Sequence record: MT833282.1
Source of the DNA: Escherichia coli phage vB_EcoM_Shy
Reading direction: 5' to 3' (one strand)
DNA: 64,000 bases
Made by a program: the position numbers and the translations under genes
Notes under the pieces: generated by a model
What the model saw: only the letters and a program-made list of their open reading frames with translations
The model's database searches: none
What the model was told of the DNA's origin: nothing
Part shown: positions 1-64,000 of the stretch, in pieces
Layout: each line of letters starts with the position of its first letter
Position numbering within the stretch: the first letter of the stretch is position 1

Positions 1-2292
1 ATGACACCCGAAATGTTCAGCCTTTTAAGTTCTGGTGTATATACCTTTAAAGAAAGGGCAGTTATTCGTGAACTGTCATGTAACGCAGTAGATGCTCAGA
101 AAGAAGCTGGAAAAGAGAACATCCCGTTCCATGTGCATTTACCTACTCGTTTTGAGCCTTACTTTGAAGTTCGTGATTTTGGAACTGGATTGACTCATGA
201 TAAAGTTATGAGTTTGTATCTAAACTATGGGGCTTCTACGAAGAATGACTCTAATGACTACATTGGTGCAATGGGTATCGGTTCAAAATCTCCATTTGCA
301 ATTGCTCAGTCATTCACAGTATCTAGCTATGTTGATGGTGTTGTTAATAAGTACTCTGTTTACCTTGAGAATGGTATCCCTCAAGTAACTAAGCTGACCA
401 CCAACCCAACAAAAGAGCCTAATGGTTTAGCTGTACGTGTAGCAGTTGCTGACCATCGTATTTCAAAGTTCTTTGAAGAAGCTGGTCATGTATACTCATA
501 CTTTGCTGTAAAACCAGAAAGTAACATCGAGTATGACGATGTATTAGCAGATATGAATGTCATTGCCCGTGAAGAAGGTGTCTATGATGCCATGATTCAT
601 AAGCAAAGCTGGCGTTCTAGTGGTAACAGGACAGAGTTTAATGTGGTGATGGGTAATATCGCCTATCCAGTTAACATGGAAGCATTACTTGGAGATGATT
701 TCTTCAAAATCTTGCCAGAATTTTTCCGTAGGAGCGTAGACCTTGTAAACATCTACATGCCTATTGGTTCAGTTGCTATTGCAGCTTCTCGTGAAGCATT
801 GCAGATGAATGACACGACAAAAAATGTTATCATCGAGGCTACTAAAAAGATAACTGAAGCAATTACAAAGGATGTTATCAAGAAAGTTAATAGTCAACCT
901 ACACTCATGGATGCTGCACAGGCTTATGCTGAGTTACGCTTGAACTCACGAGAGATGTTTAATGCTGTGTGTCCAAAGCTAGAGTGGGGAGGCGTTAAGC
1001 TTGATTCTCTGGAAGAAGAATTACTAAACATTCGTCGTGGAATTATCTACGCAGAAGACGGCTCAGTTATTTATGAACGTGATGGTAAAGGTAATATTAA
1101 GGTTGATAGGAACGGAAACAACATCCCTAAAGTAGATTATCTTTATAATCCAGTTGCTTATGTTAAGTTCAACTCTTTAGAAAGTAAGATTCGTGCAACA
1201 GCACTTTCCTACACTCAAGAGGCAAGTATGTTCAATATCTTTGGCGCAATGCGCAAAAGCCAAATTGAACAGTTTTTGTTTGTTATCAATGACCGTCGCA
1301 ATAAAAATGGTACTGAGAAGACTGTAGGACGCAACCAAATCTTGCGTGGTGCATGTCGAGACTATGCCAGTGAGTCAAGTCTGTTTCACAGATATAATGG
1401 TATTGTCTTTGTATTCTCTAATGAGAAAGAGCTAGACGACTTAATCAATCTGCACAAACTTGATAAAAGCTTGTTAAAGATTGTGAAGATGTCTGATAAG
1501 GAACATCATTATCAGCGTAAAGAAGCTGTAAGAGGTGTTGTAAAACTTTGGAAAGCTGTTCCAGCAGAAGGTGTAGCTTCATACAAAGAGGTGTCAGAAG
1601 ACTTAGATACGATTGAAGAGCCTCAGCTTTATATTAAGGCAGTAGGCGACACAGTTGATGGCGAATGTTTTTGCTCATCTCCAGAAGATGTAGCTAAGTC
1701 AGTTGCCAATGTCATTGAAAAGACAGTCTATGTTTTCCGAAAAGCAAATTGGAAAAAGATACCAGAAGACTGGATTGAAGTAGATGAGAAGCTCTTGAAC
1801 GATAGCTTAACTGATGTTCACTGGATTAATCATAACAGGTATATGACACGTATCTATATGAATGGTGTCCTCGACCTTACAAGCAGTTGGATTATTGCCA
1901 GAAACTTTACGTTCAATAACAGGAAGATTTCTCGTGGCTATTGCTATTCACGAGACACAAACAAAACTATCTTCTTAGAAGGCAATGAAGATGCTGTTGA
2001 GGCAATGTTTGGTAAAATCCAATACGTTGCTGCACCGTTTGCATACACTTACACTATTAGTCGGTTGCAAACTTTGAAAGAGTGCCTTGACAATGATACA
2101 AAGCTGTACAAGAAAATTAAGAAAGCTGGTGACCGTATGGTCATTAAGGTGACAAACTATCTTTCAAAAAGAAAACAAGAAAACTTCTTGCTTTCTCATT
2201 TAGATTGGAATAAAGTGTCACCCATCGAAGTGAGTAAGTTCTTAGGCTTTGATGTGAAGTGTGTTCCAGAAGGGACTACAATTTACGATTAA
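1..2292 (+). CDS. rIIA: rIIA-like protein (5' end truncated by window edge)
   Basis: 763-aa ORF open from position 1; N-terminal GHKL/HATPase-like motifs (ELSCNAVDA, RDFGTG, SNDYIGAMGIGSKSPF) match the T4 rIIA pattern as I recall it; followed by an rIIB-like gene. Confidence 0.88.
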   Translation: MTPEMFSLLSSGVYTFKERAVIRELSCNAVDAQKEAGKENIPFHVHLPTRFEPYFEVRDFGTGLTHDKVMSLYLNYGASTKNDSNDYIGAMGIGSKSPFAIAQSFTVSSYVDGVVNKYSVYLENGIPQVTKLTTNPTKEPNGLAVRVAVADHRISKFFEEAGHVYSYFAVKPESNIEYDDVLADMNVIAREEGVYDAMIHKQSWRSSGNRTEFNVVMGNIAYPVNMEALLGDDFFKILPEFFRRSVDLVNIYMPIGSVAIAASREALQMNDTTKNVIIEATKKITEAITKDVIKKVNSQPTLMDAAQAYAELRLNSREMFNAVCPKLEWGGVKLDSLEEELLNIRRGIIYAEDGSVIYERDGKGNIKVDRNGNNIPKVDYLYNPVAYVKFNSLESKIRATALSYTQEASMFNIFGAMRKSQIEQFLFVINDRRNKNGTEKTVGRNQILRGACRDYASESSLFHRYNGIVFVFSNEKELDDLINLHKLDKSLLKIVKMSDKEHHYQRKEAVRGVVKLWKAVPAEGVASYKEVSEDLDTIEEPQLYIKAVGDTVDGECFCSSPEDVAKSVANVIEKTVYVFRKANWKKIPEDWIEVDEKLLNDSLTDVHWINHNRYMTRIYMNGVLDLTSSWIIARNFTFNNRKISRGYCYSRDTNKTIFLEGNEDAVEAMFGKIQYVAAPFAYTYTISRLQTLKECLDNDTKLYKKIKKAGDRMVIKVTNYLSKRKQENFLLSHLDWNKVSPIEVSKFLGFDVKCVPEGTTIYD

Positions 2293-2297
2293 AGTGT

Positions 2298-2327
2298 TTG
2301 ACAAGGGGCTTCAAAGCCCCTTAGAAT
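2298..2327 (+). promoter_or_regulatory. sigma70-like promoter (TTGACA-18-TAGAAT) with hairpin GGGGCT/AGCCCC in spacer
   Basis: TTGACA at 2298-2303 and TAGAAT at 2322-2327, about 45 nt upstream of the rIIB start. Confidence 0.5.
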
Positions 2328-2371
2328 AGCCTTACAAAATGATTTATTAACTAACAAGAGAGAGTAATAAG

Positions 2372-3481
2372 ATGACTACTAAAACTAAAGCACAGATTGA
2401 CGCAGAAATTTACAAACTGGTTAAAGAAGGTAAGCTAACTAAAACAGCTATTGCACAGAAGTTCAATACTTCAACCCGTTCAGTTGGTCGTGCTGTAGAG
2501 CGTCATGAAGCAACCTTAAAAGGTAAGAAAAAGGTAGCTTCGACACCAGCTAAGAAGACTTTGAAGCAAGTTGCTAAGACCTTTAAAAAGAAAGCTGACA
2601 AACCAGTTGAAAAGGTCGTTAAAGAGTCTGTACAGAAAGCTCCAGTAAATAAACTGCATGAAGCTATGCAGAAAGATGACAAGATTGAGTACATGATTAC
2701 TGGTGACTCTGTAATTATGACTTACGGTTCAGAATCTGAAATTGTTGAATCTACTCATCCGAACTATCAAGAGATTGTAGTTCATGTTGTGAAAGGTGAG
2801 TTTAAGAAAGCCTTTGAACTGATGAACATTCGTAAGTCTATCGAAAACTTCACTCAGGGTGCTATCACAATCAAAGGTGACAAGTTATTCTACGGTGCTG
2901 TTGAGATGCGTTCTACTCTGGTTGACCGTATCCTTCACATGATGAAGACTGGTGATAAAGGTTTTGAACGACTTGTAATGTTCTTCGAAAAACTGATGGA
3001 AAACCCATCTAAAGATTCTGTAGAACAGCTTTGGGGATTTGTATCTCACCTTGATGTTGAAATTGATGAAGAAGGCTACATCATTGGTTGGAAGAAAGTT
3101 TCTACTCGTGAAGGCAAGCTGGTTGACTCCCACACCTACAAAGTGCCTAATGATTTGGGTAACATTGTAGAAATGCCACGTTGGATGGTTGATAATAACC
3201 GTAACGTAACTTGCTCTCAAGGTCTTCATGTTGGTGCTTGGGATTATGTTCGTTGCTTCTCAGGTGATACAATCCTGAAGGTTCGTGTCCATCCACGAGA
3301 TGTTGTATCTGTTCCGACTGATTACAACGATATGAAGATGCGTTCATCCCGTTATGAAGTTGCAGCAATCGTCGATAATCAACGTAAAGTTCTGAAAGCA
3401 TGGGATGGTAAGACTGAAGCTTTGCATGTCATCGTTGGTACTGCTGGGGAACTCATCTCTCAACGTAAACGTGAAATCTAA
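2372..3481 (+). CDS. rIIB: rIIB-like protein
   Basis: 369-aa ORF directly after rIIA; C-terminal motifs (RSTLVDRIL, ENPSKDSV, TCSQGLHV, VRVHPRDVVSVPTDYNDMKMR) resemble T4 rIIB. Confidence 0.88.
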   Translation: MTTKTKAQIDAEIYKLVKEGKLTKTAIAQKFNTSTRSVGRAVERHEATLKGKKKVASTPAKKTLKQVAKTFKKKADKPVEKVVKESVQKAPVNKLHEAMQKDDKIEYMITGDSVIMTYGSESEIVESTHPNYQEIVVHVVKGEFKKAFELMNIRKSIENFTQGAITIKGDKLFYGAVEMRSTLVDRILHMMKTGDKGFERLVMFFEKLMENPSKDSVEQLWGFVSHLDVEIDEEGYIIGWKKVSTREGKLVDSHTYKVPNDLGNIVEMPRWMVDNNRNVTCSQGLHVGAWDYVRCFSGDTILKVRVHPRDVVSVPTDYNDMKMRSSRYEVAAIVDNQRKVLKAWDGKTEALHVIVGTAGELISQRKREI

Positions 3482-3496
3482 TAAGTAATTTCTTAA

Positions 3497-3521
3497 AAGG
3501 CTGCTTCGGCGGCCTTTTTTA
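3497..3521 (+). terminator. rho-independent terminator
   Basis: hairpin AGGCTGC-TTCG-GCGGCCT followed by TTTTTT, immediately after the rIIB stop. Confidence 0.7.
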
Positions 3522-3522
3522 T

Positions 3523-3550
3523 TTGTATTTTGTGCAGAGTGCTGTATAAT
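3523..3550 (+). promoter_or_regulatory. sigma70-like promoter (TTGTAT-16-TATAAT)
   Basis: perfect -10 TATAAT at 3545-3550 about 30 nt upstream of the 3582 start; TTGTGCAG motif in the spacer. Confidence 0.55.
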
Positions 3551-3581
3551 TGTGGTCACGATAAACTAAACAGGAGAACCA

Positions 3582-4130
3582 ATGAAGAAGTTGATTCTAG
3601 GTTTGTGCTTAATGTTTACAGCACACTTATCTTATGCAGTTGACTGCCCAGAGCTATCAATTAGCCAAAAAGTAAACATGTTAAAAGCTTACCAGTATGG
3701 TGAGAATAATATGGGTAAAGGCTGGGGTATCACTCTAGCTGCTATAGCCTTACAAGAGTCAGAGTTAGGTCTGAAGGTAGAGAATAAAAAGACCCATGAC
3801 TATGGTATTTTCCAGAATCACTTGAAGACTGTTGTAAAGCGTAACAAAATCAGTCCTAATGTGGCTAAAAAGAAACTCTTAAAAGATTTTGACTATGCTG
3901 CAAAGGAAACACACAAAGAGCTTGAGTTTTGGACGAAGGTACATGGTCAACCAAAGTCAAAGAAGACTTTACAAAAAGTTTTAGCATCATATAATGCTGG
4001 GTATTCGTACAGAATCCCTAAAGCTAAGAAATACTCTCAAGATGTCTATAACAATATGAAAGTCATCGCTCAATGTGAATTTGCAACAAACATTTCTAAG
4101 GTAAATCATGAAAAAATTAAGAAAGTCTGA
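3582..4130 (+). CDS. secreted lytic transglycosylase (SLT/GH23-like domain)
   Basis: N-terminal signal peptide MKKLILGLCLMFTAHLSYA; ordered SLT motifs E-S (ALQESELG), GIFQ (GLMQ-like) and YNAG (SYNAGYSY); AGGAG SD. Confidence 0.65.
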   Translation: MKKLILGLCLMFTAHLSYAVDCPELSISQKVNMLKAYQYGENNMGKGWGITLAAIALQESELGLKVENKKTHDYGIFQNHLKTVVKRNKISPNVAKKKLLKDFDYAAKETHKELEFWTKVHGQPKSKKTLQKVLASYNAGYSYRIPKAKKYSQDVYNNMKVIAQCEFATNISKVNHEKIKKV

Positions 4131-4803
4131 TGAAGTACTGTGCCATGCTTACGACTTGCATCCTCATGAGTTAGGTCTTGATTCCTGTGTATGGACTCCA
4201 GAACAGTGCAGAGATTTTGAAGATACTGCAAGAGAAGTTGTATGTTCACTTGAAGAGTTCCACACATCAGAACCAATTGTGAACGTTGTGGACAAAGAGA
4301 CTGGACAATCTATAGGTGTAAGACGTGACAGTTTAGTCATAGTCAATAAAGACCTTGTAGAAAAAGGTAACCTCATCTTAGCAGATATTGATGGTGTTCT
4401 TACAAATTTTAATCACGAAGATTGCTCAACGGAACTGATTGATGGGTCATTTTCACAGTACACTAATTTGCTTGACTCTGTAAGTGCAAAACCAACGTAT
4501 GTTTTCAATATTATTGATGCAATCTCTAATCATGCTGCCATTGGACTCTTGACAGCGAGAGGTGAATCTCAGAGAATACCTACTGAGATGTTTTTAAGGC
4601 ATTACATAGAGCATGATTACATGCTTTTTATGCGTGGTTTTGGAACTAACTCTATAAATGCAGAAAGTTTGAAAGTGAGGATGATTCAGTCTTGCATTCT
4701 TCCTTACTTTAATATAGTATGTTTTATAGAAGATACAGAGAAGAATGTTCAGAAGGTAAACAGAATCCTTCCGCACATTAAAACTATGTTAGTAAAACAT
4801 TGA
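4108..4803 (+). CDS. HAD-superfamily phosphatase-like protein
   Basis: 231-aa ORF with HAD motif I DxDGV (LILADIDGVLTNF); start overlaps upstream gene by 23 nt. Confidence 0.5.
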   Translation: MKKLRKSDEVLCHAYDLHPHELGLDSCVWTPEQCRDFEDTAREVVCSLEEFHTSEPIVNVVDKETGQSIGVRRDSLVIVNKDLVEKGNLILADIDGVLTNFNHEDCSTELIDGSFSQYTNLLDSVSAKPTYVFNIIDAISNHAAIGLLTARGESQRIPTEMFLRHYIEHDYMLFMRGFGTNSINAESLKVRMIQSCILPYFNIVCFIEDTEKNVQKVNRILPHIKTMLVKH

Positions 4804-4813
4804 GAGAAAACTT

Positions 4814-5278
4814 ATGAACAATATCATTACGGTAGCACTGGACGTTACGGCAAACAAATCTGAAGTAGTTCGTAACATTATCAAAAGCAACTTTGAGGGT
4901 AAAATCTTCCGTGCTGTCAATGTAAAAGCAGACGGTAACATCCGAGAGTATCGTGCTCTTCTGAATGTTAAGAAACACGTCAAAGGTGCTGGTTCAACGA
5001 CTGCACACAAAGAAAACCTGATGACTATCTATGATATGGGTATGGCTTCAGAGTTAGGTGCTGAAGGTATCGTTAAAGAAGGTGCTCCGTATCGCTCTTT
5101 CAATCTGGAAACTGCTCTTATGCTTTCCTTTACAAGTGGTTCTAAAACAACTACTTATCTCTTTACTGATGCTGCAACGGTATCTGCTATCAAGGATAGC
5201 ACCGTCAAAGCTGGGGTAGCTGCTGCTGCAAAAGCTTCTTCGATGGCTGCAAATGTCCTTGCTAAAGTCCTCGGTTAA
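4814..5278 (+). CDS. hypothetical protein
   Basis: 154-aa ORF, Ala/Ser-rich C-terminus, followed by a terminator. Confidence 0.5.
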   Translation: MNNIITVALDVTANKSEVVRNIIKSNFEGKIFRAVNVKADGNIREYRALLNVKKHVKGAGSTTAHKENLMTIYDMGMASELGAEGIVKEGAPYRSFNLETALMLSFTSGSKTTTYLFTDAATVSAIKDSTVKAGVAAAAKASSMAANVLAKVLG

Positions 5279-5290
5279 GGTTAAGATACA

Positions 5291-5316
5291 GGCTCCTTCG
5301 GGAGCCTTTTTCATTT
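5291..5316 (+). terminator. rho-independent terminator
   Basis: GGCTCC-TTCG-GGAGCC hairpin followed by TTTTT. Confidence 0.7.
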
Positions 5317-5330
5317 CAGGAGATTGTTAA

Positions 5331-5678
5331 ATGACATTTAAAGAGTTCTGCCAAGCTACTTTCATAATTGTTTTCTTAGTTGGAGCAGGTGTCTGGGGAG
5401 GATACTCTTACAGAGACTACCAAGTTGCTGAAGCTGAGCTAAATAATGAGAGACTAATAAGTGTTGCCAAAGATGCTTATCAGGAAGGTTTAGCCACACT
5501 CAGCACCAATTACAAAAATGATTTGAAAGATGTGCTTGCTAAGAATAAGCACACAAAAGAGGTAATAACATATGAAAAGACTAAGCCAGAGTTTTATAAT
5601 GTTTGTGTTACTGATAATTATGTCAGGGTGTTCAACGAACAAAGTGAACAGTACATTCAAAAACTCCCAAGTAAGTGA
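5331..5678 (+). CDS. i-spanin (Rz-like) candidate
   Basis: 115-aa ORF with single N-terminal TM helix (FIIVFLVGAGVWGG) and charged helical periplasmic domain; AGGAG SD; overlapped by a lipoprotein ORF in another frame. Confidence 0.6.
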   Translation: MTFKEFCQATFIIVFLVGAGVWGGYSYRDYQVAEAELNNERLISVAKDAYQEGLATLSTNYKNDLKDVLAKNKHTKEVITYEKTKPEFYNVCVTDNYVRVFNEQSEQYIQKLPSK

Positions 5679-5841
5679 GAGTGACAAGTACACTCAAGAA
5701 GAGTCAAGATTCACTGTCAAAGGTAATACTGGCAGTGATGTGGCAGCAGCCCTTGAGTTTTATCGTGATGGTTTTTACCAGTGCACAATCAAAGCTAATA
5801 ACCTTATTGACATGATTTTATTAGGGAACAAACAGCAATGA
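5572..5841 (+). CDS. o-spanin (Rz1-like outer-membrane lipoprotein) candidate
   Basis: 89-aa ORF starting inside the i-spanin gene in a different frame; signal peptide with lipobox (IIMSGC). Confidence 0.6.
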   Translation: MKRLSQSFIMFVLLIIMSGCSTNKVNSTFKNSQVSESDKYTQEESRFTVKGNTGSDVAAALEFYRDGFYQCTIKANNLIDMILLGNKQQ

Positions 5842-6107
5842 CAGAGAACGAAGACACTTTCTATGTAGAAGGGTACTTACTGCTACCACGACCAAAAGAA
5901 ACTTATATGCGGGTTGATTTTTCACCAACCATTATGGATAACGTGATGTGCCATATCTTTATGCAAGGTGTCACAGCACAGCTTAAGCATGTTGGTAAAG
6001 AGTGCAAAATAAAGGTTGACACTCATCCAGAAATCAAAGAGAATCACTACACATGGTTCTTACCAGACTCTAAAGAAATCTTAGCAGTTCTTAAAACGAG
6101 GAAGTGA
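5838..6107 (+). CDS. hypothetical protein
   Basis: 89-aa ORF, start overlaps previous stop (ATGA). Confidence 0.45.
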   Translation: MTENEDTFYVEGYLLLPRPKETYMRVDFSPTIMDNVMCHIFMQGVTAQLKHVGKECKIKVDTHPEIKENHYTWFLPDSKEILAVLKTRK

Positions 6108-6436
6108 CTATGCAGATTAATGGAAGAGACTTTGTAGCCGTTTACTACGAGAAAGATAAAGAAGTTGGTGTAGCACAAGTATCTTATGGTAATGGTAAGT
6201 GGTTGTATGGGACAATCGCAGTAGTCGGAACAAGAAGTGATACAAAAACTTTTAAAGACTGTGTTGACCTTCTTGAAGAATCCATCCATAATCATTGGTG
6301 TCTGATATGGATGACTGACAACGAAGTGATAGAACGCTTCAAAAAGATTGGTATCAACATTGATAGCATTGAGCATGTTGACTTGTATGAGCTAACTGAG
6401 AAGGTAAACTATGAAAGTAATACTAGCCAGAGATAA
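6104..6436 (+). CDS. hypothetical protein
   Basis: 110-aa ORF translationally coupled to the upstream gene. Confidence 0.45.
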   Translation: MTMQINGRDFVAVYYEKDKEVGVAQVSYGNGKWLYGTIAVVGTRSDTKTFKDCVDLLEESIHNHWCLIWMTDNEVIERFKKIGINIDSIEHVDLYELTEKVNYESNTSQR

Positions 6437-6638
6437 AAAGACACGGAAACTTATCAGGTCAGCGGTGTTCATTGGACGAAACGAGGTCATCCCATTTACA
6501 GCAAATGATGTGATAGCTTACAGGAAGAACTTAGTATTCACTGACTGTTTACGCGGCTTCATCTCTGAACCATTAGAAGATTTCAAAAGTCGCTGTGGCG
6601 AAGGCATCATCATTCAAGAGGCAATTATTCATGGCTGA
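6411..6638 (+). CDS. hypothetical protein
   Basis: 75-aa ORF in a compact co-directional gene string. Confidence 0.4.
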   Translation: MKVILARDKKTRKLIRSAVFIGRNEVIPFTANDVIAYRKNLVFTDCLRGFISEPLEDFKSRCGEGIIIQEAIIHG

Positions 6639-6831
6639 TTTCTGCAAAGATTGTGCTATCGAAATGTTTGGACGTGATACAGGTGACTTAAAAGGTCTTA
6701 TCACTGAAGATGACTTTAAAGCTGGATATGCAATGCCAGTAATCTGTGAAGGTTGTGGATGTATCTGGGTAGACCACGAAGGACAACGTGTAAAACCTTC
6801 AGAAGATAAAGAATCTTGGGAGAGATGCTAA
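6631..6831 (+). CDS. small zinc-ribbon protein (CxxC...CxxC)
   Basis: ATG at 6631 preceded by AAGAGG SD (the track's upstream start at 6595 is GTG); motifs CKDC and CEGCGC. Confidence 0.45.
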   Translation: MADFCKDCAIEMFGRDTGDLKGLITEDDFKAGYAMPVICEGCGCIWVDHEGQRVKPSEDKESWERC

Positions 6832-7617
6832 ATGGGTATTGTAAAAATTATCAATGGGGATATCTTCTCAGCATTTGATAAAGGTAAGTTTGATATCATT
6901 GGTCACGGTTGCAACTGTATGAACTTAATGGGTGCAGGTATCGCTGACAAGATTTCTAAACTTTACCCAAAAGCATATGAGACTGATACAGAAGTTTATC
7001 TGTATGCAGGAGGTATAGGTCACAAACCCTGTGAAAATTTACTAGGCAATTTCTCTGTAGCACGTTTAGAACAAGGCCGTATAGCTAACCTTTACACTCA
7101 GCTTAAGACTGGTAAAGATGCCCGATATAGTGCTTTAGAGTCATCTTTGAAACAGCTTAACAGATACTGTGAAGTCAATCAGTTGAAGAAAGTTGGGTTA
7201 CCTATGATTGGTGCAGGTATCGGTGGACTAGACCCTCAAGCCGTCACGGTTATCATTAATCAGGTGATGAAGAGTGTAGATGTGTATCTGTATGTCTACG
7301 AAGGAGAGATGTACCACAAGTTACGCTCAGGTTGGAAGAACTACTGTGAACCAGAATACTTTGCAGGTGTAGTAGTGTTCACTGATGATGCAGTTACCCT
7401 CTTCAGACGAAGAAAAGGTAAGATACATCAAAGTAACCCTCCGGTTGAAAAGATGTCTCTAAGTAACGCTCTAGTTACCCACCTGTCGAAGAGCAATCAC
7501 AGAATTGCAGTAACATTTGGCAGTGATGCAGATACATATATCTATGCAAGAACTGATGAGGATGTTGAGGAAATTTTCTCTTCACCGGAAGTAACCTTCT
7601 TAGACGCAAAGAACTAA
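6832..7617 (+). CDS. macro-domain (ADP-ribose-binding/processing) protein
   Basis: 261-aa ORF; N-terminal DIIGHGCNCMNLMGAGIA and downstream GLPMIGAGIGGLDP resemble the two glycine-rich macro-domain motifs. Confidence 0.6.
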   Translation: MGIVKIINGDIFSAFDKGKFDIIGHGCNCMNLMGAGIADKISKLYPKAYETDTEVYLYAGGIGHKPCENLLGNFSVARLEQGRIANLYTQLKTGKDARYSALESSLKQLNRYCEVNQLKKVGLPMIGAGIGGLDPQAVTVIINQVMKSVDVYLYVYEGEMYHKLRSGWKNYCEPEYFAGVVVFTDDAVTLFRRRKGKIHQSNPPVEKMSLSNALVTHLSKSNHRIAVTFGSDADTYIYARTDEDVEEIFSSPEVTFLDAKN

Positions 7618-7682
7618 GAAACTCTGTAGAATATTCACAATAGGTTAAGCCTTTCTTATCTGGTAAATTTTTCAGGTAAGGA

Positions 7683-7890
7683 GGGCTTTTTCATTTCAGG
7701 ATTGTGCAGGTAGAGTTCTGGACAGAAATCTGTAGAGATAATTTTGAACTCCAAAGAGAAAATTCATTTTCAAACTGTGCAGGTAATCTCCAAAGAGCTT
7801 TTTCATTTTCAAAACGTGCAGACCCCGCTCAGGTCGGGCAAGAAAAATCATTTTAGAATTGTGCAGGTAGGTGGGTGCAGGTGGGGATGT
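7683..7890 (+). repeat. array of 4-5 direct repeats TTTCATTTTCA-N-TGTGCAGGTA
   Basis: copies near 7683-7712, 7761-7785, 7801-7823, 7848-7871 and 7872-7886; related TTGTGCAG at 3530 and CTTTTTCATTTCAGGA at 5306. Confidence 0.6.
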
Positions 7891-8045
7891 CGCCATTTCT
7901 CACAAGGCTACCACATCTGGAAATAAAAGTCAACAGAAAAATTTGTAGCGGATTGAAAAATAATTCTTGATTGTAGTTCTGTTTTGTGGTAGTCGCGTGC
8001 GCCCGTTTCATTACAGTTTTTGCAAAAATATTTTTAAAATTCCTA

Positions 8046-8074
8046 TTGACTCTTTGAATATGGTTATCTAATAT
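8046..8074 (+). promoter_or_regulatory. sigma70-like promoter (TTGACT-17-TAATAT)
   Basis: near-consensus hexamers with 17-nt spacer about 50 nt upstream of the 8125 ORF. Confidence 0.55.
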
Positions 8075-8124
8075 TTGCATCAGACGGGCAATCAAGCCCA
8101 CTTCCTAAACTGGAGAATCAAAAA

Positions 8125-8331
8125 ATGCTTTACAGTCGTGAATTGATGGTTACAACTAACGTTAACACAAAGGTAAAACGTTTTTATATGCAAGTGTGCG
8201 GCGCATGGCGTAGAATATCAGAAGCTGATTATTGCAACTATGTAGAAACGGCAATCAATTCTAATTGCTACCTTACGAAGAATACAAAGCGACATATAAA
8301 ACAGACAGCGGTTTACTATTACGATATATAA
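8125..8331 (+). CDS. hypothetical early protein
   Basis: 68-aa ORF, first of a string of small rightward ORFs. Confidence 0.4.
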   Translation: MLYSRELMVTTNVNTKVKRFYMQVCGAWRRISEADYCNYVETAINSNCYLTKNTKRHIKQTAVYYYDI

Positions 8332-8421
8332 AAAGTACTTTACAGGGGGCTTAAAAGCTGATATCTTAAGCCCCAGATAAAGAGCTTTACTTAATTAACC
8401 CTTAAACTAGGAGATTCAAAA
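8332..8421 (+). promoter_or_regulatory. type-A intergenic cassette (9-bp hairpin GGGGCTTAA/TTAAGCCCC at 8346-8374 plus conserved leader CCTTAAACTAGGAGATTCAAAA-ATG)
   Basis: near-identical unit recurs at 8803, 9185, 9788, 11050 and 11849; possible promoter CAGACA-17-TATATA overlaps the upstream stop. Confidence 0.55.
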
Positions 8422-8802
8422 ATGGCTTATCGTGCACCTAAATTCATCAACAAAGACAACTTTCGCAACGCACTGGAGAAGTCACTTGATGAAAATTTTA
8501 AAGGTAACATTATCGTTGTTCACGCATTCAATTTTAAGTATGATGTAAACGGGAATAGAATCAACCATTACACAGCAACCATGTTAGATGGTACGCTATC
8601 AAGTGAAAAAGCTGTACTGAATGCACTTGCAGGACGTGGTAAAAACCTGATAAGATGCGATAAGAGACGTTATCAGGGTGGCGCATATGGTTATGATGAT
8701 GCTGTTTATCATCTTGAAAATATGGGCTATTCAGTGGAAAAAGCTGGAGTGTCTCAAATAATCGGCAGTGACGGCTATGTGACAATTTTCAAAATTAACT
8801 AA
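8422..8802 (+). CDS. hypothetical early protein
   Basis: 126-aa ORF with cassette SD upstream. Confidence 0.5.
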   Translation: MAYRAPKFINKDNFRNALEKSLDENFKGNIIVVHAFNFKYDVNGNRINHYTATMLDGTLSSEKAVLNALAGRGKNLIRCDKRRYQGGAYGYDDAVYHLENMGYSVEKAGVSQIIGSDGYVTIFKIN

Positions 8803-8893
8803 TAAAGTACTTTACAGGGGGCTTATAGTTCGATAAAGTAAGCCCCAGATAAAGAGCTTTACTTAATTAACCCTTAAACTAGGAGATTCAAAA
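8803..8893 (+). promoter_or_regulatory. type-A intergenic cassette (hairpin 8817-8845)
   Basis: GGGGCTTA-13 nt-TAAGCCCC hairpin and conserved SD leader; candidate -35/-10 (TGACAA-17-TAAAGT) overlaps the upstream stop. Confidence 0.5.
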
Positions 8894-9184
8894 ATGGCTA
8901 TTATTAAAAACGTTGTAATTCCTGCAAAAACTCGTGATGACGCTCGCATCATGGCGAAAAAGTTAGGCGGGAAAGTGGTTGACAACGGAAAACAAACTGC
9001 TGTAAGGTGGAACGTGAAGGCGGATAAACAAATGAATTTAAAAAATTCACCAATAAACCTTTTTACATGTGTAAACACTATCGGGAAAACGAATGTATAC
9101 ACTAAAAAGGCATATATCAGACGCATCGCCATGACGTCACCTATTCGCACAATGAGAAGTCATGCAAAGCTGAGAATTAAGTAA
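8894..9184 (+). CDS. hypothetical early protein
   Basis: 96-aa basic ORF with cassette SD. Confidence 0.5.
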   Translation: MAIIKNVVIPAKTRDDARIMAKKLGGKVVDNGKQTAVRWNVKADKQMNLKNSPINLFTCVNTIGKTNVYTKKAYIRRIAMTSPIRTMRSHAKLRIK

Positions 9185-9274
9185 TAGAGTACTTTACAGG
9201 GGGCTTAAAAGCTGATATCTTAAGCCCCAGATAAAGAGCTTTACCACTCAATCCTTAAACTAGGAGATTCAAAA
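9185..9274 (+). promoter_or_regulatory. type-A intergenic cassette (hairpin 9199-9228)
   Basis: same hairpin and leader as 8332-8421. Confidence 0.5.
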
Positions 9275-9787
9275 ATGAAAACTGTAGACGCTACCTTTGA
9301 AGTTGTAAAAGAAAAATTTTCCATCATTTACGAAGCTGTCAATTGCTACGAAGCAAGCCATAATCTTGATAATTGGAAGTTTACAGATGACCATCAAGGC
9401 GGTGTGACTATTAAAAACCCCAACTGTCAGCGTAATGGATTTAAATATGCAATTCCTTTACATTACAGCCTTAAACAGCTTTCAATTGACTATGCAAAAC
9501 AAGGCCGGGAAAATCCATCGAAAGAGGCTTACATCAGCTTACAGAAAGAACTAGAAAGAGATTTAGAGGCTTCAGAATATAACATCGCCGCGAAAGTTGT
9601 AGATGCAAACGGTAGCACGGTTTTAGAGAGTTTTTATATTGGTTATGCTTTCGATTGGTGCTACAGTGACGGCGATGATTTAGATGACAGACTAAAAGAG
9701 GAAGTGAACAACGCAGACGCAGAATCTGAAGTATTAGAACGCTTGGAAGCATTAAAAGATTCAGTGATGAATATCTTTAAGAACTAA
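9275..9787 (+). CDS. hypothetical early protein
   Basis: 170-aa acidic ORF with cassette SD. Confidence 0.5.
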   Translation: MKTVDATFEVVKEKFSIIYEAVNCYEASHNLDNWKFTDDHQGGVTIKNPNCQRNGFKYAIPLHYSLKQLSIDYAKQGRENPSKEAYISLQKELERDLEASEYNIAAKVVDANGSTVLESFYIGYAFDWCYSDGDDLDDRLKEEVNNADAESEVLERLEALKDSVMNIFKN

Positions 9788-9878
9788 ATAGACCTCTTTA
9801 CACGGGGCTAACAAGCGGATATGATAGCCCCAGATAAAGAGATTTATCAAATTAACCCTTAAACTAGGAGATTCAAAA
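9788..9878 (+). promoter_or_regulatory. type-A intergenic cassette (hairpin GGGGCTA/TAGCCCC 9804-9831)
   Basis: stem conserved while loop sequence differs from the other copies. Confidence 0.5.
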
Positions 9879-10175
9879 ATGAAATTATCAAATAAAGTTA
9901 GGGAAAACCTTAGCAAATTACTCAACAAAATTGATTTTATAGAGACATCAAGGAATAGTCATGATGTTATGGAATGGTTACACGGCAAAATAAAAGGCCG
10001 TCGTGTAGTGATTTGCTTATGGAATAGTTGCAGGGAGTATAAAAAGCCTGTATTGCAAATTAATGTTTATGATGATACTTTTAAAAGTCCTGTAAAGTCT
10101 AAAAGCGATTTATTAGAATCCTATGAGATAACTGTAAATGGCAAAGTATCACGTAAAGAGGAAACACCATGTTAA
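9879..10175 (+). CDS. hypothetical early protein
   Basis: 98-aa ORF with cassette SD. Confidence 0.5.
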   Translation: MKLSNKVRENLSKLLNKIDFIETSRNSHDVMEWLHGKIKGRRVVICLWNSCREYKKPVLQINVYDDTFKSPVKSKSDLLESYEITVNGKVSRKEETPC

Positions 10176-10501
10176 TGACTGGTATCACTGCAATCATTGC
10201 CATTTTCGCGCTATATAAGGCATATAAAGCCTATAATCTAGCAAATAAGGCAATCACACAGCAAGTTAGCAATAACCTTGTAGAGAGCTTTCTAGGGCGT
10301 TTAAGTGATGAGCAAATAAAGCGGCTAGAGATGAGCTTCAGATATAAAGCGAAAACCTATCAGATAAGTGACATCTTCAAAGATGATTTCCAGTTAGTTG
10401 ATGATTATAATTCTCTGATAAATGCTTTAAACATCAGTGACTTGAAAGACTATCACGCTGTAATTGTTCAAGAATTGAGCAAACGAAAACAAAGTGTTTG
10501 A
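10169..10501 (+). CDS. hypothetical protein with N-terminal hydrophobic segment
   Basis: 110-aa ORF overlapping the previous gene by 7 nt; N-terminus LMTGITAIIAIFALY looks membrane-associated. Confidence 0.45.
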   Translation: MLMTGITAIIAIFALYKAYKAYNLANKAITQQVSNNLVESFLGRLSDEQIKRLEMSFRYKAKTYQISDIFKDDFQLVDDYNSLINALNISDLKDYHAVIVQELSKRKQSV

Positions 10502-10592
10502 CACTGATTTTTAGATAGGTTAAATTACACATCAACGGGGAGGGGATGACCTTCCCCACTAAATAAAGTCCTTAAACTAGGAGATTCTAAAA
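10498..10592 (+). promoter_or_regulatory. type-B intergenic cassette: promoter TTGACA-17-TAAATT (10498-10526), 5'-UTR hairpin (10537-10557), conserved SD leader
   Basis: -35 overlaps the upstream stop codon; hairpin GGGGAGG/CTTCCCC; same architecture at 11551, 12799, 13362, 13960 and 14290. Confidence 0.6.
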
Positions 10593-10751
10593 ATGTTTTG
10601 TGCAGGTGATAAAGTTGTCTGGAATGATATAGATGACGGTTTATGTACGAAAGTTGTTGTTATCTTAGAAATTGATTATATCACTGGTGTTGCAACTGTA
10701 GCAGATAATGATATAATCTTTGATGTCTTAATTAGTGAACTGTCAAAATAA
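10593..10751 (+). CDS. small hypothetical protein (52 aa)
   Basis: ATG 9 nt after AGGAG of the conserved leader; below the ORF-track size cut-off; translated by eye. Confidence 0.4.
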   Translation: MFCAGDKVVWNDIDDGLCTKVVVILEIDYITGVATVADNDIIFDVLISELSK

Positions 10752-10777
10752 AGTCCTTAAACTAGGAGATTCAAAAA

Positions 10778-11049
10778 TGTACACTACTAACAACGGTCGC
10801 ACCTTAAACGTAACCCTACGCCACTATGTGAACGGTGTAATGCACTTCGAGGATTTACAAGCTGAACAGCACATTTTGGATTGGCAACTTGCAGGATTCC
10901 AAAAAACTGCTACCGGATACGGGAAAAAGATTCCAACTAGCTGGAAAGTATACTACGAAGGCCGTTTGCGTAGAATTTATCAAGATGTATGCGGCAATAG
11001 TGCATCAAGTTACATCATAGTAAAAGGCAAAAAGCTGCATTTAGCATAA
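10778..11049 (+). CDS. hypothetical early protein
   Basis: start re-assigned to the ATG after the conserved leader (AGGAGATTCAAAA-ATG); the track ORF 10735-11049 begins upstream inside the leader. Confidence 0.5.
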
Positions 11050-11134
11050 AGTACTTTACAAGGGGCTTATAGTTCGATAAAGTAAGCCCCAGATAAAGAG
11101 CTTTATCACTCAATCCTAAATTGGAGATTCTAAA
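11050..11134 (+). promoter_or_regulatory. type-A intergenic cassette (hairpin 11062-11090)
   Basis: GGGGCTTA-TAGTTCGATAAAG-TAAGCCCC plus leader variant AATTGGAGATTCTAAA-ATG. Confidence 0.5.
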
Positions 11135-11539
11135 ATGGCTATTAATAACCGTGAGTTATCAATCTTAAAAGCACGTTTGACCGTTAATCGGATTAATGTT
11201 ATTACATCATCAGCACCGGATGAGACATTGCACAACATTATCGGGAAGATTCAAAGTGTTATCTTAGACGTTGAAAACGTAAAAAACTCACTGGCTGACG
11301 TTGCAGCAGGTATCACGCTAGACGGTGCACAATATGAAATGGCTGACATGTTAGGCAAATCTAAGGTAATGAATAAAGAGTTAGACTTGAAAATGTTTAG
11401 ATTTGCTGTTAAAGTGTGGCTATCTGTCGAGTATGACGCAAATTTTGCAATCGCTGACTTTTTCGCAACATGGTTGCAACGTAATTTAACAAATCATGAT
11501 TTCCGTGATGTCTGTGATGCAATTTATGCGGAACTCTAA
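11135..11539 (+). CDS. hypothetical early protein
   Basis: 134-aa ORF with cassette leader. Confidence 0.5.
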   Translation: MAINNRELSILKARLTVNRINVITSSAPDETLHNIIGKIQSVILDVENVKNSLADVAAGITLDGAQYEMADMLGKSKVMNKELDLKMFRFAVKVWLSVEYDANFAIADFFATWLQRNLTNHDFRDVCDAIYAEL

Positions 11540-11550
11540 AAAAAAAACTG

Positions 11551-11644
11551 TTGACACTGATTTTTAGATATATTAAATTACGCATTAACGGGGAGGGAAT
11601 GAACTTCCCCACTAAGTAAAGTCCTTAAACTAGGAGATTCTAAA
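11551..11644 (+). promoter_or_regulatory. type-B intergenic cassette: promoter TTGACA-17-TAAATT (11551-11579), hairpin 11590-11610
   Basis: near-identical to the 10498 copy. Confidence 0.6.
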
Positions 11645-11848
11645 ATGGCTATTATTAACGGCTTAACCATTGAAACAACACACATCAAAGACATTAAAGT
11701 TGGTGATGTAGTCCTTTCCCACGGCGTAGAGAAAACTGTTACTGCAAAGGATATTAAAGAGGATTCTTTCATGGGTAGGACTCTCTTCGGTGATTCTTAT
11801 TGCTTGGGTTATCTTGCAGTTTTAAAAGTTGTCAAAAATAACCGTTAA
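11645..11848 (+). CDS. hypothetical early protein
   Basis: 67-aa ORF with cassette leader. Confidence 0.45.
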   Translation: MAIINGLTIETTHIKDIKVGDVVLSHGVEKTVTAKDIKEDSFMGRTLFGDSYCLGYLAVLKVVKNNR

Positions 11849-11940
11849 AGTACTTTACAAGGGGCTTATAGTTCGATAAAGTAAGCCCCAGATAAAGAGC
11901 TTTACCACTCAATCAAGTCCTTAAACTAGGAGATTCAAAA
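11849..11940 (+). promoter_or_regulatory. type-A intergenic cassette (hairpin 11861-11889)
   Basis: same hairpin and leader as the 11050 copy. Confidence 0.5.
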
Positions 11941-12504
11941 ATGAAATGCTATCACGGCACTACTCTGAAAAACTTTGTAAACCTGCTGAATGGTGGCGAC
12001 AAGCCTGAAGGAATCTGGAACTGCTCCTACATGGATGATTGTTTCTACGTTTACCCAATGAACAAGGTTATCAAAACGGAATGTCTGGAAGATGAGGAAG
12101 ATTCTTATATCCGTGAACGCTGCATTCAAAGCGCCTTAGAGTCTGGACTTATTACGGCAGCTTTCCAAATGGAAACGCAGGAAGTGATTGTTATCGAAAT
12201 GGATATCCCAGAGGAAGAACTTGAGGACGATTATTCTTGTGACAACATGAGCGAAATTGCCAGCTTTACCGGATACTTTGATAAGAATTGGATTATCGGT
12301 ATACACTCGACGAAATTTAGTGCGATGTATGCGCCTTTCTTTGTACCGGATACAACTAACCGTAATTTAGGATATATTGACGATGATTTGTTAAGTATGG
12401 CGAAAATTGTACAGAATAACGGTGATAGTTCCGTGTTTTGTGACCTACTTGATAAAATCACGGCAAACATCACAGAACGCAATTTAAAAGACTTTTTAGG
12501 TTAA
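11941..12504 (+). CDS. hypothetical early protein
   Basis: 187-aa acidic ORF with cassette leader. Confidence 0.5.
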   Translation: MKCYHGTTLKNFVNLLNGGDKPEGIWNCSYMDDCFYVYPMNKVIKTECLEDEEDSYIRERCIQSALESGLITAAFQMETQEVIVIEMDIPEEELEDDYSCDNMSEIASFTGYFDKNWIIGIHSTKFSAMYAPFFVPDTTNRNLGYIDDDLLSMAKIVQNNGDSSVFCDLLDKITANITERNLKDFLG

Positions 12505-12567
12505 TCAGTACAAAGACACCAACTTCCAACTTAAGGCCCGTACAGGGCCATTTAGAGGGCTTCAATC

Positions 12568-12801
12568 ATGCTTACAACCATTTACCTCATCCTTTCCATT
12601 TGTAATGGTCATTCATGCGATTTTAAAGGGCTTGAGGAGTTTACAGGGAGTAAAGAAAATGTTATTCATGCCTGTCAGATAGCAAGGCAAGACTATCCCG
12701 CCAGTGATGATATACAATGTTACTTTAAGACAGAAGATAATGACGGCGTTTATTTTGATAGCGTAGACGGTCAATATGAAATTATCATTGAAAAAGACTA
12801 G
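12568..12801 (+). CDS. hypothetical small protein with hydrophobic N-terminus
   Basis: 77-aa ORF; N-terminus MLTTIYLILSICNG resembles a signal or anchor. Confidence 0.4.
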   Translation: MLTTIYLILSICNGHSCDFKGLEEFTGSKENVIHACQIARQDYPASDDIQCYFKTEDNDGVYFDSVDGQYEIIIEKD

Positions 12802-12890
12802 ACAAGCCTGATAAAAGTCTGTAAATTGTCAATCAACGGGAGGTAATAACCCCCCCACTAAGTAAAGTCCTTAAACTAGGAGATTCAAAA
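12799..12890 (+). promoter_or_regulatory. type-B intergenic cassette: promoter TAGACA-17-TAAATT (12799-12827) plus leader
   Basis: -10 TAAATT overlaps the upstream stop codon; weaker GGGAGG/CCCCC hairpin. Confidence 0.5.
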
Positions 12891-13232
12891 ATGGCTTATG
12901 TAACCGTAATTACCGATAAAGCTGGCTCATCTTGGTCAACTCAAGTCAGTGATAAGATGTCACCTATGCAGTGCCTAAAATACTTTGAGCAATGGAACAA
13001 AGGCGAGGATGTCAGCCCCTTTCAAGTAATGCAGATTATCCATACAGATAACGAAGGGAATAAAACTGTTTTGAATAGTGAGTACTACGCAACCCGATTT
13101 GAAACGAGATGTAAAGCAATGAAGCTTTTGCGTGAGTCTGGTTATTCTCATATTGCCTCACTAATCTGGAATGACCTGCTAAAAAATCAGCGTATCAGCT
13201 ATGTAAAACCTGAAAAAATATTCATCAGTTAA
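12891..13232 (+). CDS. hypothetical early protein
   Basis: 113-aa ORF with cassette leader. Confidence 0.5.
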   Translation: MAYVTVITDKAGSSWSTQVSDKMSPMQCLKYFEQWNKGEDVSPFQVMQIIHTDNEGNKTVLNSEYYATRFETRCKAMKLLRESGYSHIASLIWNDLLKNQRISYVKPEKIFIS

Positions 13233-13264
13233 TCAATAACTTACAAAAAACTTTTTAAAAAGCA

Positions 13265-13293
13265 TTGACAATACCCCTTGACATTGGTAAATT
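13265..13293 (+). promoter_or_regulatory. orphan promoter TTGACA-17-TAAATT with no ORF immediately downstream
   Basis: consensus -35 twice (13265, 13278) and TAAATT at 13288; next start codon is 160 nt away behind a second promoter. Confidence 0.45.
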
Positions 13294-13361
13294 TGTTCGA
13301 GGGGGTTTATCTAAAAGGGATTAACTTAAAAGATTCTTTATAGATAAGCTTAAAAAATTGC

Positions 13362-13454
13362 TTGCAATCAGATATCAAAACAAGTAAATTACTAATCAAC
13401 GGGAGGTAATAACCTCCCCACTAAGTAAAGTCCTTAAACTAGGAGATTCAAAAA
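13362..13454 (+). promoter_or_regulatory. type-B intergenic cassette: promoter TTGCAA-17-TAAATT (13362-13390), hairpin GGGAGG-TAATAA-CCTCCC (13401-13418)
   Basis: hairpin stem differs from other copies by compensatory changes. Confidence 0.55.
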
Positions 13455-13985
13455 ATGAACAAGTTCAAAGCTATAAACTTCATTCGTTCAAATAGTGTTA
13501 TGTCAAAGCCTGTTAAAGACACCTATGAATTTCGTTGCAATGGGGTGCATTTTGCAACCATCACCAAATCAGAAAACGGAGCTTATTACATCCATCGCCG
13601 TAATGTTGCAACCGTTGTTGTCTCTCATTTTATGCAAGCTGTCGCGGAACTTCTCCCGATGTTTTTAGGGCTTTACTTGGATGAGTGTAAAAACGTTCAC
13701 AATCACGTTAAAAACCTTTTAAACAGCTATAAAATGGCTTATGAACGTTCTATCAAGTCATTGAACAAGTTTTACAACGCACCTGAAAACACTGTGTCAA
13801 TAGCCTATGGTGTAAGCGGTGAAATGGTAAACTTATCCAATGTGGAAGAAATCAAGCTGCATGATTTACGCCCTAACGGTTACGCTAAAACCATCGGTGA
13901 AGGTTTAACTTTCAATATCAAGAACTTAGAAAAAACTTTAAAAGATATTGAAAAAGATATTGACGAGACAATCAAAAGTCTGTAA
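13455..13985 (+). CDS. hypothetical early protein
   Basis: 176-aa ORF with cassette leader. Confidence 0.5.
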   Translation: MNKFKAINFIRSNSVMSKPVKDTYEFRCNGVHFATITKSENGAYYIHRRNVATVVVSHFMQAVAELLPMFLGLYLDECKNVHNHVKNLLNSYKMAYERSIKSLNKFYNAPENTVSIAYGVSGEMVNLSNVEEIKLHDLRPNGYAKTIGEGLTFNIKNLEKTLKDIEKDIDETIKSL

Positions 13986-14051
13986 ATTGTCAATCAACGG
14001 GGAGGGAATGACCTTCCCCACTAAGTAAAGTCCTAAACTGGAGTTATCAAG
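13960..14051 (+). promoter_or_regulatory. type-B intergenic cassette: promoter TTGACG-17-TAAATT (13960-13988), hairpin 13999-14019
   Basis: -10 overlaps the stop codon of the upstream gene. Confidence 0.55.
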
Positions 14052-14315
14052 ATGGAAAACGTCGAACTGACCACACTTTTACAAATTGCAACCGACAAAG
14101 AGGATGTAGCATTATTCCACCGTATCGAAAGTGATTTGTTCAATGGTGAAATCATTAAAGAATCTTACGAAGTGGTCGGATTCAAAGATGGTAAATCATT
14201 TGGATTCTTTGACCTCGACAAAGGCAACGCTATTACAAAGTATGATGTTTTATCTTGTGAGATTCTGACAAAATACAACGAAAAAAGACTTGCAACATAC
14301 GCCAACATGCAGTAA
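14052..14315 (+). CDS. hypothetical early protein
   Basis: 87-aa ORF with SD GGAG. Confidence 0.45.
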   Translation: MENVELTTLLQIATDKEDVALFHRIESDLFNGEIIKESYEVVGFKDGKSFGFFDLDKGNAITKYDVLSCEILTKYNEKRLATYANMQ

Positions 14316-14380
14316 ATTACTAATCAACGGGAGGGATGACCTCCCTACTAAATAAAGTCCTTAAACTAGGAGATTCTAAA
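14290..14380 (+). promoter_or_regulatory. type-B intergenic cassette: promoter TTGCAA-17-TAAATT (14290-14318), hairpin GGGAGG/CCTCCC (14329-14346)
   Basis: same architecture as the other type-B copies. Confidence 0.55.
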
Positions 14381-14629
14381 ATGGCAACTATCCGCGCAAT
14401 TGTAAATTCTTATGGCTGCTACACTCTGGACGTTAAATTTGATATAGGTGGGACCGATGAGTGTTTCGAACTGGTGAAAACAGTCATTAAACAAGTTATC
14501 CCAGACTATAACCCTACTGATGACTTCTGGAAAGATGCAGTAAAAGAGGCGTTGAACGATGAATATCATTACCATTATTGGGGTGATTTGATTGTCTCCC
14601 TGTACTACAATAAACAAGGTTGCAACTAA
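14381..14629 (+). CDS. hypothetical early protein
   Basis: start re-assigned to the ATG after the conserved leader; the track ORF 14336-14629 starts inside the leader. Confidence 0.5.
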   Translation: MATIRAIVNSYGCYTLDVKFDIGGTDECFELVKTVIKQVIPDYNPTDDFWKDAVKEALNDEYHYHYWGDLIVSLYYNKQGCN

Positions 14630-14667
14630 TCGGCGCAACGGGGCTAAATAGCCCCAGATACCTTTAC

Positions 14668-14715
14668 AGCCCCTTTATATTGATTCGATAGAATCTATCT
14701 CATAGGGGCTTTTTT
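14668..14715 (+). terminator. rho-independent terminator closing the rightward early block
   Basis: long hairpin AGCCCCT...AGGGGCT enclosing palindrome GATAGAATCTATC, followed by TTTTTT. Confidence 0.6.
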
Positions 14716-16304
14716 ACGTCTTATCGAATACCTGTACAACCCTTTCCCTTTCCTTTCCAGAATCTATCCCACTGATTCGATAGTGATTCAGGTAATGAAT
14801 TACCTTCATAGAATCTATCTCATACCTTAAAAGCAATAACTCTATAGCTTACTCTATAGCCCCTTATCAAATCAACTTAAATATAAGCCCATAACCCGAA
14901 AGGGAAGGGCAACCATTTAAACGCTCTATAAAGCCCTATAACAGCCTTATCAACCTAACTTAAGGGATTGCATTACCTCACCCTTAAAATCCCTTTATAA
15001 AGCTTCCCAGAGCCTTAAAAGAATCTTATAAGGGTGTAAGCTTTATTATCTCGTTAGCTATCTTGTGAATGGTTAAACAACCCCTTGATAGTAACTGAAA
15101 AGTATGTTATAGGGGCTATAAAGTTACTTTGAAGTAGTTTAAAAGTTACTTAAAAGTTACGTAAATGCTAGCCCCCTTAACATTTTCTTAACAATTTCTT
15201 AACAAACCCTACATAGTTATGCTCTTAAGGCACTTGTTAGCAACTTGTTAGCCCCTTGTTAAATCTCTGTTAAAACCACGTAAAAGCCTTGTAAGAGTCT
15301 TTGGCATAGCCTTGAAAGCTTCTGTAAAGCCCTATAAATAGCTTTCTGTATAGTTGGGGTGTAATTACTAGAAAGAGACTAAAAAGAGCTTATAAGGAGC
15401 TATAAAGGGCTTTTAAGAGGGCTATTTAAAGAGTCACTAAGAGGGAAAGGGAACGATAAGAAAAGAGATAGTGACCATGTTAATAGCTTGTTAAAAAGAT
15501 TAAACACTTGTTAGGAACTTGTTAATTATCTTAACAAAATAACTCTTTAAAATTAACTTGTTAGCTCTTGTTAGTCATCTGTTAAGACTCTGTAAAGACT
15601 ATGCAGCAACTGTTAAGAAACTGTTAAGTTCTTGTTAGTTCTGTTAAGAATCTGTTAAGACCTCTGAAGAGATGTTAAGAAGATGTAGTAACTGTTAAGA
15701 GATTGTTAAGGATATTTTAAAATTCTGCAAAGGGGATGTTACAGGGATGTTAAGGGCTACCAAGCAGATATACATCTTCTACAGATATTTTTGAGTTCCT
15801 TCAAAGACCCTAAAAAATGACTTGATAGTCCTATTTTATAAAAATTTTAAAATTCTGAATAATTACCTATACAGTCTTTTAAAAATACAGGCATAAACAG
15901 GCTTATAAGATACCTTGTTAGTACCGTGTTAGACCTTGTGAGATAAGGTCTGTAAAGATATTCCTGTTAAGTTTGTTAAAACAGTCTATATAGAGGCTTA
16001 GTAATACCTAGTGAACACCTATAGAGGGTAACATAGCTGACATAGAGATTAAGGGGTGTATAGGAGCTTCTAAGAGGCTATAGAGAGATGGTTAAGGTGA
16101 TTGTATAGGTTGTTAAGAATGCTTGTTAGAAGAGTGTTTAGAAGGGCTATACAGAGGGGCTATTAAGACCACTAGATAGATACTAAGATACTATATAGTA
16201 CTATATAACTATATAGAGAGTAAGCTTAAGAAGGTTGTTAAGAAGGTTAGATATTTTATTCACATATGATGGTGACCCAGAGGTTGGGACAACCGATAAA
16301 ATTT
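14716..16304. repeat. 1.6-kb ORF-free repeat-dense region between convergent transcription units
   Basis: no ORF of 60 aa or more in any frame per the supplied track; several families of short repeats (CTATAAAG, AAAGTTAC, CTATATA, TTAAGAGGG, GGGCTA..TAGCCC palindromes). Confidence 0.7.
15186..15755. repeat. dense array of more than 20 short direct repeats with core TGTTA(A/G) (CTTGTTAG / CTGTTAAGA)
   Basis: e.g. ACTTGTTAGCAACTTGTTAGCCCCTTGTTAAATCTCTGTTAAAA and AACTGTTAAGAAACTGTTAAGTTCTTGTTAGTTCTGTTAAGAATCTGTTAAGA; spacing about 8-12 bp. Confidence 0.7.
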
Positions 16305-16335
16305 TATAAAAATTAAAAAGCCCCCAATTAAGGAG
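16305..16335 (-). terminator. putative terminator for the leftward block
   Basis: minus-strand hairpin CCTCC-TTAATT-GGGGG followed by CTTTTT, just downstream of the minus-strand gene ending at 16350. Confidence 0.4.
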
Positions 16336-16349
16336 GCTCTTAAGATATT

Positions 16350-16943
16350 TTAAATCAGTGTTTCCAGAACTGTCTTCAGTGATGACTTGGTTGTCTGATA
16401 AAAATGAGTGAATCCATTGTTGTTATCGAATACCTGCATCATGATATCATCTCCCTTGATTGGGTACACTCGGATATCATAGTGAAAACCATTAAAGACA
16501 CAAGAACCATTACAGAATGCACTAAAGTCATTCACTGAGATGTACTCTTCATGCCCTGTGATTTTTATACAGACACCTTTACTCGGTCTCTTAGGGTTGA
16601 TATCTTCCATCACAGACATATTCTGTCCACCAAGAGACACCATAGTGACCACTTTACGGTTCTTCTGTCTGAAGTACATCTTAACTTTCTGCAAAGTGTC
16701 TTCATAGAACGGATAAGACTTCTCTACAAAGATTCCTTCAAGTGGCTCTTTACCATTTTCAACTTCTCTGTTATGCCGTACTGCAAAGATAATTTGTTCA
16801 AACCAGTCAAGATTTTCTTCGGATAGTGCTTCTCGAATATCATTCCAGTCAAGGACTAGGTAGTTGCCTTCAACTTCTTTTAAGTTATCTTTTTCCATAT
16901 CTATCACACCATTATCGTAAAACTTGGTAATCTGGTACTGCAA
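16350..16943 (-). CDS. hypothetical protein
   Basis: 197-aa ORF; no confident motif. Confidence 0.5.
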   Translation of the reverse strand: MQYQITKFYDNGVIDMEKDNLKEVEGNYLVLDWNDIREALSEENLDWFEQIIFAVRHNREVENGKEPLEGIFVEKSYPFYEDTLQKVKMYFRQKNRKVVTMVSLGGQNMSVMEDINPKRPSKGVCIKITGHEEYISVNDFSAFCNGSCVFNGFHYDIRVYPIKGDDIMMQVFDNNNGFTHFYQTTKSSLKTVLETLI

Positions 16944-17376
16944 ACTTGTTGTTGTTGTTCTTAATGAGGTCTTCTTCTGTTACTAAAAATGTAAGACCAC
17001 ACAAGTGTGTATATCTGCTATCATACTCAAATATTTTAAGTAAGTATTTACCATCGTGATAAACAGATTCTACTACACCTTTTGCAACAATCTTTCCAGT
17101 CTTGAAATCTTTAAGAGGGTATACATTACCAACTTTAGGAACTGTTTTCATCTCAGGTTCTTTTAGCTTCTCACCAGCTTCTACATCACCTAGTAAGTGA
17201 GAACTATCAAAAGCTACATGTTGCATATAAGCTTCTGAGCATTCCCAGATAAAGCAACTTACAAGAACCTTAGCAGCATGTCTTGAACAATTCAGCTTAT
17301 CACAAATCTCTTTGTACATTTCATCTTTAGTTGAGTTGTCAAGCATTGCTTTTTGGACTACTTCTTTAATTTTCAT
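16912..17376 (-). CDS. hypothetical protein
   Basis: 154-aa ORF in the leftward gene string. Confidence 0.5.
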   Translation of the reverse strand: MKIKEVVQKAMLDNSTKDEMYKEICDKLNCSRHAAKVLVSCFIWECSEAYMQHVAFDSSHLLGDVEAGEKLKEPEMKTVPKVGNVYPLKDFKTGKIVAKGVVESVYHDGKYLLKIFEYDSRYTHLCGLTFLVTEEDLIKNNNNKFAVPDYQVLR

Positions 17377-17794
17377 AAGCTCTCCGAATAACCATATTAA
17401 GCATCTCTAAAGTCAGCTTTCCAGATTCTAAATGTGGCACAATAAGTTTTAAAGCTTTTTCAACATCATGCACAACATCTATTATACCTTCTGCATAGGC
17501 TTCTACAAGGATATCTTTTACATTTTGTGATTTACCTTTTTGTGGTATCACTAGACGCATATCAAACTCATTTGCTTGGGGATGGTTCTTACCTTGCCAA
17601 TAACCATCTTTGTTAAAGCTGATGTAGTCACCGTGGTAAAAGTGTACACCATTAGCTTTAAACTTCTCCAGCACAAGGCATTGAATTGGGTATTCAGTAT
17701 TCCACTCCCTGACTCCTATAACCTTCACTGTTGCGATGTACTCCTGTGTTTTTGCATCTATGATGTCAAGTTCTTGACCAACTATGATTTGCAT
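17366..17794 (-). CDS. hypothetical protein
   Basis: 142-aa ORF. Confidence 0.5.
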   Translation of the reverse strand: MQIIVGQELDIIDAKTQEYIATVKVIGVREWNTEYPIQCLVLEKFKANGVHFYHGDYISFNKDGYWQGKNHPQANEFDMRLVIPQKGKSQNVKDILVEAYAEGIIDVVHDVEKALKLIVPHLESGKLTLEMLNMVIRRAYEN

Positions 17795-17848
17795 ATTCGC
17801 TACCTTCTAAGTTTCTACAAAGGGGCTATCAAGTAACCCCTCAAGTTA

Positions 17849-18073
17849 CTACTCAGGCTTTTCAGTCTTCTTATCGGATTTCTTACTAGTCTTCTTCTCA
17901 GCTTTCTGCTCAGGTTCCTTCTCAGAAGTTGCCTTGATAACCATGTCAAGAAGCTCTGATAGGTCACTCTTCAGCAGAGTAACAGGCTGCTCATTGTAGA
18001 AGTTTTTGTCAAGATAAACTTTGAACTCTTCTATAGATGGAAATCCAAAAATTGGTACAGGTGTCTTAATCAT
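17849..18073 (-). CDS. hypothetical small protein with Lys/Glu-rich C-terminal tail
   Basis: 74-aa ORF. Confidence 0.4.
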   Translation of the reverse strand: MIKTPVPIFGFPSIEEFKVYLDKNFYNEQPVTLLKSDLSELLDMVIKATSEKEPEQKAEKKTSKKSDKKTEKPE

Positions 18074-18149
18074 TACTTAGTTTCTCCATAGGCATCTTTT
18101 AAGATTGCCTTGTTAATCATTTCAGCGATTGCAAAACGAACACATACAG

Positions 18150-18683
18150 CTATAATTGTAGGTTGCATTCTTTACTTACCTCTTCAAGTTTAACCTCAGA
18201 GTCCTTAAGTCGTTTCTTATGAACTCTGAATCTCATTAGTGCGATGATGATACCAACTAAAGGAACAGCATACAAGTACCAAACATCATATACCTTTGTA
18301 GTAATCTGTGTAATGGTCAAATCTTGAGCTATGGAACTGATTGCTGATACTGCCAGTAATGTTGCTAAGAAAAATGCCAGTACCATTACTGTACTTAAAC
18401 AACCTCTGGCATGGTGTTCATGCTTAATACACTTATTCTTTTCGTCAACGACCCTGTTGTAGTCATTTGTAAAGTCTCTGTAGAAAGCTTTCAAGTATTC
18501 TTTATTGTAGCCTTCAAAGCAACCTGTACCGTACCAATAATCACCACCAAAATGTGCTATGATACCAGTATCTCCGTTTGGTTTAGTTACTCTCAAAGAA
18601 GTATGATGACGAGTATCTTGATAGTCTATTTTGTATCTTTCTTCGTAAATCATTTTCCAATCCCTCTCAATCGTTTGTTCCAC
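18150..18683 (-). CDS. membrane protein (two predicted TM helices in C-terminal half)
   Basis: 177-aa ORF; hydrophobic segments VMVLAFFLATLLAVSAISSIA and LYAVPLVGIIIALM. Confidence 0.5.
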   Translation of the reverse strand: MEQTIERDWKMIYEERYKIDYQDTRHHTSLRVTKPNGDTGIIAHFGGDYWYGTGCFEGYNKEYLKAFYRDFTNDYNRVVDEKNKCIKHEHHARGCLSTVMVLAFFLATLLAVSAISSIAQDLTITQITTKVYDVWYLYAVPLVGIIIALMRFRVHKKRLKDSEVKLEEVSKECNLQL

Positions 18684-18868
18684 TCAAGGTCAACAAGTCT
18701 TTGTAGGACTTTCCCTCTAGGTGTTACACCTTTTAAATCTGCATCGTAGCAATGGTAAAAGTCACCTTCAGCATGTTTACCGCAACATTTTCTGATGTTC
18801 TGACTTCTACGATACTGCTCTAATAGGGATAGTCTGTAGTAATCTTCAACTGTAGTTAACTTTTTCAT
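18650..18868 (-). CDS. hypothetical small protein
   Basis: 72-aa ORF overlapping neighbours at both ends. Confidence 0.35.
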   Translation of the reverse strand: MKKLTTVEDYYRLSLLEQYRRSQNIRKCCGKHAEGDFYHCYDADLKGVTPRGKVLQRLVDLEWNKRLRGIGK

Positions 18869-19410
18869 TCTTTCACCATAGCATTTCTGAACTGACGTTG
18901 AGTTTCTCTTGTAATTTCATCTGGAGTAAACCCTGCTTTCAGCATATCCCTGAAAAGAACTTCTAAGTGATTCTTTTCAATAATGTAAATTGCATTCTGC
19001 ACAGATGTTTTAAGTTCCTTCAGGTCACTGCTAATTTCTTCGCACTTGTTGACAATATCTGTATCAACTTTCTTAAAGACTGGCATGGTATATCTACGAC
19101 CACCATTAGCAGCATCCATGAAAAATTTAAAAGATTCCTCAGAGTCCTTTAAAGCAATCCCGATAAAGTTCTTGTAAGCACCTGTGAAAGCTAAAGACTC
19201 AATCTCAGCAGTTGAGTATACAGTTCCTGCACACAGTCTTGCGGAGGTACTAAATGTGTGGTTTGGTGTTATGTCAAAGTCTAAGTTCTTCAGTGGTCGA
19301 AAATAAACTGTGCCAGTATGTGAGACATGTGTTACAACAGCCTCCACACTCTTTGAAGGGTTCTGTTTAACATACAAAATAATTTTATCGTGTTCTTTCA
19401 CTTTAGGCAT
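18865..19410 (-). CDS. hypothetical protein
   Basis: 181-aa ORF. Confidence 0.5.
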   Translation of the reverse strand: MPKVKEHDKIILYVKQNPSKSVEAVVTHVSHTGTVYFRPLKNLDFDITPNHTFSTSARLCAGTVYSTAEIESLAFTGAYKNFIGIALKDSEESFKFFMDAANGGRRYTMPVFKKVDTDIVNKCEEISSDLKELKTSVQNAIYIIEKNHLEVLFRDMLKAGFTPDEITRETQRQFRNAMVKE

Positions 19411-19482
19411 ATCTATTCTCCAGAAACTAAAAAGGGAACTACCTCTCGATAGCTCCCATCATAGTTAATATTGTATATTCGG

Positions 19483-20064
19483 TCAAGAGTATTTTTTAGG
19501 CAGTAATGCGCTACGCTTGTTACTCTCTTCACTCAATAGTGCGATAAATTCATCACCTTTCCCTTTCCACGGACTGAATGTAGGGATGTGCTCTCTGATA
19601 GCCTCAATCACTGTTTTCAGGGCATTGTTCTTTAACCACCAATCAGACACTGCCGAAGCTACGATGTAGTAAGCACCATCATCTGTGAAGATTGGCTCAG
19701 AGATACATGGTGAAATCATAGTGGTAATGATAGAGCCATTATTCATGTAGTATGTTCTTTTTTCAACCTTGTCAAGCAGTTTATGAAGGTCTGCAAAGAG
19801 ACTTACCACCTCTTTATGGTCAATATCTTTTTCAAGATTTGCCCTGTATTTCAATAGTGCAGCATCAACCTCTTTATCATTGAATTTGAAGTATTGGACT
19901 TCTTCATTCACACATACACTGATATTGTTGGTGTTTATCGTCAATTTGCACAGTTTGACTGGAGAGTTGATGTTGGTCTGGAAAAGTGCTACACAGCCTT
20001 CTACATTTCCGAAATGTTTTACTAGTGTAACTTCTGGTTGAATGTGCTCATGCTCTTCTGACAT
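19483..20064 (-). CDS. hypothetical protein
   Basis: 193-aa ORF. Confidence 0.5.
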   Translation of the reverse strand: MSEEHEHIQPEVTLVKHFGNVEGCVALFQTNINSPVKLCKLTINTNNISVCVNEEVQYFKFNDKEVDAALLKYRANLEKDIDHKEVVSLFADLHKLLDKVEKRTYYMNNGSIITTMISPCISEPIFTDDGAYYIVASAVSDWWLKNNALKTVIEAIREHIPTFSPWKGKGDEFIALLSEESNKRSALLPKKYS

Positions 20065-20408
20065 TACAGTTTCCTCATTAAATACTTTTTAAGTTGTGTG
20101 TTAGGTTTCTCAAAAACTTCTATAGAAGATATCTTGACAGATTCACCACGCATACCTGTGTGTTTGAATATGTAGTACTCCAACATACCTATGTATTTTG
20201 CTGGTAAGTCATACTTGACGTACACCGTTACAGAATCTTCAAATTCAACAACCTTTGTACCATCTTTGTAGTTAAACTCTTTAGGATGGTTGTAATTGTC
20301 GATGTCGTACATTAAAAAGAGTCTTTTACGCTGCATATCTAGCTTATTTGTCAAAGACTCTTTGATATCTGAAAAGTTTTTATAGACTATGACATGGAGC
20401 TTACTCAT
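20064..20408 (-). CDS. hypothetical protein
   Basis: 114-aa ORF, coupled to neighbours. Confidence 0.45.
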   Translation of the reverse strand: MSKLHVIVYKNFSDIKESLTNKLDMQRKRLFLMYDIDNYNHPKEFNYKDGTKVVEFEDSVTVYVKYDLPAKYIGMLEYYIFKHTGMRGESVKISSIEVFEKPNTQLKKYLMRKL

Positions 20409-20694
20409 CGTTAAACTCTCTGACGAAGAAATAGTTGACTTTGTTATTACCTACCATAAGGTCAAAGCAGGTATTCTCAAAAGGCTTGTTGTAGGCATCA
20501 TATGAAGTGTACGTATCAGCTACTTGTTTAGTGTTAAGCTTTTTACTTGATGGATTTAAGAGGCCACCATACAGTTTCTTGATAGCCTCTTCTACAACAG
20601 ACCAGATGATTTCGTCAGTAATTTCTTCGTACAGGTCAAGTTCACGCTCTAGTGAGAAGTCACAAATAGGGAAAATAACCTGTACTTTACTCAT
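20401..20694 (-). CDS. hypothetical protein
   Basis: 97-aa ORF. Confidence 0.45.
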   Translation of the reverse strand: MSKVQVIFPICDFSLERELDLYEEITDEIIWSVVEEAIKKLYGGLLNPSSKKLNTKQVADTYTSYDAYNKPFENTCFDLMVGNNKVNYFFVREFNDE

Positions 20695-21089
20695 TAACGA
20701 ATAACCTGTGTGACTTGAATTGCTTCAGTTACGGACAAATCACCTACTTTCTCTTCTTTGATAAAAGTGAAGGTGAGTTCAACAGGTTCTTCCTCTTCTT
20801 GCTCAACTGGAATGCCGTTAAGCTCATCAAAGATTGATTGAGTTGTCCAGTCTTCTCCACCATCTGGGTAGTGGATTGCGTAAAGTGGAAACTCTAAATT
20901 ATACCAAGCAAAAACAGGGCAACCATCTGCATCATCTCGACATCTGTGGAGATATGTGTTTGTGCCTTCAAAATGCAAATGGAGATTACCATTCTTCTCA
21001 AAGAGAATAGCATCTTGCAGGTCTAGTTCCTCATTTTCGCTGTAACGGCTGACATCAACTTTAACGTGAATATGACTGTTATTATTCAT
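20694..21089 (-). CDS. hypothetical protein
   Basis: 131-aa acidic ORF. Confidence 0.45.
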   Translation of the reverse strand: MNNNSHIHVKVDVSRYSENEELDLQDAILFEKNGNLHLHFEGTNTYLHRCRDDADGCPVFAWYNLEFPLYAIHYPDGGEDWTTQSIFDELNGIPVEQEEEEPVELTFTFIKEEKVGDLSVTEAIQVTQVIR

Positions 21090-21480
21090 AAAAACCTCTC
21101 TCTGCTTGTTCGATTTTTGCTCTTAAAATTTCACAATGTTGAAAATGGTAGTTAGCTTCTTGTTCATGTGTTGCTAACTGCCTTTCAAGAACAGTTTTAT
21201 AATAACCTGCAAGTTGCTCTTTTGTCAACGGGTGTTCTGAAATAATATCAAGTCCACTTTCGCCAAGAGGGTTGAATTGTCCATACTCATTGACATTGTA
21301 AGTCTCAAACTTGAACAGGCCATTGTTCACAGACTCAATAGGCGACAGTTCAACAAGCTCTACAGTAAACCGTGTATACACCTTGTCGCCTCTTGAAACC
21401 ACATTATTTCCGACAATGCGTACAAGCGAACCATTACGTGTGTACTTAAAAGTCCCAAAGTCACTAGCCCAAAGCTTCAT
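21082..21480 (-). CDS. hypothetical protein
   Basis: 132-aa ORF. Confidence 0.45.
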   Translation of the reverse strand: MKLWASDFGTFKYTRNGSLVRIVGNNVVSRGDKVYTRFTVELVELSPIESVNNGLFKFETYNVNEYGQFNPLGESGLDIISEHPLTKEQLAGYYKTVLERQLATHEQEANYHFQHCEILRAKIEQAERGFYE

Positions 21481-21531
21481 ATTTTTCTCCTTATAAAATA
21501 AAAAAGGCTCCCGAAGGAGCCTATGAAGATA

Positions 21532-21996
21532 TTACTTTGGGTATACACTGTCAAGATAAATGTCAGCTTCCATTCTACGTCTGTTTTTCAGACCATTTGA
21601 AGTGACCTTCTTACCTTTGACTGTAACCTTGTTCCACCACTGCATAGCTTCTGCACAACCTACCTTGTTACCAGCATTGTGGCGCTTGATAAATGTAGAA
21701 TCCTGCATAGCTGTGATACCGATGTTGTATGTTTCACTTACAAGTGCATCGAACTCATTCTGAGAAGTTGGAGCCTTGATAGCTTTATTCACTGCTGCAA
21801 CAAACTTCTCAACATCTGCGAGAAGATACTGTTCAGCTTGTTCAGCCGTGATTTTCATACCCATCTTAACAGGTTTTCCGTCAATACGGATTGTACCATA
21901 CCCAATTGTTGGGATTCCGGCAGAGTCTTCGTAAGCCTCTAACTTCAGACCTTCAAAGAACTTAATAGCTTCTAAACCTTTTCTTGAGAGTTGCAT
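21532..21996 (-). CDS. endolysin, T4-lysozyme-like (GH24 muramidase)
   Basis: 154-aa ORF; N-terminal EGLKLEAYEDSAGIPTIGYG resembles the T4 lysozyme catalytic region (E..., D, T); NAGN/ETYNIG downstream. Confidence 0.85.
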   Translation of the reverse strand: MQLSRKGLEAIKFFEGLKLEAYEDSAGIPTIGYGTIRIDGKPVKMGMKITAEQAEQYLLADVEKFVAAVNKAIKAPTSQNEFDALVSETYNIGITAMQDSTFIKRHNAGNKVGCAEAMQWWNKVTVKGKKVTSNGLKNRRRMEADIYLDSVYPK

Positions 21997-23381
21997 TATG
22001 CCTCCCCTGCTGGGTTAACTGTAACTGTTGCCGCATTAGATGTTACAGAGCCACCTGCACCAGTCACTACACAAGTGTAGCTTCCTGCATCAGCAGCAGT
22101 TGCACCTTCTTTGGTGTAAGTTGCAGTCGTTGCGTCTGGGATAACTTCCTCACCTTTCTTCCACTGGTAACCTGTTGCACCAGTTGCCACAACATTCAGC
22201 GTTAAGGTCTCACCTTCAGTGATTTCTTGATTGACTGGTTGTTGAGTGATGACTGGAAGAGCATTAACGGTAACAGTTGCAGCATTAGATGTTACTGTTG
22301 TACCACCTGCACCAGTAACTACACAGGTATATGAACCAGCATCGGCAGGGTCTGCTTTAGCTTTCGTGTAAGTTGCACCAGTTGCGCTAGGGATGTTCAC
22401 GTTGTCTTTCTTCCATTGATAACCTGTTGCACCTGTGGCCTCAATACTCAGCGTCAAACTGCCACCTTCATTGACTACTTGGTTAGTTGGCTGCTTGGTA
22501 ATAACTGGCAAAGCATTTACCGTGACAGTTGCAGGGTTAGAAGTAACAGAACCTCCAGCACCAGTTACAACGCAAGTGTAAGAACCTGCATCTGCTGGAA
22601 GCGCACCAGATTTGCTATAGTTAGCATTTGTAGCTGATGGGATGTCAGAGCCATCTTTCTTCCATTGGTAGCCTGTTGCACCTGTTGCAGTAACTGATAA
22701 TTCAATGTTTCCACCTTCATTAATGGTCTGGCTAGAAGGTTGCTGTGTAATCACAGGTAGTGCGTTAACAGTAACCGTTGCCGCATCTGAGGTAACACTT
22801 GTCCCCGCCTCTCCAGATACAACACAAGTGTATGAGCCAGCGTCAGAAGGAACTACAGATTGTTTTGTATAAGTTTCAGATGTGGCACTGGAGATATCCT
22901 CACCATCCTTCTTCCATTGATAACCAGTGGCATTAGTTGCGAGAACGCTTAGGGTAAGTGTTCCACCCTCATTGACTGTTTGGTTTGTCGGTTGCTGAGT
23001 AATTACTGGTGGCTTAATAGCATCCTTCAGCTTAGCATTCAACATTGAAAATGGCTTAACTCTTGCCAACCATTCACAATACACCGTGTCAACGTCTTTA
23101 CCATTGATAATTGCATATTGTAAATCCATGAAGAAGTCAGAAGTTCTCATTTGAGCACCGACGCTGTAAAGCAAATCATCACTAAAAGGAACTTTGTAGT
23201 CTGGTTTGTAGTCAAACTTCTTAACTTCTGCGATATCAGCTTCAGGCCAATATGAGCTATAGGTGAGTGGTAAAATAGCTTCTTGATATGTTCTAAAATC
23301 ATATCTCTTACCAGCCTTTACATTTGCGATGAAGCCCTTCACAAATTCTTTGAAGTCTGGGTAAGTCTTTGCTTTAATCAT
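21996..23381 (-). CDS. Ig-like-domain repeat protein (four tandem Ig-like modules), possibly virion decoration or adhesin
   Basis: 461-aa ORF; about 200-aa N-domain then four repeats of about 90 aa (ALPVITQQP...ATGATGYQWKKDG...DAGSYTCVVTGAGG...ATVTVN), also visible as about 270-bp DNA repeats. Confidence 0.6.
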   Translation of the reverse strand: MIKAKTYPDFKEFVKGFIANVKAGKRYDFRTYQEAILPLTYSSYWPEADIAEVKKFDYKPDYKVPFSDDLLYSVGAQMRTSDFFMDLQYAIINGKDVDTVYCEWLARVKPFSMLNAKLKDAIKPPVITQQPTNQTVNEGGTLTLSVLATNATGYQWKKDGEDISSATSETYTKQSVVPSDAGSYTCVVSGEAGTSVTSDAATVTVNALPVITQQPSSQTINEGGNIELSVTATGATGYQWKKDGSDIPSATNANYSKSGALPADAGSYTCVVTGAGGSVTSNPATVTVNALPVITKQPTNQVVNEGGSLTLSIEATGATGYQWKKDNVNIPSATGATYTKAKADPADAGSYTCVVTGAGGTTVTSNAATVTVNALPVITQQPVNQEITEGETLTLNVVATGATGYQWKKGEEVIPDATTATYTKEGATAADAGSYTCVVTGAGGSVTSNAATVTVNPAGEA

Positions 23382-23749
23382 TTCTTTTTAGCCTCTAAAC
23401 GTGCGTTTAATCTAAAATAGCCTTTATGTTGTGGAGACACATCACCAACAACGATACCTTCAACTTTATAACCTTTACCGATTACATACTGGATATCCAT
23501 AAGAAATGTACCAAGTCCTACAATGTGGAACATTGGATATAATAACTTATCTGAATCTGGGAGATTAATATCTGGGTTGTAGGTAGGTTGTTTACTAGTA
23601 GGTGTAATATCTTCTTCAGGCCATTTACTTAGTCTCCATGTCAAAGGTGTTGGGATAACATCATTAAGATTGTACCTCCCACCATTCTCCACGGAATGGA
23701 TATAGGATTGTAGGAAGCAATAAAAGTCTTTTGCACTCTTAGCTTTCAT
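23378..23749 (-). CDS. paralogue of the N-terminal domain of the Ig-repeat protein
   Basis: 123-aa ORF aligning to the first about 120 aa of the 461-aa neighbour (MKAK..DF..F......V..G.RY...WPE.DI..Y.PD..P.SD.LLY...F.MD.QY.I..G). Confidence 0.5.
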   Translation of the reverse strand: MKAKSAKDFYCFLQSYIHSVENGGRYNLNDVIPTPLTWRLSKWPEEDITPTSKQPTYNPDINLPDSDKLLYPMFHIVGLGTFLMDIQYVIGKGYKVEGIVVGDVSPQHKGYFRLNARLEAKKK

Positions 23750-23796
23750 TAAATATCCTTATAAATAGATAAAGGGGCATTAGCCCCTGTTTATAC

Positions 23797-24387
23797 TTAA
23801 GCTTTGGTCTTAAGTAGGTTCTTAAGTTTTTTGAGATTCATGCTCTCGTCAAACTTAAAACCAAATCCATTGACATAATCAATGAACTCGGATTTCTTAC
23901 TAAGTGATAGCGCGTAACTCATATCAAAGTTATTACTTGTTTCTGCGTCTGGACTAGAGTTCACATCAAATGAAATTTCTGTAGGCTCTTGCTTGCTACT
24001 TCTCATATTATCAATTAATAGGCATGTATAGTTCGCTGGATAGAAGTTTGCACTACCATCAACATACCCATACTTATTGTTGTGAATAAGGTTTGAAAAT
24101 ACCTTAAGAAATGTTTCTGAGTCGTGGCATACAAGTTTGAATTGGCTGCATTCTCCAAGAGCCACTAAAGAATAAGGGCTTTCACTATCAATGTCGTAGT
24201 TTGGATTTGATGTTGTAACCGTCACACGCATCAAGTTATTAGCAATAGTCTTCTGCTTGAAAGAATTTGGGACATAGTGAAGACCTCTATCACACTGATT
24301 AACTAACTCTTTAAGTAGGTCGTTTGCATATGGTGAATTAATTGATACAGAGCCATCACTATTATAGTTAAAACTTACTGTTAACAT
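23797..24387 (-). CDS. hypothetical protein
   Basis: 196-aa ORF. Confidence 0.5.
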   Translation of the reverse strand: MLTVSFNYNSDGSVSINSPYANDLLKELVNQCDRGLHYVPNSFKQKTIANNLMRVTVTTSNPNYDIDSESPYSLVALGECSQFKLVCHDSETFLKVFSNLIHNNKYGYVDGSANFYPANYTCLLIDNMRSSKQEPTEISFDVNSSPDAETSNNFDMSYALSLSKKSEFIDYVNGFGFKFDESMNLKKLKNLLKTKA

Positions 24388-24614
24388 TTTTCAGTTCTCC
24401 TGCGATTTATGATTTTGCTGCAATAGAGAAACGAAGTAAACTCACTGGAAGAAACCATTAAGTGTTGTTCACTAGATTGAGCCATTGCCCTGAAATACAT
24501 TCCAGTCAAAGCATCGTAGTGACTATTCTTTCCAATTGAGGTTATATAGCCATGACTCTTTGCAGTTTTATATAAATCTATAATATCTGCGATTTCTAAT
24601 TGGGAACTACACAT
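24381..24614 (-). CDS. hypothetical small protein
   Basis: 77-aa ORF. Confidence 0.35.
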   Translation of the reverse strand: MCSSQLEIADIIDLYKTAKSHGYITSIGKNSHYDALTGMYFRAMAQSSEQHLMVSSSEFTSFLYCSKIINRRRTEKC

Positions 24615-25006
24615 AGATAATCCTCTTGTCTTCTGTAATTTTGAAAGAACAGGTACAGACCAATTTCAGAGGATGAATAGTAGAGTAACTCTACCCTTTT
24701 TGATTCCTTACAGTGATTGGTATTTTTACCTTTCTTCGGGTTGTTTGATTTTCTCATTAAGTCTCCTTTGTAGAACAAGGCAGACCTACAGCTTTAAGTA
24801 AGATGGTACAGTAATCCATACAACAAGTCAAGAACTATTGCAAGTTAAAAAAGTTGTTGACAAAGTACTTGACAAGGTGTAGGCTTATAAATACTTAGAA
24901 GATAACTTAAAAGGTTCCTCTAAAAAGGCTATTTAAACAGATATCTTTCTGGATATCTATCTTTTATCTTAAAAGCCTTTTAAGAGGTCTTATAAGAGGC
25001 ATACCA

Positions 25007-25378
25007 ATGAAAAACAGAACAAACAAAGGCCAGTTTAAAAAAGGCCAGTCTGGAAACCCATCTGGAAGACCAAAAGGCTCTCGTAACAAAAGCTCACTTG
25101 TAAAAGCTCAACTGACCATTGATAATTCTGCTGAGTTTGCTGCAAAGTTGTTTGAAGCGATTGTTACAAGGGACGCTGCTAAGCTTGCAGAGTTCGGGTT
25201 AAACACAGATGACGTAACCATCAAGAGCATGATTGAGGTCGGTAAAACCATCTTTACTCACTCAGCAGGTGAGATGAAAGCACTTGCAGCAGACACTAAG
25301 AAGACTCCTGATAATGGTGGTCAGTCACAGACAGATAACAAACCAACGTTCTCTGCTGTAGCGACTCTCAAAAAATAA
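25007..25378 (+). CDS. hypothetical protein with N-terminal basic GQSGNPSGRPKG motif
   Basis: 123-aa ORF with AAGAGG SD; this motif is common in small phage proteins near packaging genes; function unknown. Confidence 0.5.
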   Translation: MKNRTNKGQFKKGQSGNPSGRPKGSRNKSSLVKAQLTIDNSAEFAAKLFEAIVTRDAAKLAEFGLNTDDVTIKSMIEVGKTIFTHSAGEMKALAADTKKTPDNGGQSQTDNKPTFSAVATLKK

Positions 25379-25459
25379 TTTTAAAAGGTGTTGACAGACT
25401 CTACAAAGTTGCTCTAAAGTCTGTCACATCAAACAACAAATGAGAGAAGAGAGTAAAAT

Positions 25460-26875
25460 ATGAGCGAATTATTTAAACATGCGCACCTTCATGCAGGTCG
25501 AACTGAAAATGGTGCTGTAAACCATACTTCATCAATGTCTGCTTTGGTAGACTTCTACAAAGCCGCTGGCTCAAGCCGTAGCAATGTAGAAATCTTACCA
25601 GACCTGTTCTACAAAGCTTTGCGTGAGGATGTTGATGTTGCAGTTCGTATTTTACTGCATATGCGAGATGTACGAGAAGGTATGGGTGAGCGTAAAGCTT
25701 TCCGAACTGTTTTACTTCAAGCAATTGAAGATAAAGTTTTAGAACCTACACAGGTTCTTCGCATTATGGATAAGATTGCAGAACTCGGTCGTTTTGATGA
25801 CTTCAAAATCTTCGTAGGTACTCGTTTTGAGACAGATGCCTTCAAACATTTAGAAGCAGCATTACTAGACCCTGCAACAGCAGGTTTAGCGGCTAAGTGG
25901 TTACCACGAGTAAAACCACGCCACAAACAGTTTGTAAAACGTTTCTGTAAGTTTGCAAACTTAAGTGAGAAGGAGTATCGCACACTGTTATCTGCACTGT
26001 CTGATACGGTTGAGCAAAAAATCTCTGCTAATGAGTTTGGTAAGATTGACTACAGTAAGGTTCCTTCGCTAGCTGCTGCACGTTACCAAAAACTCTTTAA
26101 CCGTAAAGATGGGGAACGTTACAAAGCTTACATCGAGTCACTCTCAAAAGGTGAGGCTAAGATTAACGCTGGTGCTGTTTACCCATATGATGTGATTAAA
26201 TCTATCAAGTATGGTAATGCAGACGTTGCTAATGAGCAGTGGAAAGCACTACCAAACTGGATGGCAGAAGGTGAAAACATCTTGTGTATGACTGATGTTT
26301 CAAGTTCAATGTCTTGGGTGAATCTTGGTTCAATCACTGCCCTTGATATTGGTGTATCACTTGCCTTGTATGTAGCAGAACGTAATACTGGTTGCTTTAA
26401 AGATGAGTTAATGGTCTATTCAACAAGCCCTCATTTCATTGAACTGAGTGGTGATTTACGAAACCGTCATCGTCAGGTAATGCGTCATGTTGAATATGGT
26501 TCAACTAACTTACAAGCAGCTTTTGACCGTATTCTTGAGGTAGGCAAGAGAAACAACTTGACTCAGAAAGATATGCCAAGTAAGCTTATTATCTTCTCTG
26601 ATATGGAGTTTAATCAGGTTGATGGTGCAAATGGTCGTACAAACTTTGAAGCAATTCAGAGTAAGTACAAAAAAGCTGGATACGAAATGCCACAACTAGT
26701 ATTCTGGTACTTAGCAAACCGTAATGGTACTTGCGAAGTATCTGTTAAGGATAATGGTGTAGCAATGGTATCAGGGTTCTCTCCAGCCACTTTAAAAGCT
26801 CTGCTTGGTGGTGAGAAGTTTGACCCAATCAGCGTAATGCTCAAAGCAGTAATGATTGACCGTTACATCTGGTAA
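25460..26875 (+). CDS. vWA-domain protein, TROVE/Ro60-like
   Basis: 471-aa ORF; helical N-region then vWA domain with MIDAS-like DxSxS (ILCMTDVSSSM), GST, IIFSDMEF and C-terminal SGFSPATL, resembling my recollection of the Ro60 vWA region; sits immediately upstream of the tRNA array. Confidence 0.55.
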   Translation: MSELFKHAHLHAGRTENGAVNHTSSMSALVDFYKAAGSSRSNVEILPDLFYKALREDVDVAVRILLHMRDVREGMGERKAFRTVLLQAIEDKVLEPTQVLRIMDKIAELGRFDDFKIFVGTRFETDAFKHLEAALLDPATAGLAAKWLPRVKPRHKQFVKRFCKFANLSEKEYRTLLSALSDTVEQKISANEFGKIDYSKVPSLAAARYQKLFNRKDGERYKAYIESLSKGEAKINAGAVYPYDVIKSIKYGNADVANEQWKALPNWMAEGENILCMTDVSSSMSWVNLGSITALDIGVSLALYVAERNTGCFKDELMVYSTSPHFIELSGDLRNRHRQVMRHVEYGSTNLQAAFDRILEVGKRNNLTQKDMPSKLIIFSDMEFNQVDGANGRTNFEAIQSKYKKAGYEMPQLVFWYLANRNGTCEVSVKDNGVAMVSGFSPATLKALLGGEKFDPISVMLKAVMIDRYIW

Positions 26876-26894
26876 AAAGTTTCAAAAAGGGTAT

Positions 26895-26922
26895 TGACAA
26901 TGTGTTTGATACCCTTTAATAT
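26895..26922 (+). promoter_or_regulatory. promoter TTGACA-16-TAATAT embedded in 8-bp inverted repeat AAGGGTAT/ATACCCTT
   Basis: promoter hexamers upstream of the tRNA array; palindrome arms flank the -35 and spacer (operator-like). Confidence 0.5.
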
Positions 26923-26984
26923 GTTCTACATAGAAACGAAATGAGAGCTTTTCTAAGATACTGAAAAATATTTTAAAAAAGTTC

Positions 26985-27014
26985 TTGACAACCACTAAAA
27001 AATAATGTTAAAGT
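26985..27014 (+). promoter_or_regulatory. promoter TTGACA-18-TAAAGT with inverted repeat AACCACT/AGTGGTT
   Basis: second promoter about 30 nt upstream of the first tRNA. Confidence 0.45.
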
Positions 27015-27040
27015 GGTTACATAGAGTTTGAAAAGTTTAT

Positions 27041-27117
27041 CTCTGTTTAGCTCAGCTTGGTAGAGCGTTCCGTTTGGGGCGGTAAGGTCGGAGGTTCAAG
27101 TCCTCCAACAGAGACCA
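27041..27117 (+). tRNA. tRNA-Pro (anticodon UGG)
   Basis: hand-folded cloverleaf: acceptor CTCTGTT/AACAGAG, D-arm GCTC..GAGC, anticodon loop TTTGGGG, T-arm GGAGG-TTCAAGT-CCTCC, CCA encoded. Confidence 0.7.
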
Positions 27118-27124
27118 AATTAAT

Positions 27125-27202
27125 GTTCCAGTAGACAAAATGGTAAAGTCACCACTCTTTCAAAGTGGATATTTGAGGGTTCAAATCCCTTCTGGAACGC
27201 CA
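27125..27202 (+). tRNA. tRNA-Glu (anticodon UUC)
   Basis: acceptor GTTCCAG/CTGGAAC, anticodon stem-loop CCACT-CTTTCAA-AGTGG, T-loop TTCAAAT. Confidence 0.7.
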
Positions 27203-27209
27203 GTTTTGA

Positions 27210-27282
27210 CAGAAGACCAATTACAGCAAGTTTAATCTTATTCATCTGACACGAAATCGGACAAAGAAGAGATTTGGTCTGG
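27210..27282 (+). ncRNA. structured spacer element A (CAGAAGACC...TwCAGCAA...GGTCTGG family)
   Basis: conserved 5' CAGAAGACCAATTACAGCAA and 3' TTGGTCTGG forming a 7-bp helix (AGACCAA/TTGGTCT); occupies the whole tRNA-Glu/tRNA-Met spacer. Confidence 0.45.
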
Positions 27283-27293
27283 TCATTAAGAAT

Positions 27294-27370
27294 TGCGGGT
27301 ATAGAGAAAGGGCGTCTCACATGTCTCATTAGCATGGTATCGGCAGGTTCGACTCCTGCACCCGCCTCCA
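27294..27370 (+). tRNA. tRNA-Met-like (anticodon CAU)
   Basis: anticodon stem-loop CATGT-CTCATTA-GCATG, T-arm GCAGG-TTCGACT-CCTGC, acceptor with mismatched first pair; Met versus Ile(CAU) not decidable by eye. Confidence 0.55.
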
Positions 27371-27376
27371 ATTTTG

Positions 27377-27436
27377 CAGAAGACCGTATTCAGCAACAAA
27401 CTACTTTTTGCGGATAAAAGAAAAAACACGGTCTGG
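27377..27436 (+). ncRNA. structured spacer element B (same family)
   Basis: CAGAAGACCGTATTCAGCAA ... ACGGTCTGG; helix AGACCGT/ACGGTCT shows compensatory changes relative to element A. Confidence 0.45.
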
Positions 27437-27447
27437 CAATGTATTAA

Positions 27448-27524
27448 GGTTAGGAAGCACATAAGGTATGTGCGGTCGCCTGTTAAGCGAATGGCACAGG
27501 GTTCGAATCCCTGACTAACCGCCA
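27448..27524 (+). tRNA. tRNA-Asn (anticodon GUU)
   Basis: D-arm GCAC..GTGC, anticodon loop CTGTTAA, T-arm CAGGG-TTCGAAT-CCCTG, CCA encoded. Confidence 0.7.
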
Positions 27525-27595
27525 AATTTAGGAGAGAAGCGATTGCTCACCGATTTGTAAGGTGCAAGTCCTTAGCCTGAATAGAATAATAAAAT

Positions 27596-27683
27596 GTGTC
27601 GTTATCCCGTAGATGGTAGCGGTGGGGACTGTAAATCCCTTGTCATTGAGACTCGGTAGGTTCGACTCCTACACGGCACACCA
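27596..27683 (+). tRNA. tRNA-Tyr (anticodon GUA), long variable arm
   Basis: acceptor GTGTCGT/ACGGCAC, anticodon loop CTGTAAA, 88 nt with extended variable arm, T-loop TTCGACT. Confidence 0.65.
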
Positions 27684-27689
27684 AATAAA

Positions 27690-27767
27690 GGTTATGTAGT
27701 TTAATCTGGTTAAAATACTCCCCTGTCACGGGAGATGATGAGGGTTCAAATCCCTTCGTAACCGCCA
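27690..27767 (+). tRNA. tRNA-Asp (anticodon GUC)
   Basis: acceptor GGTTATG/CGTAACC, anticodon stem-loop CTCCC-CTGTCAC-GGGAG, T-loop TTCAAAT. Confidence 0.7.
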
Positions 27768-27853
27768 AATTATAATAAGTATTTCAAAATGATGTTTGAG
27801 AGGGCTATTTAGCCCCTCCCTTAAAGAGTTCTTACGAGTATTCTTTAAAGGAG

Positions 27854-27926
27854 CAGAAGACCAAATTCAGCAAGAACGTATGAAATTTCAAGCCAATTTA
27901 ATTTTGAAAATTTAAACTTGGTCTGG
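27854..27926 (+). ncRNA. structured spacer element C (same family)
   Basis: CAGAAGACCAAATTCAGCAA ... CTTGGTCTGG, 7-bp helix AGACCAA/TTGGTCT. Confidence 0.45.
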
Positions 27927-27939
27927 CTCAACAAATTTA

Positions 27940-28071
27940 CAGAAGACCGTTTACAGCAAAACTTAAACAATCTATTTCTCCGGTAAAGAAAAGGCGAAGG
28001 TTCGATTCCTTCACTCGGCAGATGTCGAGTTGGTGTAATGGTAGCACTTAAGATGATAAACAATGGTCTGG
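27940..28071 (+). ncRNA. structured element D with circularly permuted tRNA-like domain (Y-RNA-like candidate)
   Basis: 5' CAGAAGACCGTTTACAGCAA and 3' CAATGGTCTGG helix enclose T-arm (GAAGG-TTCGATT-CCTTC, 27996-28012), closed acceptor-like hairpin (ACTCGGC-AGAT-GTCGAGT, 28013-28030) and D-arm (GTGT-AATGGTA-GCAC, 28033-28047); order is T-arm, acceptor, D-arm. Confidence 0.5.
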
Positions 28072-28072
28072 T

Positions 28073-28209
28073 AATTATCTTTGTAGATAAGTTATTAAGC
28101 TTCCCTGTGAGTATGCGACCACAAAGGTGAAAGGGTAGATTCTAGATTTAACCCGAAAAGACACATCGCTACAGACCTTAAGCAAGTCTGGGTAGCTTAT
28201 CTACAAAGA
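28073..28209 (+). ncRNA. long hairpin element E (18-bp perfect inverted repeat enclosing about 100 nt)
   Basis: ATTATCTTTGTAGATAAG (28073-28090) is the exact reverse complement of CTTATCTACAAAGATAAT (28192-28209); interior contains CAGACC..GTCTGG hairpin. Confidence 0.45.
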
Positions 28210-28218
28210 TAATTTAAT

Positions 28219-28294
28219 GGAAGTGTAGCAGAATGGTGATGCGGCAGACTTTTAATCTGACAGGCGATGGGTTCGAATCCCTCCACTTCTACCA
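28219..28294 (+). tRNA. tRNA-Lys (anticodon UUU)
   Basis: acceptor GGAAGTG/CACTTCT, anticodon loop CTTTTAA, T-loop TTCGAAT with weak T-stem; CCA encoded. Confidence 0.6.
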
Positions 28295-28298
28295 ATAT

Positions 28299-28375
28299 GG
28301 TTCAGTCGCAGATAAGGTAATGCAGGGGTTTCATAAGCCCTATGAATGTGGGTTCGATTCCCATCTGAACCTCCA
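28299..28375 (+). tRNA. tRNA with anticodon CAU (Met or Ile-lysidine type)
   Basis: acceptor GGTTCAG/CTGAACC, anticodon loop TTCATAA, T-arm GTGGG-TTCGATT-CCCAT. Confidence 0.6.
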
Positions 28376-28376
28376 A

Positions 28377-28452
28377 GCTGGTATAGTTAAGAAGGTTATA
28401 ACACTCCCCTGATAAGGGAATATCGGTGGTTCGATTCCACCTACCAGTACCA
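28377..28452 (+). tRNA. tRNA-Ile (anticodon GAU)
   Basis: anticodon loop CTGATAA, T-arm GGTGG-TTCGATT-CCACC, acceptor GCTGGTA/TACCAGT. Confidence 0.65.
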
Positions 28453-28476
28453 ATCTCAATAAAGTTGTTGACATTA

Positions 28477-28505
28477 AGATGTGACCACTTTATAGTAACT
28501 AAAAT
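28477..28505 (+). promoter_or_regulatory. sigma70-like promoter TTGACA-17-TATAGT inside the tRNA array
   Basis: consensus -35 and good -10; downstream 280 nt has no tRNA and no credible ORF. Confidence 0.5.
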
Positions 28506-28787
28506 ACTTCATAATATGTATAATTCAAACACCAATACATGAGCGTTAGACGTAACACAATGTGGGGAAATTTGTTGTACATATTCTGAATAGTTTTCGT
28601 TGCGTAGCGTCTATTTTGCAAATTTAAAATAAATGCAAACGACAATGTTTTCTGGCAGTAGCTTGATAGGCTAAACACCAGTGAGGTCTTCCAATCCCTC
28701 ATCAAAGAATTTGGCGTACTCGCCCACGGTATGATTAATAAGGTGGGCATCTTTAAGGGCTTTCTAAGAGAGCCTTTAAAGATTAAT

Positions 28788-28864
28788 GCACCCTTAGTTC
28801 AATTGGATAGAGCAACGGTCTTCTAAATCGTTAGTTACAGGTTCGAATCCTGTAGGGTGTGCCA
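28788..28864 (+). tRNA. tRNA-Arg (anticodon UCU)
   Basis: anticodon stem-loop ACGGT-CTTCTAA-ATCGT, T-arm ACAGG-TTCGAAT-CCTGT, acceptor GCACCCT/AGGGTGT. Confidence 0.65.
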
Positions 28865-29006
28865 AATAGTTAGCAGATTGCTTAGACGACCTTATCGGGT
28901 CTCCGTGTAAGGAGGTGGTCTGTATCTCATGTTTTCCAGAACATGTAAATAATCTGAGAAGGGGCTTTACAGTGTTGCGAAAATACGGTAAGCTTCGAAT
29001 TATAGT

Positions 29007-29089
29007 GTGGGACGATGTTAAGACTCTAAGGCATGAGCAACGGCCTCCAAAACCGTTTCAAAGGGGTTCAACTCCTCCGTCCCATGCCA
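29007..29089 (+). tRNA. atypical tRNA-like gene, possibly tRNA-Trp (anticodon CCA)
   Basis: acceptor GTGGGAC/GTCCCAT and T-arm AGGGG-TTCAACT-CCTCC fold well; anticodon loop CTCCAAA; D region is enlarged (83 nt total) so the call is tentative. Confidence 0.4.
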
Positions 29090-29102
29090 AAGTCTTATTA
29101 GG

Positions 29103-29190
29103 GGTAGGTAGCGGCTAATGGTAGCCAAACTGTCTTGAAAACAGTTGCCACTGTAGAGATACGGTGAGGGTTCGACTCCTTTACTTACCG
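29103..29190 (+). tRNA. tRNA-Ser (anticodon UGA), long variable arm
   Basis: anticodon stem-loop ACTGT-CTTGAAA-ACAGT, long variable arm, T-loop TTCGACT, acceptor GGTAGGT/ACTTACC. Confidence 0.65.
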
Positions 29191-29348
29191 CCTAATAAGA
29201 TTTTACACCGTCCATGCTTGCTCGCATTTTCGGTTTATCCCTCGTGTATTGTCGTACACACTGATAAAGCACCTAGTAGGTGTCACGGAGAAGAGATAAT
29301 ATCAAGCTCTCCAAAGGTTCTAGTCACCGGATTAAACAAGACTATGCA

Positions 29349-29370
29349 AAGACCTATTTAGGTCTTTTTA
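29349..29370 (+). terminator. rho-independent terminator-like hairpin within the tRNA array
   Basis: AAGACC-TATTTA-GGTCTT followed by TTTTT. Confidence 0.45.
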
Positions 29371-29448
29371 GAGGGCTTCTAAGGTTATTACAGCTTGTTG
29401 TGGAACCTTGTTGCTTAGGTTCTTAGAAGTTCTCTAAAAAGATTTAAT

Positions 29449-29526
29449 GGGAGATTGACGGTAATTGGTAAACCTACCATCCTTAGAAGTTGGTGTTTGA
29501 GGGTTCGAATCCCTTGTCTCCTACCA
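29449..29526 (+). tRNA. tRNA with Leu-type anticodon UAG, short variable arm (tentative Leu)
   Basis: acceptor GGGAGAT/GTCTCCT (two G-U pairs), anticodon loop CTTAGAA, T-arm GAGGG-TTCGAAT-CCCTT, A73, CCA encoded. Confidence 0.5.
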
Positions 29527-29533
29527 AATTAAT

Positions 29534-29609
29534 GCAGGTGTAGCAAAATGGTTATGCGGCTGACTCTTAATCAGTAAGACGATGGGTTCGAATCCCTCCA
29601 CCTGTACCA
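29534..29609 (+). tRNA. tRNA-Lys (anticodon CUU)
   Basis: paralogue of the 28219 tRNA; anticodon stem-loop CTGA-CTCTTAA-TCAG; same unusual T-stem. Confidence 0.6.
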
Positions 29610-29615
29610 AGCATT

Positions 29616-29692
29616 GGGGTCATAGTTTATATGGTTAAAATTCGAGTTTTGCAAACTTGGGAACTGAGTTCAATTCTCAGTGACTCCACCAA
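29616..29692 (+). tRNA. tRNA-Ala (anticodon UGC)
   Basis: acceptor GGGGTCA/TGACTCC with G3-U70, anticodon loop TTTGCAA, T-arm CTGAG-TTCAATT-CTCAG. Confidence 0.7.
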
Positions 29693-29698
29693 TTAGCG

Positions 29699-29773
29699 CA
29701 TCCATAGTTTAAACGGGAAAATTACAGTCTTCCAAACTGAGGTTGAGGGTTCGATTCCCTCTGGATGCTCCAA
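29699..29773 (+). tRNA. tRNA-Gly (anticodon UCC)
   Basis: acceptor GCATCCA/TGGATGC, anticodon loop CTTCCAA, T-arm GAGGG-TTCGATT-CCCTC. Confidence 0.7.
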
Positions 29774-29780
29774 ATTAATG

Positions 29781-29856
29781 CTCCTATCGTATAATTGGCT
29801 ATTACAGTTGCCTTGTAAGCAACTTATCAGGGTTCGAATCCTTGTGGGAGCACCAA
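29781..29856 (+). tRNA. tRNA-Thr (anticodon UGU)
   Basis: anticodon stem-loop GTTGC-CTTGTAA-GCAAC, T-loop TTCGAAT, acceptor GCTCCTA/TGGGAGC. Confidence 0.7.
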
Positions 29857-29951
29857 TTCAGAGGTCAAGTGAAAGACCGCTTTGAGTCAACTGAAGACCG
29901 TAACAAATTCCACGGAGTTGAGTTAGCGGCACAACTTCAGACCTCTTTCAT

Positions 29952-30026
29952 ACTCGCTTAGTTTATATGGTAAAACATCACCCTTACAAGATGAAGAAAA
30001 AGGTTCAAGTCCTTTAGTGAGTACCA
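29952..30026 (+). tRNA. tRNA-Val (anticodon UAC)
   Basis: anticodon loop CTTACAA, T-arm AAAGG-TTCAAGT-CCTTT, acceptor ACTCGCT/AGTGAGT. Confidence 0.6.
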
Positions 30027-30027
30027 T

Positions 30028-30105
30028 GTTCCAGTATCCCAATTGGCAGAGGATGCAAGCTCAAACCTTGTACTAGTGACGGTTCGAATCCGTCTTGGAA
30101 CACCA
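30028..30105 (+). tRNA. tRNA with Leu-type anticodon CAA, short variable arm (tentative Leu)
   Basis: acceptor GTTCCAG/TTGGAAC, anticodon stem-loop GCAAG-CTCAAAC-CTTGT, T-arm GACGG-TTCGAAT-CCGTC, A73. Confidence 0.5.
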
Positions 30106-30110
30106 ATTTT

Positions 30111-30186
30111 GCAGGATTAGTTCAAATGGATAGAGCAACAGTTTACGAAGCTGTTAATAGGGGTTCGAATCCCTTATCCTGCGCCA
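30111..30186 (+). tRNA. tRNA-Arg (anticodon ACG)
   Basis: acceptor GCAGGAT/ATCCTGC, anticodon stem-loop ACAGT-TTACGAA-GCTGT, T-loop TTCGAAT. Confidence 0.7.
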
Positions 30187-30205
30187 ATTTAAAGAGGCTA
30201 TTTAG

Positions 30206-30763
30206 ATGAGATATTTGAAGTATGCTTCATGGATTTTCTTAGCTTTGTTAGAGCCATTTGCAGCAATCTTAGCAGTTATCTTAGCACCTTTCGTAGTTCC
30301 ATTTTACAGTGAGAAGAAAGGACACTTACCTTTCGGATTTAGATGGATGGAGACATATGACAACCCTATTGATGGTGATGAAGGTCATATCGAACGATGG
30401 GCTAAGATTAGAAAGATTGGTAAGCTAGGTGTCTATATGCAGAGAGTCGGATGGCTCTGGAGAAACAAAGCTTATAACTTCTCCTACCATGTGTTAGGAA
30501 GAGATGTAAAAGATGTTACTAAGTGGAAAGGTAATATCAACGTAAGTTCTAACCCTAAAGATAATCAGACAGGTTATCTCCTAATGTGGAACAGTAATGC
30601 TTGGGGATTATTCGCTTTTATCCCATCAATTAAAGTCTTTGGTAAACAATTCTACTGGAGAATTTATGTTGGGTGGAAACTTAAAAGTGTTGTCCCAGAA
30701 GAAAGAGCATTCTCAAGGGAAAGAGTTATGTTGGCATTCTTTATTCATCCACTGAGAAAGTAA
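30206..30763 (+). CDS. membrane protein embedded in the tRNA array
   Basis: 185-aa ORF with AAAGAGG SD; N-terminal TM helix (WIFLALLEPFAAILAVILAPFVV), aromatic-rich. Confidence 0.5.
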   Translation: MRYLKYASWIFLALLEPFAAILAVILAPFVVPFYSEKKGHLPFGFRWMETYDNPIDGDEGHIERWAKIRKIGKLGVYMQRVGWLWRNKAYNFSYHVLGRDVKDVTKWKGNINVSSNPKDNQTGYLLMWNSNAWGLFAFIPSIKVFGKQFYWRIYVGWKLKSVVPEERAFSRERVMLAFFIHPLRK

Positions 30764-30771
30764 AGATTTAA

Positions 30772-30847
30772 AGGGGATTAGTTTACAAGGTTAAAACCTC
30801 GGTCTTTGAAATCGAAGAAGTTGGTTCAATTCCAACATCCCCCGCCA
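30772..30847 (+). tRNA. tRNA-Gln (anticodon UUG)
   Basis: anticodon stem-loop TCGGT-CTTTGAA-ATCGA, T-arm GTTGG-TTCAATT-CCAAC. Confidence 0.6.
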
Positions 30848-30849
30848 AT

Positions 30850-30926
30850 GCTCCATTACTCCAATTGGCAGAGGCCAGACTTAAAATCTGTGTTATGTAT
30901 CGGTTCGAATCCGATATGGAGTACCA
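30850..30926 (+). tRNA. tRNA with Leu-type anticodon UAA, short variable arm (tentative Leu)
   Basis: anticodon loop CTTAAAA, T-arm ATCGG-TTCGAAT-CCGAT, acceptor GCTCCAT/ATGGAGT, A73. Confidence 0.5.
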
Positions 30927-30931
30927 AATTT

Positions 30932-31007
30932 AGCGGTATAGCATAACTGGCAATGCAGCAGTCTCTGAAGCTGTCTTATTAAGGTTCAAATCCTTATGCC
31001 GCTGCCA
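30932..31007 (+). tRNA. tRNA-Gln (anticodon CUG)
   Basis: anticodon stem-loop GCAGT-CTCTGAA-GCTGT, T-loop TTCAAAT, acceptor AGCGGTA/TGCCGCT. Confidence 0.55.
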
Positions 31008-31038
31008 CTTCTAAGGATTCTTACGAGAGTCCTTAAAT

Positions 31039-31114
31039 GTGGCCTTATCATAAACGGTAATGACCCATGCTGTGAACATGGTCTATACGGGTTCAAATCC
31101 CGTAGGTCACCCCA
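31039..31114 (+). tRNA. tRNA-His (anticodon GUG)
   Basis: anticodon stem-loop CCATG-CTGTGAA-CATGG, T-arm ACGGG-TTCAAAT-CCCGT, acceptor GTGGCCT/AGGTCAC. Confidence 0.7.
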
Positions 31115-31119
31115 ATTTA

Positions 31120-31194
31120 TAGTCCAAGTAGCTTATATGGTTAAAGCGCGTGTCTGAAAAACATGAGAAGAGGGTTCAAATCCCACTGGACTAC
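31120..31194 (+). tRNA. tRNA-Phe (anticodon GAA)
   Basis: acceptor TAGTCCA/TGGACTA, anticodon loop CTGAAAA, T-loop TTCAAAT. Confidence 0.6.
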
Positions 31195-31212
31195 CAATTT
31201 CAAAGGTGCTTA

Positions 31213-31947
31213 ATGAAAGAGATGACAGAACAAGGTAAGGAGATTTTTAGTCTCTTAAAAACCGGTAGAGGGTTTTCTAATCCCCTTATTACTGGTGCAG
31301 CAGTTCTCGGTGGAACCGTAGCTGCCTCTACATCACTTGTAAGCTCTATTAGCTCTGTAACAGACCCTACAATAAAGGATAAACTTGTTGCTGCTGGACT
31401 TACAACAGTTCTGCTTAACAGCTTTACAACGAGTCTGACAAGCACTACATCGACTACTAAAACGCTGACAGATTATGGTCAAAAGTCTATTGATGAGTTT
31501 TCATCACGTATGCAGGTAGCAAAAGGATATTCCAATGTTATGGGTGCAGCAGGAGAACAAGTCGGTTGTACGCCATTTAGTGGTATTATGGGCGTTGCTA
31601 CAGAGTATGGTCAAAAAGCTATTGATACGATTAACAGTGCATTAGACGGTGTTAATGATGTATTAAGTGACTTACAAGACGCTATTGACAAAGGTCTTGA
31701 TACTATTTCTGATTTAGCTAACCAAGCTGTTAGTAAGATTAATGAAGGTATCTCGAAGATTACAGCTTATGCAGATGAAGTTGTGCAGATGATTGAAGAA
31801 GAAGCTGCCCTTATTGCAGAGTACCTTAAAACGAATATCAATGGGTTCTTAGCAGGTATCTTACCAGACTGGTTTGATGATGCTTGTAAAACTGGTGTAA
31901 TTGATACTATTGCAACACCAGAAATGAAGAACGCATTACAGAAATAA
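31213..31947 (+). CDS. hypothetical Ser/Thr-rich protein
   Basis: start re-assigned to ATG 31213 (the track start at 31150 lies inside tRNA-Phe); low-complexity S/T-rich centre; stop 1 nt before tRNA-Ser. Confidence 0.5.
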   Translation: MKEMTEQGKEIFSLLKTGRGFSNPLITGAAVLGGTVAASTSLVSSISSVTDPTIKDKLVAAGLTTVLLNSFTTSLTSTTSTTKTLTDYGQKSIDEFSSRMQVAKGYSNVMGAAGEQVGCTPFSGIMGVATEYGQKAIDTINSALDGVNDVLSDLQDAIDKGLDTISDLANQAVSKINEGISKITAYADEVVQMIEEEAALIAEYLKTNINGFLAGILPDWFDDACKTGVIDTIATPEMKNALQK

Positions 31948-31948
31948 T

Positions 31949-32041
31949 GGAAGATTAACCCTAAAAGGTAAGGGAGCAGTTTGCTAAACTGCCAGTAGCT
32001 GAGAAATCGGTGTACCAGTTCAAGTCTGGTATCTTCCTCCA
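31949..32041 (+). tRNA. tRNA-Ser (anticodon GCU), long variable arm
   Basis: acceptor GGAAGAT/ATCTTCC, anticodon stem-loop GCAGT-TTGCTAA-ACTGC, long variable arm, T-arm ACCAG-TTCAAGT-CTGGT. Confidence 0.75.
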
Positions 32042-32045
32042 ATTT

Positions 32046-32121
32046 GAATCCGTGACAGAAATGGCTATGTACCTGTCTGCAAAACAGGTTTATAAGGGTT
32101 CGAGTCCCTTCGGATTCTCCA
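32046..32121 (+). tRNA. tRNA-Cys (anticodon GCA)
   Basis: acceptor GAATCCG/CGGATTC, anticodon stem-loop CCTGT-CTGCAAA-ACAGG, T-arm AAGGG-TTCGAGT-CCCTT. Confidence 0.75.
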
Positions 32122-32158
32122 AGTTATTTTACTCTCTCTCAATTAAAATAATAATAAT

Positions 32159-32218
32159 GCCCTGCTATAAGTATTCTTCCTTTCGCTACCGAAGAGTATT
32201 TTTAGACAGGGCTTTTTT
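32159..32218 (+). terminator. rho-independent terminator after the tRNA array
   Basis: GC-rich stem GCCCTG...CAGGGC with nested hairpin, followed by TTTTTT. Confidence 0.65.
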
Positions 32219-32283
32219 ACAGAGTTATACTTTATAAGAAGACTTATACAGTATGTCTCTGACGTACATTGTGGTTTCTCCTT

Positions 32284-32307
32284 GACGGTCTCTGTACCGT
32301 CTTTTTT
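32284..32307 (+). terminator. second tandem terminator
   Basis: GACGG-TCTCTGTA-CCGTC followed by TTTTTT. Confidence 0.6.
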
Positions 32308-32343
32308 AAGGAGAAACATGGTTAATTATTTGGAGAAAACATA

Positions 32344-32544
32344 ATGAGCGAGACCGTTTATAAAGAACTTTATGAAGCTAATAAGAAGCTAGAATTTATG
32401 CAGAATACTATCATGGCAATTGCAGATAGATTGTCTGTAGCAACAGGTATTGATATCAAAGAAGCCTCTATGGATGCACTTCTTGATGCTGTTGATGCAA
32501 AGTTCGAAGTTAAGAAAGAAGAGACTGCTACAGACTCTGAATAA
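32344..32544 (+). CDS. small acidic protein upstream of large terminase (possible small terminase subunit)
   Basis: 66-aa ORF immediately before TerL; assignment by position only. Confidence 0.3.
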   Translation: MSETVYKELYEANKKLEFMQNTIMAIADRLSVATGIDIKEASMDALLDAVDAKFEVKKEETATDSE

Positions 32545-32565
32545 TTCTATTTGCGGAGGTGCTTA

Positions 32566-34167
32566 ATGGACTTAAATGCTGTTAAGCAGAAGCGAGTGGA
32601 AGATGTTAGGAAAGTCCTAGCTGGAGAGTTGGGGCTTTCTGATGAAGTAAAAGAAATTATCAAATCATTCGGTAAAGACCCCTCTAAATTCCTTCCAACT
32701 CAAATTCTGACTTTATTAAGATACACACCAGACCAAGTTAGACTTATCTTCAAATTGATGACTGATAAGAACTATGTAGCCCCTCAGCCGGGTTCTCAAG
32801 AGGTCTTTTTAAATACTAATGCTGACTTGGTTCTCTATGGTGGTGCTGCTGGTGCTGGTAAAACTGCTGCATTGTTAATGGACTCTTTAAGATTTATTGA
32901 AGACCCTAACTATAACGCTGTATATTTCCGTAGAAATACAACACAGTTACAAGGTGGTTTATGGCCTGCTGCAAAGAAACTATTTGGTAAGTTTGGTGGG
33001 GTTCCTCACGAGCAGAAGATGACTATCACATTCCCTTCTGGGGCAACTATCAAGTTCACCTACCTAGAACTTGAAAAGCACGCTGAAGGTCATCAGGGTA
33101 TTGAATACTCAGCTATCTACTTTGATGAAGGTACACACTTCTCTGCTTCACAGATTTCATACCTACAGACCCGTCTACGTTCTGGTGCTGAAGGTGACTC
33201 ATACATGAAGATTTCTATGAACCCAGATAGAGACCACTTCATTTATGATTGGGTAGAACCCTTCTTAGATGAAGAAGGTTACCCAGACCCTGAGAAGTGC
33301 GGTCGTATTCGTTGGTATGTTATGAATGATGGTGTGATGGTTTCTGATTGGGAAAGAGACAAGATTCTTGAAATGTTCCCTCTTGAGATTCCTCAGACAT
33401 ACACCTTCATCTCTGGTACGATTGATGATAACCCAATTCTTGACTTCTTAGAACCTAAATATCGTGGTAAGTTGGAAAACAACACACCTGTAAACGTTGC
33501 AAGACTTCGTTTCGGTAACTGGAAGGCTCGTGCAGAAGGTTCAAACTATTGGCAAAGACAATGGTGTGAGATTGTTGATTCACTCCCAGAAGATGTGTTT
33601 GATGTCAGAGCATGGGACTTAGCAGCAACTTTACCATCTGAGATTAACCCTAATCCAGACTGGACAGCGGGTGTTAAGATGGGTAAATCTAAAAAAGACG
33701 GTTGCTATTATATCATTGATGTAGTAAGATTTAGAGATAGACCCTCTGGAGTCGAAACACAAATTAATTTGACTGCTGAAAGTGACGGTAAGCGAACTGG
33801 TATTTTTATCCCTCAAGACCCAGGCGCTGCTGGTAAATCCTATGCAACATCCCTCATCAGGAAACTTGCCGAGAAAGGTTATCGCGCAAGAGCTAAACCA
33901 ACAAATAAAGATAAAGTTACCCGCTTTGCGGGATTTTCTGCTGCTTCTGAAGCTGGACTTGTAAAAGTCTTGAGAGGTAGCTGGAACGAAGCTTACTTCC
34001 AAGAACTTGAAGGTTTTTGTGGTGATGGCAAAACTAAAGATGACCAAGTGGATGCTACCAGTGATGCTTTCAACAGTCTTAATGAAGTTAAATTATTCAA
34101 GCCACCATCAATGGGTGCTCACACAGACTTAGTGAGAGGAAACCCATACGAGGGGCTTAGACGTTGA
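32566..34167 (+). CDS. terL: terminase large subunit
   Basis: Walker A VLYGGAAGAGKTAALL and Walker B-like IYFDEGTHF; start set to ATG 32566 after GGAGG SD (the track start 32551 is TTG). Confidence 0.9.
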   Translation: MDLNAVKQKRVEDVRKVLAGELGLSDEVKEIIKSFGKDPSKFLPTQILTLLRYTPDQVRLIFKLMTDKNYVAPQPGSQEVFLNTNADLVLYGGAAGAGKTAALLMDSLRFIEDPNYNAVYFRRNTTQLQGGLWPAAKKLFGKFGGVPHEQKMTITFPSGATIKFTYLELEKHAEGHQGIEYSAIYFDEGTHFSASQISYLQTRLRSGAEGDSYMKISMNPDRDHFIYDWVEPFLDEEGYPDPEKCGRIRWYVMNDGVMVSDWERDKILEMFPLEIPQTYTFISGTIDDNPILDFLEPKYRGKLENNTPVNVARLRFGNWKARAEGSNYWQRQWCEIVDSLPEDVFDVRAWDLAATLPSEINPNPDWTAGVKMGKSKKDGCYYIIDVVRFRDRPSGVETQINLTAESDGKRTGIFIPQDPGAAGKSYATSLIRKLAEKGYRARAKPTNKDKVTRFAGFSAASEAGLVKVLRGSWNEAYFQELEGFCGDGKTKDDQVDATSDAFNSLNEVKLFKPPSMGAHTDLVRGNPYEGLRR

Positions 34168-34183
34168 TAGCTAGGTGAGAAGA

Positions 34184-35650
34184 ATGGCAGAAATTACAGA
34201 AACACAAGAAAGCTTACCACCATTTAGAATGGGTGAAGTAGGCTCTTTGGGTCTGAAGGTTAAGAATGGTAGAATCTATGAAGAACCTCGTCAGGCACTA
34301 AGGTTCCCTGAAAGTATTAAAACTTTCCAATTAATGATGCGTGACCCTGCTGTAGCAGCATCTGTAAATATTATTAAGATGTTTGTCAGAAAAGTCAACT
34401 GGAGATTCGTACCTCCAAAGGGAAAAGAGCAAGACCCTAAAATGCTTGAAAGAGCAGACTTCTTTAATTCTTTAATGGATGACATGGAGCATGATTGGGC
34501 AGATTTTATTAACTCTGTAATGTCATTCTGCACTTATGGGTTCTGTGTTAACGAAAAGGTTTATAAGAAACGTCAGGGTAAAAAAGGAAAGTATCAGTCA
34601 AAATTTGATGATGGTCTAATTGGGTGGGCTAAATTACCAATCAGAAATCAATCAACGCTTGATAAGTGGTATTTTGACGAAGACTTTAGAAAAGTTACTG
34701 GTGTTAGACAAAATCTAAGAAATGTTTCACATATTGCTGGAGCAATTAATCTTGGGGAAAGACCACTAACAAGAAAACTTCCACGAGCTAAATTCATGCT
34801 GTTTAAGTATGATGATGAGTATGGTAACCCAGAAGGTCGTTCACCATTACTTAATGCTTATGTACCGTGGAAGTATAAAGTACAGATTGAAGAGTATGAA
34901 GCTGTTGGTGTTTCAAGAGACTTAGTAGGTATGCCAAAGATTGGTTTACCACCAGATTATCTGGATGAAAATGCAGAACCTGAAAAGAAAGCTTTCGTAC
35001 AATACTGCAAAACTGTTGTTAATGATATGATTGCTAACGACAGAGCAGGTTTAATCTGGCCTAGATATATCGACCCAGATACTAAAGAGGATATTTTTGA
35101 GTTCTCATTAGTTTCTAGACAGGGTGCTAAAGCGTATGACACAGGTTCTATCATTGACAGATATTCCAAGCAGATTATGATGGCATTTATGTCAGATGTT
35201 CTTGCTATGGGCCAATCAAAATATGGTTCATTCTCTCTTGCAGATTCTAAGACAAGCTTATTAGCAATGTCAGTAGATATTCTGCTGAAGCAAATTAAGA
35301 ACGTAATTAACCGTGACTTAGTTGCACAGACTTATGCTCTTAATATGTGGGATGATGAAGAACATGTACAAATCACATATGATGATATCGAAACTCCAGA
35401 CCTTGAAGCAATTGGTTCTTATATTCAGAAGACTGTTGCAGTAGGTGCTTTGGAAGTTGACAAAGAGCTATCTAATAAACTTAGAGAGCATATTGGTCTT
35501 CCTCCTGCTGATGAGTCTCAGCCAGTATCTGAAAAGCTTTCTCCAAATAGCCAAAGCCGTTCAGGAGATGGTTATAAGACCGCTGGAGAAGGTACTGCAA
35601 AGACACCTTCAGCGAAAGACCCAAGCACAGCAAATAAGGCAAATAAATAA
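34184..35650 (+). CDS. portal protein (probable)
   Basis: about 490-aa ORF immediately after TerL in the canonical order; start set to ATG 34184 (track start is GTG). Confidence 0.6.
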   Translation: MAEITETQESLPPFRMGEVGSLGLKVKNGRIYEEPRQALRFPESIKTFQLMMRDPAVAASVNIIKMFVRKVNWRFVPPKGKEQDPKMLERADFFNSLMDDMEHDWADFINSVMSFCTYGFCVNEKVYKKRQGKKGKYQSKFDDGLIGWAKLPIRNQSTLDKWYFDEDFRKVTGVRQNLRNVSHIAGAINLGERPLTRKLPRAKFMLFKYDDEYGNPEGRSPLLNAYVPWKYKVQIEEYEAVGVSRDLVGMPKIGLPPDYLDENAEPEKKAFVQYCKTVVNDMIANDRAGLIWPRYIDPDTKEDIFEFSLVSRQGAKAYDTGSIIDRYSKQIMMAFMSDVLAMGQSKYGSFSLADSKTSLLAMSVDILLKQIKNVINRDLVAQTYALNMWDDEEHVQITYDDIETPDLEAIGSYIQKTVAVGALEVDKELSNKLREHIGLPPADESQPVSEKLSPNSQSRSGDGYKTAGEGTAKTPSAKDPSTANKANK

Positions 35651-36150
35651 TGGCTGAAGTTATCTCTATTTCAAATGCTACACGAGTGCATTCGTATAGA
35701 GGTGTCCTTATCATTACTGATAAGCTATCTGTAGAGGCTGGCTCAAGGGTCAGTCTTTCAGGTTATGTTAGTGATGGTGGAATCTCTGACGTTTTCACTA
35801 TTTGTAGGTTACTTGATGCACCAATGAGTGGAAAACCGTTTATTTCAGGAAATTGTAGTGAAATTGTTAAAATTCCATTTGACAGTTCATGCCTTTTGGG
35901 TGTAAAGTTATATAACTGCGAGAATAAACGTATCAATGTTAATAGCATTGAAGCCGCTTTCATTACCCTCGACACTGCATTTCAATCTCCAATGACAGTT
36001 AATAAAGAAACAAACAGACTTGAATACATTTTTTCACAAAATGATTACAAAGTACTTGTCAAAGGTAAAGTATATGATATGATTGTAAATGTGGTAGATG
36101 AATCTGGTAACCATTCAACAGTCCTTAAACAAAAAGTAAGGTTTAATTAA
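35650..36150 (+). CDS. hypothetical protein
   Basis: 166-aa ORF coupled to the portal gene. Confidence 0.45.
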   Translation: MAEVISISNATRVHSYRGVLIITDKLSVEAGSRVSLSGYVSDGGISDVFTICRLLDAPMSGKPFISGNCSEIVKIPFDSSCLLGVKLYNCENKRINVNSIEAAFITLDTAFQSPMTVNKETNRLEYIFSQNDYKVLVKGKVYDMIVNVVDESGNHSTVLKQKVRFN

Positions 36151-36482
36151 TGGGAACATTAACTATTGATGGTAAGAATAAAATCCTCGCCACGCTAACC
36201 CCAACGACTATTATTTTACACAATGTAGACCCAACGGCAGACCCTACAGCAAATAAGGTTACTCAGCCAGTGGCTATTTATTTTTCTGAACCGGATAATG
36301 GCTTAATTGCCTCAGAAGACACAGTTAATATTACTGTTCCAGCTTCTGCAACGGTCTCACACTATAGCTTGTGGGATGCTAACGATAAATGCGTGGCAAC
36401 TGGTGCTCTTAGCAAACCTCAATTCTTTGCTGAAGAAGGTATCTATGTTATCTCTTCAGTCTCTGTAGATTTAAACAAATAG
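36150..36482 (+). CDS. hypothetical protein
   Basis: 110-aa ORF. Confidence 0.45.
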   Translation: MGTLTIDGKNKILATLTPTTIILHNVDPTADPTANKVTQPVAIYFSEPDNGLIASEDTVNITVPASATVSHYSLWDANDKCVATGALSKPQFFAEEGIYVISSVSVDLNK

Positions 36483-36493
36483 GGTGAGTAAAA

Positions 36494-37840
36494 ATGAGTT
36501 CGAATATCTTCAGACTTGCTGATAGATTATTCAACCAACCTTTACTAGCCACTGAATCATTAGCTCACTCAGCAGCAACTTATGTGAATAACAGATTGCT
36601 GGGTGATGTCCAAGCAGCAGTAAACTTTGATAACCCAAAAGGTGATGCAAGAAGTCTTTTAAAAGTAAAAGATGACATTGCTATTATCCCTATTATGGGT
36701 GGTTTAACTCATCGTATGACATTCATTGATGCAATGTGTACAGGTGGTCTAAGCTCTTATGAAGGTTTACGTAGAGGCTTTGACGAAGCTTTAGCAGATG
36801 AGTCAATCAAGACTATTGTTCTGCATATTGATTCTGGTGGTGGTGAAGCTTCAGGTTGCTTTGAATTAGCACGTCACATTATGGCTTCAAGAGGCCAAAA
36901 GAAAATTATTGCTTATGTAGATGAGTTCGCTTGTTCCGCTGCATATGCCCTTGCATCTTCTGCTGAAGAAATTATTGCATCACCAGATGCAGATGTTGGT
37001 TCTATTGGTGTAATCATGGTTCATCAGGAATTAACTAAGGCATTTGAAAAGAATGGCGTAACAATTAACGTCATCAAAGCTGGTGAGTTTAAAGGTATGG
37101 GTTCGCCATTCCAAGCACTTTCAGAAGAAAGCAAAGAAAGACTTCAAAAGAGAATTAATGATACCTACGCAACCTTTACAGGTTTTGTAGCTGAATCTCG
37201 TAATCTCTCTGAAGAAGCTGTAAAGAATACTGAGGCGAATGTTTATTCTGCTCAGGAAGCTCTTGAACTTGGTTTAATTAATTCAATCATGTCTCAAGAT
37301 GATTTCTTAAATTACTTACAAGGTTCTGAAGAGGCTCCTGTAAGTTTAAACGTTAACAATTCAGGTGAAGAAATGACTGAACAAGAAAAGCAAGAACTAG
37401 AAGCTTTGCGTCTTCAGGTTGCTCAAATGAAAGCTAAAGAACAGGAAGCTGCTTTGTCAGATTTGACTAATAAGATTTCTGCTTCTGCTGAAGCTTTTGG
37501 ATTTGATGCAAAAGAAGCTGCAACGACTATTTTAGGTGCTGGTCTTGATAACCCTCTGAGCGTTCTGTTTATGAATGCTATGGAAGGTGCTAACCAGAAA
37601 CTTAATGAAACTATCGCGTCCCATGCTTCTGCAATGGAAGAAAAAGAATCAGAAATTACCAAGCTGAAAGAAACTGCTGGTGCTGTTCTTGAACATTCCA
37701 ACGCTATGGAAGAAGTGGGTAATGACGGCGAAGCTGATTTAGTTGAAGAAGAAAAAGAACCAGCTAAGAATGCTTCCGAAGACACCGCTGAACAACGCAA
37801 ACTGGCTCTCCAGAATGCTCTAAAATCTCTTATCAAATAA
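36494..37840 (+). CDS. prohead protease (S49/ClpP-like) with C-terminal coiled-coil scaffold-like domain
   Basis: S49 peptidase-like core (IVLHIDSGGGEASG, FACSAAYALASSAEEI, GSIGVIM) followed by about 170 aa of E/K/A-rich helical sequence. Confidence 0.8.
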   Translation: MSSNIFRLADRLFNQPLLATESLAHSAATYVNNRLLGDVQAAVNFDNPKGDARSLLKVKDDIAIIPIMGGLTHRMTFIDAMCTGGLSSYEGLRRGFDEALADESIKTIVLHIDSGGGEASGCFELARHIMASRGQKKIIAYVDEFACSAAYALASSAEEIIASPDADVGSIGVIMVHQELTKAFEKNGVTINVIKAGEFKGMGSPFQALSEESKERLQKRINDTYATFTGFVAESRNLSEEAVKNTEANVYSAQEALELGLINSIMSQDDFLNYLQGSEEAPVSLNVNNSGEEMTEQEKQELEALRLQVAQMKAKEQEAALSDLTNKISASAEAFGFDAKEAATTILGAGLDNPLSVLFMNAMEGANQKLNETIASHASAMEEKESEITKLKETAGAVLEHSNAMEEVGNDGEADLVEEEKEPAKNASEDTAEQRKLALQNALKSLIK

Positions 37841-37851
37841 GGAACACAATA

Positions 37852-38229
37852 ATGGCATATCAAGGTTTTACTAAGTTAGGTAAAAGAGAACCTCTGAATG
37901 ATATCATTCTTTGGGAACAGGTTACCCCAACAGGCCACTCTCGTAAAGAGTACACCCCACAGGCATCTACAGAATATCGTGTAGGTGATGTTCTGAAGGC
38001 AGACGGTACTAAAGTTACAGCAGGGCAAGAAGCTCAGGCTGATTCGGTATGTATCGTTAACTTCTATGCAGACCTGCAACTGTCTTACCACGGTCAGTTG
38101 AAAGTTGTTGGTATTTACCGCGACGCAGAACTAAAAGACCTGCTTACTCTTGAGTCAGGTGTTGATGCTGCCGCAGTCAAGACAGCTCTGGCTGCTAAAG
38201 GTATCGATTTCGTACCAACTGGCCTGTAA
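37852..38229 (+). CDS. head decoration-like protein (lambda gpD position)
   Basis: 125-aa ORF between protease and major capsid gene; assignment by position and size. Confidence 0.4.
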   Translation: MAYQGFTKLGKREPLNDIILWEQVTPTGHSRKEYTPQASTEYRVGDVLKADGTKVTAGQEAQADSVCIVNFYADLQLSYHGQLKVVGIYRDAELKDLLTLESGVDAAAVKTALAAKGIDFVPTGL

Positions 38230-38262
38230 TAACAATAATAAGACATTCTGGAGAATTTTACA

Positions 38263-39369
38263 ATGTTGACTAATTCTGAAAAAAGCAGATTTTTCCTTGC
38301 TGACCTGACTGGTGAAGTCCAGTCTATCCCAAATACTTATGGGTATATTTCCAACTTAGGTCTGTTCCGTTCAGCACCAATCACCCAAACTACTTTCCTT
38401 ATGGATTTGACTGATTGGGATGTTAGCTTGCTTGATGCGGTAGACCGTGATAGCCGTAAAGCAGAGACTAGCGCACCTGAGCGTGTTCGTCAAATCAGCT
38501 TCCCAATGATGTACTTCAAAGAAGTTGAAAGCATTACTCCTGATGAAATTCAGGGTGTACGTCAGCCAGGCACTGCAAACGAACTGACTACTGAAGCTGT
38601 AGTACGTGCTAAGAAGCTGATGAAGATTCGTACCAAGTTCGATATTACTCGTGAGTTCCTGTTTATGCAAGCTCTGAAGGGTAAAGTTGTTGATGCTCGT
38701 GGTACTCTGTATGCTGACCTGTACAAGCAGTTCGACGTTGAGAAGAAGACTGTTTACTTCGACCTTGACAACCCTAATGCTGACATCGACGCTTCTATTG
38801 AAGAACTGCGTATGCACATGGAAGACGAAGCTAAGACTGGCACTGTAATCAACGGTGAAGAAATTCACGTAGTTGTTGACCGTGTATTCTTCAGCAAGCT
38901 GACTAAACACCCTAAGATTCGTGATGCCTATCTTGCACAGCAGACCCCACTGGCTTGGCAACAGATTACTGGTTCTCTGAGAACTGGTGGTACTGACGGC
39001 GTTCAGGCTCACATGAACACTTTCTACTACGGTGGTGTTAAGTTTGTCCAGTACAACGGTAAGTTCAAAGACAAGCGTGGTAAGGTTCATACTCTGGTGA
39101 GCATTGATGGTGCTGGTGCAGAGGTTGGTGTAGGACACGCTTTCCCTAACGTTTCTATGCTGGGTGAAGCAAACAACATCTTCGAAGTGGCTTATGGCCC
39201 ATGCCCTAAGATGGGTTACGCAAATACACTTGGTCAGGAACTGTATGTATTCGAATACGAAAAAGACCGTGATGAAGGTATTGACTTCGAAGCTCACTCT
39301 TACATGCTGCCATACTGTACTCGTCCTCAGTTGCTGGTAGACGTTCGTTCTGACGCTAAAGACGAATAA
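38263..39369 (+). CDS. major capsid protein
   Basis: 368-aa ORF in the lambda C-D-E-like order after protease and decoration gene. Confidence 0.7.
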   Translation: MLTNSEKSRFFLADLTGEVQSIPNTYGYISNLGLFRSAPITQTTFLMDLTDWDVSLLDAVDRDSRKAETSAPERVRQISFPMMYFKEVESITPDEIQGVRQPGTANELTTEAVVRAKKLMKIRTKFDITREFLFMQALKGKVVDARGTLYADLYKQFDVEKKTVYFDLDNPNADIDASIEELRMHMEDEAKTGTVINGEEIHVVVDRVFFSKLTKHPKIRDAYLAQQTPLAWQQITGSLRTGGTDGVQAHMNTFYYGGVKFVQYNGKFKDKRGKVHTLVSIDGAGAEVGVGHAFPNVSMLGEANNIFEVAYGPCPKMGYANTLGQELYVFEYEKDRDEGIDFEAHSYMLPYCTRPQLLVDVRSDAKDE

Positions 39370-39390
39370 TATTCTTAAGGAGGGTTATGA

Positions 39391-39840
39391 ATGTGTTATA
39401 CAGGCGACCCAGCCAATAACCCTCTTGATAGAGTAAGAATCCTCTGCACAGACACCAATAATGATGAAATTCTTATTGAACAGTCTGTGCTAGAGTGGTT
39501 CTATCTAGAATCTGGAAAGGATGAAAAGAAAGCAGCCATCAAAGCTCTTAAATATTTACTCTTTCAAGTAGCCAAGATGGGAGATGAGAAGGTTGGTGGT
39601 GTTTATTTACGTAACTCTTCCAGATTCAAATCTCTGAAAGCTGTTTATGATGACCTTGTTAAAAGCTCTGTTTCAGGACTACCCTATGCAGGTGGTATTA
39701 ACCAGTGCGATATTGATATGCGTCGTCAGAATCCTTGCTCTGTCAAGAAATACACAGAATATGGTGATGCTGCCAGATACGAAGGCAGAGATTACTGCAA
39801 CCGTGTTAATGGCGTATTTATTATCGAGCGAGATGAATAA
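39391..39840 (+). CDS. head-tail connector or head completion protein (putative)
   Basis: 149-aa ORF after the major capsid gene; by position. Confidence 0.35.
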   Translation: MCYTGDPANNPLDRVRILCTDTNNDEILIEQSVLEWFYLESGKDEKKAAIKALKYLLFQVAKMGDEKVGGVYLRNSSRFKSLKAVYDDLVKSSVSGLPYAGGINQCDIDMRRQNPCSVKKYTEYGDAARYEGRDYCNRVNGVFIIERDE

Positions 39841-40322
39841 TGGTTAAAAGGGTTATTCACCCCGCTAGAGCAAAATTAGTCGGGGCTATGAAGAACTTGC
39901 AAACGGCTAATGCTCAAGTTGGGTATTTTCAAGAACAAGGTCAACATAGCTCTGGTTTTTCTTATCCTGCTTTAATGTATTTGCAAGAAGTTATTGGGGT
40001 TCCCTCAGCTTCTGGTAAAGTATATCGTAGGTTGTTTGAAATCACTATGATGCTAAACAGACAGACCTTGTTAGAGCAGACTAAGAAGAATCTATATAAG
40101 CAACTTAGCAGTCTCAACACAGACCCTTCAAATACCTTAGAAGCATTTGCAAAGAATGCTCAAAAGGCAATTAAAAGAGGTTTTGGTAATTCTGCTATCC
40201 TCCCTCCTAACGCACCTTCCACAGTCAAGAAAAAAGGCTTTAATGCACCTCTTGTTGAGACAGGTGACTTAAGGGATAACCTTGCTTATAAAATTTCTAC
40301 TAAGAAGGGTATTAAAAAATGA
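39840..40322 (+). CDS. head-tail joining protein (putative)
   Basis: 160-aa ORF, coupled. Confidence 0.35.
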   Translation: MVKRVIHPARAKLVGAMKNLQTANAQVGYFQEQGQHSSGFSYPALMYLQEVIGVPSASGKVYRRLFEITMMLNRQTLLEQTKKNLYKQLSSLNTDPSNTLEAFAKNAQKAIKRGFGNSAILPPNAPSTVKKKGFNAPLVETGDLRDNLAYKISTKKGIKK

Positions 40323-40720
40323 GACTCTTAAACAGACACAGCTTTGTAGTAAAGCGCAAAGCCTCTGAAGATGGTTATTACAATGATGATGGTGATTGGG
40401 TAGCTTCACAAGATATTGTAGAGGTTAACTGTAAAGGTAATATCCAGCCATATATCAAAGGTTCTGTAAAGAATGGTACACAGATTGCTTTACCGGAAGG
40501 TATCAGACTTACCGATACAAGAATCCTGTATACTACATATAAACTTAGAACTTCAGATGATGTAGAGTGGAATGAGTCTGACATTGTTATGATTGATGGT
40601 CATGAGTATGAAGTATTTATGACTATGGATTGGTCACAGCAATTAGCCCATACGTCCCATTATGAATATATCATTATTAGAAGGGATAAAATGAATGCAG
40701 TTAGAAACAGCAGAACTTGA
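40319..40720 (+). CDS. tail completion or neck protein (putative)
   Basis: 133-aa ORF, coupled. Confidence 0.35.
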   Translation: MRLLNRHSFVVKRKASEDGYYNDDGDWVASQDIVEVNCKGNIQPYIKGSVKNGTQIALPEGIRLTDTRILYTTYKLRTSDDVEWNESDIVMIDGHEYEVFMTMDWSQQLAHTSHYEYIIIRRDKMNAVRNSRT

Positions 40721-41294
40721 AAAAGGTCTAGTTAGAACCTTAGTGGATGTTATTGGTCACAGACTAGCTCGTGATAAAAATAATAGACCAAATGTAATTA
40801 GAGCTTACCCTTCTGATAACTCAAATGACAAAGGTTTAAAACCTGACCAGCCATTTATTACCGTATATTGTCAAGACGCTGCAACACCTTATGGTTGGGT
40901 TCTTGATAAGTTTGTTGAGGATGATGTAGTTTGCTACAGAATTGCTTTTCAGATTCCAGTATTAATTACGGTAAATGGTAAAGGTGCTCACAGTATTATG
41001 CTTGAGCTTAAACAACGATTAGAGATGAGTTCAGTCAGAGATTTAATTCTTGAAGAGACAGGAGCTACAGTTTTAGACACTGGAGCTATCCCAAATGACT
41101 ACACTTATCTTAATACAGATTTCGAAAATTCTGCACCTCTTGTTGTAACTCTTGTAAAAAATTCAGTCCTGAAAGATGAACGTGGAAGTATTATTGAGCG
41201 TGTCATTGTTGATGGTGAATTAGTTTACGAAGAAGGACAAGAGCCACCAGAATATACTATCCATCTAGATGTAGACTCCAAAGGGGTAAAATAA
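40695..41294 (+). CDS. neck or tail terminator protein (putative)
   Basis: 199-aa ORF, coupled. Confidence 0.35.
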   Translation: MQLETAELEKGLVRTLVDVIGHRLARDKNNRPNVIRAYPSDNSNDKGLKPDQPFITVYCQDAATPYGWVLDKFVEDDVVCYRIAFQIPVLITVNGKGAHSIMLELKQRLEMSSVRDLILEETGATVLDTGAIPNDYTYLNTDFENSAPLVVTLVKNSVLKDERGSIIERVIVDGELVYEEGQEPPEYTIHLDVDSKGVK

Positions 41295-42647
41295 ATGTGG
41301 AATCCAATTGTTAATGTAGATATTACATTGAACACCGCAGGAACTACAAGAGAAGGTTTTGGGCTGCCACTATTTTTAGCTTCAACAGATAACTTTGAAG
41401 AAAGAGTCCGTGGTTACACTTCCTTAACTGAAGTTGCTGAAGATTTCGATGAAAATTCTGCTGCATATAAGGCTGCTAAACAACTTTGGAGTCAGACTCC
41501 TAAAGTAACTCAGCTTTATATTGGTAGACGTGCTATGCAGTACACTGTATCAATTCCTGATGAGGTTACTGAGAGCACCGACTATTCTTTAACTGTAGCT
41601 GTGAGCGGTGGAGTTTCTCAGCCATTCCAGTACACTTCACAGTCAGAAGATACTGCTGAGAAGGTGCTACAGCAGCTTAAAACTCAGATTGAAGCAGAAC
41701 CTTCTGTAAAAGACCTTGTTACTGTCAATGTAACTGGTGCTGGCGGTTCAGCAACAATGGTAATCACCAAAGCTGGTGTCAACGACTTCGTGAAGGTTAC
41801 TACTACAGCACAAACAGTGTCAATTGCAAGCACAACTGCTGACACAGCATCGACTGCTCTGGCAGCTATTGAAGCGTATTCAACTGACTGGTATTTCATT
41901 GCAGCAGAAGACAGAACTCAACAGTTTGTCTTAGCAATGGCTTCTGAGATTCAAGCTCGTAAGAAGATTTTCTTTACAGCTAACTCTGATGTAGCAGCAC
42001 TGCAAGGTACAGAATTAGCCAGTGCAAATGACGTTCCAGCACAACTTGCTAAGAATAAGTACACTCGTACAGTTTGCTTGTGGCATCACACAGCAGCAGA
42101 AGACTACCCAGAAATGGCTTATATTGCTTATGGTGCTCCGTATGATGCAGGTTCAATTGCTTGGGGTAACGCACAGCTAACTGGTGTAGCTGCTTCTCTA
42201 CAGCCATCTAATCAGAGACCTCTGACAAGTATTCAGAAGTCAGCTTTAGATGCACGTCACTGTAACTTTATTGACCTTGATGGTGGTGTTCCAGTGGTTC
42301 GTAGAGGGATTACTTCTGGTGGGGAATGGATTGATATCATCCGTGGTGTTGACTGGTTAGAATCAGACCTGAAAACTTCTCTGAGAGACTTGCTAATTAA
42401 CCAGAAGGGTGGTAAGATTACTTATGATGATACTGGTATTACCCGTATTCGTCAAGTCATTGAAACCTCTCTGCAAAGAGCAGTCAACAGAAACTTCCTG
42501 TCATCTTACACAGTTAATGTTCCTAAAGCCTCTCAAGTTGCTTTGGCAGACAAGAAAGCTCGTATCCTGAAAGATGTTACCTTCGCAGGTATCTTAGCAG
42601 GGGCTATCTTGGATGTTGACTTGAAAGGTACAGTGGCTTACGAATAA
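41295..42647 (+). CDS. tail sheath (or major tail) protein
   Basis: 450-aa ORF first in the tail module, followed by a 148-aa tube-sized ORF, two small ORFs and the tape measure. Confidence 0.55.
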   Translation: MWNPIVNVDITLNTAGTTREGFGLPLFLASTDNFEERVRGYTSLTEVAEDFDENSAAYKAAKQLWSQTPKVTQLYIGRRAMQYTVSIPDEVTESTDYSLTVAVSGGVSQPFQYTSQSEDTAEKVLQQLKTQIEAEPSVKDLVTVNVTGAGGSATMVITKAGVNDFVKVTTTAQTVSIASTTADTASTALAAIEAYSTDWYFIAAEDRTQQFVLAMASEIQARKKIFFTANSDVAALQGTELASANDVPAQLAKNKYTRTVCLWHHTAAEDYPEMAYIAYGAPYDAGSIAWGNAQLTGVAASLQPSNQRPLTSIQKSALDARHCNFIDLDGGVPVVRRGITSGGEWIDIIRGVDWLESDLKTSLRDLLINQKGGKITYDDTGITRIRQVIETSLQRAVNRNFLSSYTVNVPKASQVALADKKARILKDVTFAGILAGAILDVDLKGTVAYE

Positions 42648-42662
42648 TAGAGGTAAATTGGA

Positions 42663-43109
42663 ATGGCTATGTATCAGCAATATTCCCCTAAAGACGTTGT
42701 GTGTAGCTGGAATGGTATTGCCATTGAAGGCTTTGCCCCAGATTCATTCTTACGTCTACAGAGAACATCACCACTTGTGACACCAGTTGTAGGTGCAGGT
42801 GGTCAGGTTGCTCTGACAAGAAATGCAGACAAGACAGGTACTATTGAGATTGAGCTAATGCAGACTTCTCTCTCTAATCAGATGCTTTCTGCAATTCAAG
42901 CTAAACAAGACAATATGGAACTTGAAGAAGATATCTCTTCTAACTTCGTAATCTACGACCCATCAGGCTCTGTTCTGGCAACTGGTATTAATGCTTGGTT
43001 GCAGGAATTACCACAGATTGAACTTGGTCGTGACCAGAACTCTAAAACTTGGATTTTTGGTTGTGAGAAGCTAGACTATACTTCTACAATTCCAGCGTCA
43101 AGTGTTTAA
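42663..43109 (+). CDS. tail tube protein (putative)
   Basis: 148-aa ORF after the sheath candidate, followed by a terminator. Confidence 0.5.
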   Translation: MAMYQQYSPKDVVCSWNGIAIEGFAPDSFLRLQRTSPLVTPVVGAGGQVALTRNADKTGTIEIELMQTSLSNQMLSAIQAKQDNMELEEDISSNFVIYDPSGSVLATGINAWLQELPQIELGRDQNSKTWIFGCEKLDYTSTIPASSV

Positions 43110-43119
43110 TAAATCCTAT

Positions 43120-43152
43120 AAGGGGGAGACTTTAAAAGGTCTTCCCCTTTTT
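43120..43152 (+). terminator. rho-independent terminator after the tube gene
   Basis: GGGGGAGAC...GTCTTCCCC hairpin followed by TTTTTT. Confidence 0.6.
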
Positions 43153-43181
43153 TGTTTCTTTTAAAGTATTAAGGAATCACA

Positions 43182-43580
43182 ATGAAAACAGAATCTAGAG
43201 TAATTAATGGTAAGAAAGTAAATATCGTTCTGCTTGGGGCAAGAGATGGTATTAAGATGTCTATGAAGTTGGGTAAAATTGTTGTTCCAACCTTTGCACA
43301 GATGCTGTCAAGCCTGACTGATAAAGATAAGAAAGAAGCTCCAATGGTTCCATTTAAAGAACTTGTTGAAGCTTGTTTTGACAGAATTGAAGAAATTAAC
43401 CTTGAAGAAATGGCTACCATGTTATTTCAAGGGGCAACTGTTGATGACTTCCCACTTAATATTGATACATACTTCCAAGCAAACTACGGTGAATTTATTG
43501 ATTACTTAGCATTTGCGCTGGAGGCAAACTTCGGAAGTTTTTTCGAAGCAAGCATTTTCAAAAGCCTAACTTCTCAGTAA
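43182..43580 (+). CDS. tail assembly chaperone (putative)
   Basis: 132-aa acidic ORF immediately upstream of the tape measure. Confidence 0.45.
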   Translation: MKTESRVINGKKVNIVLLGARDGIKMSMKLGKIVVPTFAQMLSSLTDKDKKEAPMVPFKELVEACFDRIEEINLEEMATMLFQGATVDDFPLNIDTYFQANYGEFIDYLAFALEANFGSFFEASIFKSLTSQ

Positions 43581-43582
43581 AC

Positions 43583-43821
43583 ATGGGTAATACTCTACAG
43601 ACACCACTGACTGATGCTGCTGTAGAGGCAACCTATGAAGAAGCAGACGAGATGAAATTTGTGCTTGCTATTTATGGTATGGAAGGGTGTAAAGAAACAC
43701 TTGACCAACTCTTTGCTATGACATTCTCTGATTTATTATCATTGAGACAATTTCTTGAGATTCAGAGGTCGTATAAAGAGGAAATTGCTTACAACGAACT
43801 TAGAAGAGCAGGAAAAATGTA

Positions 43822-43822
<1 letters not shown>
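43583..43822 (+). CDS. tail assembly chaperone partner (putative)
   Basis: 79-aa ORF between chaperone and tape measure. Confidence 0.4.
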
Positions 43823-49206
<5,384 letters not shown>

Positions 49207-49207
<1 letters not shown>

Positions 49208-50676
49208 TGGCAGGATTAACTACAACAGGATTACAAACTCTAAGATATCAGGAGATTTTTGATAATATCAAATCAAGACTTCTTAGAGACATTTCACCAA
49301 ACCTTGACGTTTCTGAAGATAGTCAATTAGGTCTCTTCCTAGCTTCAATTGCAAGGTCTTTAGCAGATACTCATGAGATTCTATCAGAAGTCTATGACGG
49401 TGGAACAATTGACAAGGCCGAAGGCTTTAACCTTGATGATATTACCGCTTTAAACGCTGTATATAGGTATGTTGCACAGGCAACAAGAGGTCAGGTGGAG
49501 TTTACTGGAACCACTGGTGCTACTATTCCTTCAACAACAAGATTAAGAAGTACTGCCGGAAACATCTTTTACCCAGTTAACAACATTACACTTACCCCAT
49601 CATATTGTGTTGAAGCTGTCCTTGAAGTTAACTCTTTACGAACTGATGCAGATTATGTTATTATTATTGATAACGTCATTTTCTCATATAAACCAACCTC
49701 ATCAGACACAATCACCACACTTCTAACAAAATTAGCAGAAGCTATTAATGGTGGTATTGTAGCAAAGGCAGAAGTCATTAATGATGGAGCATCATTGAGA
49801 GTCTATAAAGATGAGGGTGATATCATTGCCAGAACAAACCCTATGGTTGTCACTGCGACAACATTTCTGACCTTTACAAAAATTACAACTATTTCAGATG
49901 TAGTAGCTGAAGAGGTGGGTGCTACCCCTGCTTTGGCTGGTACACTTATTGAGATTGAGACAACTGTTGATGGTCTTGACAGTATTTATAACAGGTATGA
50001 CTTAACAACTGGTAGAAATGAAGAAACTGACACAGAACTTAGACAGAGATATTTAGAATCCTTAGCAGTTACTGGTGTAGGAACTTTGGATGCAATTGTA
50101 GCTGCTGTTAAAAGAGTTCAAGGTGTCTCAGATGCTTCAGGTGTTGAAAATGATACTGAAGAGACAAACTCAGAAGGTCTTCCACCAAAATCTTTTAAGA
50201 TTGTTGTAGTTGGTGGTCAAAATGATAATGTCGCTCAGGCAATCTGGGATACAAAGCCTGCTGGTATTAGGGCTTATGGCTCAATTTTTGGTACAGCCCA
50301 TGATTTAGGTGGTTTGGCACATAATATTTATTTCAGCAGACCAACACCAAAATACGCATTTGTTAAGGTGTCTTACTCACTATATGATGAAGAAAGCTTG
50401 ACAATCCCTGAAGAGGATATCAGAGACAGCATTGTACAAGGTATTAATGCCTACGGAAGAACTCTTAAGGTTGGTAATGACGTTATCCCTAACAGAATCT
50501 ATGGACATATCTATGACGTAATTAAAGGTATTGAGATTAATGAAGTCAAGGTGGCATTATCAAACAGTCAATCAGTTCCACCTAGTGACGGACAATATAC
50601 TACAGCAAGAATTACTGTTGACGGTGACCAATATACTGTTTGGGAAAGCAGCCAGTATACCATCACTAAGGAGTAA
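49207..50676 (+). CDS. baseplate J-like protein (putative)
   Basis: 489-aa ORF in the baseplate string. Confidence 0.4.
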
Positions 50677-50678
50677 TA

Positions 50679-51533
50679 ATGTTTGAAAAGATTGATAGTG
50701 TTTATTACAAAACACTTGATGAACGAACTGTAACACAGTTTAAAGATAAGTTTATCTACACAAGTATCTTGAAAGCAATCACCGATGAGTTACAAACATT
50801 AGAGGATGTTTGCTGGCAGATGCACACAGAGAGAAATATTAGGACGTCAGTAGGCCAACAACTTGATAATATTGGCTCACTGATTAAAGTTCCTAGACCT
50901 TTAGGTGCTGATGATGAAACATATAGAGCTATGCTTTATATCCAAATCTTCCTAAGACGCTCTGACACTACTCCAACATTCTTGCAAAAAGCAATTATGA
51001 CACTGTATGGTGCAACTTTCTCTCAGATTTTTGAGCATATTACTCCTAAGACTGGTGGTATCGTTATCCGTATCAACACTAGGAAAAGCGTTCTAGATGC
51101 TGCATATACACTGTCAAAGATTTCTGCAACAACTACTGGCTCCGCTGTTATCTTAAGAGATGTTACTTTAAAGGGAACTGCTTGGACACCTGTAGAGGTT
51201 GCTGATTCATCACTTGCTATTGTTGATGATAAAGAGAACTGGTTTGTAACTGATGCTAACAGAGGTCTTGTCACAAATAACACTGGTGGCTCTCTGGAGT
51301 CCAACCTAGTAGGGAGCCTTGCAGATGCTGGTGTTATTGATGGTTACTTTAAGGTTGACAGAACAGCAAACTCACAGAGCGATGATTATATGACTGTAGA
51401 TAGGTCTAATAATAGCGGCTATTTCATCGTTGGTAAAGAAGCTATTGCAGGTGGTGCATACGGAATCATGGCTGAGGTTGCACAAATTGTCAAAGGCAGA
51501 AAAGATAAATCACAACAAGAAGGAAATTCTTAA
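50679..51533 (+). CDS. baseplate or tail-fibre-attachment protein (putative)
   Basis: 284-aa ORF before the tail fibre genes. Confidence 0.35.
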
Positions 51534-51835
51534 TGGCAGTTTTAAATTGGTCTACAAATGAAGTGGATACTGATGGTAATCAGTTAAAAGTTTTACCACC
51601 ACCGGAAATTCAAGAGACAGGTCTTTTAAAGGGTGAGCCTATGGGTAGACAGTGGTTCAACTATATTATCAACTACCTGCTGAATAAAGTAAACGGCACT
51701 GTCGGTGAAGTTCGCTCATATGCAACTGAGCAACCAGATTTAGTGGCTAATGGCTGGAATCTGATTAAGTCTGAGACAGGGACTGCATCAACAAGTACAA
51801 GAAACCTTTACACATATGAATATGTAGGAGCTTAA
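51533..51835 (+). CDS. hypothetical tail protein
   Basis: 100-aa ORF, coupled. Confidence 0.35.
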
Positions 51836-51837
51836 TA

Positions 51838-53013
51838 ATGGCAGTAGGTGAAATTCAAATTAGTGCCTTGCCACAAGCGGCCTTACCAATTGATTTGAGT
51901 GATATCTTCCACCTTAAGCAAGGTGTTGAGGATAAAAGATGTACGCTTGAACAGTTGTTAGCACCTCACGCATCTTTGAGGAATAACCCTCATGGTGTAA
52001 CTAAATCGCAAGTTGGCCTTGATAATGTTATTAACTCTCTTCAATTAGTTGCAGCTAATAACTTGTCAGATATTGTAAATGTTGCTGAGGCAAGAGCAAA
52101 TCTACAAATTATGTCGTCAGAGGAAGTGAATAACTTAATCCAGCAACATATCGACGACAAAAGTAACCCACACAATACAACGAAAGCACAGGTAGGGTTA
52201 AGTAATGTTCAGAACTGGACAACATCCAACCTGTACAATGAAGATGCTGATAAATATGCTACCGCGAGAGCAGTGAATAATCTATACAAAGCTATCCAAG
52301 CATCATATCCAGTGGGGACTATTCATCTGTCTGTTAACTCTGCTAACCCATCCACTTACTTGCTTTGTGGAGGTACTTGGGAGTTGGTTTCTAAAGGTAG
52401 GGCGCTTGTTGGTTATGATACAGAAGCTAGACCTGTTGGTTCAACGTTCGGTTCTCAGACTGTAGCATTAACAAATAATAATTTACCAGCACACACCCAC
52501 TCTATCTATTTAACAGGTGGTGGTCACACACACTCTGCAAGCGTATCTATCTCTAGTTTTGATTATGGTTCAAAAAGTACATCAACTTTTGATTACGGTA
52601 CAAAAACGACTAATAGTGCTGGTGCTCACACTCACACGTTTAGCGGCACGACAAGTAATGATGGTAACCATAACCATAGAGTACCACTGAGAGGTAATGA
52701 TAGAAGTGGGGGGGATGCTATTACTGCATCTGCTTATGCTGGGGTTAATAATAATACGTATACTGATTTAGCAGGTGCTCACACCCATAGCTTCTCAGGC
52801 ACAACTGCATCATCTGGTGCTCATAGCCATACTGTTGCAATTGGTGCTCATAGCCACACTGTTAATATTGGTTCACACAGTCATACGGGTACTGTTACTG
52901 TCTCTAACTCTGAACATACACACTCAGGAACATCTGGTTCTGTTGGTGGTGGTCAAGCTTTCAGTGTTGAGCAGCCATCTTTTGTCGTATATGTATGGCA
53001 GAGAACAGCTTAA
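51838..53013 (+). CDS. tail fibre protein with C-terminal HxH-repeat domain
   Basis: 391-aa ORF; C-terminal repeated GAHTH/GAHSH/GSHSH motifs and SFDYG(S/T)K(S/T)T repeats shared with the following larger fibre gene. Confidence 0.7.
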   Translation: MAVGEIQISALPQAALPIDLSDIFHLKQGVEDKRCTLEQLLAPHASLRNNPHGVTKSQVGLDNVINSLQLVAANNLSDIVNVAEARANLQIMSSEEVNNLIQQHIDDKSNPHNTTKAQVGLSNVQNWTTSNLYNEDADKYATARAVNNLYKAIQASYPVGTIHLSVNSANPSTYLLCGGTWELVSKGRALVGYDTEARPVGSTFGSQTVALTNNNLPAHTHSIYLTGGGHTHSASVSISSFDYGSKSTSTFDYGTKTTNSAGAHTHTFSGTTSNDGNHNHRVPLRGNDRSGGDAITASAYAGVNNNTYTDLAGAHTHSFSGTTASSGAHSHTVAIGAHSHTVNIGSHSHTGTVTVSNSEHTHSGTSGSVGGGQAFSVEQPSFVVYVWQRTA

Positions 53014-53021
53014 TTTCTTTA

Positions 53022-53045
53022 CAGGGGCTTTGTAGCCCCTTTTAA
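53022..53045 (+). terminator. weak terminator-like hairpin
   Basis: AGGGGCT-TTGT-AGCCCCT followed by a short T-run. Confidence 0.35.
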
Positions 53046-53059
53046 GAGGAAAATTTATA

Positions 53060-55429
53060 ATGGCAGATTACAAATTGAGTCAATTAAACTCAATCGACAC
53101 AATTCGTTCAGAAGACCTATTGCACATCAGAGTTAAGAAAAGACCTGAAATGTTGGGTGACGAAGACCGTAGAATGACCTATCAAGACTTCTTAGCTTCC
53201 TTCAAACTAGAAAGGTTTGTTCAGATTGCTGGGAGTACTATGGTTGGGGATTTAGGTATTGTCAAGTTACTTTACGGTGGCAAGGCTGTATTTGACCCAA
53301 CAGATTCTTCTGAGATTACTATTGGGGATATTTTAAAGACTTTTAAAATTAACTCAAATGGTCTTAAACTCACTATTGCAGATGCTTCAAGGTCGGCAAC
53401 TGTTTATCATACTTTGAATAAACCAAGCCCTAATGAACTTGGTATGAGAACTAATGAAGAGAATGATGCAAGATATGCAAGGCTTGCTGTCACAAATAAC
53501 TTCAGCATTAGGCAAGCAATCGTAACTGATGGTGAGCAGTTAACTCTTAAGAAGGCAACCAATGCAGGTGCTTCATATATTCAAGGTAGAGATGCTAATA
53601 ACCAGCAAACTTGGTATGTTGGACAGGGAAATGCAAACAGCACTAATGTTTATTTGTACAATCATGCTACTGGTGCAATGTTAACCCTTGATGCAACAGC
53701 AGCATTTAATAAGTCACTTAGAATCACTGGACAAGTTCAACCTTCAGATTTCTCTAACTTAGATGCTAGATACTTCACTCAGACAGTTGCTAATCAGAGA
53801 TTTGCACAGTTAGCTGGTAATAACACTTTTACAGGTGCTAATACATTTAGGACTATGAGTATTATCTCAAATGCTGCTGCTATCACACTACAATGTGCAT
53901 CAGCAAATGAATCCCTGTATCTACTTGCAAAAGATTATCAAGGTGGTAACTTATGGTATGTTGGTAAAGGTAGCTCAGGTGATGGTGTAACTATCTACAA
54001 CTATACCACTAACACCTCTTTGGTCTTAGATGCTGCTGGAGTATCAGCAAATAAAAATGTCAGAATCACTGGTCAAGTTCAACCTTCTGATTGGGCTAAT
54101 ATTGACTCTAGATACATTCCAGCAGGGACTTTGAGTAACCTTGCTAAACTGAGTGATGTGAATACTTTTAGGTCTGCGCAAGTTATTAAACAGAATGGTC
54201 CAGTGTTGCAGCTAAGGAATACTATTCAGGACAGGGAGCTATATATCTCTGCTCATAATGCTGATGATGTTAGAAAGTGGTACATCGGTAACGGGGATGC
54301 TAACCCAGCAAGGCTTATTATCCACAACGACAGAACTGCAACTACGATTTATATGCAAGACGATTTCTTGCTGAATAAAACAGTTAGAATCACTGGTCAA
54401 GTTCAACCTTCAGATTTCTCTAACTTAGATGCTAGATATTATACGCAATCTGTTGCGAACTCTAGGTACATGCTTGCTGTATCTACTGGTTCTGGTACAG
54501 AGGTTGGTGATGGAGATGGTATTGCTTGGAATGCTAGAACTGGTTTGTATAATGTTACAGGGAAATCTGGCGGTTCAACACAACTGGTTTATCAGATGTT
54601 TATCGGTGGTGGTTCAACACCAACTGCACAGTTGAAGTTTAGCTACGGGAATGGTGGTATTTCGTACAGGACAGCACGAGATGGGTATGGTTTTGAGAAG
54701 GCATGGGCTAAAATCTATACAGACCAAGATAAACCAACACCTTCAGATATTGGTGCATACACTAAAGCAGAAACTGACCAGAAGATTGCAGAAGCAATTA
54801 GTGACTCTACAGACCTGAATAAAATCTATCCAGTAGGTATTGTAACGTGGTTTAACAGTAATGTTAACCCTAATACAGCACTTCCTGGGTTAACTTGGAC
54901 GTACCTGAACAATGGTGTTGGCAGAACTATTAGAATTGCAGCAGCAAATGGTTCAGATGTTGCTACAACTGGTGGTTCAGACTCTGTAACGTTATCTGTT
55001 GGTAACTTACCTTCACACACGCATAGTTTCTCTGCTACCACTTCATCATTTGATTATGGTACTAAGACGACAAATACGACTGGCAACCATGCTCACAATA
55101 GAGGTAACATGGAAATTTCTGGTGTGGTTGGTTGGTTCAGAAGTGATAGCAGTGCATTCTACACTGCGAGCGGTGCGTTTCAGATGGGTAGTTCTCAGGC
55201 TTCACATGGCTTCACAGGCTCTAACTTCACTTACGGTGCTGCTGCTGATTTCCACGCGTCAAGAACTTGGACAGGTGTAACCAACACAACAGGTAACCAC
55301 AGCCACACTGTTGGTATTGGTGCTCACAGCCACACAGTTAGCGGTAACACTGGTGGTACAGGTTCTGGTTCAGCATTTAGTGTTACTAACCAGTTCTACA
55401 AGTTAATGGCTTGGGTAAGGACTGCTTAA
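53060..55429 (+). CDS. large tail fibre protein (three internal repeats, C-terminal HxH domain)
   Basis: 789-aa ORF; triplicated segment (R)ITGQVQPSD(F/W)(S/A)N(L/I)D(A/S)RY; C-terminal HTHSFSATTSSFDYGTKTTN...GNHSHTVGIGAHSHTV paralogous to the previous gene. Confidence 0.75.
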   Translation: MADYKLSQLNSIDTIRSEDLLHIRVKKRPEMLGDEDRRMTYQDFLASFKLERFVQIAGSTMVGDLGIVKLLYGGKAVFDPTDSSEITIGDILKTFKINSNGLKLTIADASRSATVYHTLNKPSPNELGMRTNEENDARYARLAVTNNFSIRQAIVTDGEQLTLKKATNAGASYIQGRDANNQQTWYVGQGNANSTNVYLYNHATGAMLTLDATAAFNKSLRITGQVQPSDFSNLDARYFTQTVANQRFAQLAGNNTFTGANTFRTMSIISNAAAITLQCASANESLYLLAKDYQGGNLWYVGKGSSGDGVTIYNYTTNTSLVLDAAGVSANKNVRITGQVQPSDWANIDSRYIPAGTLSNLAKLSDVNTFRSAQVIKQNGPVLQLRNTIQDRELYISAHNADDVRKWYIGNGDANPARLIIHNDRTATTIYMQDDFLLNKTVRITGQVQPSDFSNLDARYYTQSVANSRYMLAVSTGSGTEVGDGDGIAWNARTGLYNVTGKSGGSTQLVYQMFIGGGSTPTAQLKFSYGNGGISYRTARDGYGFEKAWAKIYTDQDKPTPSDIGAYTKAETDQKIAEAISDSTDLNKIYPVGIVTWFNSNVNPNTALPGLTWTYLNNGVGRTIRIAAANGSDVATTGGSDSVTLSVGNLPSHTHSFSATTSSFDYGTKTTNTTGNHAHNRGNMEISGVVGWFRSDSSAFYTASGAFQMGSSQASHGFTGSNFTYGAAADFHASRTWTGVTNTTGNHSHTVGIGAHSHTVSGNTGGTGSGSAFSVTNQFYKLMAWVRTA

Positions 55430-55508
55430 TCCCTTGTTGACTGATTGTTAAGATGGTGTTAATATTCTTTATGGGTATTCTCACCATCTTGGCTGATGAG
55501 GTGATTAA

Positions 55509-55706
55509 ATGCCTACAATCCTAGCAATTCTTCTAAAAAATCTAGGTAGCTTCTTCTGGAAACTCATTTTATCCCTTCTAAGTGAATACATGATTGAGAA
55601 AGTGTTCTTTAGGCTTGCAAGATACCTTGCGAGTAAAACAGACACACCTATTGATGATGAGTTCGTAGATAACTTAGAAAAAGCTTTTAAGGGGGAGAAT
55701 AAATGA
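55509..55706 (+). CDS. small membrane protein
   Basis: 65-aa ORF with N-terminal hydrophobic segment (ILAILLKNLGSFFWKLILSLL). Confidence 0.4.
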   Translation: MPTILAILLKNLGSFFWKLILSLLSEYMIEKVFFRLARYLASKTDTPIDDEFVDNLEKAFKGENK

Positions 55707-56074
55707 AGTGGCTAGAGGAAGCTTTTAAAAATAATATTGGTGCAATTGTAGTTGGTATTTTTAGTGTTATTGGGATGTATACCACCATGCAAGTTTCGGA
55801 TGGTAAACAAGAAGTGTCTATCACAACAAAGTTACAGCAGTTAGATAATTATTCCAAAAGTAATTATTCAGCTATTCGTGATTTACAGTCTGATATGAGG
55901 CTGCTTCAGCTAGGGATGGAGAACCAGAAAGTCCAGTTAGAGAATGTTAAGGGTGAGAACGCAAAACTTACCAAAACTCTTGATAAATTCTCTGATAGTG
56001 TGAACAATCTGGCTCAATCAGTATCAGCCCTCCAAGCTATTACTGAGAAGAACACAAAGAATACTGAAAAGTAA
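55703..56074 (+). CDS. membrane-anchored coiled-coil protein
   Basis: 123-aa ORF with N-terminal TM (IGAIVVGIFSVIGMY) and heptad-like C-terminus. Confidence 0.45.
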   Translation: MKWLEEAFKNNIGAIVVGIFSVIGMYTTMQVSDGKQEVSITTKLQQLDNYSKSNYSAIRDLQSDMRLLQLGMENQKVQLENVKGENAKLTKTLDKFSDSVNNLAQSVSALQAITEKNTKNTEK

Positions 56075-56081
56075 AGTTTAA

Positions 56082-56107
56082 GGCTCCTTTTTACGGGAGC
56101 CTTTTTT
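56082..56107 (+). terminator. rho-independent terminator between convergent operons
   Basis: GGCTCC-TTTTTACG-GGAGCC followed by TTTTTT. Confidence 0.7.
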
Positions 56108-56110
56108 GTT

Positions 56111-57010
56111 TTACTTACCGACTGATAATGGTGCTTCAATCTTTCCTGCATGTTGGTAGTTGTTAATACCACCAATAAAGTCACTTGCAGTGAGATGTTT
56201 TAAGTCACTTAAAGTGTTAAGTGGGATACCAATCTCAAAAGTAGGTGCATGAAACTCTTCATTATTCATCAGTTCATAAACCTGCTTCATATGATTCTGA
56301 TAAATCTGAGTATCTCCAAAGACACCTATCAAGTACCGTGGAGTGTATCCAGTCATCTTGCAAAGAACTTCCAGAATAAAACCGTAAGATGCAATATTAA
56401 ACGGAAGTCCTAAAAAGGTGTCTACTGAACGCTGATACCATTGTAAGTCAACTTCACCCTCGTTAGTAATATAAATCTGAAACAGAACATGACAAGGTGC
56501 TAGAGCCATTGAGTTTGCTGCAATATCTGCTGCATTCCAAGCATTAACAAGCATGTAACGGTCTGTGATATCACCCTTCATCTTTGTTACTAAGGTCTCT
56601 AACTGGTCTACAACACAACCATTATGACCTTCAAAGTTTCTCCACTGAACCCCGTAGATTCTCCCACCTGCATCTTCTAACCAATCTTGTTCAGAAGAAT
56701 AATTAGAGCTTAACCAGCGTTTAAAATCATCTGACCAGATAGTCCAGCGTTCTCCGTCATTTTCACCCCAAGTACGATAACGAAGTTCACCAAGCTTATT
56801 CTCGCCATTCAGGAACCATAAAGCCTCCCCAATAACTTGCCGTGTAAACACCTGTTTAGATGTTAAAAGCGGGAAACCAGTTCGCATATCAAAACGAAAC
56901 TGAGGTGGAGCAAATGCAGAGATAACATCTCCAGTTCGTGTAGTACGCAGTTCACCAACTGATAAAACATGGTTCAGGATATTTTTATAACTTGTATCTG
57001 CTTGTGACAT
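56111..57010 (-). CDS. td: thymidylate synthase
   Basis: 299-aa ORF with ThyA signatures (active-site region LAPCHVLFQIY, DTFLGLPFNIASYG). Confidence 0.93.
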   Translation of the reverse strand: MSQADTSYKNILNHVLSVGELRTTRTGDVISAFAPPQFRFDMRTGFPLLTSKQVFTRQVIGEALWFLNGENKLGELRYRTWGENDGERWTIWSDDFKRWLSSNYSSEQDWLEDAGGRIYGVQWRNFEGHNGCVVDQLETLVTKMKGDITDRYMLVNAWNAADIAANSMALAPCHVLFQIYITNEGEVDLQWYQRSVDTFLGLPFNIASYGFILEVLCKMTGYTPRYLIGVFGDTQIYQNHMKQVYELMNNEEFHAPTFEIGIPLNTLSDLKHLTASDFIGGINNYQHAGKIEAPLSVGK

Positions 57011-57011
57011 A

Positions 57012-57557
57012 TCAAAAGTGTCCTTTTACTTGTGGTGTATAGATATCAAAAGTTGCTTTCCCATCTGCTGATGGTCTTGACTGAATCTTAGCAAAAATTT
57101 TACGGTCATGCAACTTATCAAAGAAGTTCTCAAAAGGTAGGTACACAGTTGCCTTTTCAGTCACTTCATGGAAAACTGTATGAAACACTACATCAGCATA
57201 CGGTAAAGCACTGACAAGGATACCTGCACCACCAATTACGAAAACATCCTCTTCAATATTACTGTCAAGATACTTTAAAAATGCTCCAAAAGAGTCTTGA
57301 TGAGCTTTAGCAAACATAACATCATCTTTACTAAAGTCTATACCGTAATAAGGCACAGAGTTTGTTAAGATAAGGTTTTCACGTTCAGGTAAAGGATTAC
57401 TTCCCAGAGTCTTGAAAGTCTCGTTACCCATTATCACTAAGTTGTCTTTAGTGAGTCTCTTAAACTCTTGCATATCCTCTTTATGTCTAGGCCACGGCAT
57501 ACCAGTTGGAGTACCAAACTCCCCATTTTCACCACTTGCAAAGATTAATTTAATCAT
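57012..57557 (-). CDS. frd: dihydrofolate reductase
   Basis: 181-aa ORF; DHFR motifs (GMPWPRHKEDMQEF, VIMGNETFKTL, VIGGAGILVSALPYADVV); adjacent to td. Confidence 0.88.
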   Translation of the reverse strand: MIKLIFASGENGEFGTPTGMPWPRHKEDMQEFKRLTKDNLVIMGNETFKTLGSNPLPERENLILTNSVPYYGIDFSKDDVMFAKAHQDSFGAFLKYLDSNIEEDVFVIGGAGILVSALPYADVVFHTVFHEVTEKATVYLPFENFFDKLHDRKIFAKIQSRPSADGKATFDIYTPQVKGHF

Positions 57558-57814
57558 TTTGTAAACCCTCTCTTAATGAACCAGTTGATAACAGTCTTCA
57601 CAGCTTTATTGCTATGATAGATTAAGTGTGGTGTGGGCTGGTATGAACCATAAGCCCAGAAAGCAATGATTTCACTACACCCTGTACACCTTGTACTCTC
57701 TTCAGCAATATGACCGTTGACTATTTCACTCACCTCGCCCTGTAAGTCTGTACATCCACAATGTGGACAACGGATAGGTGTTCCATCAGACTCATAGCAG
57801 TGTTCAATTTTCAT
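57554..57814 (-). CDS. small zinc-ribbon protein
   Basis: 86-aa ORF with CPHCGC ... CTGC; start overlaps the frd end. Confidence 0.45.
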   Translation of the reverse strand: MKIEHCYESDGTPIRCPHCGCTDLQGEVSEIVNGHIAEESTRCTGCSEIIAFWAYGSYQPTPHLIYHSNKAVKTVINWFIKRGFTK

Positions 57815-58330
57815 TTATTTAACCTCAAAAACTGGCTCAAGAGCCAATATAAAGTCTACACAGTCATCTTCTTCATCCAGAATACCATCAAAGTTCTTAG
57901 GAACGAAGTCGAAGAGGCTCATAACAAAGCAGTCAGAAGTAACCCTAATAGTGCCTCCCATATTCTCTACAGTCAACACTGTACGACTTTCTTTTACCTC
58001 TCGCAGAAGATTACTCACAAAGTCATCTAAGAAGTACTTCATCAGTGACTTAAAACCTTTAGGATAATCTGTACCAGAGTATGTTTCAATCTGAGGTACA
58101 AGCTTAACATTTATACTAGTCTTTGCTAAGAACGTGCTAGAGAACATACTATCAGGTAACTTACAAACAGTCTTTCCAGTACCTTCATGTTCAATCTCAA
58201 CAAAACCAGCTTCGTCGCCACATGTAACTATTTTAAAAGATGCTTCATTCTCATACTGTGAAGCCATAAACTTTTTAAGCATTTCCTTAAGGAAATCTGC
58301 ATGAGCATCTTGTAAGTAGATATCAATCAT
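57815..58330 (-). CDS. hypothetical protein
   Basis: 171-aa ORF. Confidence 0.5.
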   Translation of the reverse strand: MIDIYLQDAHADFLKEMLKKFMASQYENEASFKIVTCGDEAGFVEIEHEGTGKTVCKLPDSMFSSTFLAKTSINVKLVPQIETYSGTDYPKGFKSLMKYFLDDFVSNLLREVKESRTVLTVENMGGTIRVTSDCFVMSLFDFVPKNFDGILDEEDDCVDFILALEPVFEVK

Positions 58331-58343
58331 AGTTAATCACCTA

Positions 58344-58703
58344 TTATGGGAACAGACACTTGATGTCATCATTTTTGAAAACGAAACTTGTGTAGTTGTG
58401 ACCATCAACATCCAGCCAAACCGCCTGAACATCGACACCATCAAGATTGTGGTAAAGCTCTTTGATGAAGTGGTCTTTCACAATCTGGCTGCTAGTGGTT
58501 TCCAGCTTAATGTTTGAGATTGCTGAACCTACAGCCATATAACCCATGACACGTTTCTTCTCAGTATGCTTAATCTTACCATCTTTGTAAGCCATAATGA
58601 GATTGGAGAGAATCTTTACACCATAATACTTTTCAAGGTGAGTAGGTGCACCATAAAAGCCTAATGCGAAGTTTTCAGAGTGGATAATGTTTTCACGTTT
58701 CAT
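58344..58703 (-). CDS. hypothetical protein
   Basis: 119-aa ORF. Confidence 0.5.
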   Translation of the reverse strand: MKRENIIHSENFALGFYGAPTHLEKYYGVKILSNLIMAYKDGKIKHTEKKRVMGYMAVGSAISNIKLETTSSQIVKDHFIKELYHNLDGVDVQAVWLDVDGHNYTSFVFKNDDIKCLFP

Positions 58704-58704
58704 A

Positions 58705-59034
58705 TTAATCTGCCAACCTTAAATTAAAATTAACACCAAATTTTTCACATACTTCCAACATAAACTCGAGAGAGACATTACCAGTGAGGTTGATTATGTT
58801 GGATACACGAGCCTGAGAGATACCACAAATTTTAGCAACTTGCTCTTGAGAAAGACCTCTGGATTTAATCTCTCTCTTAAAACGATGTGCAACGAAATCT
58901 CTCATTTCGTCTACATCCATTGGACAAATATAACTCTCCATTTCAGCTTCTCTGTCAGCCTCCCAATCATCTTGTGGAGCATAAGGGTCAAAAACCTCAT
59001 TCATCTTTCTTCTTCCGTTTACGTGAAGTGTCAA
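58705..59034 (-). CDS. HTH (XRE-like) DNA-binding protein
   Basis: C-terminal helix-turn-helix-like segment LSQEQVAKICGISQARVSNII. Confidence 0.55.
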   Translation of the reverse strand: MTLHVNGRRKMNEVFDPYAPQDDWEADREAEMESYICPMDVDEMRDFVAHRFKREIKSRGLSQEQVAKICGISQARVSNIINLTGNVSLEFMLEVCEKFGVNFNLRLAD

Positions 59035-59209
59035 TCAATGAATCTATGTTTGTAGCCCTAACCTTTTCACGTTCATCGTTAAGATAATCATCAAGAGCCT
59101 TCTCAATCTGTGAATCATCTTGACAGATAACTGTAAAGACTGTAAAGCCGTCTGTATCATCAATTATCTTACCATAACCGCTTCTGGGATGTAACTTTTT
59201 AAGAGCCAT
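58997..59209 (-). CDS. hypothetical small protein
   Basis: 70-aa ORF overlapping the HTH gene start region; one of the two starts may be misassigned. Confidence 0.35.
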   Translation of the reverse strand: MALKKLHPRSGYGKIIDDTDGFTVFTVICQDDSQIEKALDDYLNDEREKVRATNIDSLIDTSRKRKKKDE

Positions 59210-59210
59210 A

Positions 59211-59594
59211 TCAAATACCTGTGCAGCTTCTGTTTTCTAAGAAATACTCAACACCATACATAGCTTTTTGCATCAAATCTTCTTTAAACTGAATACGATG
59301 ATTAAGCATAGCCTGTACATCAATATCATCATGGTGCTTTTCTTTAATATTTGCAGATTGCAGGAAATACTCTCCAAGAACACGATACTGATAGTCAGTT
59401 ACCTTGTCAGTCATCTCTGTTAAAGACTCTTCAGAGATTGGTTTAAGTAACTCACCATTAGCCAAAGCAACACCTTTAACAATCTGACAAGTGTCTTCTG
59501 GAACACCTGATAAGTCCACATTTGGAAGTTCTGTTGCATTGACTGGTAAATTCATTGCCATAACCATTGCAGCAGCTAGTAAAATCTTTTTCAT
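59211..59594 (-). CDS. secreted or periplasmic protein
   Basis: 127-aa ORF with signal peptide MKKILLAAAMVMAMNLPVNA. Confidence 0.5.
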   Translation of the reverse strand: MKKILLAAAMVMAMNLPVNATELPNVDLSGVPEDTCQIVKGVALANGELLKPISEESLTEMTDKVTDYQYRVLGEYFLQSANIKEKHHDDIDVQAMLNHRIQFKEDLMQKAMYGVEYFLENRSCTGI

Positions 59595-59639
59595 AATGAC
59601 CTCAAAGTTATATTAAATTTTGTATTACATTGAGTATAA

Positions 59640-59686
59640 AAATAAGCTATAACACCTGACTTGTCAACAGATTTTATAGCTTATTT
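59640..59686 (-). promoter_or_regulatory. promoter (minus strand TTGACA) flanked by a perfect 12-bp inverted repeat AAATAAGCTATA/TATAGCTTATTT (operator-like)
   Basis: arms at 59640-59651 and 59675-59686; minus-strand TTGACA lies between them, upstream of the 59211-59594 gene. Confidence 0.5.
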
Positions 59687-59699
59687 GGCAGATTTTTTA

Positions 59700-60110
59700 T
59701 AAGGCTACTGCCATCCTTCCATACCAAACCCTACCGAACAGAACCATGCTTTGCCATACTGGACAACACCTGACCAGACATCACTTAAAAACCCTTTTCA
59801 AAGACTCTTAAGTGATGTAATCGAATTTTAATGTAGCTCCGATTAACTACCCATACCTTGCATTACTTCACCAAACCGTACATTACTTCACCAAACCATA
59901 CATTACCAGACCATGCCACACCTGTCCAAACTCAACCTCATTAAAAGACCCTCTTTAAAGACCTTTTAATAAGGTAAGTCTCATTTTAATGTAGCTGAGA
60001 CTAACTACCCATACCAGACCCTACCTTACCAAACCAGACCTCACCCTACCCCACCATACCGTATACTACCTCATTAAAAGACCCTGTTTAAAGACCTTTT
60101 AAAAAGGAGC
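59700..60110. repeat. G-poor (C/A/T-rich) intergenic module, copy 1
   Basis: tandem 21-bp units CATTACTTCACCAAACC(G/A)TA, ACC-rich tracts, two copies of the hairpin motif ending TAACTACCCATACC (59819-59857, 59978-60015) and TTAAAAGACCCT(C/G)TTTAAAGACCTTTTAA; related copy at 61250-61560. Confidence 0.65.
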
Positions 60111-60134
60111 CTCCGAAGAGGCTACCCAGTCAAC

Positions 60135-60575
60135 TTAGAAAGGTTTTCTGCGTTGCTTGTTAATGTTAGCTTTCATAGCAGCTAAATGGTTTTGCTGTTC
60201 AATCAGTCGTGAACGTTCTTGATGGCTAAGTGCCATAGTGTTCACATTCTCAATCGCTTGAGTAGCTTGCTTTAAAGCACGACCAATCTTACCAGACATT
60301 TTACGTTTTGCAATAGTTGCTTGATGCTTAGGTTCGACAACACGATAACCAACACCCATTGAAGCAACCAGATAAATCTTCTCTTCTTTAAGAAGCTTCT
60401 CAATAAACTTCTCAAGTCGGTTTAGACGTGTAAGTGCATAAGCCTTCATTTCATCTTCGTACTTAACAATGTCGCCTTGATAAGTTGGCTTCACAATACC
60501 TAAGAAGGTGTCCATCTCAGAATGTGATACAGTGTCACCGTAACTAAACTTTGCTGCTAATGCTTTTGTATTCAT
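60135..60575 (-). CDS. hypothetical protein
   Basis: 146-aa basic ORF between the two G-poor modules. Confidence 0.5.
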   Translation of the reverse strand: MNTKALAAKFSYGDTVSHSEMDTFLGIVKPTYQGDIVKYEDEMKAYALTRLNRLEKFIEKLLKEEKIYLVASMGVGYRVVEPKHQATIAKRKMSGKIGRALKQATQAIENVNTMALSHQERSRLIEQQNHLAAMKANINKQRRKPF

Positions 60576-60577
60576 AA

Positions 60578-61183
<606 letters not shown>

Positions 61184-61249
61184 TTAGTTGATTGTTAAGT
61201 TGTTTGTAAAGAACCCTCAACAGAAGACTCTTTAGAAACTTGGTAGATT

Positions 61250-61560
61250 TTTAACGTGGCTACTACCATCCACCCATACCGTGCCACACCACACCGGACT
61301 ATACCATGCCCAACCCTACTACACCAGACCTTATTAAAAAACCCTCTTAAAGACCTTTTAAAAAGGTAAGTCTCATTTTAATGTAGCTGAGACTAACTAC
61401 CCATACCTTACCGCACCGGACATTACCGGACCGCACATCACCGCACCAAACCAAACATCACATTACCTGACCTCACCGCGCCTTACCATACCTCACTTAA
61501 AAACCCTCTTAGAAGACCCTTAAGTGATGCTGGTGAGTACCCGTTGGTTTATGCTGCTCA
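61250..61560. repeat. G-poor (C/A/T-rich) intergenic module, copy 2
   Basis: shares AAAGACCTTTTAAAAAGGTAAGTCTCATTTTAATGTAGCTGAGACTAACTACCCATACC (hairpin 61370-61393) and ACC-rich CACCGCACC tracts with copy 1. Confidence 0.65.
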
Positions 61561-61594
61561 GTATACTCACCAAATTTTCTATGTCAACAACTTT

Positions 61595-62734
61595 TTATTC
61601 GTAGTCTCGAATAACTAACCCAACAGGGAACTGTAAAGAACCTTTACGAGTCATCTTCTGGAACTGAACCGTCAAAGGTTTCCCGATAAACTCTTCAGGA
61701 TGTTCAGCAAGATACTGTTTCTTCTCATGAGTAGTCTTCCATGAGACATCTACAAAGACGTTAGGAAGAGTCTCTACAACGAACTTGCCATGACCACGCT
61801 TATCAGTCTTTACACCAGTCACTTTAAACTCTTCAGTGTGCATCTTCTTGTGCTTAATCAAGAAGTATGAACGGTGACAACACTCATAGAAGGAGTCTTC
61901 AGAGATTGAACGGTACATTGCACCTTCAAACTTAGCTTCAACCCACTTATCATGAGCTTCATCAAACTCTTCCCAAGAATTTACACGACGAGACTTAACA
62001 GGGATAACTTTACAGCCATCTCTAAAGTCATTCAATGGTGAAGTCTCAATAATATCTCTACGCTCAGGCCACGTCTTAGTACTGTCACAGATATCATACC
62101 AGTAAAACTTGAGCAAGTGTCTGTCAGGATTGTCTTCATTTTTAATCATAGAGACAATATCTTCTAAGTCCCATCCATGAGCATAAATCTCACCATCAAA
62201 CTCATCAACATCTTTGTGGAGCCTTAACATTGCCATAATGTCAGGTATTAGCTCAGTAGGGATTTTATAAACAGTATTCTCACGAGAGTATGCTGTAAAT
62301 ACACTACCAATGCTTAAGTGCCTTGAAATCCTACAACGGACACCATCAAGTTTCGGTTGAGCATCAGCAGGAAATTTCAAATACTTTGCATGGCTAACCT
62401 TTGCAGCATCATGAGCAAGCTGTACACCTACCTTCTCAGTGTTCTGTGCAGACTCTTTTGTGTAAGCATAACCTTTACGGTCAACCTGCTTTTTATACTT
62501 AGCAGCAACTTCAAAGAGAGCTTGCTGTTCAGCATTACGCTCATTCTTTTTACCGATGTTTTTAGGTTCTGCTGTATACTCTTCAAACATCATCTTGCCA
62601 TTTTCTTTACCGTAGGTTGTAATAACTTTGTCACCTACAGCAACGCATGACCAGACGTTAAAAGAGCCGTCTTTATTTTGTTTGTACAGTATTGTCATTT
62701 TATTCCTCTGAGTGATACCAAGTATTGCAAGCAT
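61595..62734 (-). CDS. ATP-dependent DNA ligase (probable)
   Basis: 379-aa ORF with nucleotidyltransferase motif I KLDGVR (adenylation lysine). Confidence 0.7.
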   Translation of the reverse strand: MLAILGITQRNKMTILYKQNKDGSFNVWSCVAVGDKVITTYGKENGKMMFEEYTAEPKNIGKKNERNAEQQALFEVAAKYKKQVDRKGYAYTKESAQNTEKVGVQLAHDAAKVSHAKYLKFPADAQPKLDGVRCRISRHLSIGSVFTAYSRENTVYKIPTELIPDIMAMLRLHKDVDEFDGEIYAHGWDLEDIVSMIKNEDNPDRHLLKFYWYDICDSTKTWPERRDIIETSPLNDFRDGCKVIPVKSRRVNSWEEFDEAHDKWVEAKFEGAMYRSISEDSFYECCHRSYFLIKHKKMHTEEFKVTGVKTDKRGHGKFVVETLPNVFVDVSWKTTHEKKQYLAEHPEEFIGKPLTVQFQKMTRKGSLQFPVGLVIRDYE

Positions 62735-62891
62735 TACATGCGTAAAGCTCTAAGTCATTTTTATCTGGTTTATGAAAACAGTTTGCTCCGCAGTGGCAAC
62801 GAAACGGCTTTCCACCAACTGTCAGGATGAAGGATTGAACCTTTCCATCAGGAGTTCGTACAGCATTTTTATGCTTATCTTCTTTACTCAT
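62700..62891 (-). CDS. small zinc-finger protein
   Basis: 63-aa ORF with CHCGANCFH ... CNACNTWYH. Confidence 0.4.
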   Translation of the reverse strand: MSKEDKHKNAVRTPDGKVQSFILTVGGKPFRCHCGANCFHKPDKNDLELYACNACNTWYHSEE

Positions 62892-63047
62892 TTGTGCTCT
62901 TACCTTTGTCAGATTTCATATAGGACATGTTACTATTCCTTTTAATAAAATGTACAACGCATTTTGGTGTATCTTTTGCATCTTTGATGTGCAACCTTTC
63001 GAAGCTGTGTACTGTGAAGATTGCATCTGTCATTGTTTGCTTAGTTT

Positions 63048-63353
63048 TCATTTTCTCTTACCACCAATCTCTACGTCAATAACTTGAACATCACCAGCAA
63101 CATCAAACTTATGAATGACACTTTCCACAGTGTAAGTCCAACCATCAATATGAACCAATTCACCTTCTCGTGGGACGATTGGGTTACGTTGAGCTACGGT
63201 TGTAGTGGAGTGAACAACATCATAACAGTAGATATAGTTTACTAAGGCTTCCATCTTGAAAACCTCACTCAATAACAGTAGTGTGTGATTGGCCATTTTT
63301 GCCATAGCTATAAGATGTTGTTGTTTGAGAATTTGGACATCTGACAACAACAA
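63048..63353 (-). CDS. hypothetical protein
   Basis: 101-aa ORF. Confidence 0.4.
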   Translation of the reverse strand: MLLSDVQILKQQHLIAMAKMANHTLLLLSEVFKMEALVNYIYCYDVVHSTTTVAQRNPIVPREGELVHIDGWTYTVESVIHKFDVAGDVQVIDVEIGGKRK

Positions 63354-63525
63354 TATCTCTGCTTATGGCATCACCATGTAACTTATAGACTTTGCAATCT
63401 TGCATCTCTGGTGGGAGGCTATAAGAAGCGTTTTTGTCCTCGTAAGAGGGATTACAGCCAGATAGAAAGATAACACTAAGCACAATTACTGCTTTCCACA
63501 TAATACTTCTCCTATTACTGTTCAC
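63265..63525 (-). CDS. lipoprotein (putative)
   Basis: 86-aa ORF with signal peptide and lipobox (VIFLSGC); its 3' end overlaps the 63048-63353 ORF in another frame, so one start may be wrong. Confidence 0.45.
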   Translation of the reverse strand: MNSNRRSIMWKAVIVLSVIFLSGCNPSYEDKNASYSLPPEMQDCKVYKLHGDAISRDIVVVRCPNSQTTTSYSYGKNGQSHTTVIE

Positions 63526-63670
63526 GATGTTCTACTTCTCTGTACGTTCGTCGATAGTTTATAATAAGCTGTGCTAACTCGTTGCTTTTAACATCTGAAC
63601 GTAGAAGTTGCCAATCAAAACCTTTGCCGACTCTTCCATATAAACTAAAGAATTTTACTTTGCGTTTCAT
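63515..63670 (-). CDS. small hypothetical protein (51 aa)
   Basis: below the track cut-off; preceded on the minus strand by GAGTATTGGAGATACCAAA-ATG, the same leader as the next gene. Confidence 0.3.
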   Translation of the reverse strand: MKRKVKFFSLYGRVGKGFDWQLLRSDVKSNELAQLIINYRRTYREVEHREQ

Positions 63671-63687
63671 TTTGGTATCTCCAATAC

Positions 63688-63915
63688 TCAGATGTCAATG
63701 CTAATACGTTCACCTTTAAGGACTCCTGTACGGTCCCTTGCAATCTTACCGTCAACAATAAGAATATGCGCAGACCTTAAAGACTCACTATTAAAACCTT
63801 TTACGAACTTGCTGGGCATCACCACAATAAGCATCTCTTGAATCAGCTCTGGAGTATAGCAATTGTCGTGAAGTTGCTGAATAACGTCTGAAAGTGTCAT
63901 TTTTGATGTCTCCAA
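63688..63915 (-). CDS. hypothetical protein
   Basis: 75-aa ORF preceded on the minus strand by GAGTATTGGAGACATCAAAA-ATG. Confidence 0.45.
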   Translation of the reverse strand: METSKMTLSDVIQQLHDNCYTPELIQEMLIVVMPSKFVKGFNSESLRSAHILIVDGKIARDRTGVLKGERISIDI

Positions 63916-64000
63916 TACTCAATATCAATAAGTTCTTGTGCAATGCTTTTCAGATTACCTTTCAAGAAAACCTTCTCAGAACCTGAAAGAGATGAATTGT

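Follow-up and report, generated by a model that had tools for sequence, protein, structure and literature searches.

Which function resides in the ~1.6 kb of the genome of Escherichia coli phage vB_EcoM_Shy (sequence record MT833282.1; hereafter Shy) that lie between two convergent gene blocks, hold no ORF of appreciable length, and are densely packed with short repeats? The region (positions 14716-16304) is part of a stretch of 64,000 nucleotides, which was analyzed as a whole (the window). Three candidates had been put forward in the original prediction: a replication origin, a packaging or partition-like site, or a cluster of small RNAs. Packaging is the one that the present analysis favors; the others found no such support, and it had gone unrecognized that the end of the chromosome probably lies here.

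Results

A conserved noncoding gap in Felix O1-like phages

The longest stretch of the window without an ORF (threshold, 60 codons) was 14639-16349 (1711 bp), about twice the length of the runner-up (844 bp, within the tRNA cluster), which bears out the notion that this gap is the only long one of its kind. The convergent terminators that had been proposed to bracket it were likewise recovered, the rightward and the leftward one both folding well and each being followed by a T-run (Table 1). In the rightward terminator (-18.1 kcal/mol, z -4.3), stem and T-run were kept in eight relatives, whereas its long loop is an indel. An exact 17-mer, ATAGAATCTATCTCATA, within this loop (14688-14704) recurs 120 bp downstream (14808-14824); the segment containing the 17-mer is an indel present in part of the relatives.

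When 14600-16400 was used as the BLAST query, 256 phage records were matched at 80-95% identity, nearly all from Felixounavirus or other Ounavirinae, with Escherichia, Salmonella, Shigella, and Citrobacter as hosts. The window is part of a Felixounavirus (Felix O1-like) genome, the full length of which is ~88 kb, and has ORFs of the size of rIIA and rIIB at its start. All relatives inspected lack annotation in the homologous stretch, which separates a rightward block of small genes without known function from a leftward one; in the window, the genes flanking the gap belong to PHROGs families without known function. Elsewhere in the window, 26 tRNA genes, all on the + strand, are clustered at 27041-32121, just upstream of the terminase gene. 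A counterpart of the injection-stop region of phage T5, which this number of tRNAs had suggested, was ruled out because BLAST assigned the DNA to Felixounavirus. The match of the large terminase subunit (TerL) begins at position 82 of the phrog_979 profile, and some relatives may possess an N-terminal extension. The window is also devoid of GATC (0 sites in 1-64000, versus 184 ± 11 expected from dinucleotide shuffles) and lacks many 6-bp palindromes, including GAATTC, CTGCAG, ATGCAT, and CAGCTG; restriction, Dam, and MutH sites are, thus, avoided to an extreme degree across its whole length.

Table 1. Features of the gap and of the terminase locus in the window.
Feature	Coordinates	Strand	Evidence and remarks
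Second conserved hairpin, GGGGCTAAATAGCCCC	~14639-14656		Just upstream of the rightward terminator
Rho-independent terminator	14668-14716	+	Closes the rightward gene block; stem 14668-14710, then T-run
Right-end unique DNA, noncoding	14716-15170		Predicted to lie just inside the right-hand DTR copy in virion DNA; conserved across genera
Hairpin GCCC-ATAA-CCC-GAAA-GGG-AA-GGGC	14887-14910	+	Fold -11.6 kcal/mol, z -2.5
AAGTTAC-type array, 11-bp period	15120-15165	+	Abuts the left DTR boundary; Tandem Repeats Finder, 4.2 copies
Predicted direct terminal repeat (DTR), 591 bp	15171-15761		Boundaries ±2 nt; record ends of relatives and alignment of the UAB_69 DTR
Three inverted heptamers CTTAACA, 11-bp spacing	15177-15204	-	Immediately inside the left boundary; two of three kept in 8/8 relatives
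Four direct TGTTAR, 11-bp spacing	15235-15273	+	Face the three inverted copies across a ~30-bp gap
Main array, 16 direct and 1 inverted TGTTAR	15478-15753	+	10.30-bp phase
Perfect palindrome TTGTTAA-TTATC-TTAACAA	15519-15537	.	Two heptamers head to head; within an invariant 30-nt block (15518-15547)
Invariant 22-mer AGGGCTACC^AAGCAGATATACA	15753-15774	.	Spans the right DTR boundary (^)
Left-end unique DNA, noncoding	15762-16304		Predicted to lie just inside the left-hand DTR copy in virion DNA
Rho-independent terminator	16306-16341	-	Closes the leftward gene block; stem 16341-16316, then T-run; -15.2 kcal/mol
66-aa ORF	32344-32544		Immediately upstream of terL; phrog_4397
terL, large terminase subunit	32551-34167	+	phrog_979, E 1e-233
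Portal gene	34175-35650		Directly after terL; phrog_113

The gap probably contains the ends of the chromosome

Experiments on close relatives of Shy had already shown that Felixounavirus genomes end in a direct terminal repeat (DTR). For UAB_Phi87, a Bal31 time course together with sequencing run-off demonstrated a DTR of 608 bp, cohesive ends having been excluded by a heat test (PMC4837284); for Pr103Blw, one of 581 bp was determined with PhageTerm (PMC8303462); and the 618-bp DTR of Salmonella phage UAB_69, another Felixounavirus, is printed in a supplementary figure (PMC11350853). TerL of Felix O1-like phages was placed in a DTR cluster by Bardina et al (PMC4837284).

The DTR of UAB_69 aligned end to end with 15169-15763 of the window, 540 of 621 columns being identical. 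Three deposited genomes carry exact repeats at both ends of the record (ZX4221, 591 bp; D4, 581 bp; CRP22, 579 bp), which begin with GCCCCCTTAACA (window 15171) and end with GGGCTACC (window 15761), and at least eight records start or stop at homologues of 15171 or 15761. By homology with the records of these three relatives, the same sequence should be present at both ends of the Shy virion DNA; its termini were placed on the basis of 93-96% identity to phages with mapped ends. From the alignment and the record ends it follows that the interval originally singled out as the densest in repeats (15186-15755) is, in all probability, the DTR, collapsed to a single copy by assembly. As this interval coincides almost base for base with the mapped repeat, the gap would be the place where terminase cuts concatemers. 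The sequence comparisons make it highly probable that the region comprises the DTR and the genome ends, and very likely that DTR and concatemer junction are to be found here.

The boundaries deduced for UAB_69 (from run-off sequencing) and for Erwinia phage M7 (from the deposited genome) lie somewhat further out than those of ZX4221, D4, and CRP22, by 2-3 nt on the left and by 2 nt on the right. This offset (15169-15171 and 15761-15763, respectively) could be due to artefacts of the methods or to staggered cuts. On either side, boundaries obtained with PhageTerm and those from run-off disagree by 2 nt. The left boundary is situated within ACGTAAA-GCTA^GCCCCCTTAACA; the right one is spanned by an invariant 22-mer (Table 1), presumed to be the cutting or recognition sequence of the terminase, the core of which, A(A)G(C/T)AGATATACA, is kept in Erwinia phages.

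When genomes of different genera were compared, 88-91% of the length of the gap could be aligned (76-79% identity), versus 31-61% of that of the flanking genes, which indicates that the whole junction is under selection as DNA. On the right-end side (14716-15170), where TGTTAR is absent (0 copies) and CTATA(A/G)AG-type repeats are present, a 33-nt block (14880-14912) holding the hairpin listed in Table 1 was invariant in 8/8 aligned relatives from three genera; it is located ~270 bp before the left DTR boundary. A similar element, AACCC-CACA-GGGAA, occurs at a comparable distance in Erwinia phage phiEa104 (~2354-2370 of locus L014). The left-end side (15762-16304) contains 7 copies of TGTTAR, an invariant AT-rich block (15831-15849), and CTATATAG repeats at 16189-16219. 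The latter belong to a second, self-complementary repeat family, CT-N-TA-N-AG (CTATAAAG, CTATAGAG, CTATATAG), which spans 14840-16216. With 16 copies in the gap versus 52 in the other 62 kb, this family is ~12-fold enriched, and CTATA(A/G)AG is even ~90-fold enriched; the CT-N-TA-N-AG copies are mainly found in the flanks and in the heptamer-free center of the DTR.

Heptamers within the repeat are phased on one face of the helix

The repeats that had drawn attention to the region were described originally as more than 20 copies of (C)TTGTTAG / CTGTTAAGA, spaced at about 8-12 bp within 15186-15755. This description proved accurate: 24 copies of the TGTTA(A/G) heptamer (20 forward, 4 inverted) were found in the core (15177-15753), mostly 9-11 bp apart, and the motif agrees with the extended consensus cT-TGTTAAGA. 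Another seven copies are located at 15916-16241, so the gap contains 31. The forward-strand density in the core amounted to 34/kb, compared with 1.1/kb in the rest of the window (~30-fold). Fifteen of the 23 spacings between neighbors in the core were 9-11 bp, the others being 20, 20, 20, 28, 31, 36, 44, and 210 bp. Identical 5-mers were found 76 times at a lag of 11 bp, versus 3.0 expected (z 32, 25-fold); a lag of 31 bp (z 15) and lags of 20-22 and 42 bp were likewise enriched. When the 64-kb window was examined in bins of 200 bp, no signal of comparable strength appeared elsewhere.

The heptamer starts of the main array followed a period of 10.30 bp (Rayleigh R = 0.84, a value reached by 0 of 500 random placements). 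Over the whole DTR, as well as over the whole gap, the period was 10.42 bp, which was again equaled by 0/500 random placements. Since the spacings of 11 bp are offset by others of 9, 10, 20, and 31 bp, the heptamers stay on one face of the helix, over a distance of up to 1 kb. Four of the five relatives tested had the phase of Shy; it amounted to 10.4-10.5 bp in SUSP1, Henu11, Meda, and Bas63 and to 10.16 bp in Maleficent, whereas the best phase in phiEa104 was 11.4 bp rather than 10.4 bp.

When eight phages belonging to three genera were aligned, 90% of the heptamer columns within the DTR proved invariant, compared with 56% of the spacer columns. At least four genera of the Ounavirinae, among them that of Erwinia phage M7, have kept the array and the sequences at the left and the right boundary. 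Within the DTR of Shy, the first heptamer begins 6 bp from the left boundary and the last one stops 8 bp short of the right boundary, that is, the repeats stand beside the presumed cleavage positions, as in an array recognized by a terminase. The published accounts of UAB_Phi87, UAB_69, and Pr103Blw give the repeat and its length, and a phased heptamer array is not described in the passages searched. The array on one helix face and the conservation of motif and boundaries throughout the subfamily are a descriptive addition to a known DTR.

A model for the concatemer junction

Short-DTR phages such as T7 have one copy of the repeat per concatemer junction, and the terminase cuts at both of its boundaries. 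Were the same true for Shy, the virion DNA would be linear, running from ~15171 rightward through the genome to ~15761, with 15171-15761 present at both ends. In the concatemer, the right-end unique DNA (14716-15170) would be followed by one DTR copy and this by the left-end unique DNA (15762-16304), and transcription of the convergent gene blocks would be halted short of the junction by the strong terminators on either side. Cleavage at the DTR boundaries is expected to be the task of TerL; the terminase would recognize the junction and cut at the two conserved boundary sequences, the DTR being duplicated during packaging in the manner of T7. The copies of the DTR, in turn, would allow progeny genomes to concatenate, via recombination or annealing.

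The phased heptamers would serve as a binding platform in this process, the bound protein marking or bending the junction for the packaging machinery. Their anatomy suggests that they are set out for wrapping around a protein or for cooperative binding, and candidates for the binder would be an accessory DNA-binding protein and a recognition subunit resembling a small terminase. That the array is a protein-binding platform used in packaging is proposed tentatively, with its chances put a little short of even. A more far-reaching version, in which the phased TGTTAAG array is a previously undescribed cis-acting assembly platform where a so-far unrecognized phage protein defines the ends, we regard as rather unlikely; such a platform might double as a site of end protection or replication priming. 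If this version were true, a packaging signal would for the first time have been defined for myoviruses with short DTRs.

A small terminase (TerS) is not annotated in Felix O1-like phages, and PHROGs scans of 20 window ORFs, located near the gap and near terL, recognized neither TerS nor a helix-turn-helix protein. The 66-aa ORF immediately upstream of terL was rejected as the heptamer binder because its product is acidic and predicted to fold into a two-helix hairpin (pLDDT 83), which does not look like a DNA binder. For the TerS of an unrelated contig with a TGTTAAG cluster (see below), no homologue was found in the window. The PhageMaP paper, which deals with phage Bas63, contains no intergenic data for the gap.

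Alternative functions of the heptamer array

Rather than a packaging signal, the heptamers might be an architectural or protective element of the ends: their DNA may be intrinsically curved, or they may be bound by a nucleoid protein of the host or by a phage protein that is injected. Conceivable tasks of such a protein would be to protect the ends against RecBCD, to govern ejection, or to favor end-to-end recombination. Phasing on one helix face is typical of curved or wrapped DNA, and the fact that the heptamer is common to phages of Escherichia, Salmonella, Citrobacter, and Erwinia would fit a conserved host or virion protein. The window lacks Chi sites (0), and the authors of the PhageMaP study speculate that Bas63 is without a RecBCD inhibitor. 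However, the array is asymmetric in that it continues into unique DNA at the left end alone, and IHF consensus sites occur at chance level (8 in the window versus 6.3 expected; one in the gap). Pairs of heptamers do resemble the IHF consensus but mismatch its core, and IHF sites were, with counts at chance, discarded as an explanation. We know of no host factor that recognizes TGTTAAG, which also speaks against this role. Architecture or end protection is, thus, of fairly low probability but a real alternative, which sequence alone cannot separate from a role in packaging.

Less probable still is that the array represents the iterons of a replication origin, to which an initiator binds in order to melt an AT-rich element nearby, although this would be compatible with a terminal repeat because origins and chromosome ends can coexist. 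The array does consist of many phased direct repeats, the invariant AT-rich block (15831-15849) is only ~70 bp away from it, and there is one perfect match to the DnaA box (16256-16264). Moreover, the junction of T7 is flanked, according to its annotation, by the promoters phiOL and phiOR, which serve as secondary origins. This match is, however, the only DnaA box in the gap, the total for the window (7) is below that expected by chance (10.5), and no initiator-like gene is located beside the gap. Cumulative GC skew, which had been recommended for locating an origin, merely tracked gene orientation and had a local maximum, not a minimum, at the gap. In addition, the limits of the array coincide with the mapped chromosome ends, which a role in packaging explains directly.

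It is very improbable that small RNAs or very small proteins are encoded in the gap and that the repeats are incidental. The invariant hairpin (14887-14910) would be in line with such a coding role, and some GenBank records (e.g., that of Meda) annotate "hypothetical proteins" of 30-55 codons within the gap, but no ORF of at least 30 codons is found at the same position across eight relatives, with Bas63 having none at all, and each of the six frames contains 39-56 stop codons. Neither an RNA family nor promoter-terminator units emerged: Rfam yielded no match at E <= 1, except for one subthreshold leader match on the terminator, and promoter-like sites were at chance level (16 versus 12.1 ± 3.6). 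Finally, a parS-like partition centromere, for which short repeated sites clustered in an array would speak, can practically be dismissed, given that the phage is a virulent myovirus, that ParA/ParB genes are absent beside the gap and among the 20 window ORFs scanned, and that the array coincides with the chromosome ends; from the packaging or partition-like site of the original prediction, therefore, the packaging half is retained, the array corresponding to the mapped DTR.

Discussion

Felix O1-like phages are widely used for biocontrol and typing of Salmonella and E. coli. For annotators, the position of the real chromosome ends matters for genome orientation, for coverage plots, and for engineering, as inserts must respect the junction. 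The heptamer array on one helix face, together with the invariant boundaries, is a specific candidate, amenable to testing, for the packaging signal in these phages.

The DTRs of UAB_Phi87, UAB_69, and Pr103Blw resemble that of Shy in sequence, boundaries, position between convergent gene blocks, and heptamer content, and differ from it by strain divergence only (~87-96% identity). More distant are the Erwinia phages of the genus Kolesnikvirus, which share the syntenic gap and the heptamer. For one of them, vB_EamM-M7, the boundaries were predicted from the conserved motifs, and the deposited genome then proved to carry a DTR at the homologous positions. This exact 444-bp repeat starts with TTAGCCAC, a homologue of TAGCCCCC, and stops immediately ahead of G(T/C)AGATATACA (GTAGATATACA), the homologue of the right boundary in Shy. 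It contains 16 copies of TGTTAR (11 direct, 5 inverted) and is shorter than the DTR of Shy; beyond motifs and boundaries, the rest of its gap cannot be aligned with the window. A different, TTCTAAG-type repeat is found in the left flank, and the phase in the related phiEa104 is 11.4 bp.

Iteron origins, such as lambda ori, P1 oriR, and those of plasmids, also consist of short direct repeats, which are sometimes helically phased. They have an adjacent initiator gene, DnaA boxes, and an unwinding element, whereas the gap of Shy has neither an adjacent initiator nor an enrichment of DnaA boxes. Terminase recognition arrays are represented by cosB of lambda (R sites plus an IHF bend), pacL and pacR of SPP1, and pac of P1 (repeated hexamers). 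As in Shy, several short repeats lie near the site of cleavage in these phages, where they are thought to wrap or bend the DNA around an oligomeric small terminase. In lambda, SPP1, and P1, a known TerS binds the sites and the ends are cohesive or generated by headful packaging; in Shy, no TerS was recognized and the ends are predicted to be exact repeats.

The junction of T7 resembles that of Shy in that a short, exact, noncoding DTR (160 bp) is accompanied by ~22 CMTAAAG heptamers in or beside the repeat, mostly on the left-end side; these flanking arrays were reportedly named SRL and SRR by Dunn and Studier. The T7 heptamers differ in being spaced at 13 bp, which is not the helical repeat, and in a motif unlike TGTTAR. 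Furthermore, T7 possesses promoters at its junction (phiOL, phiOR, and A0-A3) and is transcribed inward from the left end, whereas in Shy, transcription of both neighboring gene blocks runs toward the ends and is terminated ahead of the junction. To our knowledge, the function of the T7 heptamers was never settled, so the analogy with T7 is no proof of a role in packaging.

A scan of IMG/VR, for which three copies of TGTTAAG at the spacings of the Shy array served as the query, returned 25 contigs from Ounavirinae and two unrelated ones. In one of the latter (L028, 981-1030), a similar four-copy cluster lies in a divergent intergenic region. The other (IMGVR_UViG_3300045733_000659; L032, 7160-10382; 33% GC) contains four copies of TGTTAAG at spacings of 11, 20, and 11 bp. 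These copies lie in ~1 kb of repeat-rich DNA that is free of ORFs and directly precedes terS (phrog_309) and terL, and in this contig the nuclease domain of TerL is related to that of Shy TerL. By analogy, both the heptamers of T7 and the cluster preceding terS and terL in this contig fit the notion that the heptamers of Shy are recognized in packaging.

Follow-up and report, generated by a model that had tools for sequence, protein, structure and literature searches.

A Hoc-like capsid decoration protein, identified by homology, and a stand-alone paralogue of its capsid-binding domain in Escherichia coli phage vB_EcoM_Shy

Homology to solved capsid structures identifies a 461-aa open reading frame of phage vB_EcoM_Shy as Hex-Dec, a Hoc-like decoration protein of capsid hexamer centres, and the 123-aa protein encoded next to it is a true paralogue of the capsid-binding domain (CapBD) alone, on the combined evidence of sequence, fold and phylogeny. 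Hex-Dec itself is not new: the family has been characterized, cryo-EM structures are available for the proteins of Bas63 and Sf14, and the small paralogue gene is the only part of the locus that has not been studied. What is added here is the recognition that the short Hex-Dec variants can be read as in-register internal deletion chimeras, and that the 123-aa gene is an ancient, selected and late-expressed copy of the CapBD. An explanation that combines the Hex-Dec identity, module deletions, and a paralogue derived by CapBD duplication is in our judgement very probably correct; the role proposed for the paralogue below is much more tentative.

The DNA analysed (the window) is a 64,000-nucleotide stretch from the genome of a Felixounavirus (98.7% to phage SME50). 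The relevant features are as follows.

21505 to 21522, minus strand: terminator-like hairpin with T-run, 3' of the endolysin gene (consensus match only)
21532 to 21996, minus strand: endolysin (Phage_lysozyme; Pfam PF00959, E 2.5e-40), third and last gene of the unit
21996 to 23381, minus strand: Hex-Dec, 461 aa, CapBD plus four Ig modules (open reading frame, PDB and PHROG matches)
23378 to 23749, minus strand: stand-alone CapBD paralogue, 123 aa (open reading frame, BLASTP, PHROG, AF2 model, Foldseek, dN/dS)
23392 to 23395, minus strand: GAGG Shine-Dalgarno motif of Hex-Dec, within the 3' end of the paralogue gene
23773 to 23788, minus strand: terminator-like G+C hairpin between the paralogue gene and the 196-aa gene upstream (consensus match only)
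38263 to 39369, plus strand: major capsid protein (MCP), binding partner of Hex-Dec (9ncf_A, E 1.2e-245)

The coordinates and lengths of the two genes given in an earlier note on this DNA were exact, and it was right that both run in the direction of the endolysin gene and not in that of the structural operon: paralogue, Hex-Dec and endolysin all lie on the minus strand, whereas the structural genes lie on the plus strand, from about 32.5 kb. The position of the Hex-Dec gene outside the structural module had already been remarked upon in the Bas63 paper. The stop codon of the paralogue and the start codon of Hex-Dec overlap as ATGA, and the Hex-Dec stop and the endolysin start overlap as TAATG. 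The GAGG in front of the Hex-Dec start is also present in Felix O1, Phi87, Moogle, SUSP1 and an uncultured lineage, and is retained even in the paralogue pseudogene remnants of SP116 and mio. The sequence suggests that the paralogue and Hex-Dec are probably translationally coupled.

A programmed -1 frameshift at T_AAA_AAG before the paralogue stop would instead generate a CapBD-CapBD-Ig4 fusion, and a -1 slip at AAA-AAG (23384 to 23389, minus strand) does enter the Hex-Dec frame without encountering a stop (GAA ATG ATT). However, the heptamer begins with T and not with A, it is confined to Felixounavirus (Moogle has GCT AAG AAA TGA), Hex-Dec of SUSP1 lies in the +1 frame, and the Felix O1 proteome table gives a mass of 31.6 kDa for gp36; this very improbable fusion was rejected. 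It should be added that the motif TATTTATAAGGA, possibly shared by the stretches after the two flanking hairpins, was dropped as a promoter candidate because it is not enriched (2 matches versus 1.6 expected), that a sigma-70 promoter scan gave scores no better than those of shuffled sequences, and that Pfam and NCBIfam returned no match for the paralogue or for the 196-aa upstream protein.

The sequence of the 461-aa protein is identical to QNR52064.1 of phage vB_EcoM_Shy. It matches the Bas63 chain 9ncf_S with an E value of 6.5e-272 (aligned 1-459), the Sf14 gp20 chain 9c2d_S with 7.3e-166, and phrog_3995 with 2e-240, so that the earlier proposal of a decoration or adhesin protein has found its specific form in Hex-Dec, via 9NCF and 9C2D. 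The protein can be divided as follows.

23013 to 23381, minus strand: CapBD, aa 1-123, with the anchors R79 and R107 (module boundaries)
22761 to 23012, minus strand: Ig module 1, aa 124-207 (Pfam and module alignment)
22512 to 22760, minus strand: Ig module 2, aa 208-290 (Pfam and module alignment)
22260 to 22511, minus strand: Ig module 3, aa 291-374 (module alignment)
22011 to 22259, minus strand: Ig module 4, the tip, aa 375-457 (module alignment)

The CapBD is 98% identical to that of Bas63 and 85% identical to that of Sf14. In Sf14 gp20, Arg79 and Arg107 form salt bridges that reach Asp221 in three of the hexamer's six MCP subunits (PMC11821841), and both arginines are found in the CapBD of the window, as is Asp221 in its MCP. 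As to the structural status of the larger protein, which the earlier note had proposed to settle by virion proteomics, the published proteome of Felix O1 contains the 294-aa orthologue with two Ig modules, gp36, in CsCl-purified virions with a peptide coverage of 44%. No evidence against the Hex-Dec assignment was found.

Most GenBank records would make the 461-aa protein a tail protein. The label stands on dozens of records and on phrog_3995, and originated with the 2010 Felix O1 proteome, in which gp36 was named 'major tail protein' once it had been detected in virions. It has since been corrected by cryo-EM: the atomic models 9NCF and 9C2D put a near-identical protein at the centre of a capsid hexamer, and the Bas63 paper expressly calls the tail annotation wrong, leaving a tail protein hardly credible. 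The atomic models, the variation in Ig copy number, the out-of-module gene and the 'tail protein' mis-annotation were all published in 2025, and the practical value of the present assignment is a corrected annotation, capsid decoration protein instead of tail protein.

By homology to Bas63 and Sf14, in whose near-identical proteins this arrangement has been shown, the Hex-Dec monomer would seat its N-terminal CapBD (aa 1 to about 120) in the centre of an MCP hexamer. It would do so only on 60 hexamers of the T=9 head, those next to pentamers (at the facet edges), and the 20 hexamers on true three-fold axes would lack it. The four acidic Ig (I-set) modules would extend outward as a flexible fibre, which, by analogy with T4 Hoc, probably allows the phage to attach weakly to surfaces, to mucus or to other particles.

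The presence of four Ig-like modules, claimed in the earlier note, was borne out by Pfam, which finds four stretches each of Ig_3 (E 1.5e-43), Ig_2 and I-set; a four-residue tail, AGEA, follows module 4. The details of that description need revision. Modules of about 90 aa, near-identical and visible as DNA repeats of about 270 bp, had been described, but the modules comprise 83-84 aa with a DNA period of 249-252 nt, they share 69-75% of their amino acids and 64-72% of their nucleotides, and no exact DNA word common to them is longer than 17 nt. Tandem Repeats Finder reported no array between 20000 and 26000, the repeats having diverged too far at the DNA level, and they were instead defined by a repeat search and a protein-level module alignment. 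Module 1 is 92-95% identical to its orthologues in SME50, Felix O1, Phi87 and Bas63. Modules 1, 2 and 4 are 92-95% identical to those of Bas63, but module 3, which is missing in relatives with three Ig modules such as UAB_Phi87, is just 72% identical to its Bas63 counterpart. The C-terminal half of module 4 is retained in all shorter variants examined.

The earlier note had called this architecture recombination-prone and had proposed a comparison of copy number among isolates. That comparison bore the view out despite the low DNA identity of the repeats: relatives have one, two, three or four Ig modules, and Hex-Dec accordingly measures 210 aa in SP116, 294 aa in Felix O1 and mio, 377 aa in Phi87 and 461 aa in the window. 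Among 51 felixounavirus records sampled at even spacing, in which copy number was taken from length deficits in megablast matches, the deficits were 0 and approximately 252, 501 and 753 nt, corresponding to roughly 3, 20, 19 and 9 records with four, three, two and one modules, respectively. When the CapBD was used as the query of a word-indexed protein search, most of the clusters retrieved were of the 210-aa (one-Ig) form, and the search was unusable as a census. The second module of Felix O1 and mio consists of the N-terminal half of module 2 fused to the C-terminal half of module 4, the sole module of SP116 is module 1 fused to module 4, and the junctions fall in the conserved motifs ATGATGYQWKK and TYTK. 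Judged from these alignments, the short variants are chimeras left by internal deletions that kept the modules in register. The beginning of module 1 is always retained, and so is the tip module's C-terminal half, which argues for deletion from a multi-module ancestor and not for repeated gain. Module number shifts by in-register deletions between modules.

That the 123-aa gene is a paralogue of the N-terminal domain, arisen by duplication, had also been proposed, and sequence, fold and phylogeny agree on it. The 123-aa protein aligns with aa 1-119 only of the 461-aa protein (BLASTP, 36% identity over 121 aa, E 1e-16), it matches 9ncf_S in a phmmer search (E 3.1e-12), and the PHROG cross-matches between it (phrog_4463) and Hex-Dec are reciprocal. 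Its AF2 model, which is of modest confidence (pLDDT 63, pTM 0.66), matches the experimental structures in Foldseek with TM scores of 0.60 for 9c2d_S and 0.62 for 9ncf_S over 119 columns, the modelled parts of these chains comprising 120 and 122 residues, respectively. Counterparts are Felix O1 ORF37, Sf14 gp21 and bas63_0125; the family has a length of 122-124 aa throughout and has 23 invariant columns in common with the CapBD. Beyond the two solved chains, the Foldseek search of the PDB with the paralogue model gave no further match below E 0.1, fold searches of the PDB and BFVD at E < 0.001 found ounavirus CapBD proteins only, and an exhaustive profile search retrieved just 12 clusters among 1.84 billion representatives. 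Thus, no homologue outside this group of phages was found in these searches that would hint at the function of the paralogue.

The paralogue differs from the CapBD at the very positions that anchor Hex-Dec. An invariant Gly (VGLG) occupies the R79 column, Gln or His the R107 column (a few members have Arg), and also altered is [RK]x[KR]P[FY], a motif that every display-bearing CapBD has. Past the CapBD the protein continues for 3-4 residues and has no displayed C-terminal module. The gene very probably arose when the part of Hex-Dec that encodes the CapBD was duplicated in tandem, and its product keeps the predicted CapBD fold but has lost both Arg anchors. The earlier idea of an alternative anchor found no support, as the paralogue lacks a cargo and both arginines and is unreported in the virion studies considered below.

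One might ask whether the 123-aa open reading frame is simply a decaying, functionless remnant of the duplication, and the gene has indeed been lost in some isolates: in about 19 of 252 related genomes (about 7%), including the SP116/mio lineage, only a pseudogene remnant is present, and it follows that the paralogue is dispensable for plaque formation. A remnant is nevertheless very unlikely. The paralogue has dN/dS values of 0.09-0.16, indicative of purifying selection; it is intact, beside Hex-Dec, in three genera and in a deeper uncultured lineage, with a gene order common to Felix O1, Moogle, SUSP1, Sf14, Bas63 and an uncultured 87-kb ounavirus; its length and the 23 columns are conserved; and in Felix O1 the transcription of ORF36 and ORF37 peaks at 60 min, alongside the morphogenesis genes. 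Identity to the uncultured deep lineage is 45% for the paralogue versus 59% for the CapBD, and the paralogue is, by this comparison of sequences, the faster evolving of the two. Kolesnikvirus, unlike the window, has no stand-alone paralogue, and its Hex-Dec gene directly follows the upstream gene, which indicates that the paralogue is derived.

None of the virion studies of Felix O1, VpaE1 and Sf14 reports the paralogue, a statement that refers to published lists and not to raw mass spectrometry data. The published virion protein list of the 2010 Felix O1 study does not include ORF37; in the VpaE1 study, proteins detected by mass spectrometry were marked structural and ORF40c stayed 'hypothetical'; and the Sf14 paper (PMC11821841) nowhere mentions gp21. 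Unoccupied hexamers are without density in the cryo-EM maps of both Bas63 and Sf14. Both structural papers are silent on the paralogue, and a literature search found no discussion of it.

Our leading, though tentative, reading is that the paralogue might be a non-essential, low-affinity or transient and fibre-less binder of hexamer centres, a placeholder or competitor of Hex-Dec, which would act during head maturation and not be retained in purified virions. The loss of both anchor arginines counts against a placeholder, as do the modest AF2 confidence, the missing density on unoccupied hexamers, the virion lists and the pseudogene remnants in related genomes. It is possible, if doubtful, that the paralogue is a head-assembly accessory that sets the place or timing of Hex-Dec binding, or fills the other 20 hexamers and is lost on purification. 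A literature search found no description of a dedicated 'bald' competitor of a Hoc-like protein. If true, such an accessory could help to account for the presence of fibres on just 60 of the 80 hexamers.

A putative role in the cytoplasm and away from the capsid, as a chaperone that masks the CapBD of Hex-Dec until expansion or as a decoy for a host factor that recognizes the CapBD, would fit the loss of the Arg pair and of the [RK]x[KR]P[FY] motif from a retained core, the silence of the virion studies, the tight linkage to Hex-Dec across deep divergence, and the faster evolution noted above. It is unlikely, however, as the CapBD is not known to be sensed by any defence system, and Hex-Dec works without the paralogue in the SP116/mio lineage and in Kolesnikvirus. 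Distinctly improbable is a second resident decoration protein, fibre-less and bound to the 20 true-three-fold hexamers or to vertex-specific sites, which would have been overlooked through icosahedral averaging of an on-axis monomer or shed during CsCl purification. The CapBD fold, late co-expression and probable translational coupling with Hex-Dec would agree with such a resident, and in Sf14 Asp221 is presented differently on true-three-fold hexamers (PMC11821841), to which the altered contacts of the paralogue could fit. Yet neither cryo-EM study has density there although the genes of Bas63 and Sf14 are intact, lower-copy baseplate proteins were found in the virion studies that do not report the paralogue, and the gene is dispensable in the SP116/mio lineage. 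If the paralogue does touch the capsid, as in the placeholder reading that we prefer, it would offer a simple handle on the occupancy of hexamer centres by decoration proteins and possibly a minimal anchor for phage-display engineering in Felix O1-type phages.

The closest known system is Hex-Dec of Bas63 (Escherichia phage JohannRWettstein, Felixounavirus; 9NCF chain S), an end-to-end homologue with a CapBD and four Ig modules, 460 aa long versus 461 aa in the window and encoded in the same order of paralogue, Hex-Dec and endolysin. Sf14 gp20 (Mooglevirus; 9C2D and 9C3A, chain S) resembles the protein of the window in the R79 and R107 of its CapBD and the Asp221 of its MCP, and also adjoins a 122-aa paralogue, gp21, but has three Ig modules instead of four, which are 55-69% identical to those of the window.

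T4 Hoc is likewise a monomer at the hexamer centre with a small capsid-binding domain and a row of Ig-like domains, which forms an acidic fibre, its Ig number differs among relatives, and by analogy the two proteins likely have the same function in adhesion, aggregation or sensing of the environment. However, the domain order is reversed, the CapBD being C-terminal in Hoc and N-terminal in Hex-Dec, and the CapBD of Hoc has a distinct topology and an unrelated sequence; the Bas63 authors likewise describe a topology of its own and minimal conservation of the sequence. Matches to Hoc-like PHROGs (2973, 4069 and 3945) are limited to the Ig region (aa 128-459). Hex-Dec is thus, on present sequence comparisons, a protein that would work like Hoc but stands outside the T4 Hoc family by CapBD homology. 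A stand-alone CapBD paralogue was not found described in the account of Hoc that was compared.

The Ig domain of T5 pb10 also matches the Ig modules of the window (5lxk_A, E 5e-12, Ig part only), but pb10 has a single Ig domain versus four; its likeness to Hex-Dec is drawn from the abstract of PMC5292684 and from the Sf14 paper (PMC11821841). More distant is gp008 of Kolesnikvirus (Erwinia phage M7), which has a CapBD of about 34% identity and is encoded, as in the window, immediately upstream of the endolysin. Its display module, judged by eye from the sequence, looks Big_2-like and not I-set, and a relative of gp008 in BFVD bears the name 'BIG2 domain-containing protein'.

A nucleotide search with the 3.1 kb around the two genes matched 239 phage records, nearly all of them from Felixounavirus or other Ounavirinae, with Escherichia phage SME50 as the top match (98.7% identity). 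The gene order in the window is that of Felix O1: the minus strand encodes, in this order, a 196-aa protein, a 123-aa protein, the Ig protein and the endolysin, and next comes a divergent plus-strand block with a DUF5681 protein, a DUF2828/DUF7788 protein and 26 tRNA genes, after which the structural module begins near 32.5 kb. Both open reading frames under study, of 461 and 123 aa, have exactly the coordinates and lengths of the earlier note.

Features of the locus and of the major capsid protein gene in the window
21996-23381, minus strand: 461-aa open reading frame, the capsid decoration protein Hex-Dec
aa 124-207, 208-290, 291-374 and 375-457 of Hex-Dec: Ig modules 1 to 4
23378-23749, minus strand: 123-aa open reading frame, the stand-alone paralogue
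23773-23788, both strands: G+C hairpin AGGGGC-TAAT-GCCCCT, with a perfect 6-bp stem, separating the 196-aa gene from the paralogue
23797-24387, minus strand: 196-aa protein, phrog_4034, orthologue of Felix O1 ORF38
25007-25378, plus strand: DUF5681 protein, first in the divergent unit (25007-32121) directly opposite Hex-Dec and the paralogue
25460-26875, plus strand: 471-aa DUF2828 and DUF7788 protein, annotated 'RNA-binding protein' or 'vWFA protein' in relatives
27041-32121, plus strand: 26 tRNA genes
38263-39369: major capsid protein (MCP), near-identical to that of Bas63

The 461-aa protein aligns end to end with chain S of PDB entry 9NCF (E 6.5e-272), the 'immunoglobulin-like domain protein' of the Bas63 icosahedral capsid model, and also with chain S of 9C2D/9C3A, which is Sf14 gp20 (E 7.3e-166). 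In the T=9 capsid, occupancy is limited to the pentamer-proximal (facet-edge) hexamers, one per asymmetric unit; the remaining hexamers are without density, and the Ig domains are flexible and not resolved in the Bas63 and Sf14 structures (PMC12609058, PMC11821841). In Sf14, Arg79 and Arg107 form salt bridges to Asp221 in three of the six MCP subunits (PMC11821841). Because both arginines are found in the window's Hex-Dec and Asp221 in its MCP, and because this MCP is nearly identical to that of Bas63, the binding mechanism can be transferred to the window with confidence. As established by homology, Hex-Dec would form an N-terminal plug in the hexamer centre, held by Arg-Asp salt bridges and present in 60 copies per head, with its four-Ig fibre directed outward.

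The Felix O1 orthologue, ORF36 (294 aa), had been found at 44% coverage in virions purified with CsCl and was at that time named 'major tail protein' (Felix O1 proteome), which gave rise to the erroneous 'tail protein' label; this label was set right by the Bas63 authors, and it stands on the GenBank deposit of the identical 461-aa sequence from E. coli phage vB_EcoM_Shy. The protein resembles T4 Hoc in function, but its anchor is not homologous to that of Hoc, being N-terminal in a different topology, and 'Hoc-like' PHROG matches are confined to the Ig part. By analogy with Hoc, the fibre may serve in mucus or cell adhesion, or in the control of aggregation.

Pfam detects four stretches each of Ig_3, Ig_2 and I-set (E 1.5e-43 to 3.3e-31). 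Cut at the recurring [L/P]PVIT motif, the modules measure 83-84 aa with a DNA period of 249-252 nt, rather than the roughly 90 aa and 270 bp claimed before, and they are not near-identical, as inter-module identity is 69-75% for protein and 64-72% for DNA. The longest exact DNA word common to two modules is 17 nt, and Tandem Repeats Finder reported no array. The repeats are genuine and far above chance expectation. The Ig part is acidic (pI 4.3) and the domain that binds the capsid (CapBD), at the N-terminus, basic (pI 8.5).

Despite the low DNA identity, the description of the locus as recombination-prone was borne out, since relatives carry one to four modules and in-register deletion chimeras: SP116 has one Ig domain (210 aa), Felix O1 and mio two (294 aa), UAB_Phi87 three (377 aa), and Bas63, SME50 and the window four (460-461 aa). 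In 51 evenly spaced felixounavirus records with both flanks aligned, the locus either equals that of the window in length or falls short of it by about 252, about 501 or about 753 nt; module counts inferred from these lengths are four, three, two and one in about 3, 20, 19 and 9 records, respectively. Modules are orthologous between phages. Phi87 lacks module 3 but has the other three (1, 2 and 4); in Felix O1 and mio the second module is chimeric, being module 2 up to an invariant ATGATGYQWKK and module 4 beyond it, and the sole module of SP116 is module 1 as far as TYTK and module 4 after it. These arrangements are signatures of in-register inter-module deletion, the crossovers lying in the motifs that are most conserved. 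In all variants examined, module 1 keeps its start and the tip module its C-terminal half. The variation from one to four Ig domains has been published, with four only in Bas63 among 18 ICTV-recognised felixounaviruses analysed (Bas63 paper); the chimeric junctions add a little to this picture. Module 3 (22260-22511, minus strand) is 72% identical to its Bas63 counterpart, compared with 92-95% for modules 1, 2 and 4; either it is evolving at a much higher rate, or it came to the two four-module phages from separate sources.

Published work already covers the Ig-repeat protein, its capsid location, the variation in its Ig number and the odd position of its gene. No discussion of the stand-alone paralogue was found in the structural work on Bas63 and Sf14, the paper on Hoc or the genome reports of Felix O1 and VpaE1, and it poses a genuine though modest research question. 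It matches aa 2-119 of the 461-aa protein (36% identity, E 1e-16) and no other part of it, and PHROG families 4463 and 3995, to which the 123-aa and 461-aa proteins belong, cross-match over the same region. In tblastn searches, about 233 of 252 Ounavirinae records, from Felixounavirus, Mooglevirus and Suspvirus, contain it (76-100% identity), always directly upstream of Hex-Dec.

When 1.84 billion representative proteins were searched exhaustively with a profile, only 12 clusters with a CapBD were recovered. One is a stand-alone 122-aa protein (45% identical) of an uncultured 87-kb ounavirus, again in the order 195 aa, 122 aa, a 298-aa Hex-Dec with two Ig domains, and lysozyme. In the others, judged by reading the sequences, the domain is joined to Big_2-like domains (a BFVD relative carries the name BIG2 protein), to another Ig type or to a Lys/Ser-rich tail, so that CapBD appears to be a modular anchor. 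In Kolesnikvirus (Erwinia phage M7), the CapBD-bearing protein follows the upstream gene immediately, without a paralogue, and the stand-alone proteins form a separate clade in a neighbour-joining tree; the paralogue thus goes back to an old tandem duplication, in which the part encoding the anchor was copied.

Several observations indicate that the paralogue is a working gene. Its dN/dS is 0.09-0.16, compared with 0.04-0.06 for CapBD and 0.03-0.11 for the endolysin, which contradicts the notion that it is a dead remnant and makes this highly implausible. The AF2 model predicts two helices and a C-terminal hairpin (pLDDT 63, pTM 0.66); its only PDB matches are 9C2D_S and 9NCF_S (TM 0.60-0.62), and its BFVD matches are ounavirus CapBD proteins only. 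RT-PCR in Felix O1 showed that ORF36 and ORF37, the paralogue, peak at 60 min, as do portal, sheath and fibre genes, and that ORF35 (lysin) and ORF38, on either side of the pair, reach their maximum at 25 min. The paralogue stop overlaps the Hex-Dec start in an ATGA, and a conserved GAGG lies within the paralogue 10-11 nt upstream of that start. The three-gene unit is flanked by terminator-like hairpins; the one at 23773-23788 scores as terminator-like on both strands, with a weak T-run, and is kept in SP116 and mio.

A T_AAA_AAG heptamer (23384-23390, minus strand) just 5' of the paralogue stop would allow a -1 slip into Hex-Dec, yielding a CapBD-CapBD-Ig4 fusion, but the heptamer is not conserved: Mooglevirus lacks it, and Suspvirus has a different frame. 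Such a fusion can hardly be expected. The heptamer was judged a by-product of the Lys-rich C-terminus of the paralogue.

That the paralogue is a resident decoration of the 20 true-three-fold hexamers is quite improbable: in Sf14 and Bas63 its gene is intact, and despite this the free hexamers are without density (PMC12609058, PMC11821841). In the alignment, the paralogue has an invariant Gly at the R79 position and Gln or His at the R107 position, and a motif that every display-bearing CapBD retains, [RK]x[KR]P[FY], is altered. It is absent from the published Felix O1 virion protein list, VpaE1 ORF40c stays 'hypothetical' where MS-detected proteins were labelled structural (VpaE1 study), and the Sf14 paper (PMC11821841), whose structural-protein table marks gp20 as MS-detected, nowhere mentions gp21. 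A cytoplasmic role, as partner or decoy, is unlikely. Our tentative proposal, possible rather than probable, is that the paralogue is a low-affinity, fibre-less hexamer-centre binder, which would be co-produced with Hex-Dec, act as a placeholder or competitor in head maturation, and be lost from purified virions.

About 19 of the 252 records have a Hex-Dec match alone. In SP116 and mio, the start codon of the paralogue is gone, as are about 224 internal nt, and a remnant of about 190 nt survives (2306-2497 and 2307-2497 of sequences L003 and L004, respectively), which retains 60 nt from the 5' end, with the start codon destroyed, and 70 nt from the 3' end. This 3' part contains GAGG, the ribosome-binding site of Hex-Dec, and was probably retained for this reason. 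Loss in these records indicates that the paralogue is dispensable for laboratory growth.

In all Ounavirinae examined, the 196-aa protein, without a match in Pfam and NCBIfam searches, occupies the same place, upstream of either Hex-Dec or the paralogue; its slot in Kolesnikvirus is filled by the 206-aa gp009, a correspondence by position. The linkage of the DUF2828/DUF7788 gene and the tRNA block is kept in Felix O1, Moogle and SUSP1. The felixounavirus locus under study is also present (141710-144309, 88% identity) in the 147-kb record GU169904, 'Staphylococcus phage SA1', probably because that record is an assembly of mixed or chimeric origin; the VpaE1 annotation cites an SA1 protein as the best hit of the paralogue.

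What the first reader, a model, noticed from the sequence alone, without database searches (positions are those of the whole stretch)
25460..28209. Ro60/TROVE-like vWA protein next to a tRNA array that contains Y-RNA-like structured elements
The 471-aa protein at 25460-26875 has a C-terminal vWA domain whose MIDAS (DVSSSM) and flanking motifs resemble the Ro60 vWA region as I recall it, preceded by a helical region of TROVE-like size. In bacteria Ro60 orthologues (Rsr) are encoded beside Y RNAs that carry a tRNA-like domain. Within 1.2 kb downstream, among the tRNAs, there are four related non-coding elements plus a permuted tRNA-like module. A phage-borne Ro60 plus Y-RNA-like pair inside a tRNA cluster would point to an RNA quality-control or RNA-repair function, possibly countering host tRNA-targeting nucleases.
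Basis: partly seen in the sequence, partly recalled or inferred. Interest (0 to 1): 0.85.

Follow-up and report, generated by a model that had tools for sequence, protein, structure and literature searches.

The report
Phage Ro60-like protein with Y-RNAs
A Felix O1-type phage encodes a ring-shaped Ro60-like RNA-binding protein, and the spacers of the tRNA cluster next to it hold four small structured RNAs with a conserved core that accompanies this protein family in very different phages, which points to a widespread and so far undescribed phage protein-RNA partnership.

Summary

The RNAs are the new part. Four spacer elements (27207-27285, 27374-27439, 27851-27929, 27937-28074) share one core: A-rich lead, a helix closed by A-U/G-C, UWCAGCAA, a variable insert, the return strand, then UG. 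The fourth carries a permuted tRNA-like module in YrlA order (V, T arm, acceptor hairpin, D arm). The same core, with covarying helices, lies beside the gene on the gene strand in Vibrio, Aeromonas, Campylobacter, Staphylococcus, Bacillus, Listeria, Sinorhizobium and mycobacteriophage genomes. Some are circularly permuted into ordinary tRNA scaffolds.

No Rfam family matches. Protein-RNA binding and function are inferred, not shown. gp130 alone rescues T7 on Ppl, so the RNAs are not required for that activity.

The parts
25460..26875 (+). Gene for a 471-aa Ro60-fold protein (Pfam DUF2828 + DUF7788). It has a helical-repeat ring (about aa 28-263) and a vWA domain (about aa 274-464). It is the ortholog of Bas63 gp130 (bas63_0130).
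26294..26311 (+). MIDAS motif DVSSSM (aa 279-284) of the vWA domain. The other MIDAS residues are T349 and D381.
   Evidence: Invariant columns D279, S281, S283, T349 and D381 in alignment A1 of 34 homologues.
26894..27014 (+). Two sigma-70-like promoter matches (26894-26922 and 26985-27014) between the gene and the first tRNA. They are candidate start points of the tRNA/Y-like RNA precursor transcript.
   Evidence: 10 of 12 matches each. The count over the region is not above shuffles, so this is a weak indication only.
27207..27285 (+). Element E1. It fills the spacer 27203-27293 between tRNA-Glu and tRNA-Met. Outer stem UGAC/GUCA, 5' bulge AGA, core helix AGACCAA/UUGGUCU, motif UUACAGCAA at 27221-27229, variable insert, 3' bulge G.
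   Evidence: The insert is replaced in relatives while both ends stay invariant.
27374..27439 (+). Element E2. It fills the spacer 27371-27447 between tRNA-Met and tRNA-Asn. Outer stem UUGC/GCAA (UUAC/GUAA in Bas63), core helix AGACCGU/ACGGUCU, motif UUCAGCAA at 27389-27396.
27851..27929 (+). Element E3. Outer stem GAGC/GCUC, core helix AGACCAA/UUGGUCU, motif UUCAGCAA at 27866-27873.
27937..28074 (+). Element E4, the YrlA-like member. Outer stem UUAC/GUAA, core helix AGACCGUU/AAUGGUCU, motif UACAGCAA at 27952-27959, and a tRNA-like domain as its insert.
27962..28052 (+). Permuted tRNA-like module inside E4. Anticodon-stem-like helix CUUAA/UUAAG (27962-27966 with 28048-28052), V hairpin 27974-27992, T arm 27996-28012, 7-bp acceptor-like hairpin 28013-28030 (loop AGAU), U8 G9 at 28031-28032, D arm 28033-28047.
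   Evidence: Rfam tRNA partial match of 22.6 bits. The acceptor hairpin has a different sequence in every lineage; 97.5% of cells pair and 11 of 12 pairs change on both sides. The order V-T-AS-D equals that of YrlA.
28075..28213 (+). A fifth structured RNA ('H5'), a possible member. It has a 22-bp closing stem and an inner hairpin CAGAC-CUUAAGCAA-GUCUG-G that looks like a minimal capped version of the core. It fills the gap between E4 and tRNA-Lys.
   Evidence: MFE -43 kcal/mol, z = -5.0. It is conserved in Felixounavirus, and 8 pairs change on both sides, though all of these come from one lineage split. Its link to the core family is by resemblance only.

Best explanation
The gene encodes a phage Ro60-type protein: a ring of helical repeats capped by a vWA/MIDAS domain, belonging to the DUF2828/DUF7788 branch of that fold. 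The four spacer elements in the adjacent tRNA array are its cognate Y-like RNAs.

Proposed mechanism, step by step:
1. The array is transcribed from promoters just downstream of the gene (inferred).
2. RNase P and 3' tRNA processing of the flanking tRNAs release E1 (about 91 nt) and E2 (about 77 nt). The block E3-E4-H5 lies between tRNA-Asp and tRNA-Lys and is released the same way (inferred from the geometry).
3. The protein recognises the family-specific core: an A-rich lead, a helix closed by A-U and G-C pairs, the unpaired UWCAGCAA on the 5' side of the junction, and the 3' UG. This is inferred from gene-RNA co-occurrence across phyla. It is also inferred from copies whose 3' strand abuts the gene's own ribosome-binding site, which suggests autoregulation.
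4. The variable insert is the effector module. In E4 it is a tRNA mimic with a closed acceptor stem, as in bacterial YrlA. It would tether the ring to a tRNA-binding or RNA-decay factor, or gate access to the ring's cavity, by analogy with Rsr-YrlA-PNPase and with phiLo Ro60-Yrl-PNPase.
5. The net effect is remodelling of host RNA decay, repair or surveillance in the phage's favour. The ortholog Bas63 gp130 is an experimentally shown counter to the Ppl defence, but that activity does not need the RNAs.

The confidence of 0.7 refers to the claim 'Ro60-fold protein plus cognate Y-like RNAs'. The specific effector step would rate about 0.3.
For: Shown for the protein:
- Ro60 fold over the full length.
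- Complete and invariant MIDAS site.
- Family of 5,793 clusters at 50% identity, present in 709 phage records, and annotated 'Ro-like RNA binding protein' in cluster-L mycobacteriophages.
- Ortholog of bas63_0130, which the PhageMaP preprint PMC11482910 reports as Ro60-like and anti-Ppl.

Shown for the RNA in Felixounavirus:
- All four elements are conserved, with invariant ends and divergent or replaced inserts.

Shown for the RNA in other phages:
- The strict descriptor gives 106 hits on the gene strand against 0 on the opposite strand and 0 in shuffles.
- 35 of 66 distant loci carry it, and 46 of 50 such hits lie within 1 kb of the gene.
- Without any pairing filter, 68 of 137 gene-strand occurrences of T[AT]CAGCAA have a 6-bp complement followed by TG. 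The figures are 3 of 66 on the other strand and 7.6% after shuffling the downstream sequence.
- The core helix covaries: covariation score 0.80 against 0.25 in shuffles (0 of 500 reach it) and at most 0.17 when slid. Five pairs have 16-30 sequences (of 45) changed on both sides. The A-U closing pair was not imposed on its 5' side (only the 3' U, as part of TG), yet it holds in 40 of 45 sequences.
- The core is present beside the gene in relatives with 50-63% protein identity, again between tRNAs.
- It is also present in Campylobacter, Staphylococcus (three in tandem), Bacillus, Sinorhizobium, Listeria and mycobacteriophage genomes, where protein identity is 27-37%.

Shown for the tRNA-like module:
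- It recurs in at least 7 lineages with fully covarying acceptor hairpins.
- Its order is that of YrlA.
- Circularly permuted forms exist: ordinary tRNA ends with CCA, and the anticodon loop replaced by a capped core. These are at L045 6895-7018 and 7025-7140, L057 9019-9139 and L068 9184-9305.

Shown for the link to the gene's translation start:
- In L022, L080, L018, L050 and Campylobacter F358 the 3' strand plus UG of an element runs straight into the gene's ribosome-binding site.

Context: a Listeria phage has RtcB 1.3 kb downstream, which echoes the Salmonella rsr-yrlBA-rtcBA operon.
Against: - There are no binding or expression data for these RNAs.
- Rfam Y_RNA and YrlA do not match them, even at E<=10 on a 161-nt search.
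- The conserved core is unlike the known Ro60 contact motifs, GGUCCGA in vertebrates and GNCGAAN0-1G in YrlA.
- Pfam TROVE is not hit, and HMMER finds no Ro60 in the PDB, either with the single sequence or with the family profile. Homology therefore rests on fold alone.
- gp130 expressed alone from a plasmid or from the T7 genome restores T7 growth on Ppl. The one known phenotype therefore does not need the phage RNAs.
- 23 of 70 distant loci show no element even with the relaxed descriptor. Short flanks or variant motifs may explain part of this.
- The covariation alignments were assembled with complementarity as a selection criterion, so the percentage paired is biased. The strand and shuffle controls are the independent test.
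Confidence: 0.7

Rival explanations
1. The protein works on its own, for example by protein-protein inhibition through its vWA/MIDAS face. The spacer elements are structured RNAs with a separate job, so the gene-RNA adjacency reflects co-expression rather than a complex.
For: gp130 alone, from a plasmid or inserted in T7, suffices to neutralise Ppl. The core motif differs from every known Ro60-binding motif.
Against: The adjacency survives in phages of Proteobacteria, Campylobacterota, Firmicutes and Actinobacteria while every other neighbouring gene changes. DUF5681, the neighbour within Ounavirinae, is absent elsewhere. Such persistence is hard to explain without a direct functional link. 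Host RNAs could stand in for the phage RNAs in the T7 experiment.
Confidence: 0.15
2. The core is mainly a cis-acting operator. The protein binds it in its own mRNA leader to repress translation, and the copies in the tRNA array are decoys or titrators rather than effector-carrying Y RNAs.
For: In L022, L080, L050, L018 and Campylobacter F358 the 3' strand plus UG is followed within a few bases by the Shine-Dalgarno sequence and start codon of the Ro60-like gene.
Against: 35 of 50 strict hits in distant loci lie downstream of the gene, not in its leader. The window has no core upstream of 25460. The recurrent, covarying tRNA-like inserts argue for a function beyond titration. This reading still needs protein-RNA binding, so it overlaps the main explanation.
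Confidence: 0.1
3. The elements are processing or stability punctuation for the polycistronic tRNA precursor, such as RNase E or RNase III entry sites or 3' protection hairpins. On this view they belong to the tRNA array, not to the protein.
For: In Ounavirinae they sit exactly in tRNA spacers. 28 of 76 distant loci also have tRNAs on the gene strand.
Against: The core is found next to the gene in many loci with no tRNA nearby, such as L071, L074, L077, Staphylococcus 6ec and Bacillus FADO. Within the window it is confined to the first 1.1 kb of a 5-kb array: none of the 18 tRNA spacers from 28.2 to 32.1 kb has it.
Confidence: 0.05

Closest known systems
Bas63 (Escherichia phage JohannRWettstein) gp130, PhageMaP preprint PMC11482910 (2024)
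   Same: Direct ortholog: same 471-aa gene in the same position upstream of the tRNA array, with 95.7% DNA identity over the 4-kb region. The preprint already reports its structural similarity to Ro60 and shows that it counters the Ppl defence.
   Different: [quoted passage not shown] The candidate RNAs found here are not the annotated tRNAs but the spacers between them. In the Bas63 record, E3/E4 and H5 are overlain by two small minus-strand 'hypothetical protein' CDSs.
Bacterial Rsr (Ro60) with YrlA/YrlB, including YrlA of mycobacteriophages with a TROVE protein (Chen et al. 2014, PMC4201824; Rfam RF02553)
   Same: A Ro60-fold protein is encoded next to several small RNAs. One RNA carries a tRNA-like domain in the order V, T arm, acceptor-like stem-loop, D arm, held on stacked terminal helices with an internal loop. 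Shorter partners lack the domain, like YrlB.
   Different: The protein is DUF2828/DUF7788, not Pfam TROVE. The RNA core (UWCAGCAA after a helix closed by G-C, then UG) replaces GNCGAAN0-1G. RF02553 scores nothing on E4. The RNAs sit inside a tRNA array. Circularly permuted tRNA-topology versions exist.
Thermus phage phiLo Ro60 with Yrl1/Yrl2 (PMC12135203, PDB 9l5y)
   Different: phiLo Ro60 is deposited as a TROVE domain-containing protein, and its Yrls were picked by the CGAA motif. The RNAs here lack that motif and have tRNA-like or variable inserts.
Vertebrate Ro60 with Y RNAs (PDB 1yvp, Rfam RF00019)
   Different: That resemblance is on the opposite strand and is not conserved outside Felixounavirus; only YC-UG-R is conserved, so it is probably coincidental. 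No RF00019 hit.

Membership tests
Ro60 / TROVE proteins | Ring of alpha-helical (HEAT-like) repeats closed by a C-terminal vWA domain, seen as one full-length fold | tested here: met
Ro60 / TROVE proteins | MIDAS motif DxSxS...T...D in the vWA domain | tested here: met
   D279, S281, S283, T349 and D381 are invariant in 34 homologues.
Ro60 / TROVE proteins | Significant match to the Pfam TROVE model, or sequence-level similarity to solved Ro60 proteins | tested here: not met
   hmmscan at E<=1 returns only DUF7788 and DUF2828. phmmer and the family profile find no Ro60 in the PDB at E<=10. NCBIfam gives nothing. Relationship is therefore shown at fold level only.
Ro60 / TROVE proteins | Binds Y RNA on the outer surface and single-stranded RNA ends in the central cavity | not testable with these tools
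   Needs EMSA, RIP or a structure. Only genomic co-occurrence is available.
Pfam DUF2828 + DUF7788 (PHROG 850) | Scores above the curated cut-offs of both models | tested here: met
   DUF7788: 148.1 bits against a cut-off of 27.1. DUF2828: 103.9 bits against 29. PHROG 850: E 1e-183.
YrlA (Rfam RF02553) | Reaches the gathering score of the covariance model (69 bits) | tested here: not met
   No match to E1-E4 at E<=10. The only YrlA row is 17.3 bits over tRNA-His/Phe at 31060-31182. There are none in 13 distant loci.
YrlA (Rfam RF02553) | tRNA-like domain in the order V, T arm, acceptor-like stem-loop, D arm, with tRNA-invariant T and D loop residues | tested here: met
   E4 has V 27974-27992, T arm with loop UUCGAUU, a 7-bp acceptor hairpin, U8, and a D loop AAUGGUA. 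The YrlA order is taken from PMC4201824.
YrlA (Rfam RF02553) | 5' motif GNCGAAN0-1G, proposed as the Rsr contact site | tested here: not met
   The 5' strand reads (U/G)(A/G)CAGAAGACC in Felixounavirus and AAAG/AUAAG elsewhere. The conserved motif is UWCAGCAA instead.
Metazoan Y RNA (Rfam RF00019) | Match to the model; conserved bulged helix with GGUCCGA on the 5' strand | tested here: not met
   No RF00019 row at E<=10. The GGUCUGG in these elements is on the 3' strand and is specific to Felixounavirus.
New 'UWCAGCAA-core' RNA family (defined here) | A-rich lead; helix of at least 5-6 bp opening with G and closing with C; 0-1 nt; T[AT]CAGCAA; insert; complementary strand; TG; on the strand of a DUF2828 gene | tested here: met
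   E1-E4 are the only four hits in the window.

The most novel reading that the evidence does not exclude
DUF2828-type Ro60 proteins and 'UWCAGCAA-core' RNAs form a previously unrecognised ribonucleoprotein class. It is very widespread: thousands of protein clusters, in phages of at least four bacterial phyla. Its RNA partners are modular. One protein-binding core carries interchangeable inserts, among them tRNA mimics with a closed acceptor stem. In some phages the core is instead grafted into the anticodon position of an otherwise ordinary, CCA-ended tRNA. This would be a phage-specific way of coupling a Ro60 ring to the tRNA world, for anti-defence or for control of RNA surveillance.
Probability: 0.55. 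Interest if true: 0.8.

Novelty: new variant of a known kind. Interest (0 to 1): 0.7.

Why it matters
Ro60-Y RNA particles are a classic but still poorly understood RNA-surveillance system, and how they recognise RNA outside animals is largely unknown. The Felixounavirus protein already has a phenotype: it counters the uncharacterised Ppl defence and can be transferred to T7. Its RNA partners were only guessed at.

Pinning them to specific, short, conserved elements gives four things:
- Direct targets for binding, deletion and structural experiments in a tractable E. coli phage (Bas63).
- A sequence-structure signature that can annotate an RNA family now invisible to Rfam and partly mis-annotated as small ORFs or 'tRNA-OTHER'.
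- A natural series of circular permutations and insert swaps that defines which parts of the RNA matter.
- A link between phage tRNA arrays, tRNA mimicry and counter-defence.

Tried and rejected
1. Rfam at gathering and at E<=10 over the window, over E4 alone and over 13 distant loci gave only tRNAs and chance rows, no Y_RNA or YrlA.
2. Sequence searches against the PDB, with the single protein and with the 34-sequence profile, found no Ro60. NCBIfam found nothing.
3. I considered that GGUCUGG on the 3' strand was a flipped vertebrate Ro-binding site. I rejected this because only YC-UG-R is conserved outside Felixounavirus.
4. I considered that CAGAAG was a YrlA-type GNCGAAG. I rejected this because it has an extra base and is absent in distant phages.
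5. An RNA-first scan of IMG/VR with AAAGN6TWCAGCAAN{25,55}CTG was uninformative. Of the 120 loci, 9 passed the strict descriptor, about the chance expectation of roughly 5, and one of those had the gene.
6. DUF5681, the upstream gene, was tested as a conserved third partner. It is found only within Ounavirinae.
7. MAFFT could not align E4-type RNAs across lineages, so I used fixed-register hand alignments instead.
8. A literature search on 'TROVE' was wasted on the common English word. DUF2828, PF11443 and DUF7788 returned no relevant paper. The Annual Review on bacterial Ro60 is not held in the library.
9. I did not build a covariance model. The variable insert of 9-190 nt makes one model unsuitable, and the descriptor with strand and shuffle controls answered the question.


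Full report
**What the window is.** The 4-kb stretch around the finding is 95-98% identical to Felix O1-like myoviruses, genus Felixounavirus. Examples are Salmonella phages SapYZU01 and UAB_Phi87 and E. coli phages JH2 and JohannRWettstein (Bas63). In all, 323 phage records match it.

**Checking the observation.** ORF 25460-26875 (+) is a 471-aa ATG ORF. ARAGORN finds 26 tRNAs, all on the + strand, from 27041 to 32121. At curated thresholds Rfam sees only tRNAs.

The gaps between the first tRNAs are not featureless. Four stretches begin CAGAAGACC(R)NNTWCAGCAA and end YGGTCTGG (repeat families D5, D15 and D16). Each folds the same way:
- a 4-bp outer stem;
- a 3-nt 5' bulge (AGA);
- a 7-8-bp helix AGACCRN/NYGGUCU;
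- a 1-nt 3' bulge (G);
- an unpaired UWCAGCAA directly after the 5' strand of the helix.

Their coordinates are E1 27207-27285, E2 27374-27439, E3 27851-27929 and E4 27937-28074.

E4 also contains, in this order:
- a V-like hairpin (27974-27992);
- a T arm (27996-28012, loop UUCGAUU);
- a 7-bp acceptor-like helix closed by a 4-nt loop (28013-28030);
- U8 G9;
- a D arm (28033-28047, loop AAUGGUA).

All of this is enclosed by a 5-bp anticodon-stem-like helix (27962-27966 with 28048-28052). The Rfam tRNA model aligns the V, T and acceptor part at 22.6 bits.

**The protein.** Pfam gives DUF7788 (E 3e-43, aa 275-455) and DUF2828 (E 1e-29), with no TROVE hit at E<=1. PHROG 850 is labelled 'RNA-binding protein'. 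HMMER against PDB sequences finds nothing, with the single protein or with a 34-member profile.

An AlphaFold2 model built on that alignment is confident (pLDDT 87.9, pTM 0.88). Its structural neighbours are unambiguous:
- The Foldseek top 11 hits are all Ro60/TROVE entries aligned over 514-557 columns. They include Xenopus and human Ro60, Deinococcus Rsr, Thermus phage phiLo Ro60 and a 'Trove domain' crystal structure. E-values run from 6e-9 to 6e-7.

The MIDAS residues D279, S281, S283, T349 and D381 are invariant in the family.

The family is large. It has 5,793 clusters at 50% identity with E<=0.001 and 2,246 with E<=1e-30. It occurs in 709 phage records infecting Escherichia, Salmonella, Vibrio, Aeromonas, Campylobacter, Listeria, Staphylococcus, Enterococcus, Bacillus, Sinorhizobium and Mycobacterium. 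In cluster-L mycobacteriophages it is annotated 'Ro-like RNA binding protein'.

The conclusion is a Ro60-fold protein of a branch that sequence models do not connect to TROVE.

**What was already known.** The gene is the ortholog of bas63_0130. The PhageMaP preprint (PMC11482910) reports the following:
- Its deletion cripples Bas63 on a Ppl-carrying host.
- gp130 expressed from a plasmid or from the T7 genome rescues T7 on Ppl.

Phage Ro60 proteins with Y-like RNAs are known in two other settings. Mycobacteriophages with a TROVE protein carry YrlA (Chen et al. 2014, PMC4201824). Thermus phage phiLo has Yrl1 and Yrl2, picked by a CGAA motif, and its RNP binds host PNPase (PMC12135203). A jumbo-phage survey also mentions ROT/TROVE proteins.

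I found no paper that describes the RNA elements reported here.

**The RNAs within Felixounavirus.** In 16 related genomes all four elements are present. The 5' block and the 3' block are invariant. The inserts drift or are replaced outright, as in E1 of L008, L010 and L015. The outer stems change in a compensatory way, for example UUGC/GCAA to UUAC/GUAA.

E4's acceptor-like hairpin differs completely between lineages:
- ACUCGGC/GUCGAGU in the window;
- ACACG/CGUGU in L010;
- ACCCUUC/GAAGGGU in L012.

**The RNAs beyond Felixounavirus.** This is the key result. I fetched 65 loci from IMG/VR whose proteins are only 40-46% identical. I added four intermediates at 50-63% and six annotated phages at 27-37%.

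The same core appears beside the gene on the gene strand, with different helix sequences:
- GGUUCC/GGAACC, GGAAGG/CCUUCC, GGCUUC/GAAGCC, GGAUAG/CUAUCC and GAUUAG/CUAGUC in the IMG/VR loci;
- GUAUC/GAUAC in an intermediate;
- GGGUAUU/AAUACCC in Campylobacter F358;
- AGACAC/GUGUCU in Staphylococcus 6ec, which has three copies in tandem, and in Bacillus FADO;
- GCGGC/GCCGC in Sinorhizobium phiM7;
- GGAAGC/GCUUCC in Listeria LMSP-25;
- GGACUCC/GGAGUCC in mycobacteriophage LilDestine.

The consensus is: A-rich lead; A-U and G-C closing pairs; 5-7 variable pairs; 0-1 nt; U-W-C-A-G-C-A-A; an insert of 9-190 nt; the return strand; U-G.

**Statistics for the core.**
- The strict descriptor gives 106 hits on the gene strand, 0 on the opposite strand and 0 in five shuffles of 833 kb. 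35 of 66 distant loci are positive.
- 46 of 50 distant hits lie within 1 kb of the gene, although the flanks are 5 kb on each side.
- Without any pairing filter, the 8-mer T[AT]CAGCAA occurs 137 times on the gene strand of distant loci and 66 times on the other strand. A 6-bp complement followed by TG lies downstream in 50% of the former. The figure is 4.5% for the other strand and 7.6% after shuffling the downstream sequence.
- On a fixed-register alignment of 45 distinct cores, five helix positions have 16-30 sequences changed on both sides. The covariation score is 0.80, against 0.25 in column shuffles (0 of 500 reach it) and at most 0.17 when the partner is slid. The A-U closing pair, whose 5' A the descriptor did not impose (its 3' U is part of the required TG), holds in 40 of 45.
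- Because complementarity was a selection criterion, the strand and shuffle controls are the independent evidence, not the percentage paired.

**The core goes with the gene, not with tRNA arrays.** Only 28 of 76 distant loci have a tRNA on the gene strand. In the window the core is confined to the first 1.1 kb of a 5-kb array. DUF5681, the upstream neighbour in Ounavirinae, is absent elsewhere.

**tRNA mimicry and permutation.** Chen et al. describe YrlA as a 5' motif, then V, then T arm, then an acceptor-like stem-loop (AS), then D arm. The Rfam consensus shows the same, on two stacked terminal helices with an internal loop. E4 has exactly this order.

Core elements with a T arm, a 7-bp AS hairpin, U8-R9 and a D arm recur in at least seven lineages: Felixounavirus, L042, L045, L075, L084, L086 (two copies) and LilDestine. 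On a 10-sequence alignment, 97.5% of cells pair and 11 of 12 pairs change on both sides. The covariation score is 0.98 against 0.24. This alignment was built by hand.

In three T4-like or large phages the topology is reversed. L045 6895-7018 and 7025-7140, L057 9019-9139 and L068 9184-9305 are tRNAs with normal acceptor ends and CCA. Rfam tRNA scores them at 41-57 bits over 113-121 nt. Their anticodon loop is replaced by a capped core of the form ...AAAGC-GGAUUC-UG-ucaa-GAAUCU-U-UAC(A/G/C)GCAA.... This is the same connectivity as E4 with the chain break moved from the core helix to the acceptor stem. It argues that the whole assembly of core plus tRNA-like body is the functional unit.

**Leader copies.** In L022, L080, L050, L018 and Campylobacter F358 the return strand plus UG is followed within a few bases by the Shine-Dalgarno sequence and the ATG of the Ro60-like gene. 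An RNA-binding protein that regulates its own translation through the same site would produce this layout. The window itself has no such copy upstream of 25460.

**How it most likely works.**
- Shown: a Ro60-fold protein; a conserved, covarying, strand-specific RNA family tied to its gene; tRNA mimicry of YrlA type; and, from the literature, an anti-Ppl phenotype of the ortholog.
- Inferred: (i) the RNAs are cut out of the array precursor by the enzymes that process the flanking tRNAs, since E1 and E2 fill their spacers exactly, at 91 and 77 nt; (ii) the protein binds the core; (iii) the inserts act as effector modules or gates, as in Rsr-YrlA-PNPase and phiLo Ro60-Yrl-PNPase; (iv) the RNP alters host RNA decay, repair or surveillance.

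The nearby RtcB in a Listeria phage recalls the Salmonella rsr-yrlBA-rtcBA operon, as I know it from the Ro60 literature. gp130 alone rescues T7 on Ppl, so the RNAs are not needed for that activity. They may regulate the protein, widen its range, or serve a second function.

**Rivals.** I considered three: a protein-only mechanism with unrelated RNAs; a purely autoregulatory operator with decoy copies; and tRNA-precursor punctuation. Each fits part of the data. Each is disfavoured by the cross-phylum gene-RNA linkage, by the predominance of downstream copies, or by the absence of the core from most tRNA spacers. Details are in the Rival explanations section.

**Comparison and novelty.** It works like a Ro60-Y RNA system and most resembles Rsr-YrlA/YrlB. 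As for membership, the protein meets the fold and MIDAS criteria of Ro60 but fails the TROVE sequence model. E4 meets the architectural criterion of YrlA but fails the covariance model and lacks the GNCGAAN0-1G motif. I therefore file it as a new variant of a known kind.

The protein's Ro60 likeness and its anti-defence role are already published for the ortholog. The following are, as far as the held literature and Rfam 15 show, not described:
- the RNA family itself;
- its core motif;
- its breadth across phages;
- its modular inserts;
- its permuted tRNA chimeras.

**Verdict.** The feature is real and correctly read by the first stage. It is of above-average interest because it turns a published guess into specific, testable RNAs and reveals a broad RNA family. 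Interest 0.7. Confidence in 'Ro60-fold protein plus cognate Y-like RNAs' is 0.7.

Noticed in passing
window 28075-28213: A 140-nt RNA between E4 and tRNA-Lys has a 22-bp closing stem (MFE -43 kcal/mol, z -5.0). It is conserved in Felixounavirus with compensatory changes in the L011-L013 lineage. Its inner hairpin CAGAC-CUUAAGCAA-GUCUG-G (CAAACC-CUUUAGCAA-GGUUUG in L011) looks like a minimal capped version of the Y-like core. In the Bas63 record two small minus-strand 'hypothetical protein' CDSs (bas63_0137 over E3/E4, bas63_0138 over this RNA) are annotated in this stretch.
   Followed up: partly
L045 6895-7018 and 7025-7140; L057 9019-9139; L068 9184-9305: These are tRNA genes of 113-124 nt with normal acceptor stems and CCA. 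Their anticodon loop is replaced by a capped core hairpin plus UAC(A/G/C)GCAA. They are circular permutations of the E4 architecture, found in large Aeromonas-type or T4-like phages. Whether they are charged is unknown.
   Followed up: partly
window 27525-27595: The 71-nt spacer between tRNA-Asn and tRNA-Tyr lacks the core motif. It folds stably (z -2.5) and contains a T-arm-like AGGTGCAAGTCCT. It may be a degenerate tRNA or another small RNA.
   Followed up: no
window 29009-29086: A tRNA-like sequence that ARAGORN does not call. It has acceptor GGGACG/CGUCCC, an anticodon loop CUCCAAA (CCA, Trp), a normal T arm and an oversized D region. Rfam scores it at 23 bits, as tRNA-Sec.
   Followed up: partly
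window 28468-28787: The best promoter-like site of the region (TTGACA-17-TATAGT, 11 of 12 matches, at 28468-28496) precedes about 290 nt of highly structured non-coding sequence before tRNA-Arg. Rfam gives a weak tmRNA-like row there (28599-28787, 17 bits, well below gathering). It may be another phage small RNA.
   Followed up: no
window 29354-29453: A long near-perfect hairpin lies in the 256-nt gap before tRNA-Leu. Rfam gives chance-level microRNA-precursor rows of about 30 bits. It contains ATTACAGCTTG, which resembles the core motif but does not match it.
   Followed up: no
L209 (Listeria phage LMSP-25) 5308-6455; L211 (Sinorhizobium phiM7) 1154-1717: RNA-repair-type neighbours of the Ro60-like gene. 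In the Listeria phage a 'tRNA-splicing ligase' (RtcB) lies 1.3 kb downstream. In phiM7 an Appr-1-p processing (macro) protein lies upstream. This echoes the bacterial rsr-yrlA-rtcBA arrangement.
   Followed up: no
window 21996-23381 (-) and 23378-23749 (-): A 461-aa protein has four tandem Ig-like repeats of about 90 aa after an N-terminal domain. That N-terminal domain is paralogous to the adjacent 123-aa ORF. It is probably a capsid or tail decoration protein.
   Followed up: no
window 30206-30763 and 31150-31947 (+): Two protein-coding genes (PHROG 2143, and PHROG 2114 with weak similarity to tape-measure or GTP-binding-domain families) are embedded in the tRNA array, on the same strand as the tRNAs.
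   Followed up: no
window 25007-25378 (+): A DUF5681 gene lies immediately upstream of the Ro60-like gene. It is conserved at that position throughout Ounavirinae (52-99% identity) but is absent from all other loci examined, so it is probably not part of the core system.
   Followed up: yes

What the first reader, a model, noticed from the sequence alone, without database searches (positions are those of the whole stretch)
27210..28071. Family of four conserved spacer elements in the tRNA array with a covarying helix
Four elements (27210-27282, 27377-27436, 27854-27926, 27940-28071) begin with CAGAAGACC(r)(w)(w)T(w)CAGCAA and end with GGTCTGG. The 7-8 bp helix between the two ends is kept by compensatory changes: AGACCAA/TTGGTCT in A and C, AGACCGT/ACGGTCT in B, AGACCGTT/AATGGTCT with a G-U pair in D. 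Covariation argues for selection on RNA structure rather than simple duplication.
Basis: seen in the sequence. Interest (0 to 1): 0.8.

Follow-up and report, generated by a model that had tools for sequence, protein, structure and literature searches.

The report
Phage Y-RNA-like RNAs beside Ro60-like gene
The four repeated "spacers" in this phage's tRNA cluster are most likely genes for small structured RNAs, one carrying a rearranged tRNA, that partner with the Ro60-like RNA-binding protein encoded just upstream; this RNA family occurs in many phages and I found no description of it.

Summary
Four copies of CAGAAGACC-N3-T-N-CAGCAA, each closed by GGTCTGG, lie at the stated coordinates and nowhere else in the window.

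The same RNA module flanks homologs of this protein in very diverse phages. It is a 7-bp helix, three bases, CAGCAA, a variable insert, then the 3' strand followed by G.
- A covariance model gives 65 hits in 716 kb of loci carrying the gene, all on the gene strand.
- It gives 0 hits in 864 kb of control viral DNA.
- 98.5% of helix cells pair, with 150 double changes.
- Many of these loci have no tRNA genes, so the element follows the protein, not tRNA arrays.

Element D holds a complete circularly permuted tRNA-Thr(GGU)-like cloverleaf, in the module order of bacterial YrlA Y RNAs. Elements A-C are short hairpin forms.

Best reading: Y RNA-like partner RNAs of a divergent Ro60-like protein, with a different binding motif from YrlA. 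They match no Rfam family except tRNA and are unannotated in the two GenBank records checked. Expression and protein binding remain untested.

The parts
25460..26875 (+). Gene for a 471-aa Ro60-like protein (Pfam DUF2828 + DUF7788; PHROG 850 'RNA-binding protein'; ortholog of Bas63 gp130), the proposed protein partner
26894..27014 (+). Two sigma-70-like promoters (26894-26922 and 26985-27014) ahead of tRNA-Pro; the putative start of the transcript that carries tRNAs and elements A-D
   Evidence: Consensus scan only. The total number of promoter-like sites in the region is not above shuffles, so this is an inference.
27207..27285 (+). Element A, short form. Outer helix 27207-27210/27282-27285; loop AGA/G; inner helix 27214-27220/27274-27280; CAGCAA 27224-27229; internal hairpin TCTGA-CACGAAA-TCGGA 27245-27261.
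   Evidence: Covariance model R1 scores 39.4 bits, E 4.6e-7, but A was one of R1's training sequences, so it matches by construction. It lies 4 nt after tRNA-Glu and 8 nt before tRNA-Met.
27374..27439 (+). Element B, short form. Inner helix 27381-27387/27428-27434; CAGCAA 27391-27396; internal hairpin CTTTT-TGCGGAT-AAAAG.
   Evidence: R1 scores 47.5 bits, E 4.9e-9, but B was one of R1's training sequences, so it matches by construction. It lies 3 nt after tRNA-Met and 8 nt before tRNA-Asn.
27851..27929 (+). Element C, short form. Inner helix 27858-27864/27918-27924; CAGCAA 27868-27873; internal hairpin TTTCAA...TTGAAA.
   Evidence: R1 scores 35.1 bits, E 5.2e-6, and C was not in the training set. 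Orthologs are 67-71 nt long, so the indels break any reading frame.
27937..28074 (+). Element D, tRNA-like form. Inner helix 27944-27951/28062-28069; CAGCAA 27954-27959; permuted tRNA-like module 27975-28047.
   Evidence: R1 scores 31.5 bits, E 3.8e-5, and D was not in the training set. Fold.
27975..28047 (+). Circularly permuted tRNA-Thr(GGU)-like cloverleaf inside D. It has an anticodon/V-like stem-loop (27975-27991), a T-arm (27996-28012), an acceptor-like stem closed by the loop A-GAT (28013-28030) and a D-arm (28033-28047). This is the order V, T, AS, D, as in YrlA.
   Evidence: Read. When the halves are rejoined in normal order, ARAGORN calls a 75-nt tRNA-Thr(ggt). Rfam tRNA matches 27963-28013 only partially (22 bits). 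In orthologs the T- and D-arms are nearly invariant and the AS stem covaries: ACTCGGC/GTCGAGT, ACACG/CGTGT, ACCCTTC/GAAGGGT.

Best explanation
A, B, C and D are genes for small noncoding RNAs of a Y RNA-like family. They probably work as partners of the Ro60-like protein encoded directly upstream (the Bas63 gp130 ortholog).

Shown here:
- In each RNA the 5' and 3' ends pair. In this phage group that gives a 4-bp outer helix, an AGA/G internal loop and a 7-8-bp inner helix.
- On the 5' strand the inner helix is followed by three bases and an invariant CAGCAA.
- The 3' strand is followed by a near-invariant unpaired G (an A in the Yersinia-phage relative).
- The part distal to this module is free to vary: a small hairpin in A-C, and a complete permuted tRNA-like cloverleaf in D.
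- The module is under RNA-level selection, is strand-specific, and travels with the protein gene across very diverse phages.

Inferred:
- The RNAs are transcribed with the tRNAs from the promoters at about 26.9-27.0 kb.
- They are released by the enzymes that trim the flanking tRNAs (RNase P at the downstream tRNA, 3'-end processing of the upstream one).
- The stem plus CAGCAA is the protein's binding site.
- The variable module, tRNA-like in D, recruits or decoys other factors, as Y RNAs tether Ro60 to PNPase. In this way the particle would serve RNA surveillance or anti-defence during infection. gp130 was reported to counter the Ppl defence system.
For: Structure and selection:
- There are four exact copies in the window and none elsewhere.
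- In 28 diverse elements, 6 of 7 helix pairs change on both sides.
- In 57 distinct covariance-model hits, 98.5% of cells pair and 150 cells carry double changes. Slid controls pair at 28-49%.
- The outer helix was not part of any search criterion, yet it is 98.5% paired.

Link to the protein:
- Model R1 finds 65 hits at E<=0.01 in 70 loci that encode homologs. All are on the gene strand, and 51 lie within 500 nt of the gene.
- R1 finds 0 hits in 864 kb of control viral contigs lacking the gene.
- A simple descriptor gives 170 hits on the gene strand against 31 on the opposite strand.
- In the reverse direction, complete elements co-occur with the gene in 16 of 24 loci, and 5'-pattern-only loci in 0 of 96.
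- 27 of 41 distant loci examined have no tRNA gene at all.

Protein fold:

Y-RNA-like architecture:
- D has the V, T, AS, D module order that Chen et al. 2014 define for YrlA.
- A T-arm is present in 17 of 32 mid-size elements from many lineages and in 0 of 71 short ones. This mirrors the YrlA-plus-YrlB pairs of bacteria.

Literature:
- PhageMaP found gp130 Ro60-like and guessed that Y RNAs hide among the tRNAs, but named none.
Against: - No expression, end-mapping or binding data exist, so the stable-RNA status and the protein-RNA contact are inferred from co-location only.
- The defining YrlA/Y RNA sequence motif (GNCGAAN0-1G, or GGUCCGA) is absent, and no Rfam model other than tRNA matches.
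- The protein is not a Pfam TROVE member.
- The strict descriptor found no element within 1.5 kb of the gene in 21 of 68 distant loci, and R1 found none in 24 of 70 loci.
- Pairing statistics on hits selected by a pairing descriptor, or fitted to a covariance model, lean towards the structure. The strand asymmetry and the negative control are the unbiased parts.
Confidence: 0.75

Rival explanations
1. They are cis-acting protein-binding or regulatory sites on the precursor transcript or mRNA. For example, they could be operators through which the Ro60-like protein controls its own expression or tRNA maturation. On this reading they are not free-standing stable RNAs.
For: In most distant loci the element sits within 500 nt of the gene on the same strand, so it could be part of its UTRs. 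In KVP40-like Vibrio phage phi-pp2, a 40-nt mini-element (GACATT-tta-CAGCAA...AATGTC) lies in the gene's 5' leader with the start codon in its 3' strand. That looks like a translational operator.
Against: In the window the four copies lie behind separate promoter-like sites, 330-1200 nt beyond the gene, and are tightly packed between tRNAs. There are several copies per genome with different distal modules. The tRNA-like module, with its strongly conserved T and D arms, has no obvious role in a mere operator. Bacterial Y RNAs are also co-transcribed with rsr, so adjacency does not distinguish the two readings.
Confidence: 0.12
2. They are tRNA-precursor spacer structures whose only role is to guide or time nuclease processing of the tRNA array, and they are then degraded.
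For: All four lie 3-8 nt from tRNA genes or from each other. Several other lineages also place the gene and elements next to tRNA arrays.
Against: 27 of 41 distant loci examined have no tRNA gene within the locus. Most tRNA junctions in the window's own array lack the element. An invariant single-stranded CAGCAA and a conserved tRNA mimic are not expected of a spacer.
Confidence: 0.05
3. They are decaying remnants of duplicated tRNA genes and spacers with no present function, or DNA-level inverted repeats such as miniature mobile elements or recombination sites.
For: D derives from a tRNA. B and D share flanks and internal sequence, and one B allele has D's exact 5' 28 nt. This suggests duplication and gene conversion among the copies.
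Against: Compensated changes occur in the closing helix, the outer helix and the AS stem of D. One-sided changes are G-U on the + strand only, and would be A-C mismatches on the other strand. All 65 model hits are on one strand. The module persists across phages whose proteins are about 40% identical. None of this fits neutral decay or a double-stranded DNA site.
Confidence: 0.04

Closest known systems
Bacterial YrlA / YrlB Y RNAs (Chen et al. 2014, PMC4201824) and phage phiLo Yrl1/Yrl2 (PMC12135203)
   Same: They are encoded next to, and on the same strand as, a ring-shaped Ro60-fold protein with a vWA/MIDAS domain. The 5' and 3' ends pair, with a conserved short motif on the 5' strand. One RNA per genome carries a tRNA-like domain in the order V, T, AS, D, with conserved T and D arms and a covarying AS stem. 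Shorter hairpin forms accompany it. The arrangement is also found in phages.
   Different: The conserved motif is CAGCAA placed after the helix, together with a G-C pair at helix position 2 and a 3' unpaired G. YrlA has GNCGAAN0-1G (CGAA in a bulge). The protein belongs to Pfam DUF2828/DUF7788, not TROVE. D retains a whole cloverleaf including an anticodon-like arm. There are four copies, embedded in a tRNA array. No Rfam model matches.
Metazoan Y RNAs bound by Ro60
   Same: They are small RNAs whose paired termini form the protein-binding stem and whose distal part is variable and binds other factors.
   Different: The window elements lack the GGUCCGA bulged-helix sequence, Pol III features and a La-binding U tail. 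Unlike metazoan Y RNAs, element D carries a tRNA-like domain.
Circularly permuted tRNA genes (for example in the red alga Cyanidioschyzon merolae; recalled from memory, not checked here)
   Same: In D the 3' part of a tRNA precedes the 5' part, and the acceptor ends are joined by a short loop.
   Different: In the permuted genes, maturation goes through a circular intermediate to give a normal tRNA. Here the break lies at the 26/27 junction and is bridged by a conserved protein-family stem. Orthologs close the acceptor stem with 6-8-nt loops, and U33 is replaced by C. This points to mimicry rather than a decoding tRNA.
Bas63 gp130 (PhageMaP preprint, PMC11482910)
   Same: It is the same protein: bas63_0130 sits in the same place before the same tRNA array. 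It was reported as structurally Ro60-like and as a counter to the Ppl defence system.
   Different: That work guessed that some annotated tRNAs might be Y RNAs and identified none. The candidates found here lie in the unannotated spacers.

Membership tests
YrlA-type bacterial/phage Y RNA | Encoded close to, and on the same strand as, a Ro60 ortholog | tested here: met
YrlA-type bacterial/phage Y RNA | GNCGAAN0-1G motif near the 5' end (the putative Ro60 contact) | tested here: not met
   The 5' region reads (g)CAGAAGACC...CAGCAA. The closest string, gCAGAAG, differs from GNCGAAG. Distant members have no such string; CAGCAA is invariant instead.
YrlA-type bacterial/phage Y RNA | tRNA-like domain with V, T, AS and D stem-loops in that order, T and D conserved, AS covarying | tested here: met
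   Met for D only and for mid-size elements in other lineages. A, B and C lack it and correspond at best to YrlB-like short forms.
YrlA-type bacterial/phage Y RNA | Match to a curated covariance model | tested here: not met
   Up to E=10, the only Rfam 15 match of note inside any element is a partial tRNA hit in D; B has a 21-bit chance-level hit to an unrelated Dictyostelium family. The same holds for 12 distant loci at gathering scores. I did not verify with a positive control that a YrlA model is in the library.
YrlA-type bacterial/phage Y RNA | Bound by the Ro60 protein and stabilised by it; carries tRNA-type modifications | not testable with these tools
   This needs immunoprecipitation, Northern blots and modification mapping.
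Ro60 / TROVE protein family (the partner protein) | HEAT-repeat ring plus C-terminal vWA domain with a MIDAS site | tested here: met
   The model aligns over its full length to 1yvp, 2i91, 2nvo and 9l5y. The DxSxS...T...D residues are invariant in 36 homologs.
Ro60 / TROVE protein family (the partner protein) | Sequence-level membership (Pfam TROVE; similarity to solved Ro60 chains) | tested here: not met
   Pfam reports only DUF2828 and DUF7788. Neither phmmer nor a profile search against PDB sequences finds Ro60.
tRNA gene | Contiguous cloverleaf detectable by ARAGORN or the Rfam tRNA model | tested here: not met
   ARAGORN does not call D in its native order. Rfam tRNA scores 22 bits against a gathering score of 29. 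Only the artificially re-ordered sequence is called tRNA-Thr.

The most novel reading that the evidence does not exclude
A widespread phage-encoded Ro60-like ribonucleoprotein uses interchangeable RNA 'heads' mounted on one protein-binding stem to decoy or recruit host tRNA-acting enzymes as an anti-defence device. The heads seen are hairpins with the 5-bp stem / 7-nt loop geometry of an anticodon arm, whole tRNA bodies, and permuted tRNAs. Supporting hints are that the loops vary between near-identical phages and that a few heads copy tRNA-Lys or tRNA-Arg anticodon arms exactly. A sharper variant is that RNase P opens the 7-bp acceptor hairpin of D. This would create a two-piece molecule with a tRNA-type acceptor end, as happens to M. 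smegmatis YrlA.
Probability: 0.2. Interest if true: 0.85.

Novelty: new variant of a known kind. Interest (0 to 1): 0.68.

Why it matters
- It turns a published guess into four concrete, testable RNA candidates. The guess was that the Ro60-like anti-defence protein gp130 of the model phage Bas63 has Y RNA partners among its tRNAs.
- It defines a simple signature (helix, three bases, CAGCAA, 3' strand, G) that finds such RNAs next to homologs of the protein in dozens of unrelated phage contigs. The protein family is large: over 3,300 database proteins matched among the 8,000 candidates scored.
- It extends the Ro60/Y RNA partnership to a protein family that sequence methods label only as domains of unknown function, and to a different RNA recognition motif.
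- It offers a tractable E. coli phage system for asking what Ro60-type particles and their tRNA mimics do during infection.
- It flags annotation errors: the elements are unannotated in the two GenBank records checked, and in Bas63 small opposite-strand ORFs are annotated over C and D.

Tried and rejected
- **Fifth copy at 30250-30458** (AGAGCCATT-tg-CAGCAA...GATGGCTCT-GG, 209 nt, conserved in relatives). Rejected: it lies inside a 185-aa ORF (30206-30763), and covariance model R1 does not hit it. The loose descriptor has a chance background; a back-of-envelope estimate is about 7% of CAGCAA sites.
- **Rfam.** No family other than tRNA matches at thresholds up to E=10 in the window, or at gathering scores in 12 distant loci.
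- **Sequence searches of the protein against PDB chains.** Neither the single sequence nor a profile found anything. Only fold comparison revealed Ro60.
- **Ribozyme, group I intron, integron attC and MITE readings.** I considered these from the terminal inverted repeat. I dropped them for lack of any matching motif and because of the strand-specific G-U pattern.
- **General anticodon-loop mimicry by the short forms.** A hairpin with a 5-bp stem and 7-nt loop is enriched (33 of 71 against 7.7 in shuffles), but only 4 loops fit YU-NNN-RA. It is not a family rule.
- **Outer helix as a family feature.** It holds in Ounavirinae, but by eye it is absent from the distant members.
- **Literature.** Searches for DUF2828, Bas63 with Ro60, and Felix O1 RNA-seq found no description or transcript data for these RNAs. 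The 2020 Annual Review on bacterial Ro60 is not held.
- **YrlA positive control.** I did not run a positive control for a YrlA model in Rfam.

Full report
**The observation.** The window is a Felixounavirus: a 1.6-kb query is 94-98% identical to Escherichia phages ekra and SP22, Salmonella phage SapYZU01 and about 300 other records. It carries 26 tRNA genes on the + strand.
- The pattern CAGAAGACCNNNTNCAGCAA, with up to three mismatches allowed, matches only at 27210, 27377, 27854 and 27940. All four matches are perfect and on the + strand. Shuffles give a mean of 0.69.
- Each copy is closed 60-132 nt later by GGTCTGG.
- The thermodynamic z-scores of the single sequences are modest. The case therefore rests on comparison.

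**Element D contains a rearranged tRNA.** Reading D shows, in order:
- a 5-bp/7-nt stem-loop, TTTCT-CCGGTAA-AGAAA;
- a canonical T-arm, GAAGG-TTCGATT-CCTTC;
- a 7-bp acceptor-type stem whose 3' strand comes first (ACTCGGC-A-GAT-GTCGAGT);
- a canonical D-arm, GTGT-AATGGTA-GCAC.

When the two halves are rejoined in normal order, ARAGORN calls a complete tRNA-Thr(GGU). In native order neither ARAGORN nor the Rfam tRNA model accepts it. The permutation point is the junction of the D-arm and the anticodon arm, and that is where the family stem is attached.

In nine orthologs the T- and D-arms are almost invariant. The acceptor-like stem changes in a compensated way: ACTCGGC/GTCGAGT, then ACACG/CGTGT, then ACCCTTC/GAAGGGT, with loops of 4 to 8 nt. 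This is a maintained fold, not a decaying pseudogene.

The order V, T, AS, D, with conserved T and D arms and a variable AS stem, is how Chen et al. 2014 define the tRNA-like domain of bacterial YrlA Y RNAs.

**The neighbouring gene.** The ORF at 25460-26875 ends 332 nt before element A.
- Pfam sees only DUF2828 and DUF7788. PHROGs calls it an RNA-binding protein. Sequence searches of PDB chains find nothing.
- An AlphaFold model built on 36 homologs has pLDDT 84.9.
- All top 11 Foldseek matches are Ro60, Rsr or TROVE structures aligned over their full length.
- The MIDAS residues D279, S281, S283, T349 and D381 are invariant.
- The gene is bas63_0130 of phage JohannRWettstein (Bas63), in the same position before the same tRNA array.
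- The PhageMaP preprint reports that gp130 is structurally Ro60-like and counters the Ppl defence system. [quoted passage not shown]

**The RNA module travels with the protein.**
- *Yersinia phage vB_YenM_P778* (protein 53% identical). Its tRNA array holds three elements with the same TWTWCAGCAA but different, compensated helices: GGACTGT/ACAGTCC, GGATTC/GAATCC and GGACTC/GAGTCC.
- *Descriptor scan.* I fetched 80 viral contigs encoding homologs, 65 of them only 40-46% identical. I scanned them together with the window and five other loci encoding homologs (86 loci, 946 kb) with a plain descriptor: a 7-bp helix, 3 nt, CAGCAA, 20-260 nt, then the 3' strand. It gave 170 hits on the gene strand against 31 on the other strand. 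The opposite-strand count is about what chance would give (a back-of-envelope estimate of about 7% of CAGCAA sites).
- *Helix diversity.* The helices are extremely diverse: AGGTTCC/GGAACCT, TGGTTCC/GGAACCA, AGGATAG/CTATCCT, GGGACGT/ACGTCCC and so on.
- *What stays fixed.* Four features are conserved: a G-C pair at helix position 2, a purine at position 3, CAGCAA, and an unpaired G after the 3' strand.
- *Covariance model in the window.* A model built from 28 diverse short elements (R1) was run on the whole window with filters off. It finds exactly A, B, C and D (47.5 to 31.5 bits). C and D were not in the training set. The next hit has E=0.036.
- *Covariance model elsewhere.* In 70 loci encoding homologs it finds 65 hits at E<=0.01, all on the gene strand. 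Of these, 51 lie within 500 nt of the gene, 41 downstream and 10 upstream.
- *Negative control.* In 864 kb of control viral contigs it finds none. These contigs lack the gene but each carries the Felix-type 5' 15-mer by chance.
- *Reverse test.* Complete elements co-occur with the gene in 16 of 24 loci, and four more are short pieces of Felix-like contigs. Loci with only the 5' pattern have the gene in 0 of 96.
- *Independence from tRNA arrays.* 27 of 41 distant loci examined have no tRNA gene at all. The element follows the protein, not tRNA arrays.

**Covariation.**
- On the 28-sequence alignment, 6 of 7 pairs change on both sides, in 75 cells.
- On the 57 distinct model hits, 98.5% of cells pair and 150 carry double changes. 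Partners slid by one to three columns pair at 28-49%.
- These sets were selected or fitted for pairing, so the percentages lean towards the structure. The independent evidence is the strand asymmetry, the negative control and the outer helix, which no search required.
- In Ounavirinae, the C of CAGA pairs with the last G of GGTCTGG. Three more flanking pairs follow: tga/tca, ttg/caa, gag/ctc, tta/taa, with ggg/tcc and gag/ttc as wobble variants. This helix is 98.5% paired, with double changes at three of four positions.
- The one-sided changes seen among close relatives are AGACCGA, AGGCCAA and AGACTGT, plus AATGGTCT in the window's own D. All are transitions that give G-U on the + strand. That fits an RNA read from the + strand.

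**Family anatomy.**
- Short forms (about 50-75 nt) carry a hairpin. A 5-bp stem with a 7-nt loop is present in 33 of 71, against 7.7 in shuffles.
- Mid-size forms (81-170 nt) carry a canonical T-arm in 17 of 32 cases from many lineages. Short forms do so in 0 of 71.
- Some members place T, a closed acceptor hairpin and D in the YrlA order (L199 6579 and 7439).
- One encloses a tRNA-Lys(UUU)-like body in normal order, with the acceptor stem replaced by the family stem (L199 7329-7427).
- A long class of about 240-260 nt also exists.
- Bacteria likewise have one tRNA-like Y RNA plus one or more short hairpin Y RNAs.

**How it most likely works.** What is shown: a strand-specific, structurally constrained RNA module that is genetically linked to a Ro60-fold protein, with a variable or tRNA-like distal module. 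The following steps are inferred.
- *Transcription.* The RNAs are transcribed with the tRNAs from the promoter-like sites at 26894 and 26985.
- *Release.* tRNA processing would free them, since A and B lie 3-4 nt after one tRNA and 8 nt before the next.
- *Binding.* The protein would bind the stem and the CAGCAA strand, by analogy with Ro60, which mainly contacts the 5' strand of the Y RNA stem.
- *Distal module.* It would recruit or decoy other factors, as Y RNAs tether Ro60 to PNPase.
- *Biological role.* A role in anti-defence rests on the gp130/Ppl report alone.

**Rivals.**
- A purely cis-regulatory role is the strongest rival. It is helped by a 40-nt mini-element in the 5' leader of the gene in Vibrio phage phi-pp2 whose 3' strand contains the start codon.
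- tRNA-spacer, pseudogene and DNA-repeat readings are each contradicted by the data above.

**Comparison with what is known, and novelty.** In architecture and genomic context this is a Y RNA/Ro60 system of the YrlA/YrlB type. It fails two membership tests for YrlA proper: the GNCGAAN0-1G motif is absent, and no curated model matches. Its protein fails sequence-level TROVE membership. I found no description of these RNAs in Rfam or in the held literature, and none is annotated in the two GenBank records I checked. I rate it a new variant of a known kind. Its practical value is that the host phage is an E. coli model phage with a published knockout phenotype for the protein.

Noticed in passing
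window 28072-28218 (+): A 147-nt segment directly after element D folds into a structure closed by a stem of about 24 bp (MFE -45.6 kcal/mol, z -5.5, 0 of 200 shuffles as stable). It has no Rfam match. It could be another noncoding RNA or an RNase III site. Its first bases overlap the outer-helix 3' strand of D.
   Followed up: partly
window 27768-27853 (+) and 27525-27595 (+): Two more unannotated gaps in the tRNA array are structured. The first has three hairpins between tRNA-Asp and element C (z -3.9). The second is a 71-nt gap between tRNA-Asn and tRNA-Tyr (z -2.5).
   Followed up: partly
window 28599-28787 (+): A weak, sub-threshold Rfam tmRNA-like match (17 bits, E 5e-4) lies in a 335-nt gap that starts with a strong promoter-like site (28468-28496, 11 of 12 consensus positions).
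   Followed up: no
L124 4966-5005 (Vibrio phage phi-pp2, JN849462.1): A 40-nt mini-version of the module (GACATT-tta-CAGCAA...AATGTC) sits in the 5' leader of the Ro60-like gene itself. A Shine-Dalgarno-like sequence lies in the loop and the ATG in the 3' strand. It may be an autoregulatory operator. A full 247-nt element with the same helix lies 3.1 kb upstream, after tRNA-Ser.
   Followed up: partly
L199 7329-7427: Here the family stem plus CAGCAA encloses a tRNA-Lys(UUU)-like body in normal, not permuted, order, with the acceptor stem replaced by the family stem (Rfam tRNA 55.7 bits, model positions 5-66). Two other elements in the same locus have the permuted T/AS/D order.
   Followed up: partly
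Orthologs of element A in L122, L126, L132, L133-L140 (hairpin at window 27245-27261): Among phages whose Ro60-like proteins are about 63-99% identical to the window's, the 5-bp stem TCTGA/TCGGA is kept. The 7-nt loop differs (CACGAAA, AGGTAAA, AAGTTAA, CCTGTAA), or the whole hairpin is replaced by TTTTC-GCGCATA-GAAAA. In distant phages a few short elements carry exact anticodon-arm look-alikes, for example L125 8295 ATTGA-CTTTTAA-TCAAT.
   Followed up: partly
L128, L130-L133, L137 at about 6915-6980 (position of element B): A second allele of B has the exact 5' 28 nt and the 3' flank (ggtaat) of element D. This suggests gene conversion or deletion between paralogs. B and D also share the internal CTA(Y)TT...CGG...AAAG hairpin region.
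   Followed up: no
window 27845-28063 (-); Bas63 bas63_0137 and bas63_0138: Small opposite-strand ORFs over elements C and D are annotated as hypothetical proteins in GenBank. They are probably spurious. They contain the 'GIEPS' translation that comes from an antisense T-arm, and the orthologous regions differ by frame-breaking indels.
   Followed up: partly
window 25007-25378 (+): A DUF5681 gene (123 aa) sits immediately upstream of the Ro60-like gene. It keeps that position in relatives at 47-63% protein identity (L121, L122, L125). It may be a third component of the system.
   Followed up: no
Distant loci, e.g. L161 4793-5032, L178 6521-6762, L149 6471-6721, L192 4652-4897, L203 4653-4899: A long class (about 240-260 nt) of the same family often follows a short element directly. 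By eye, two of them (L161 and L149) share internal sequence blocks. None matches Rfam. They may form a larger structured RNA in their own right.
   Followed up: no
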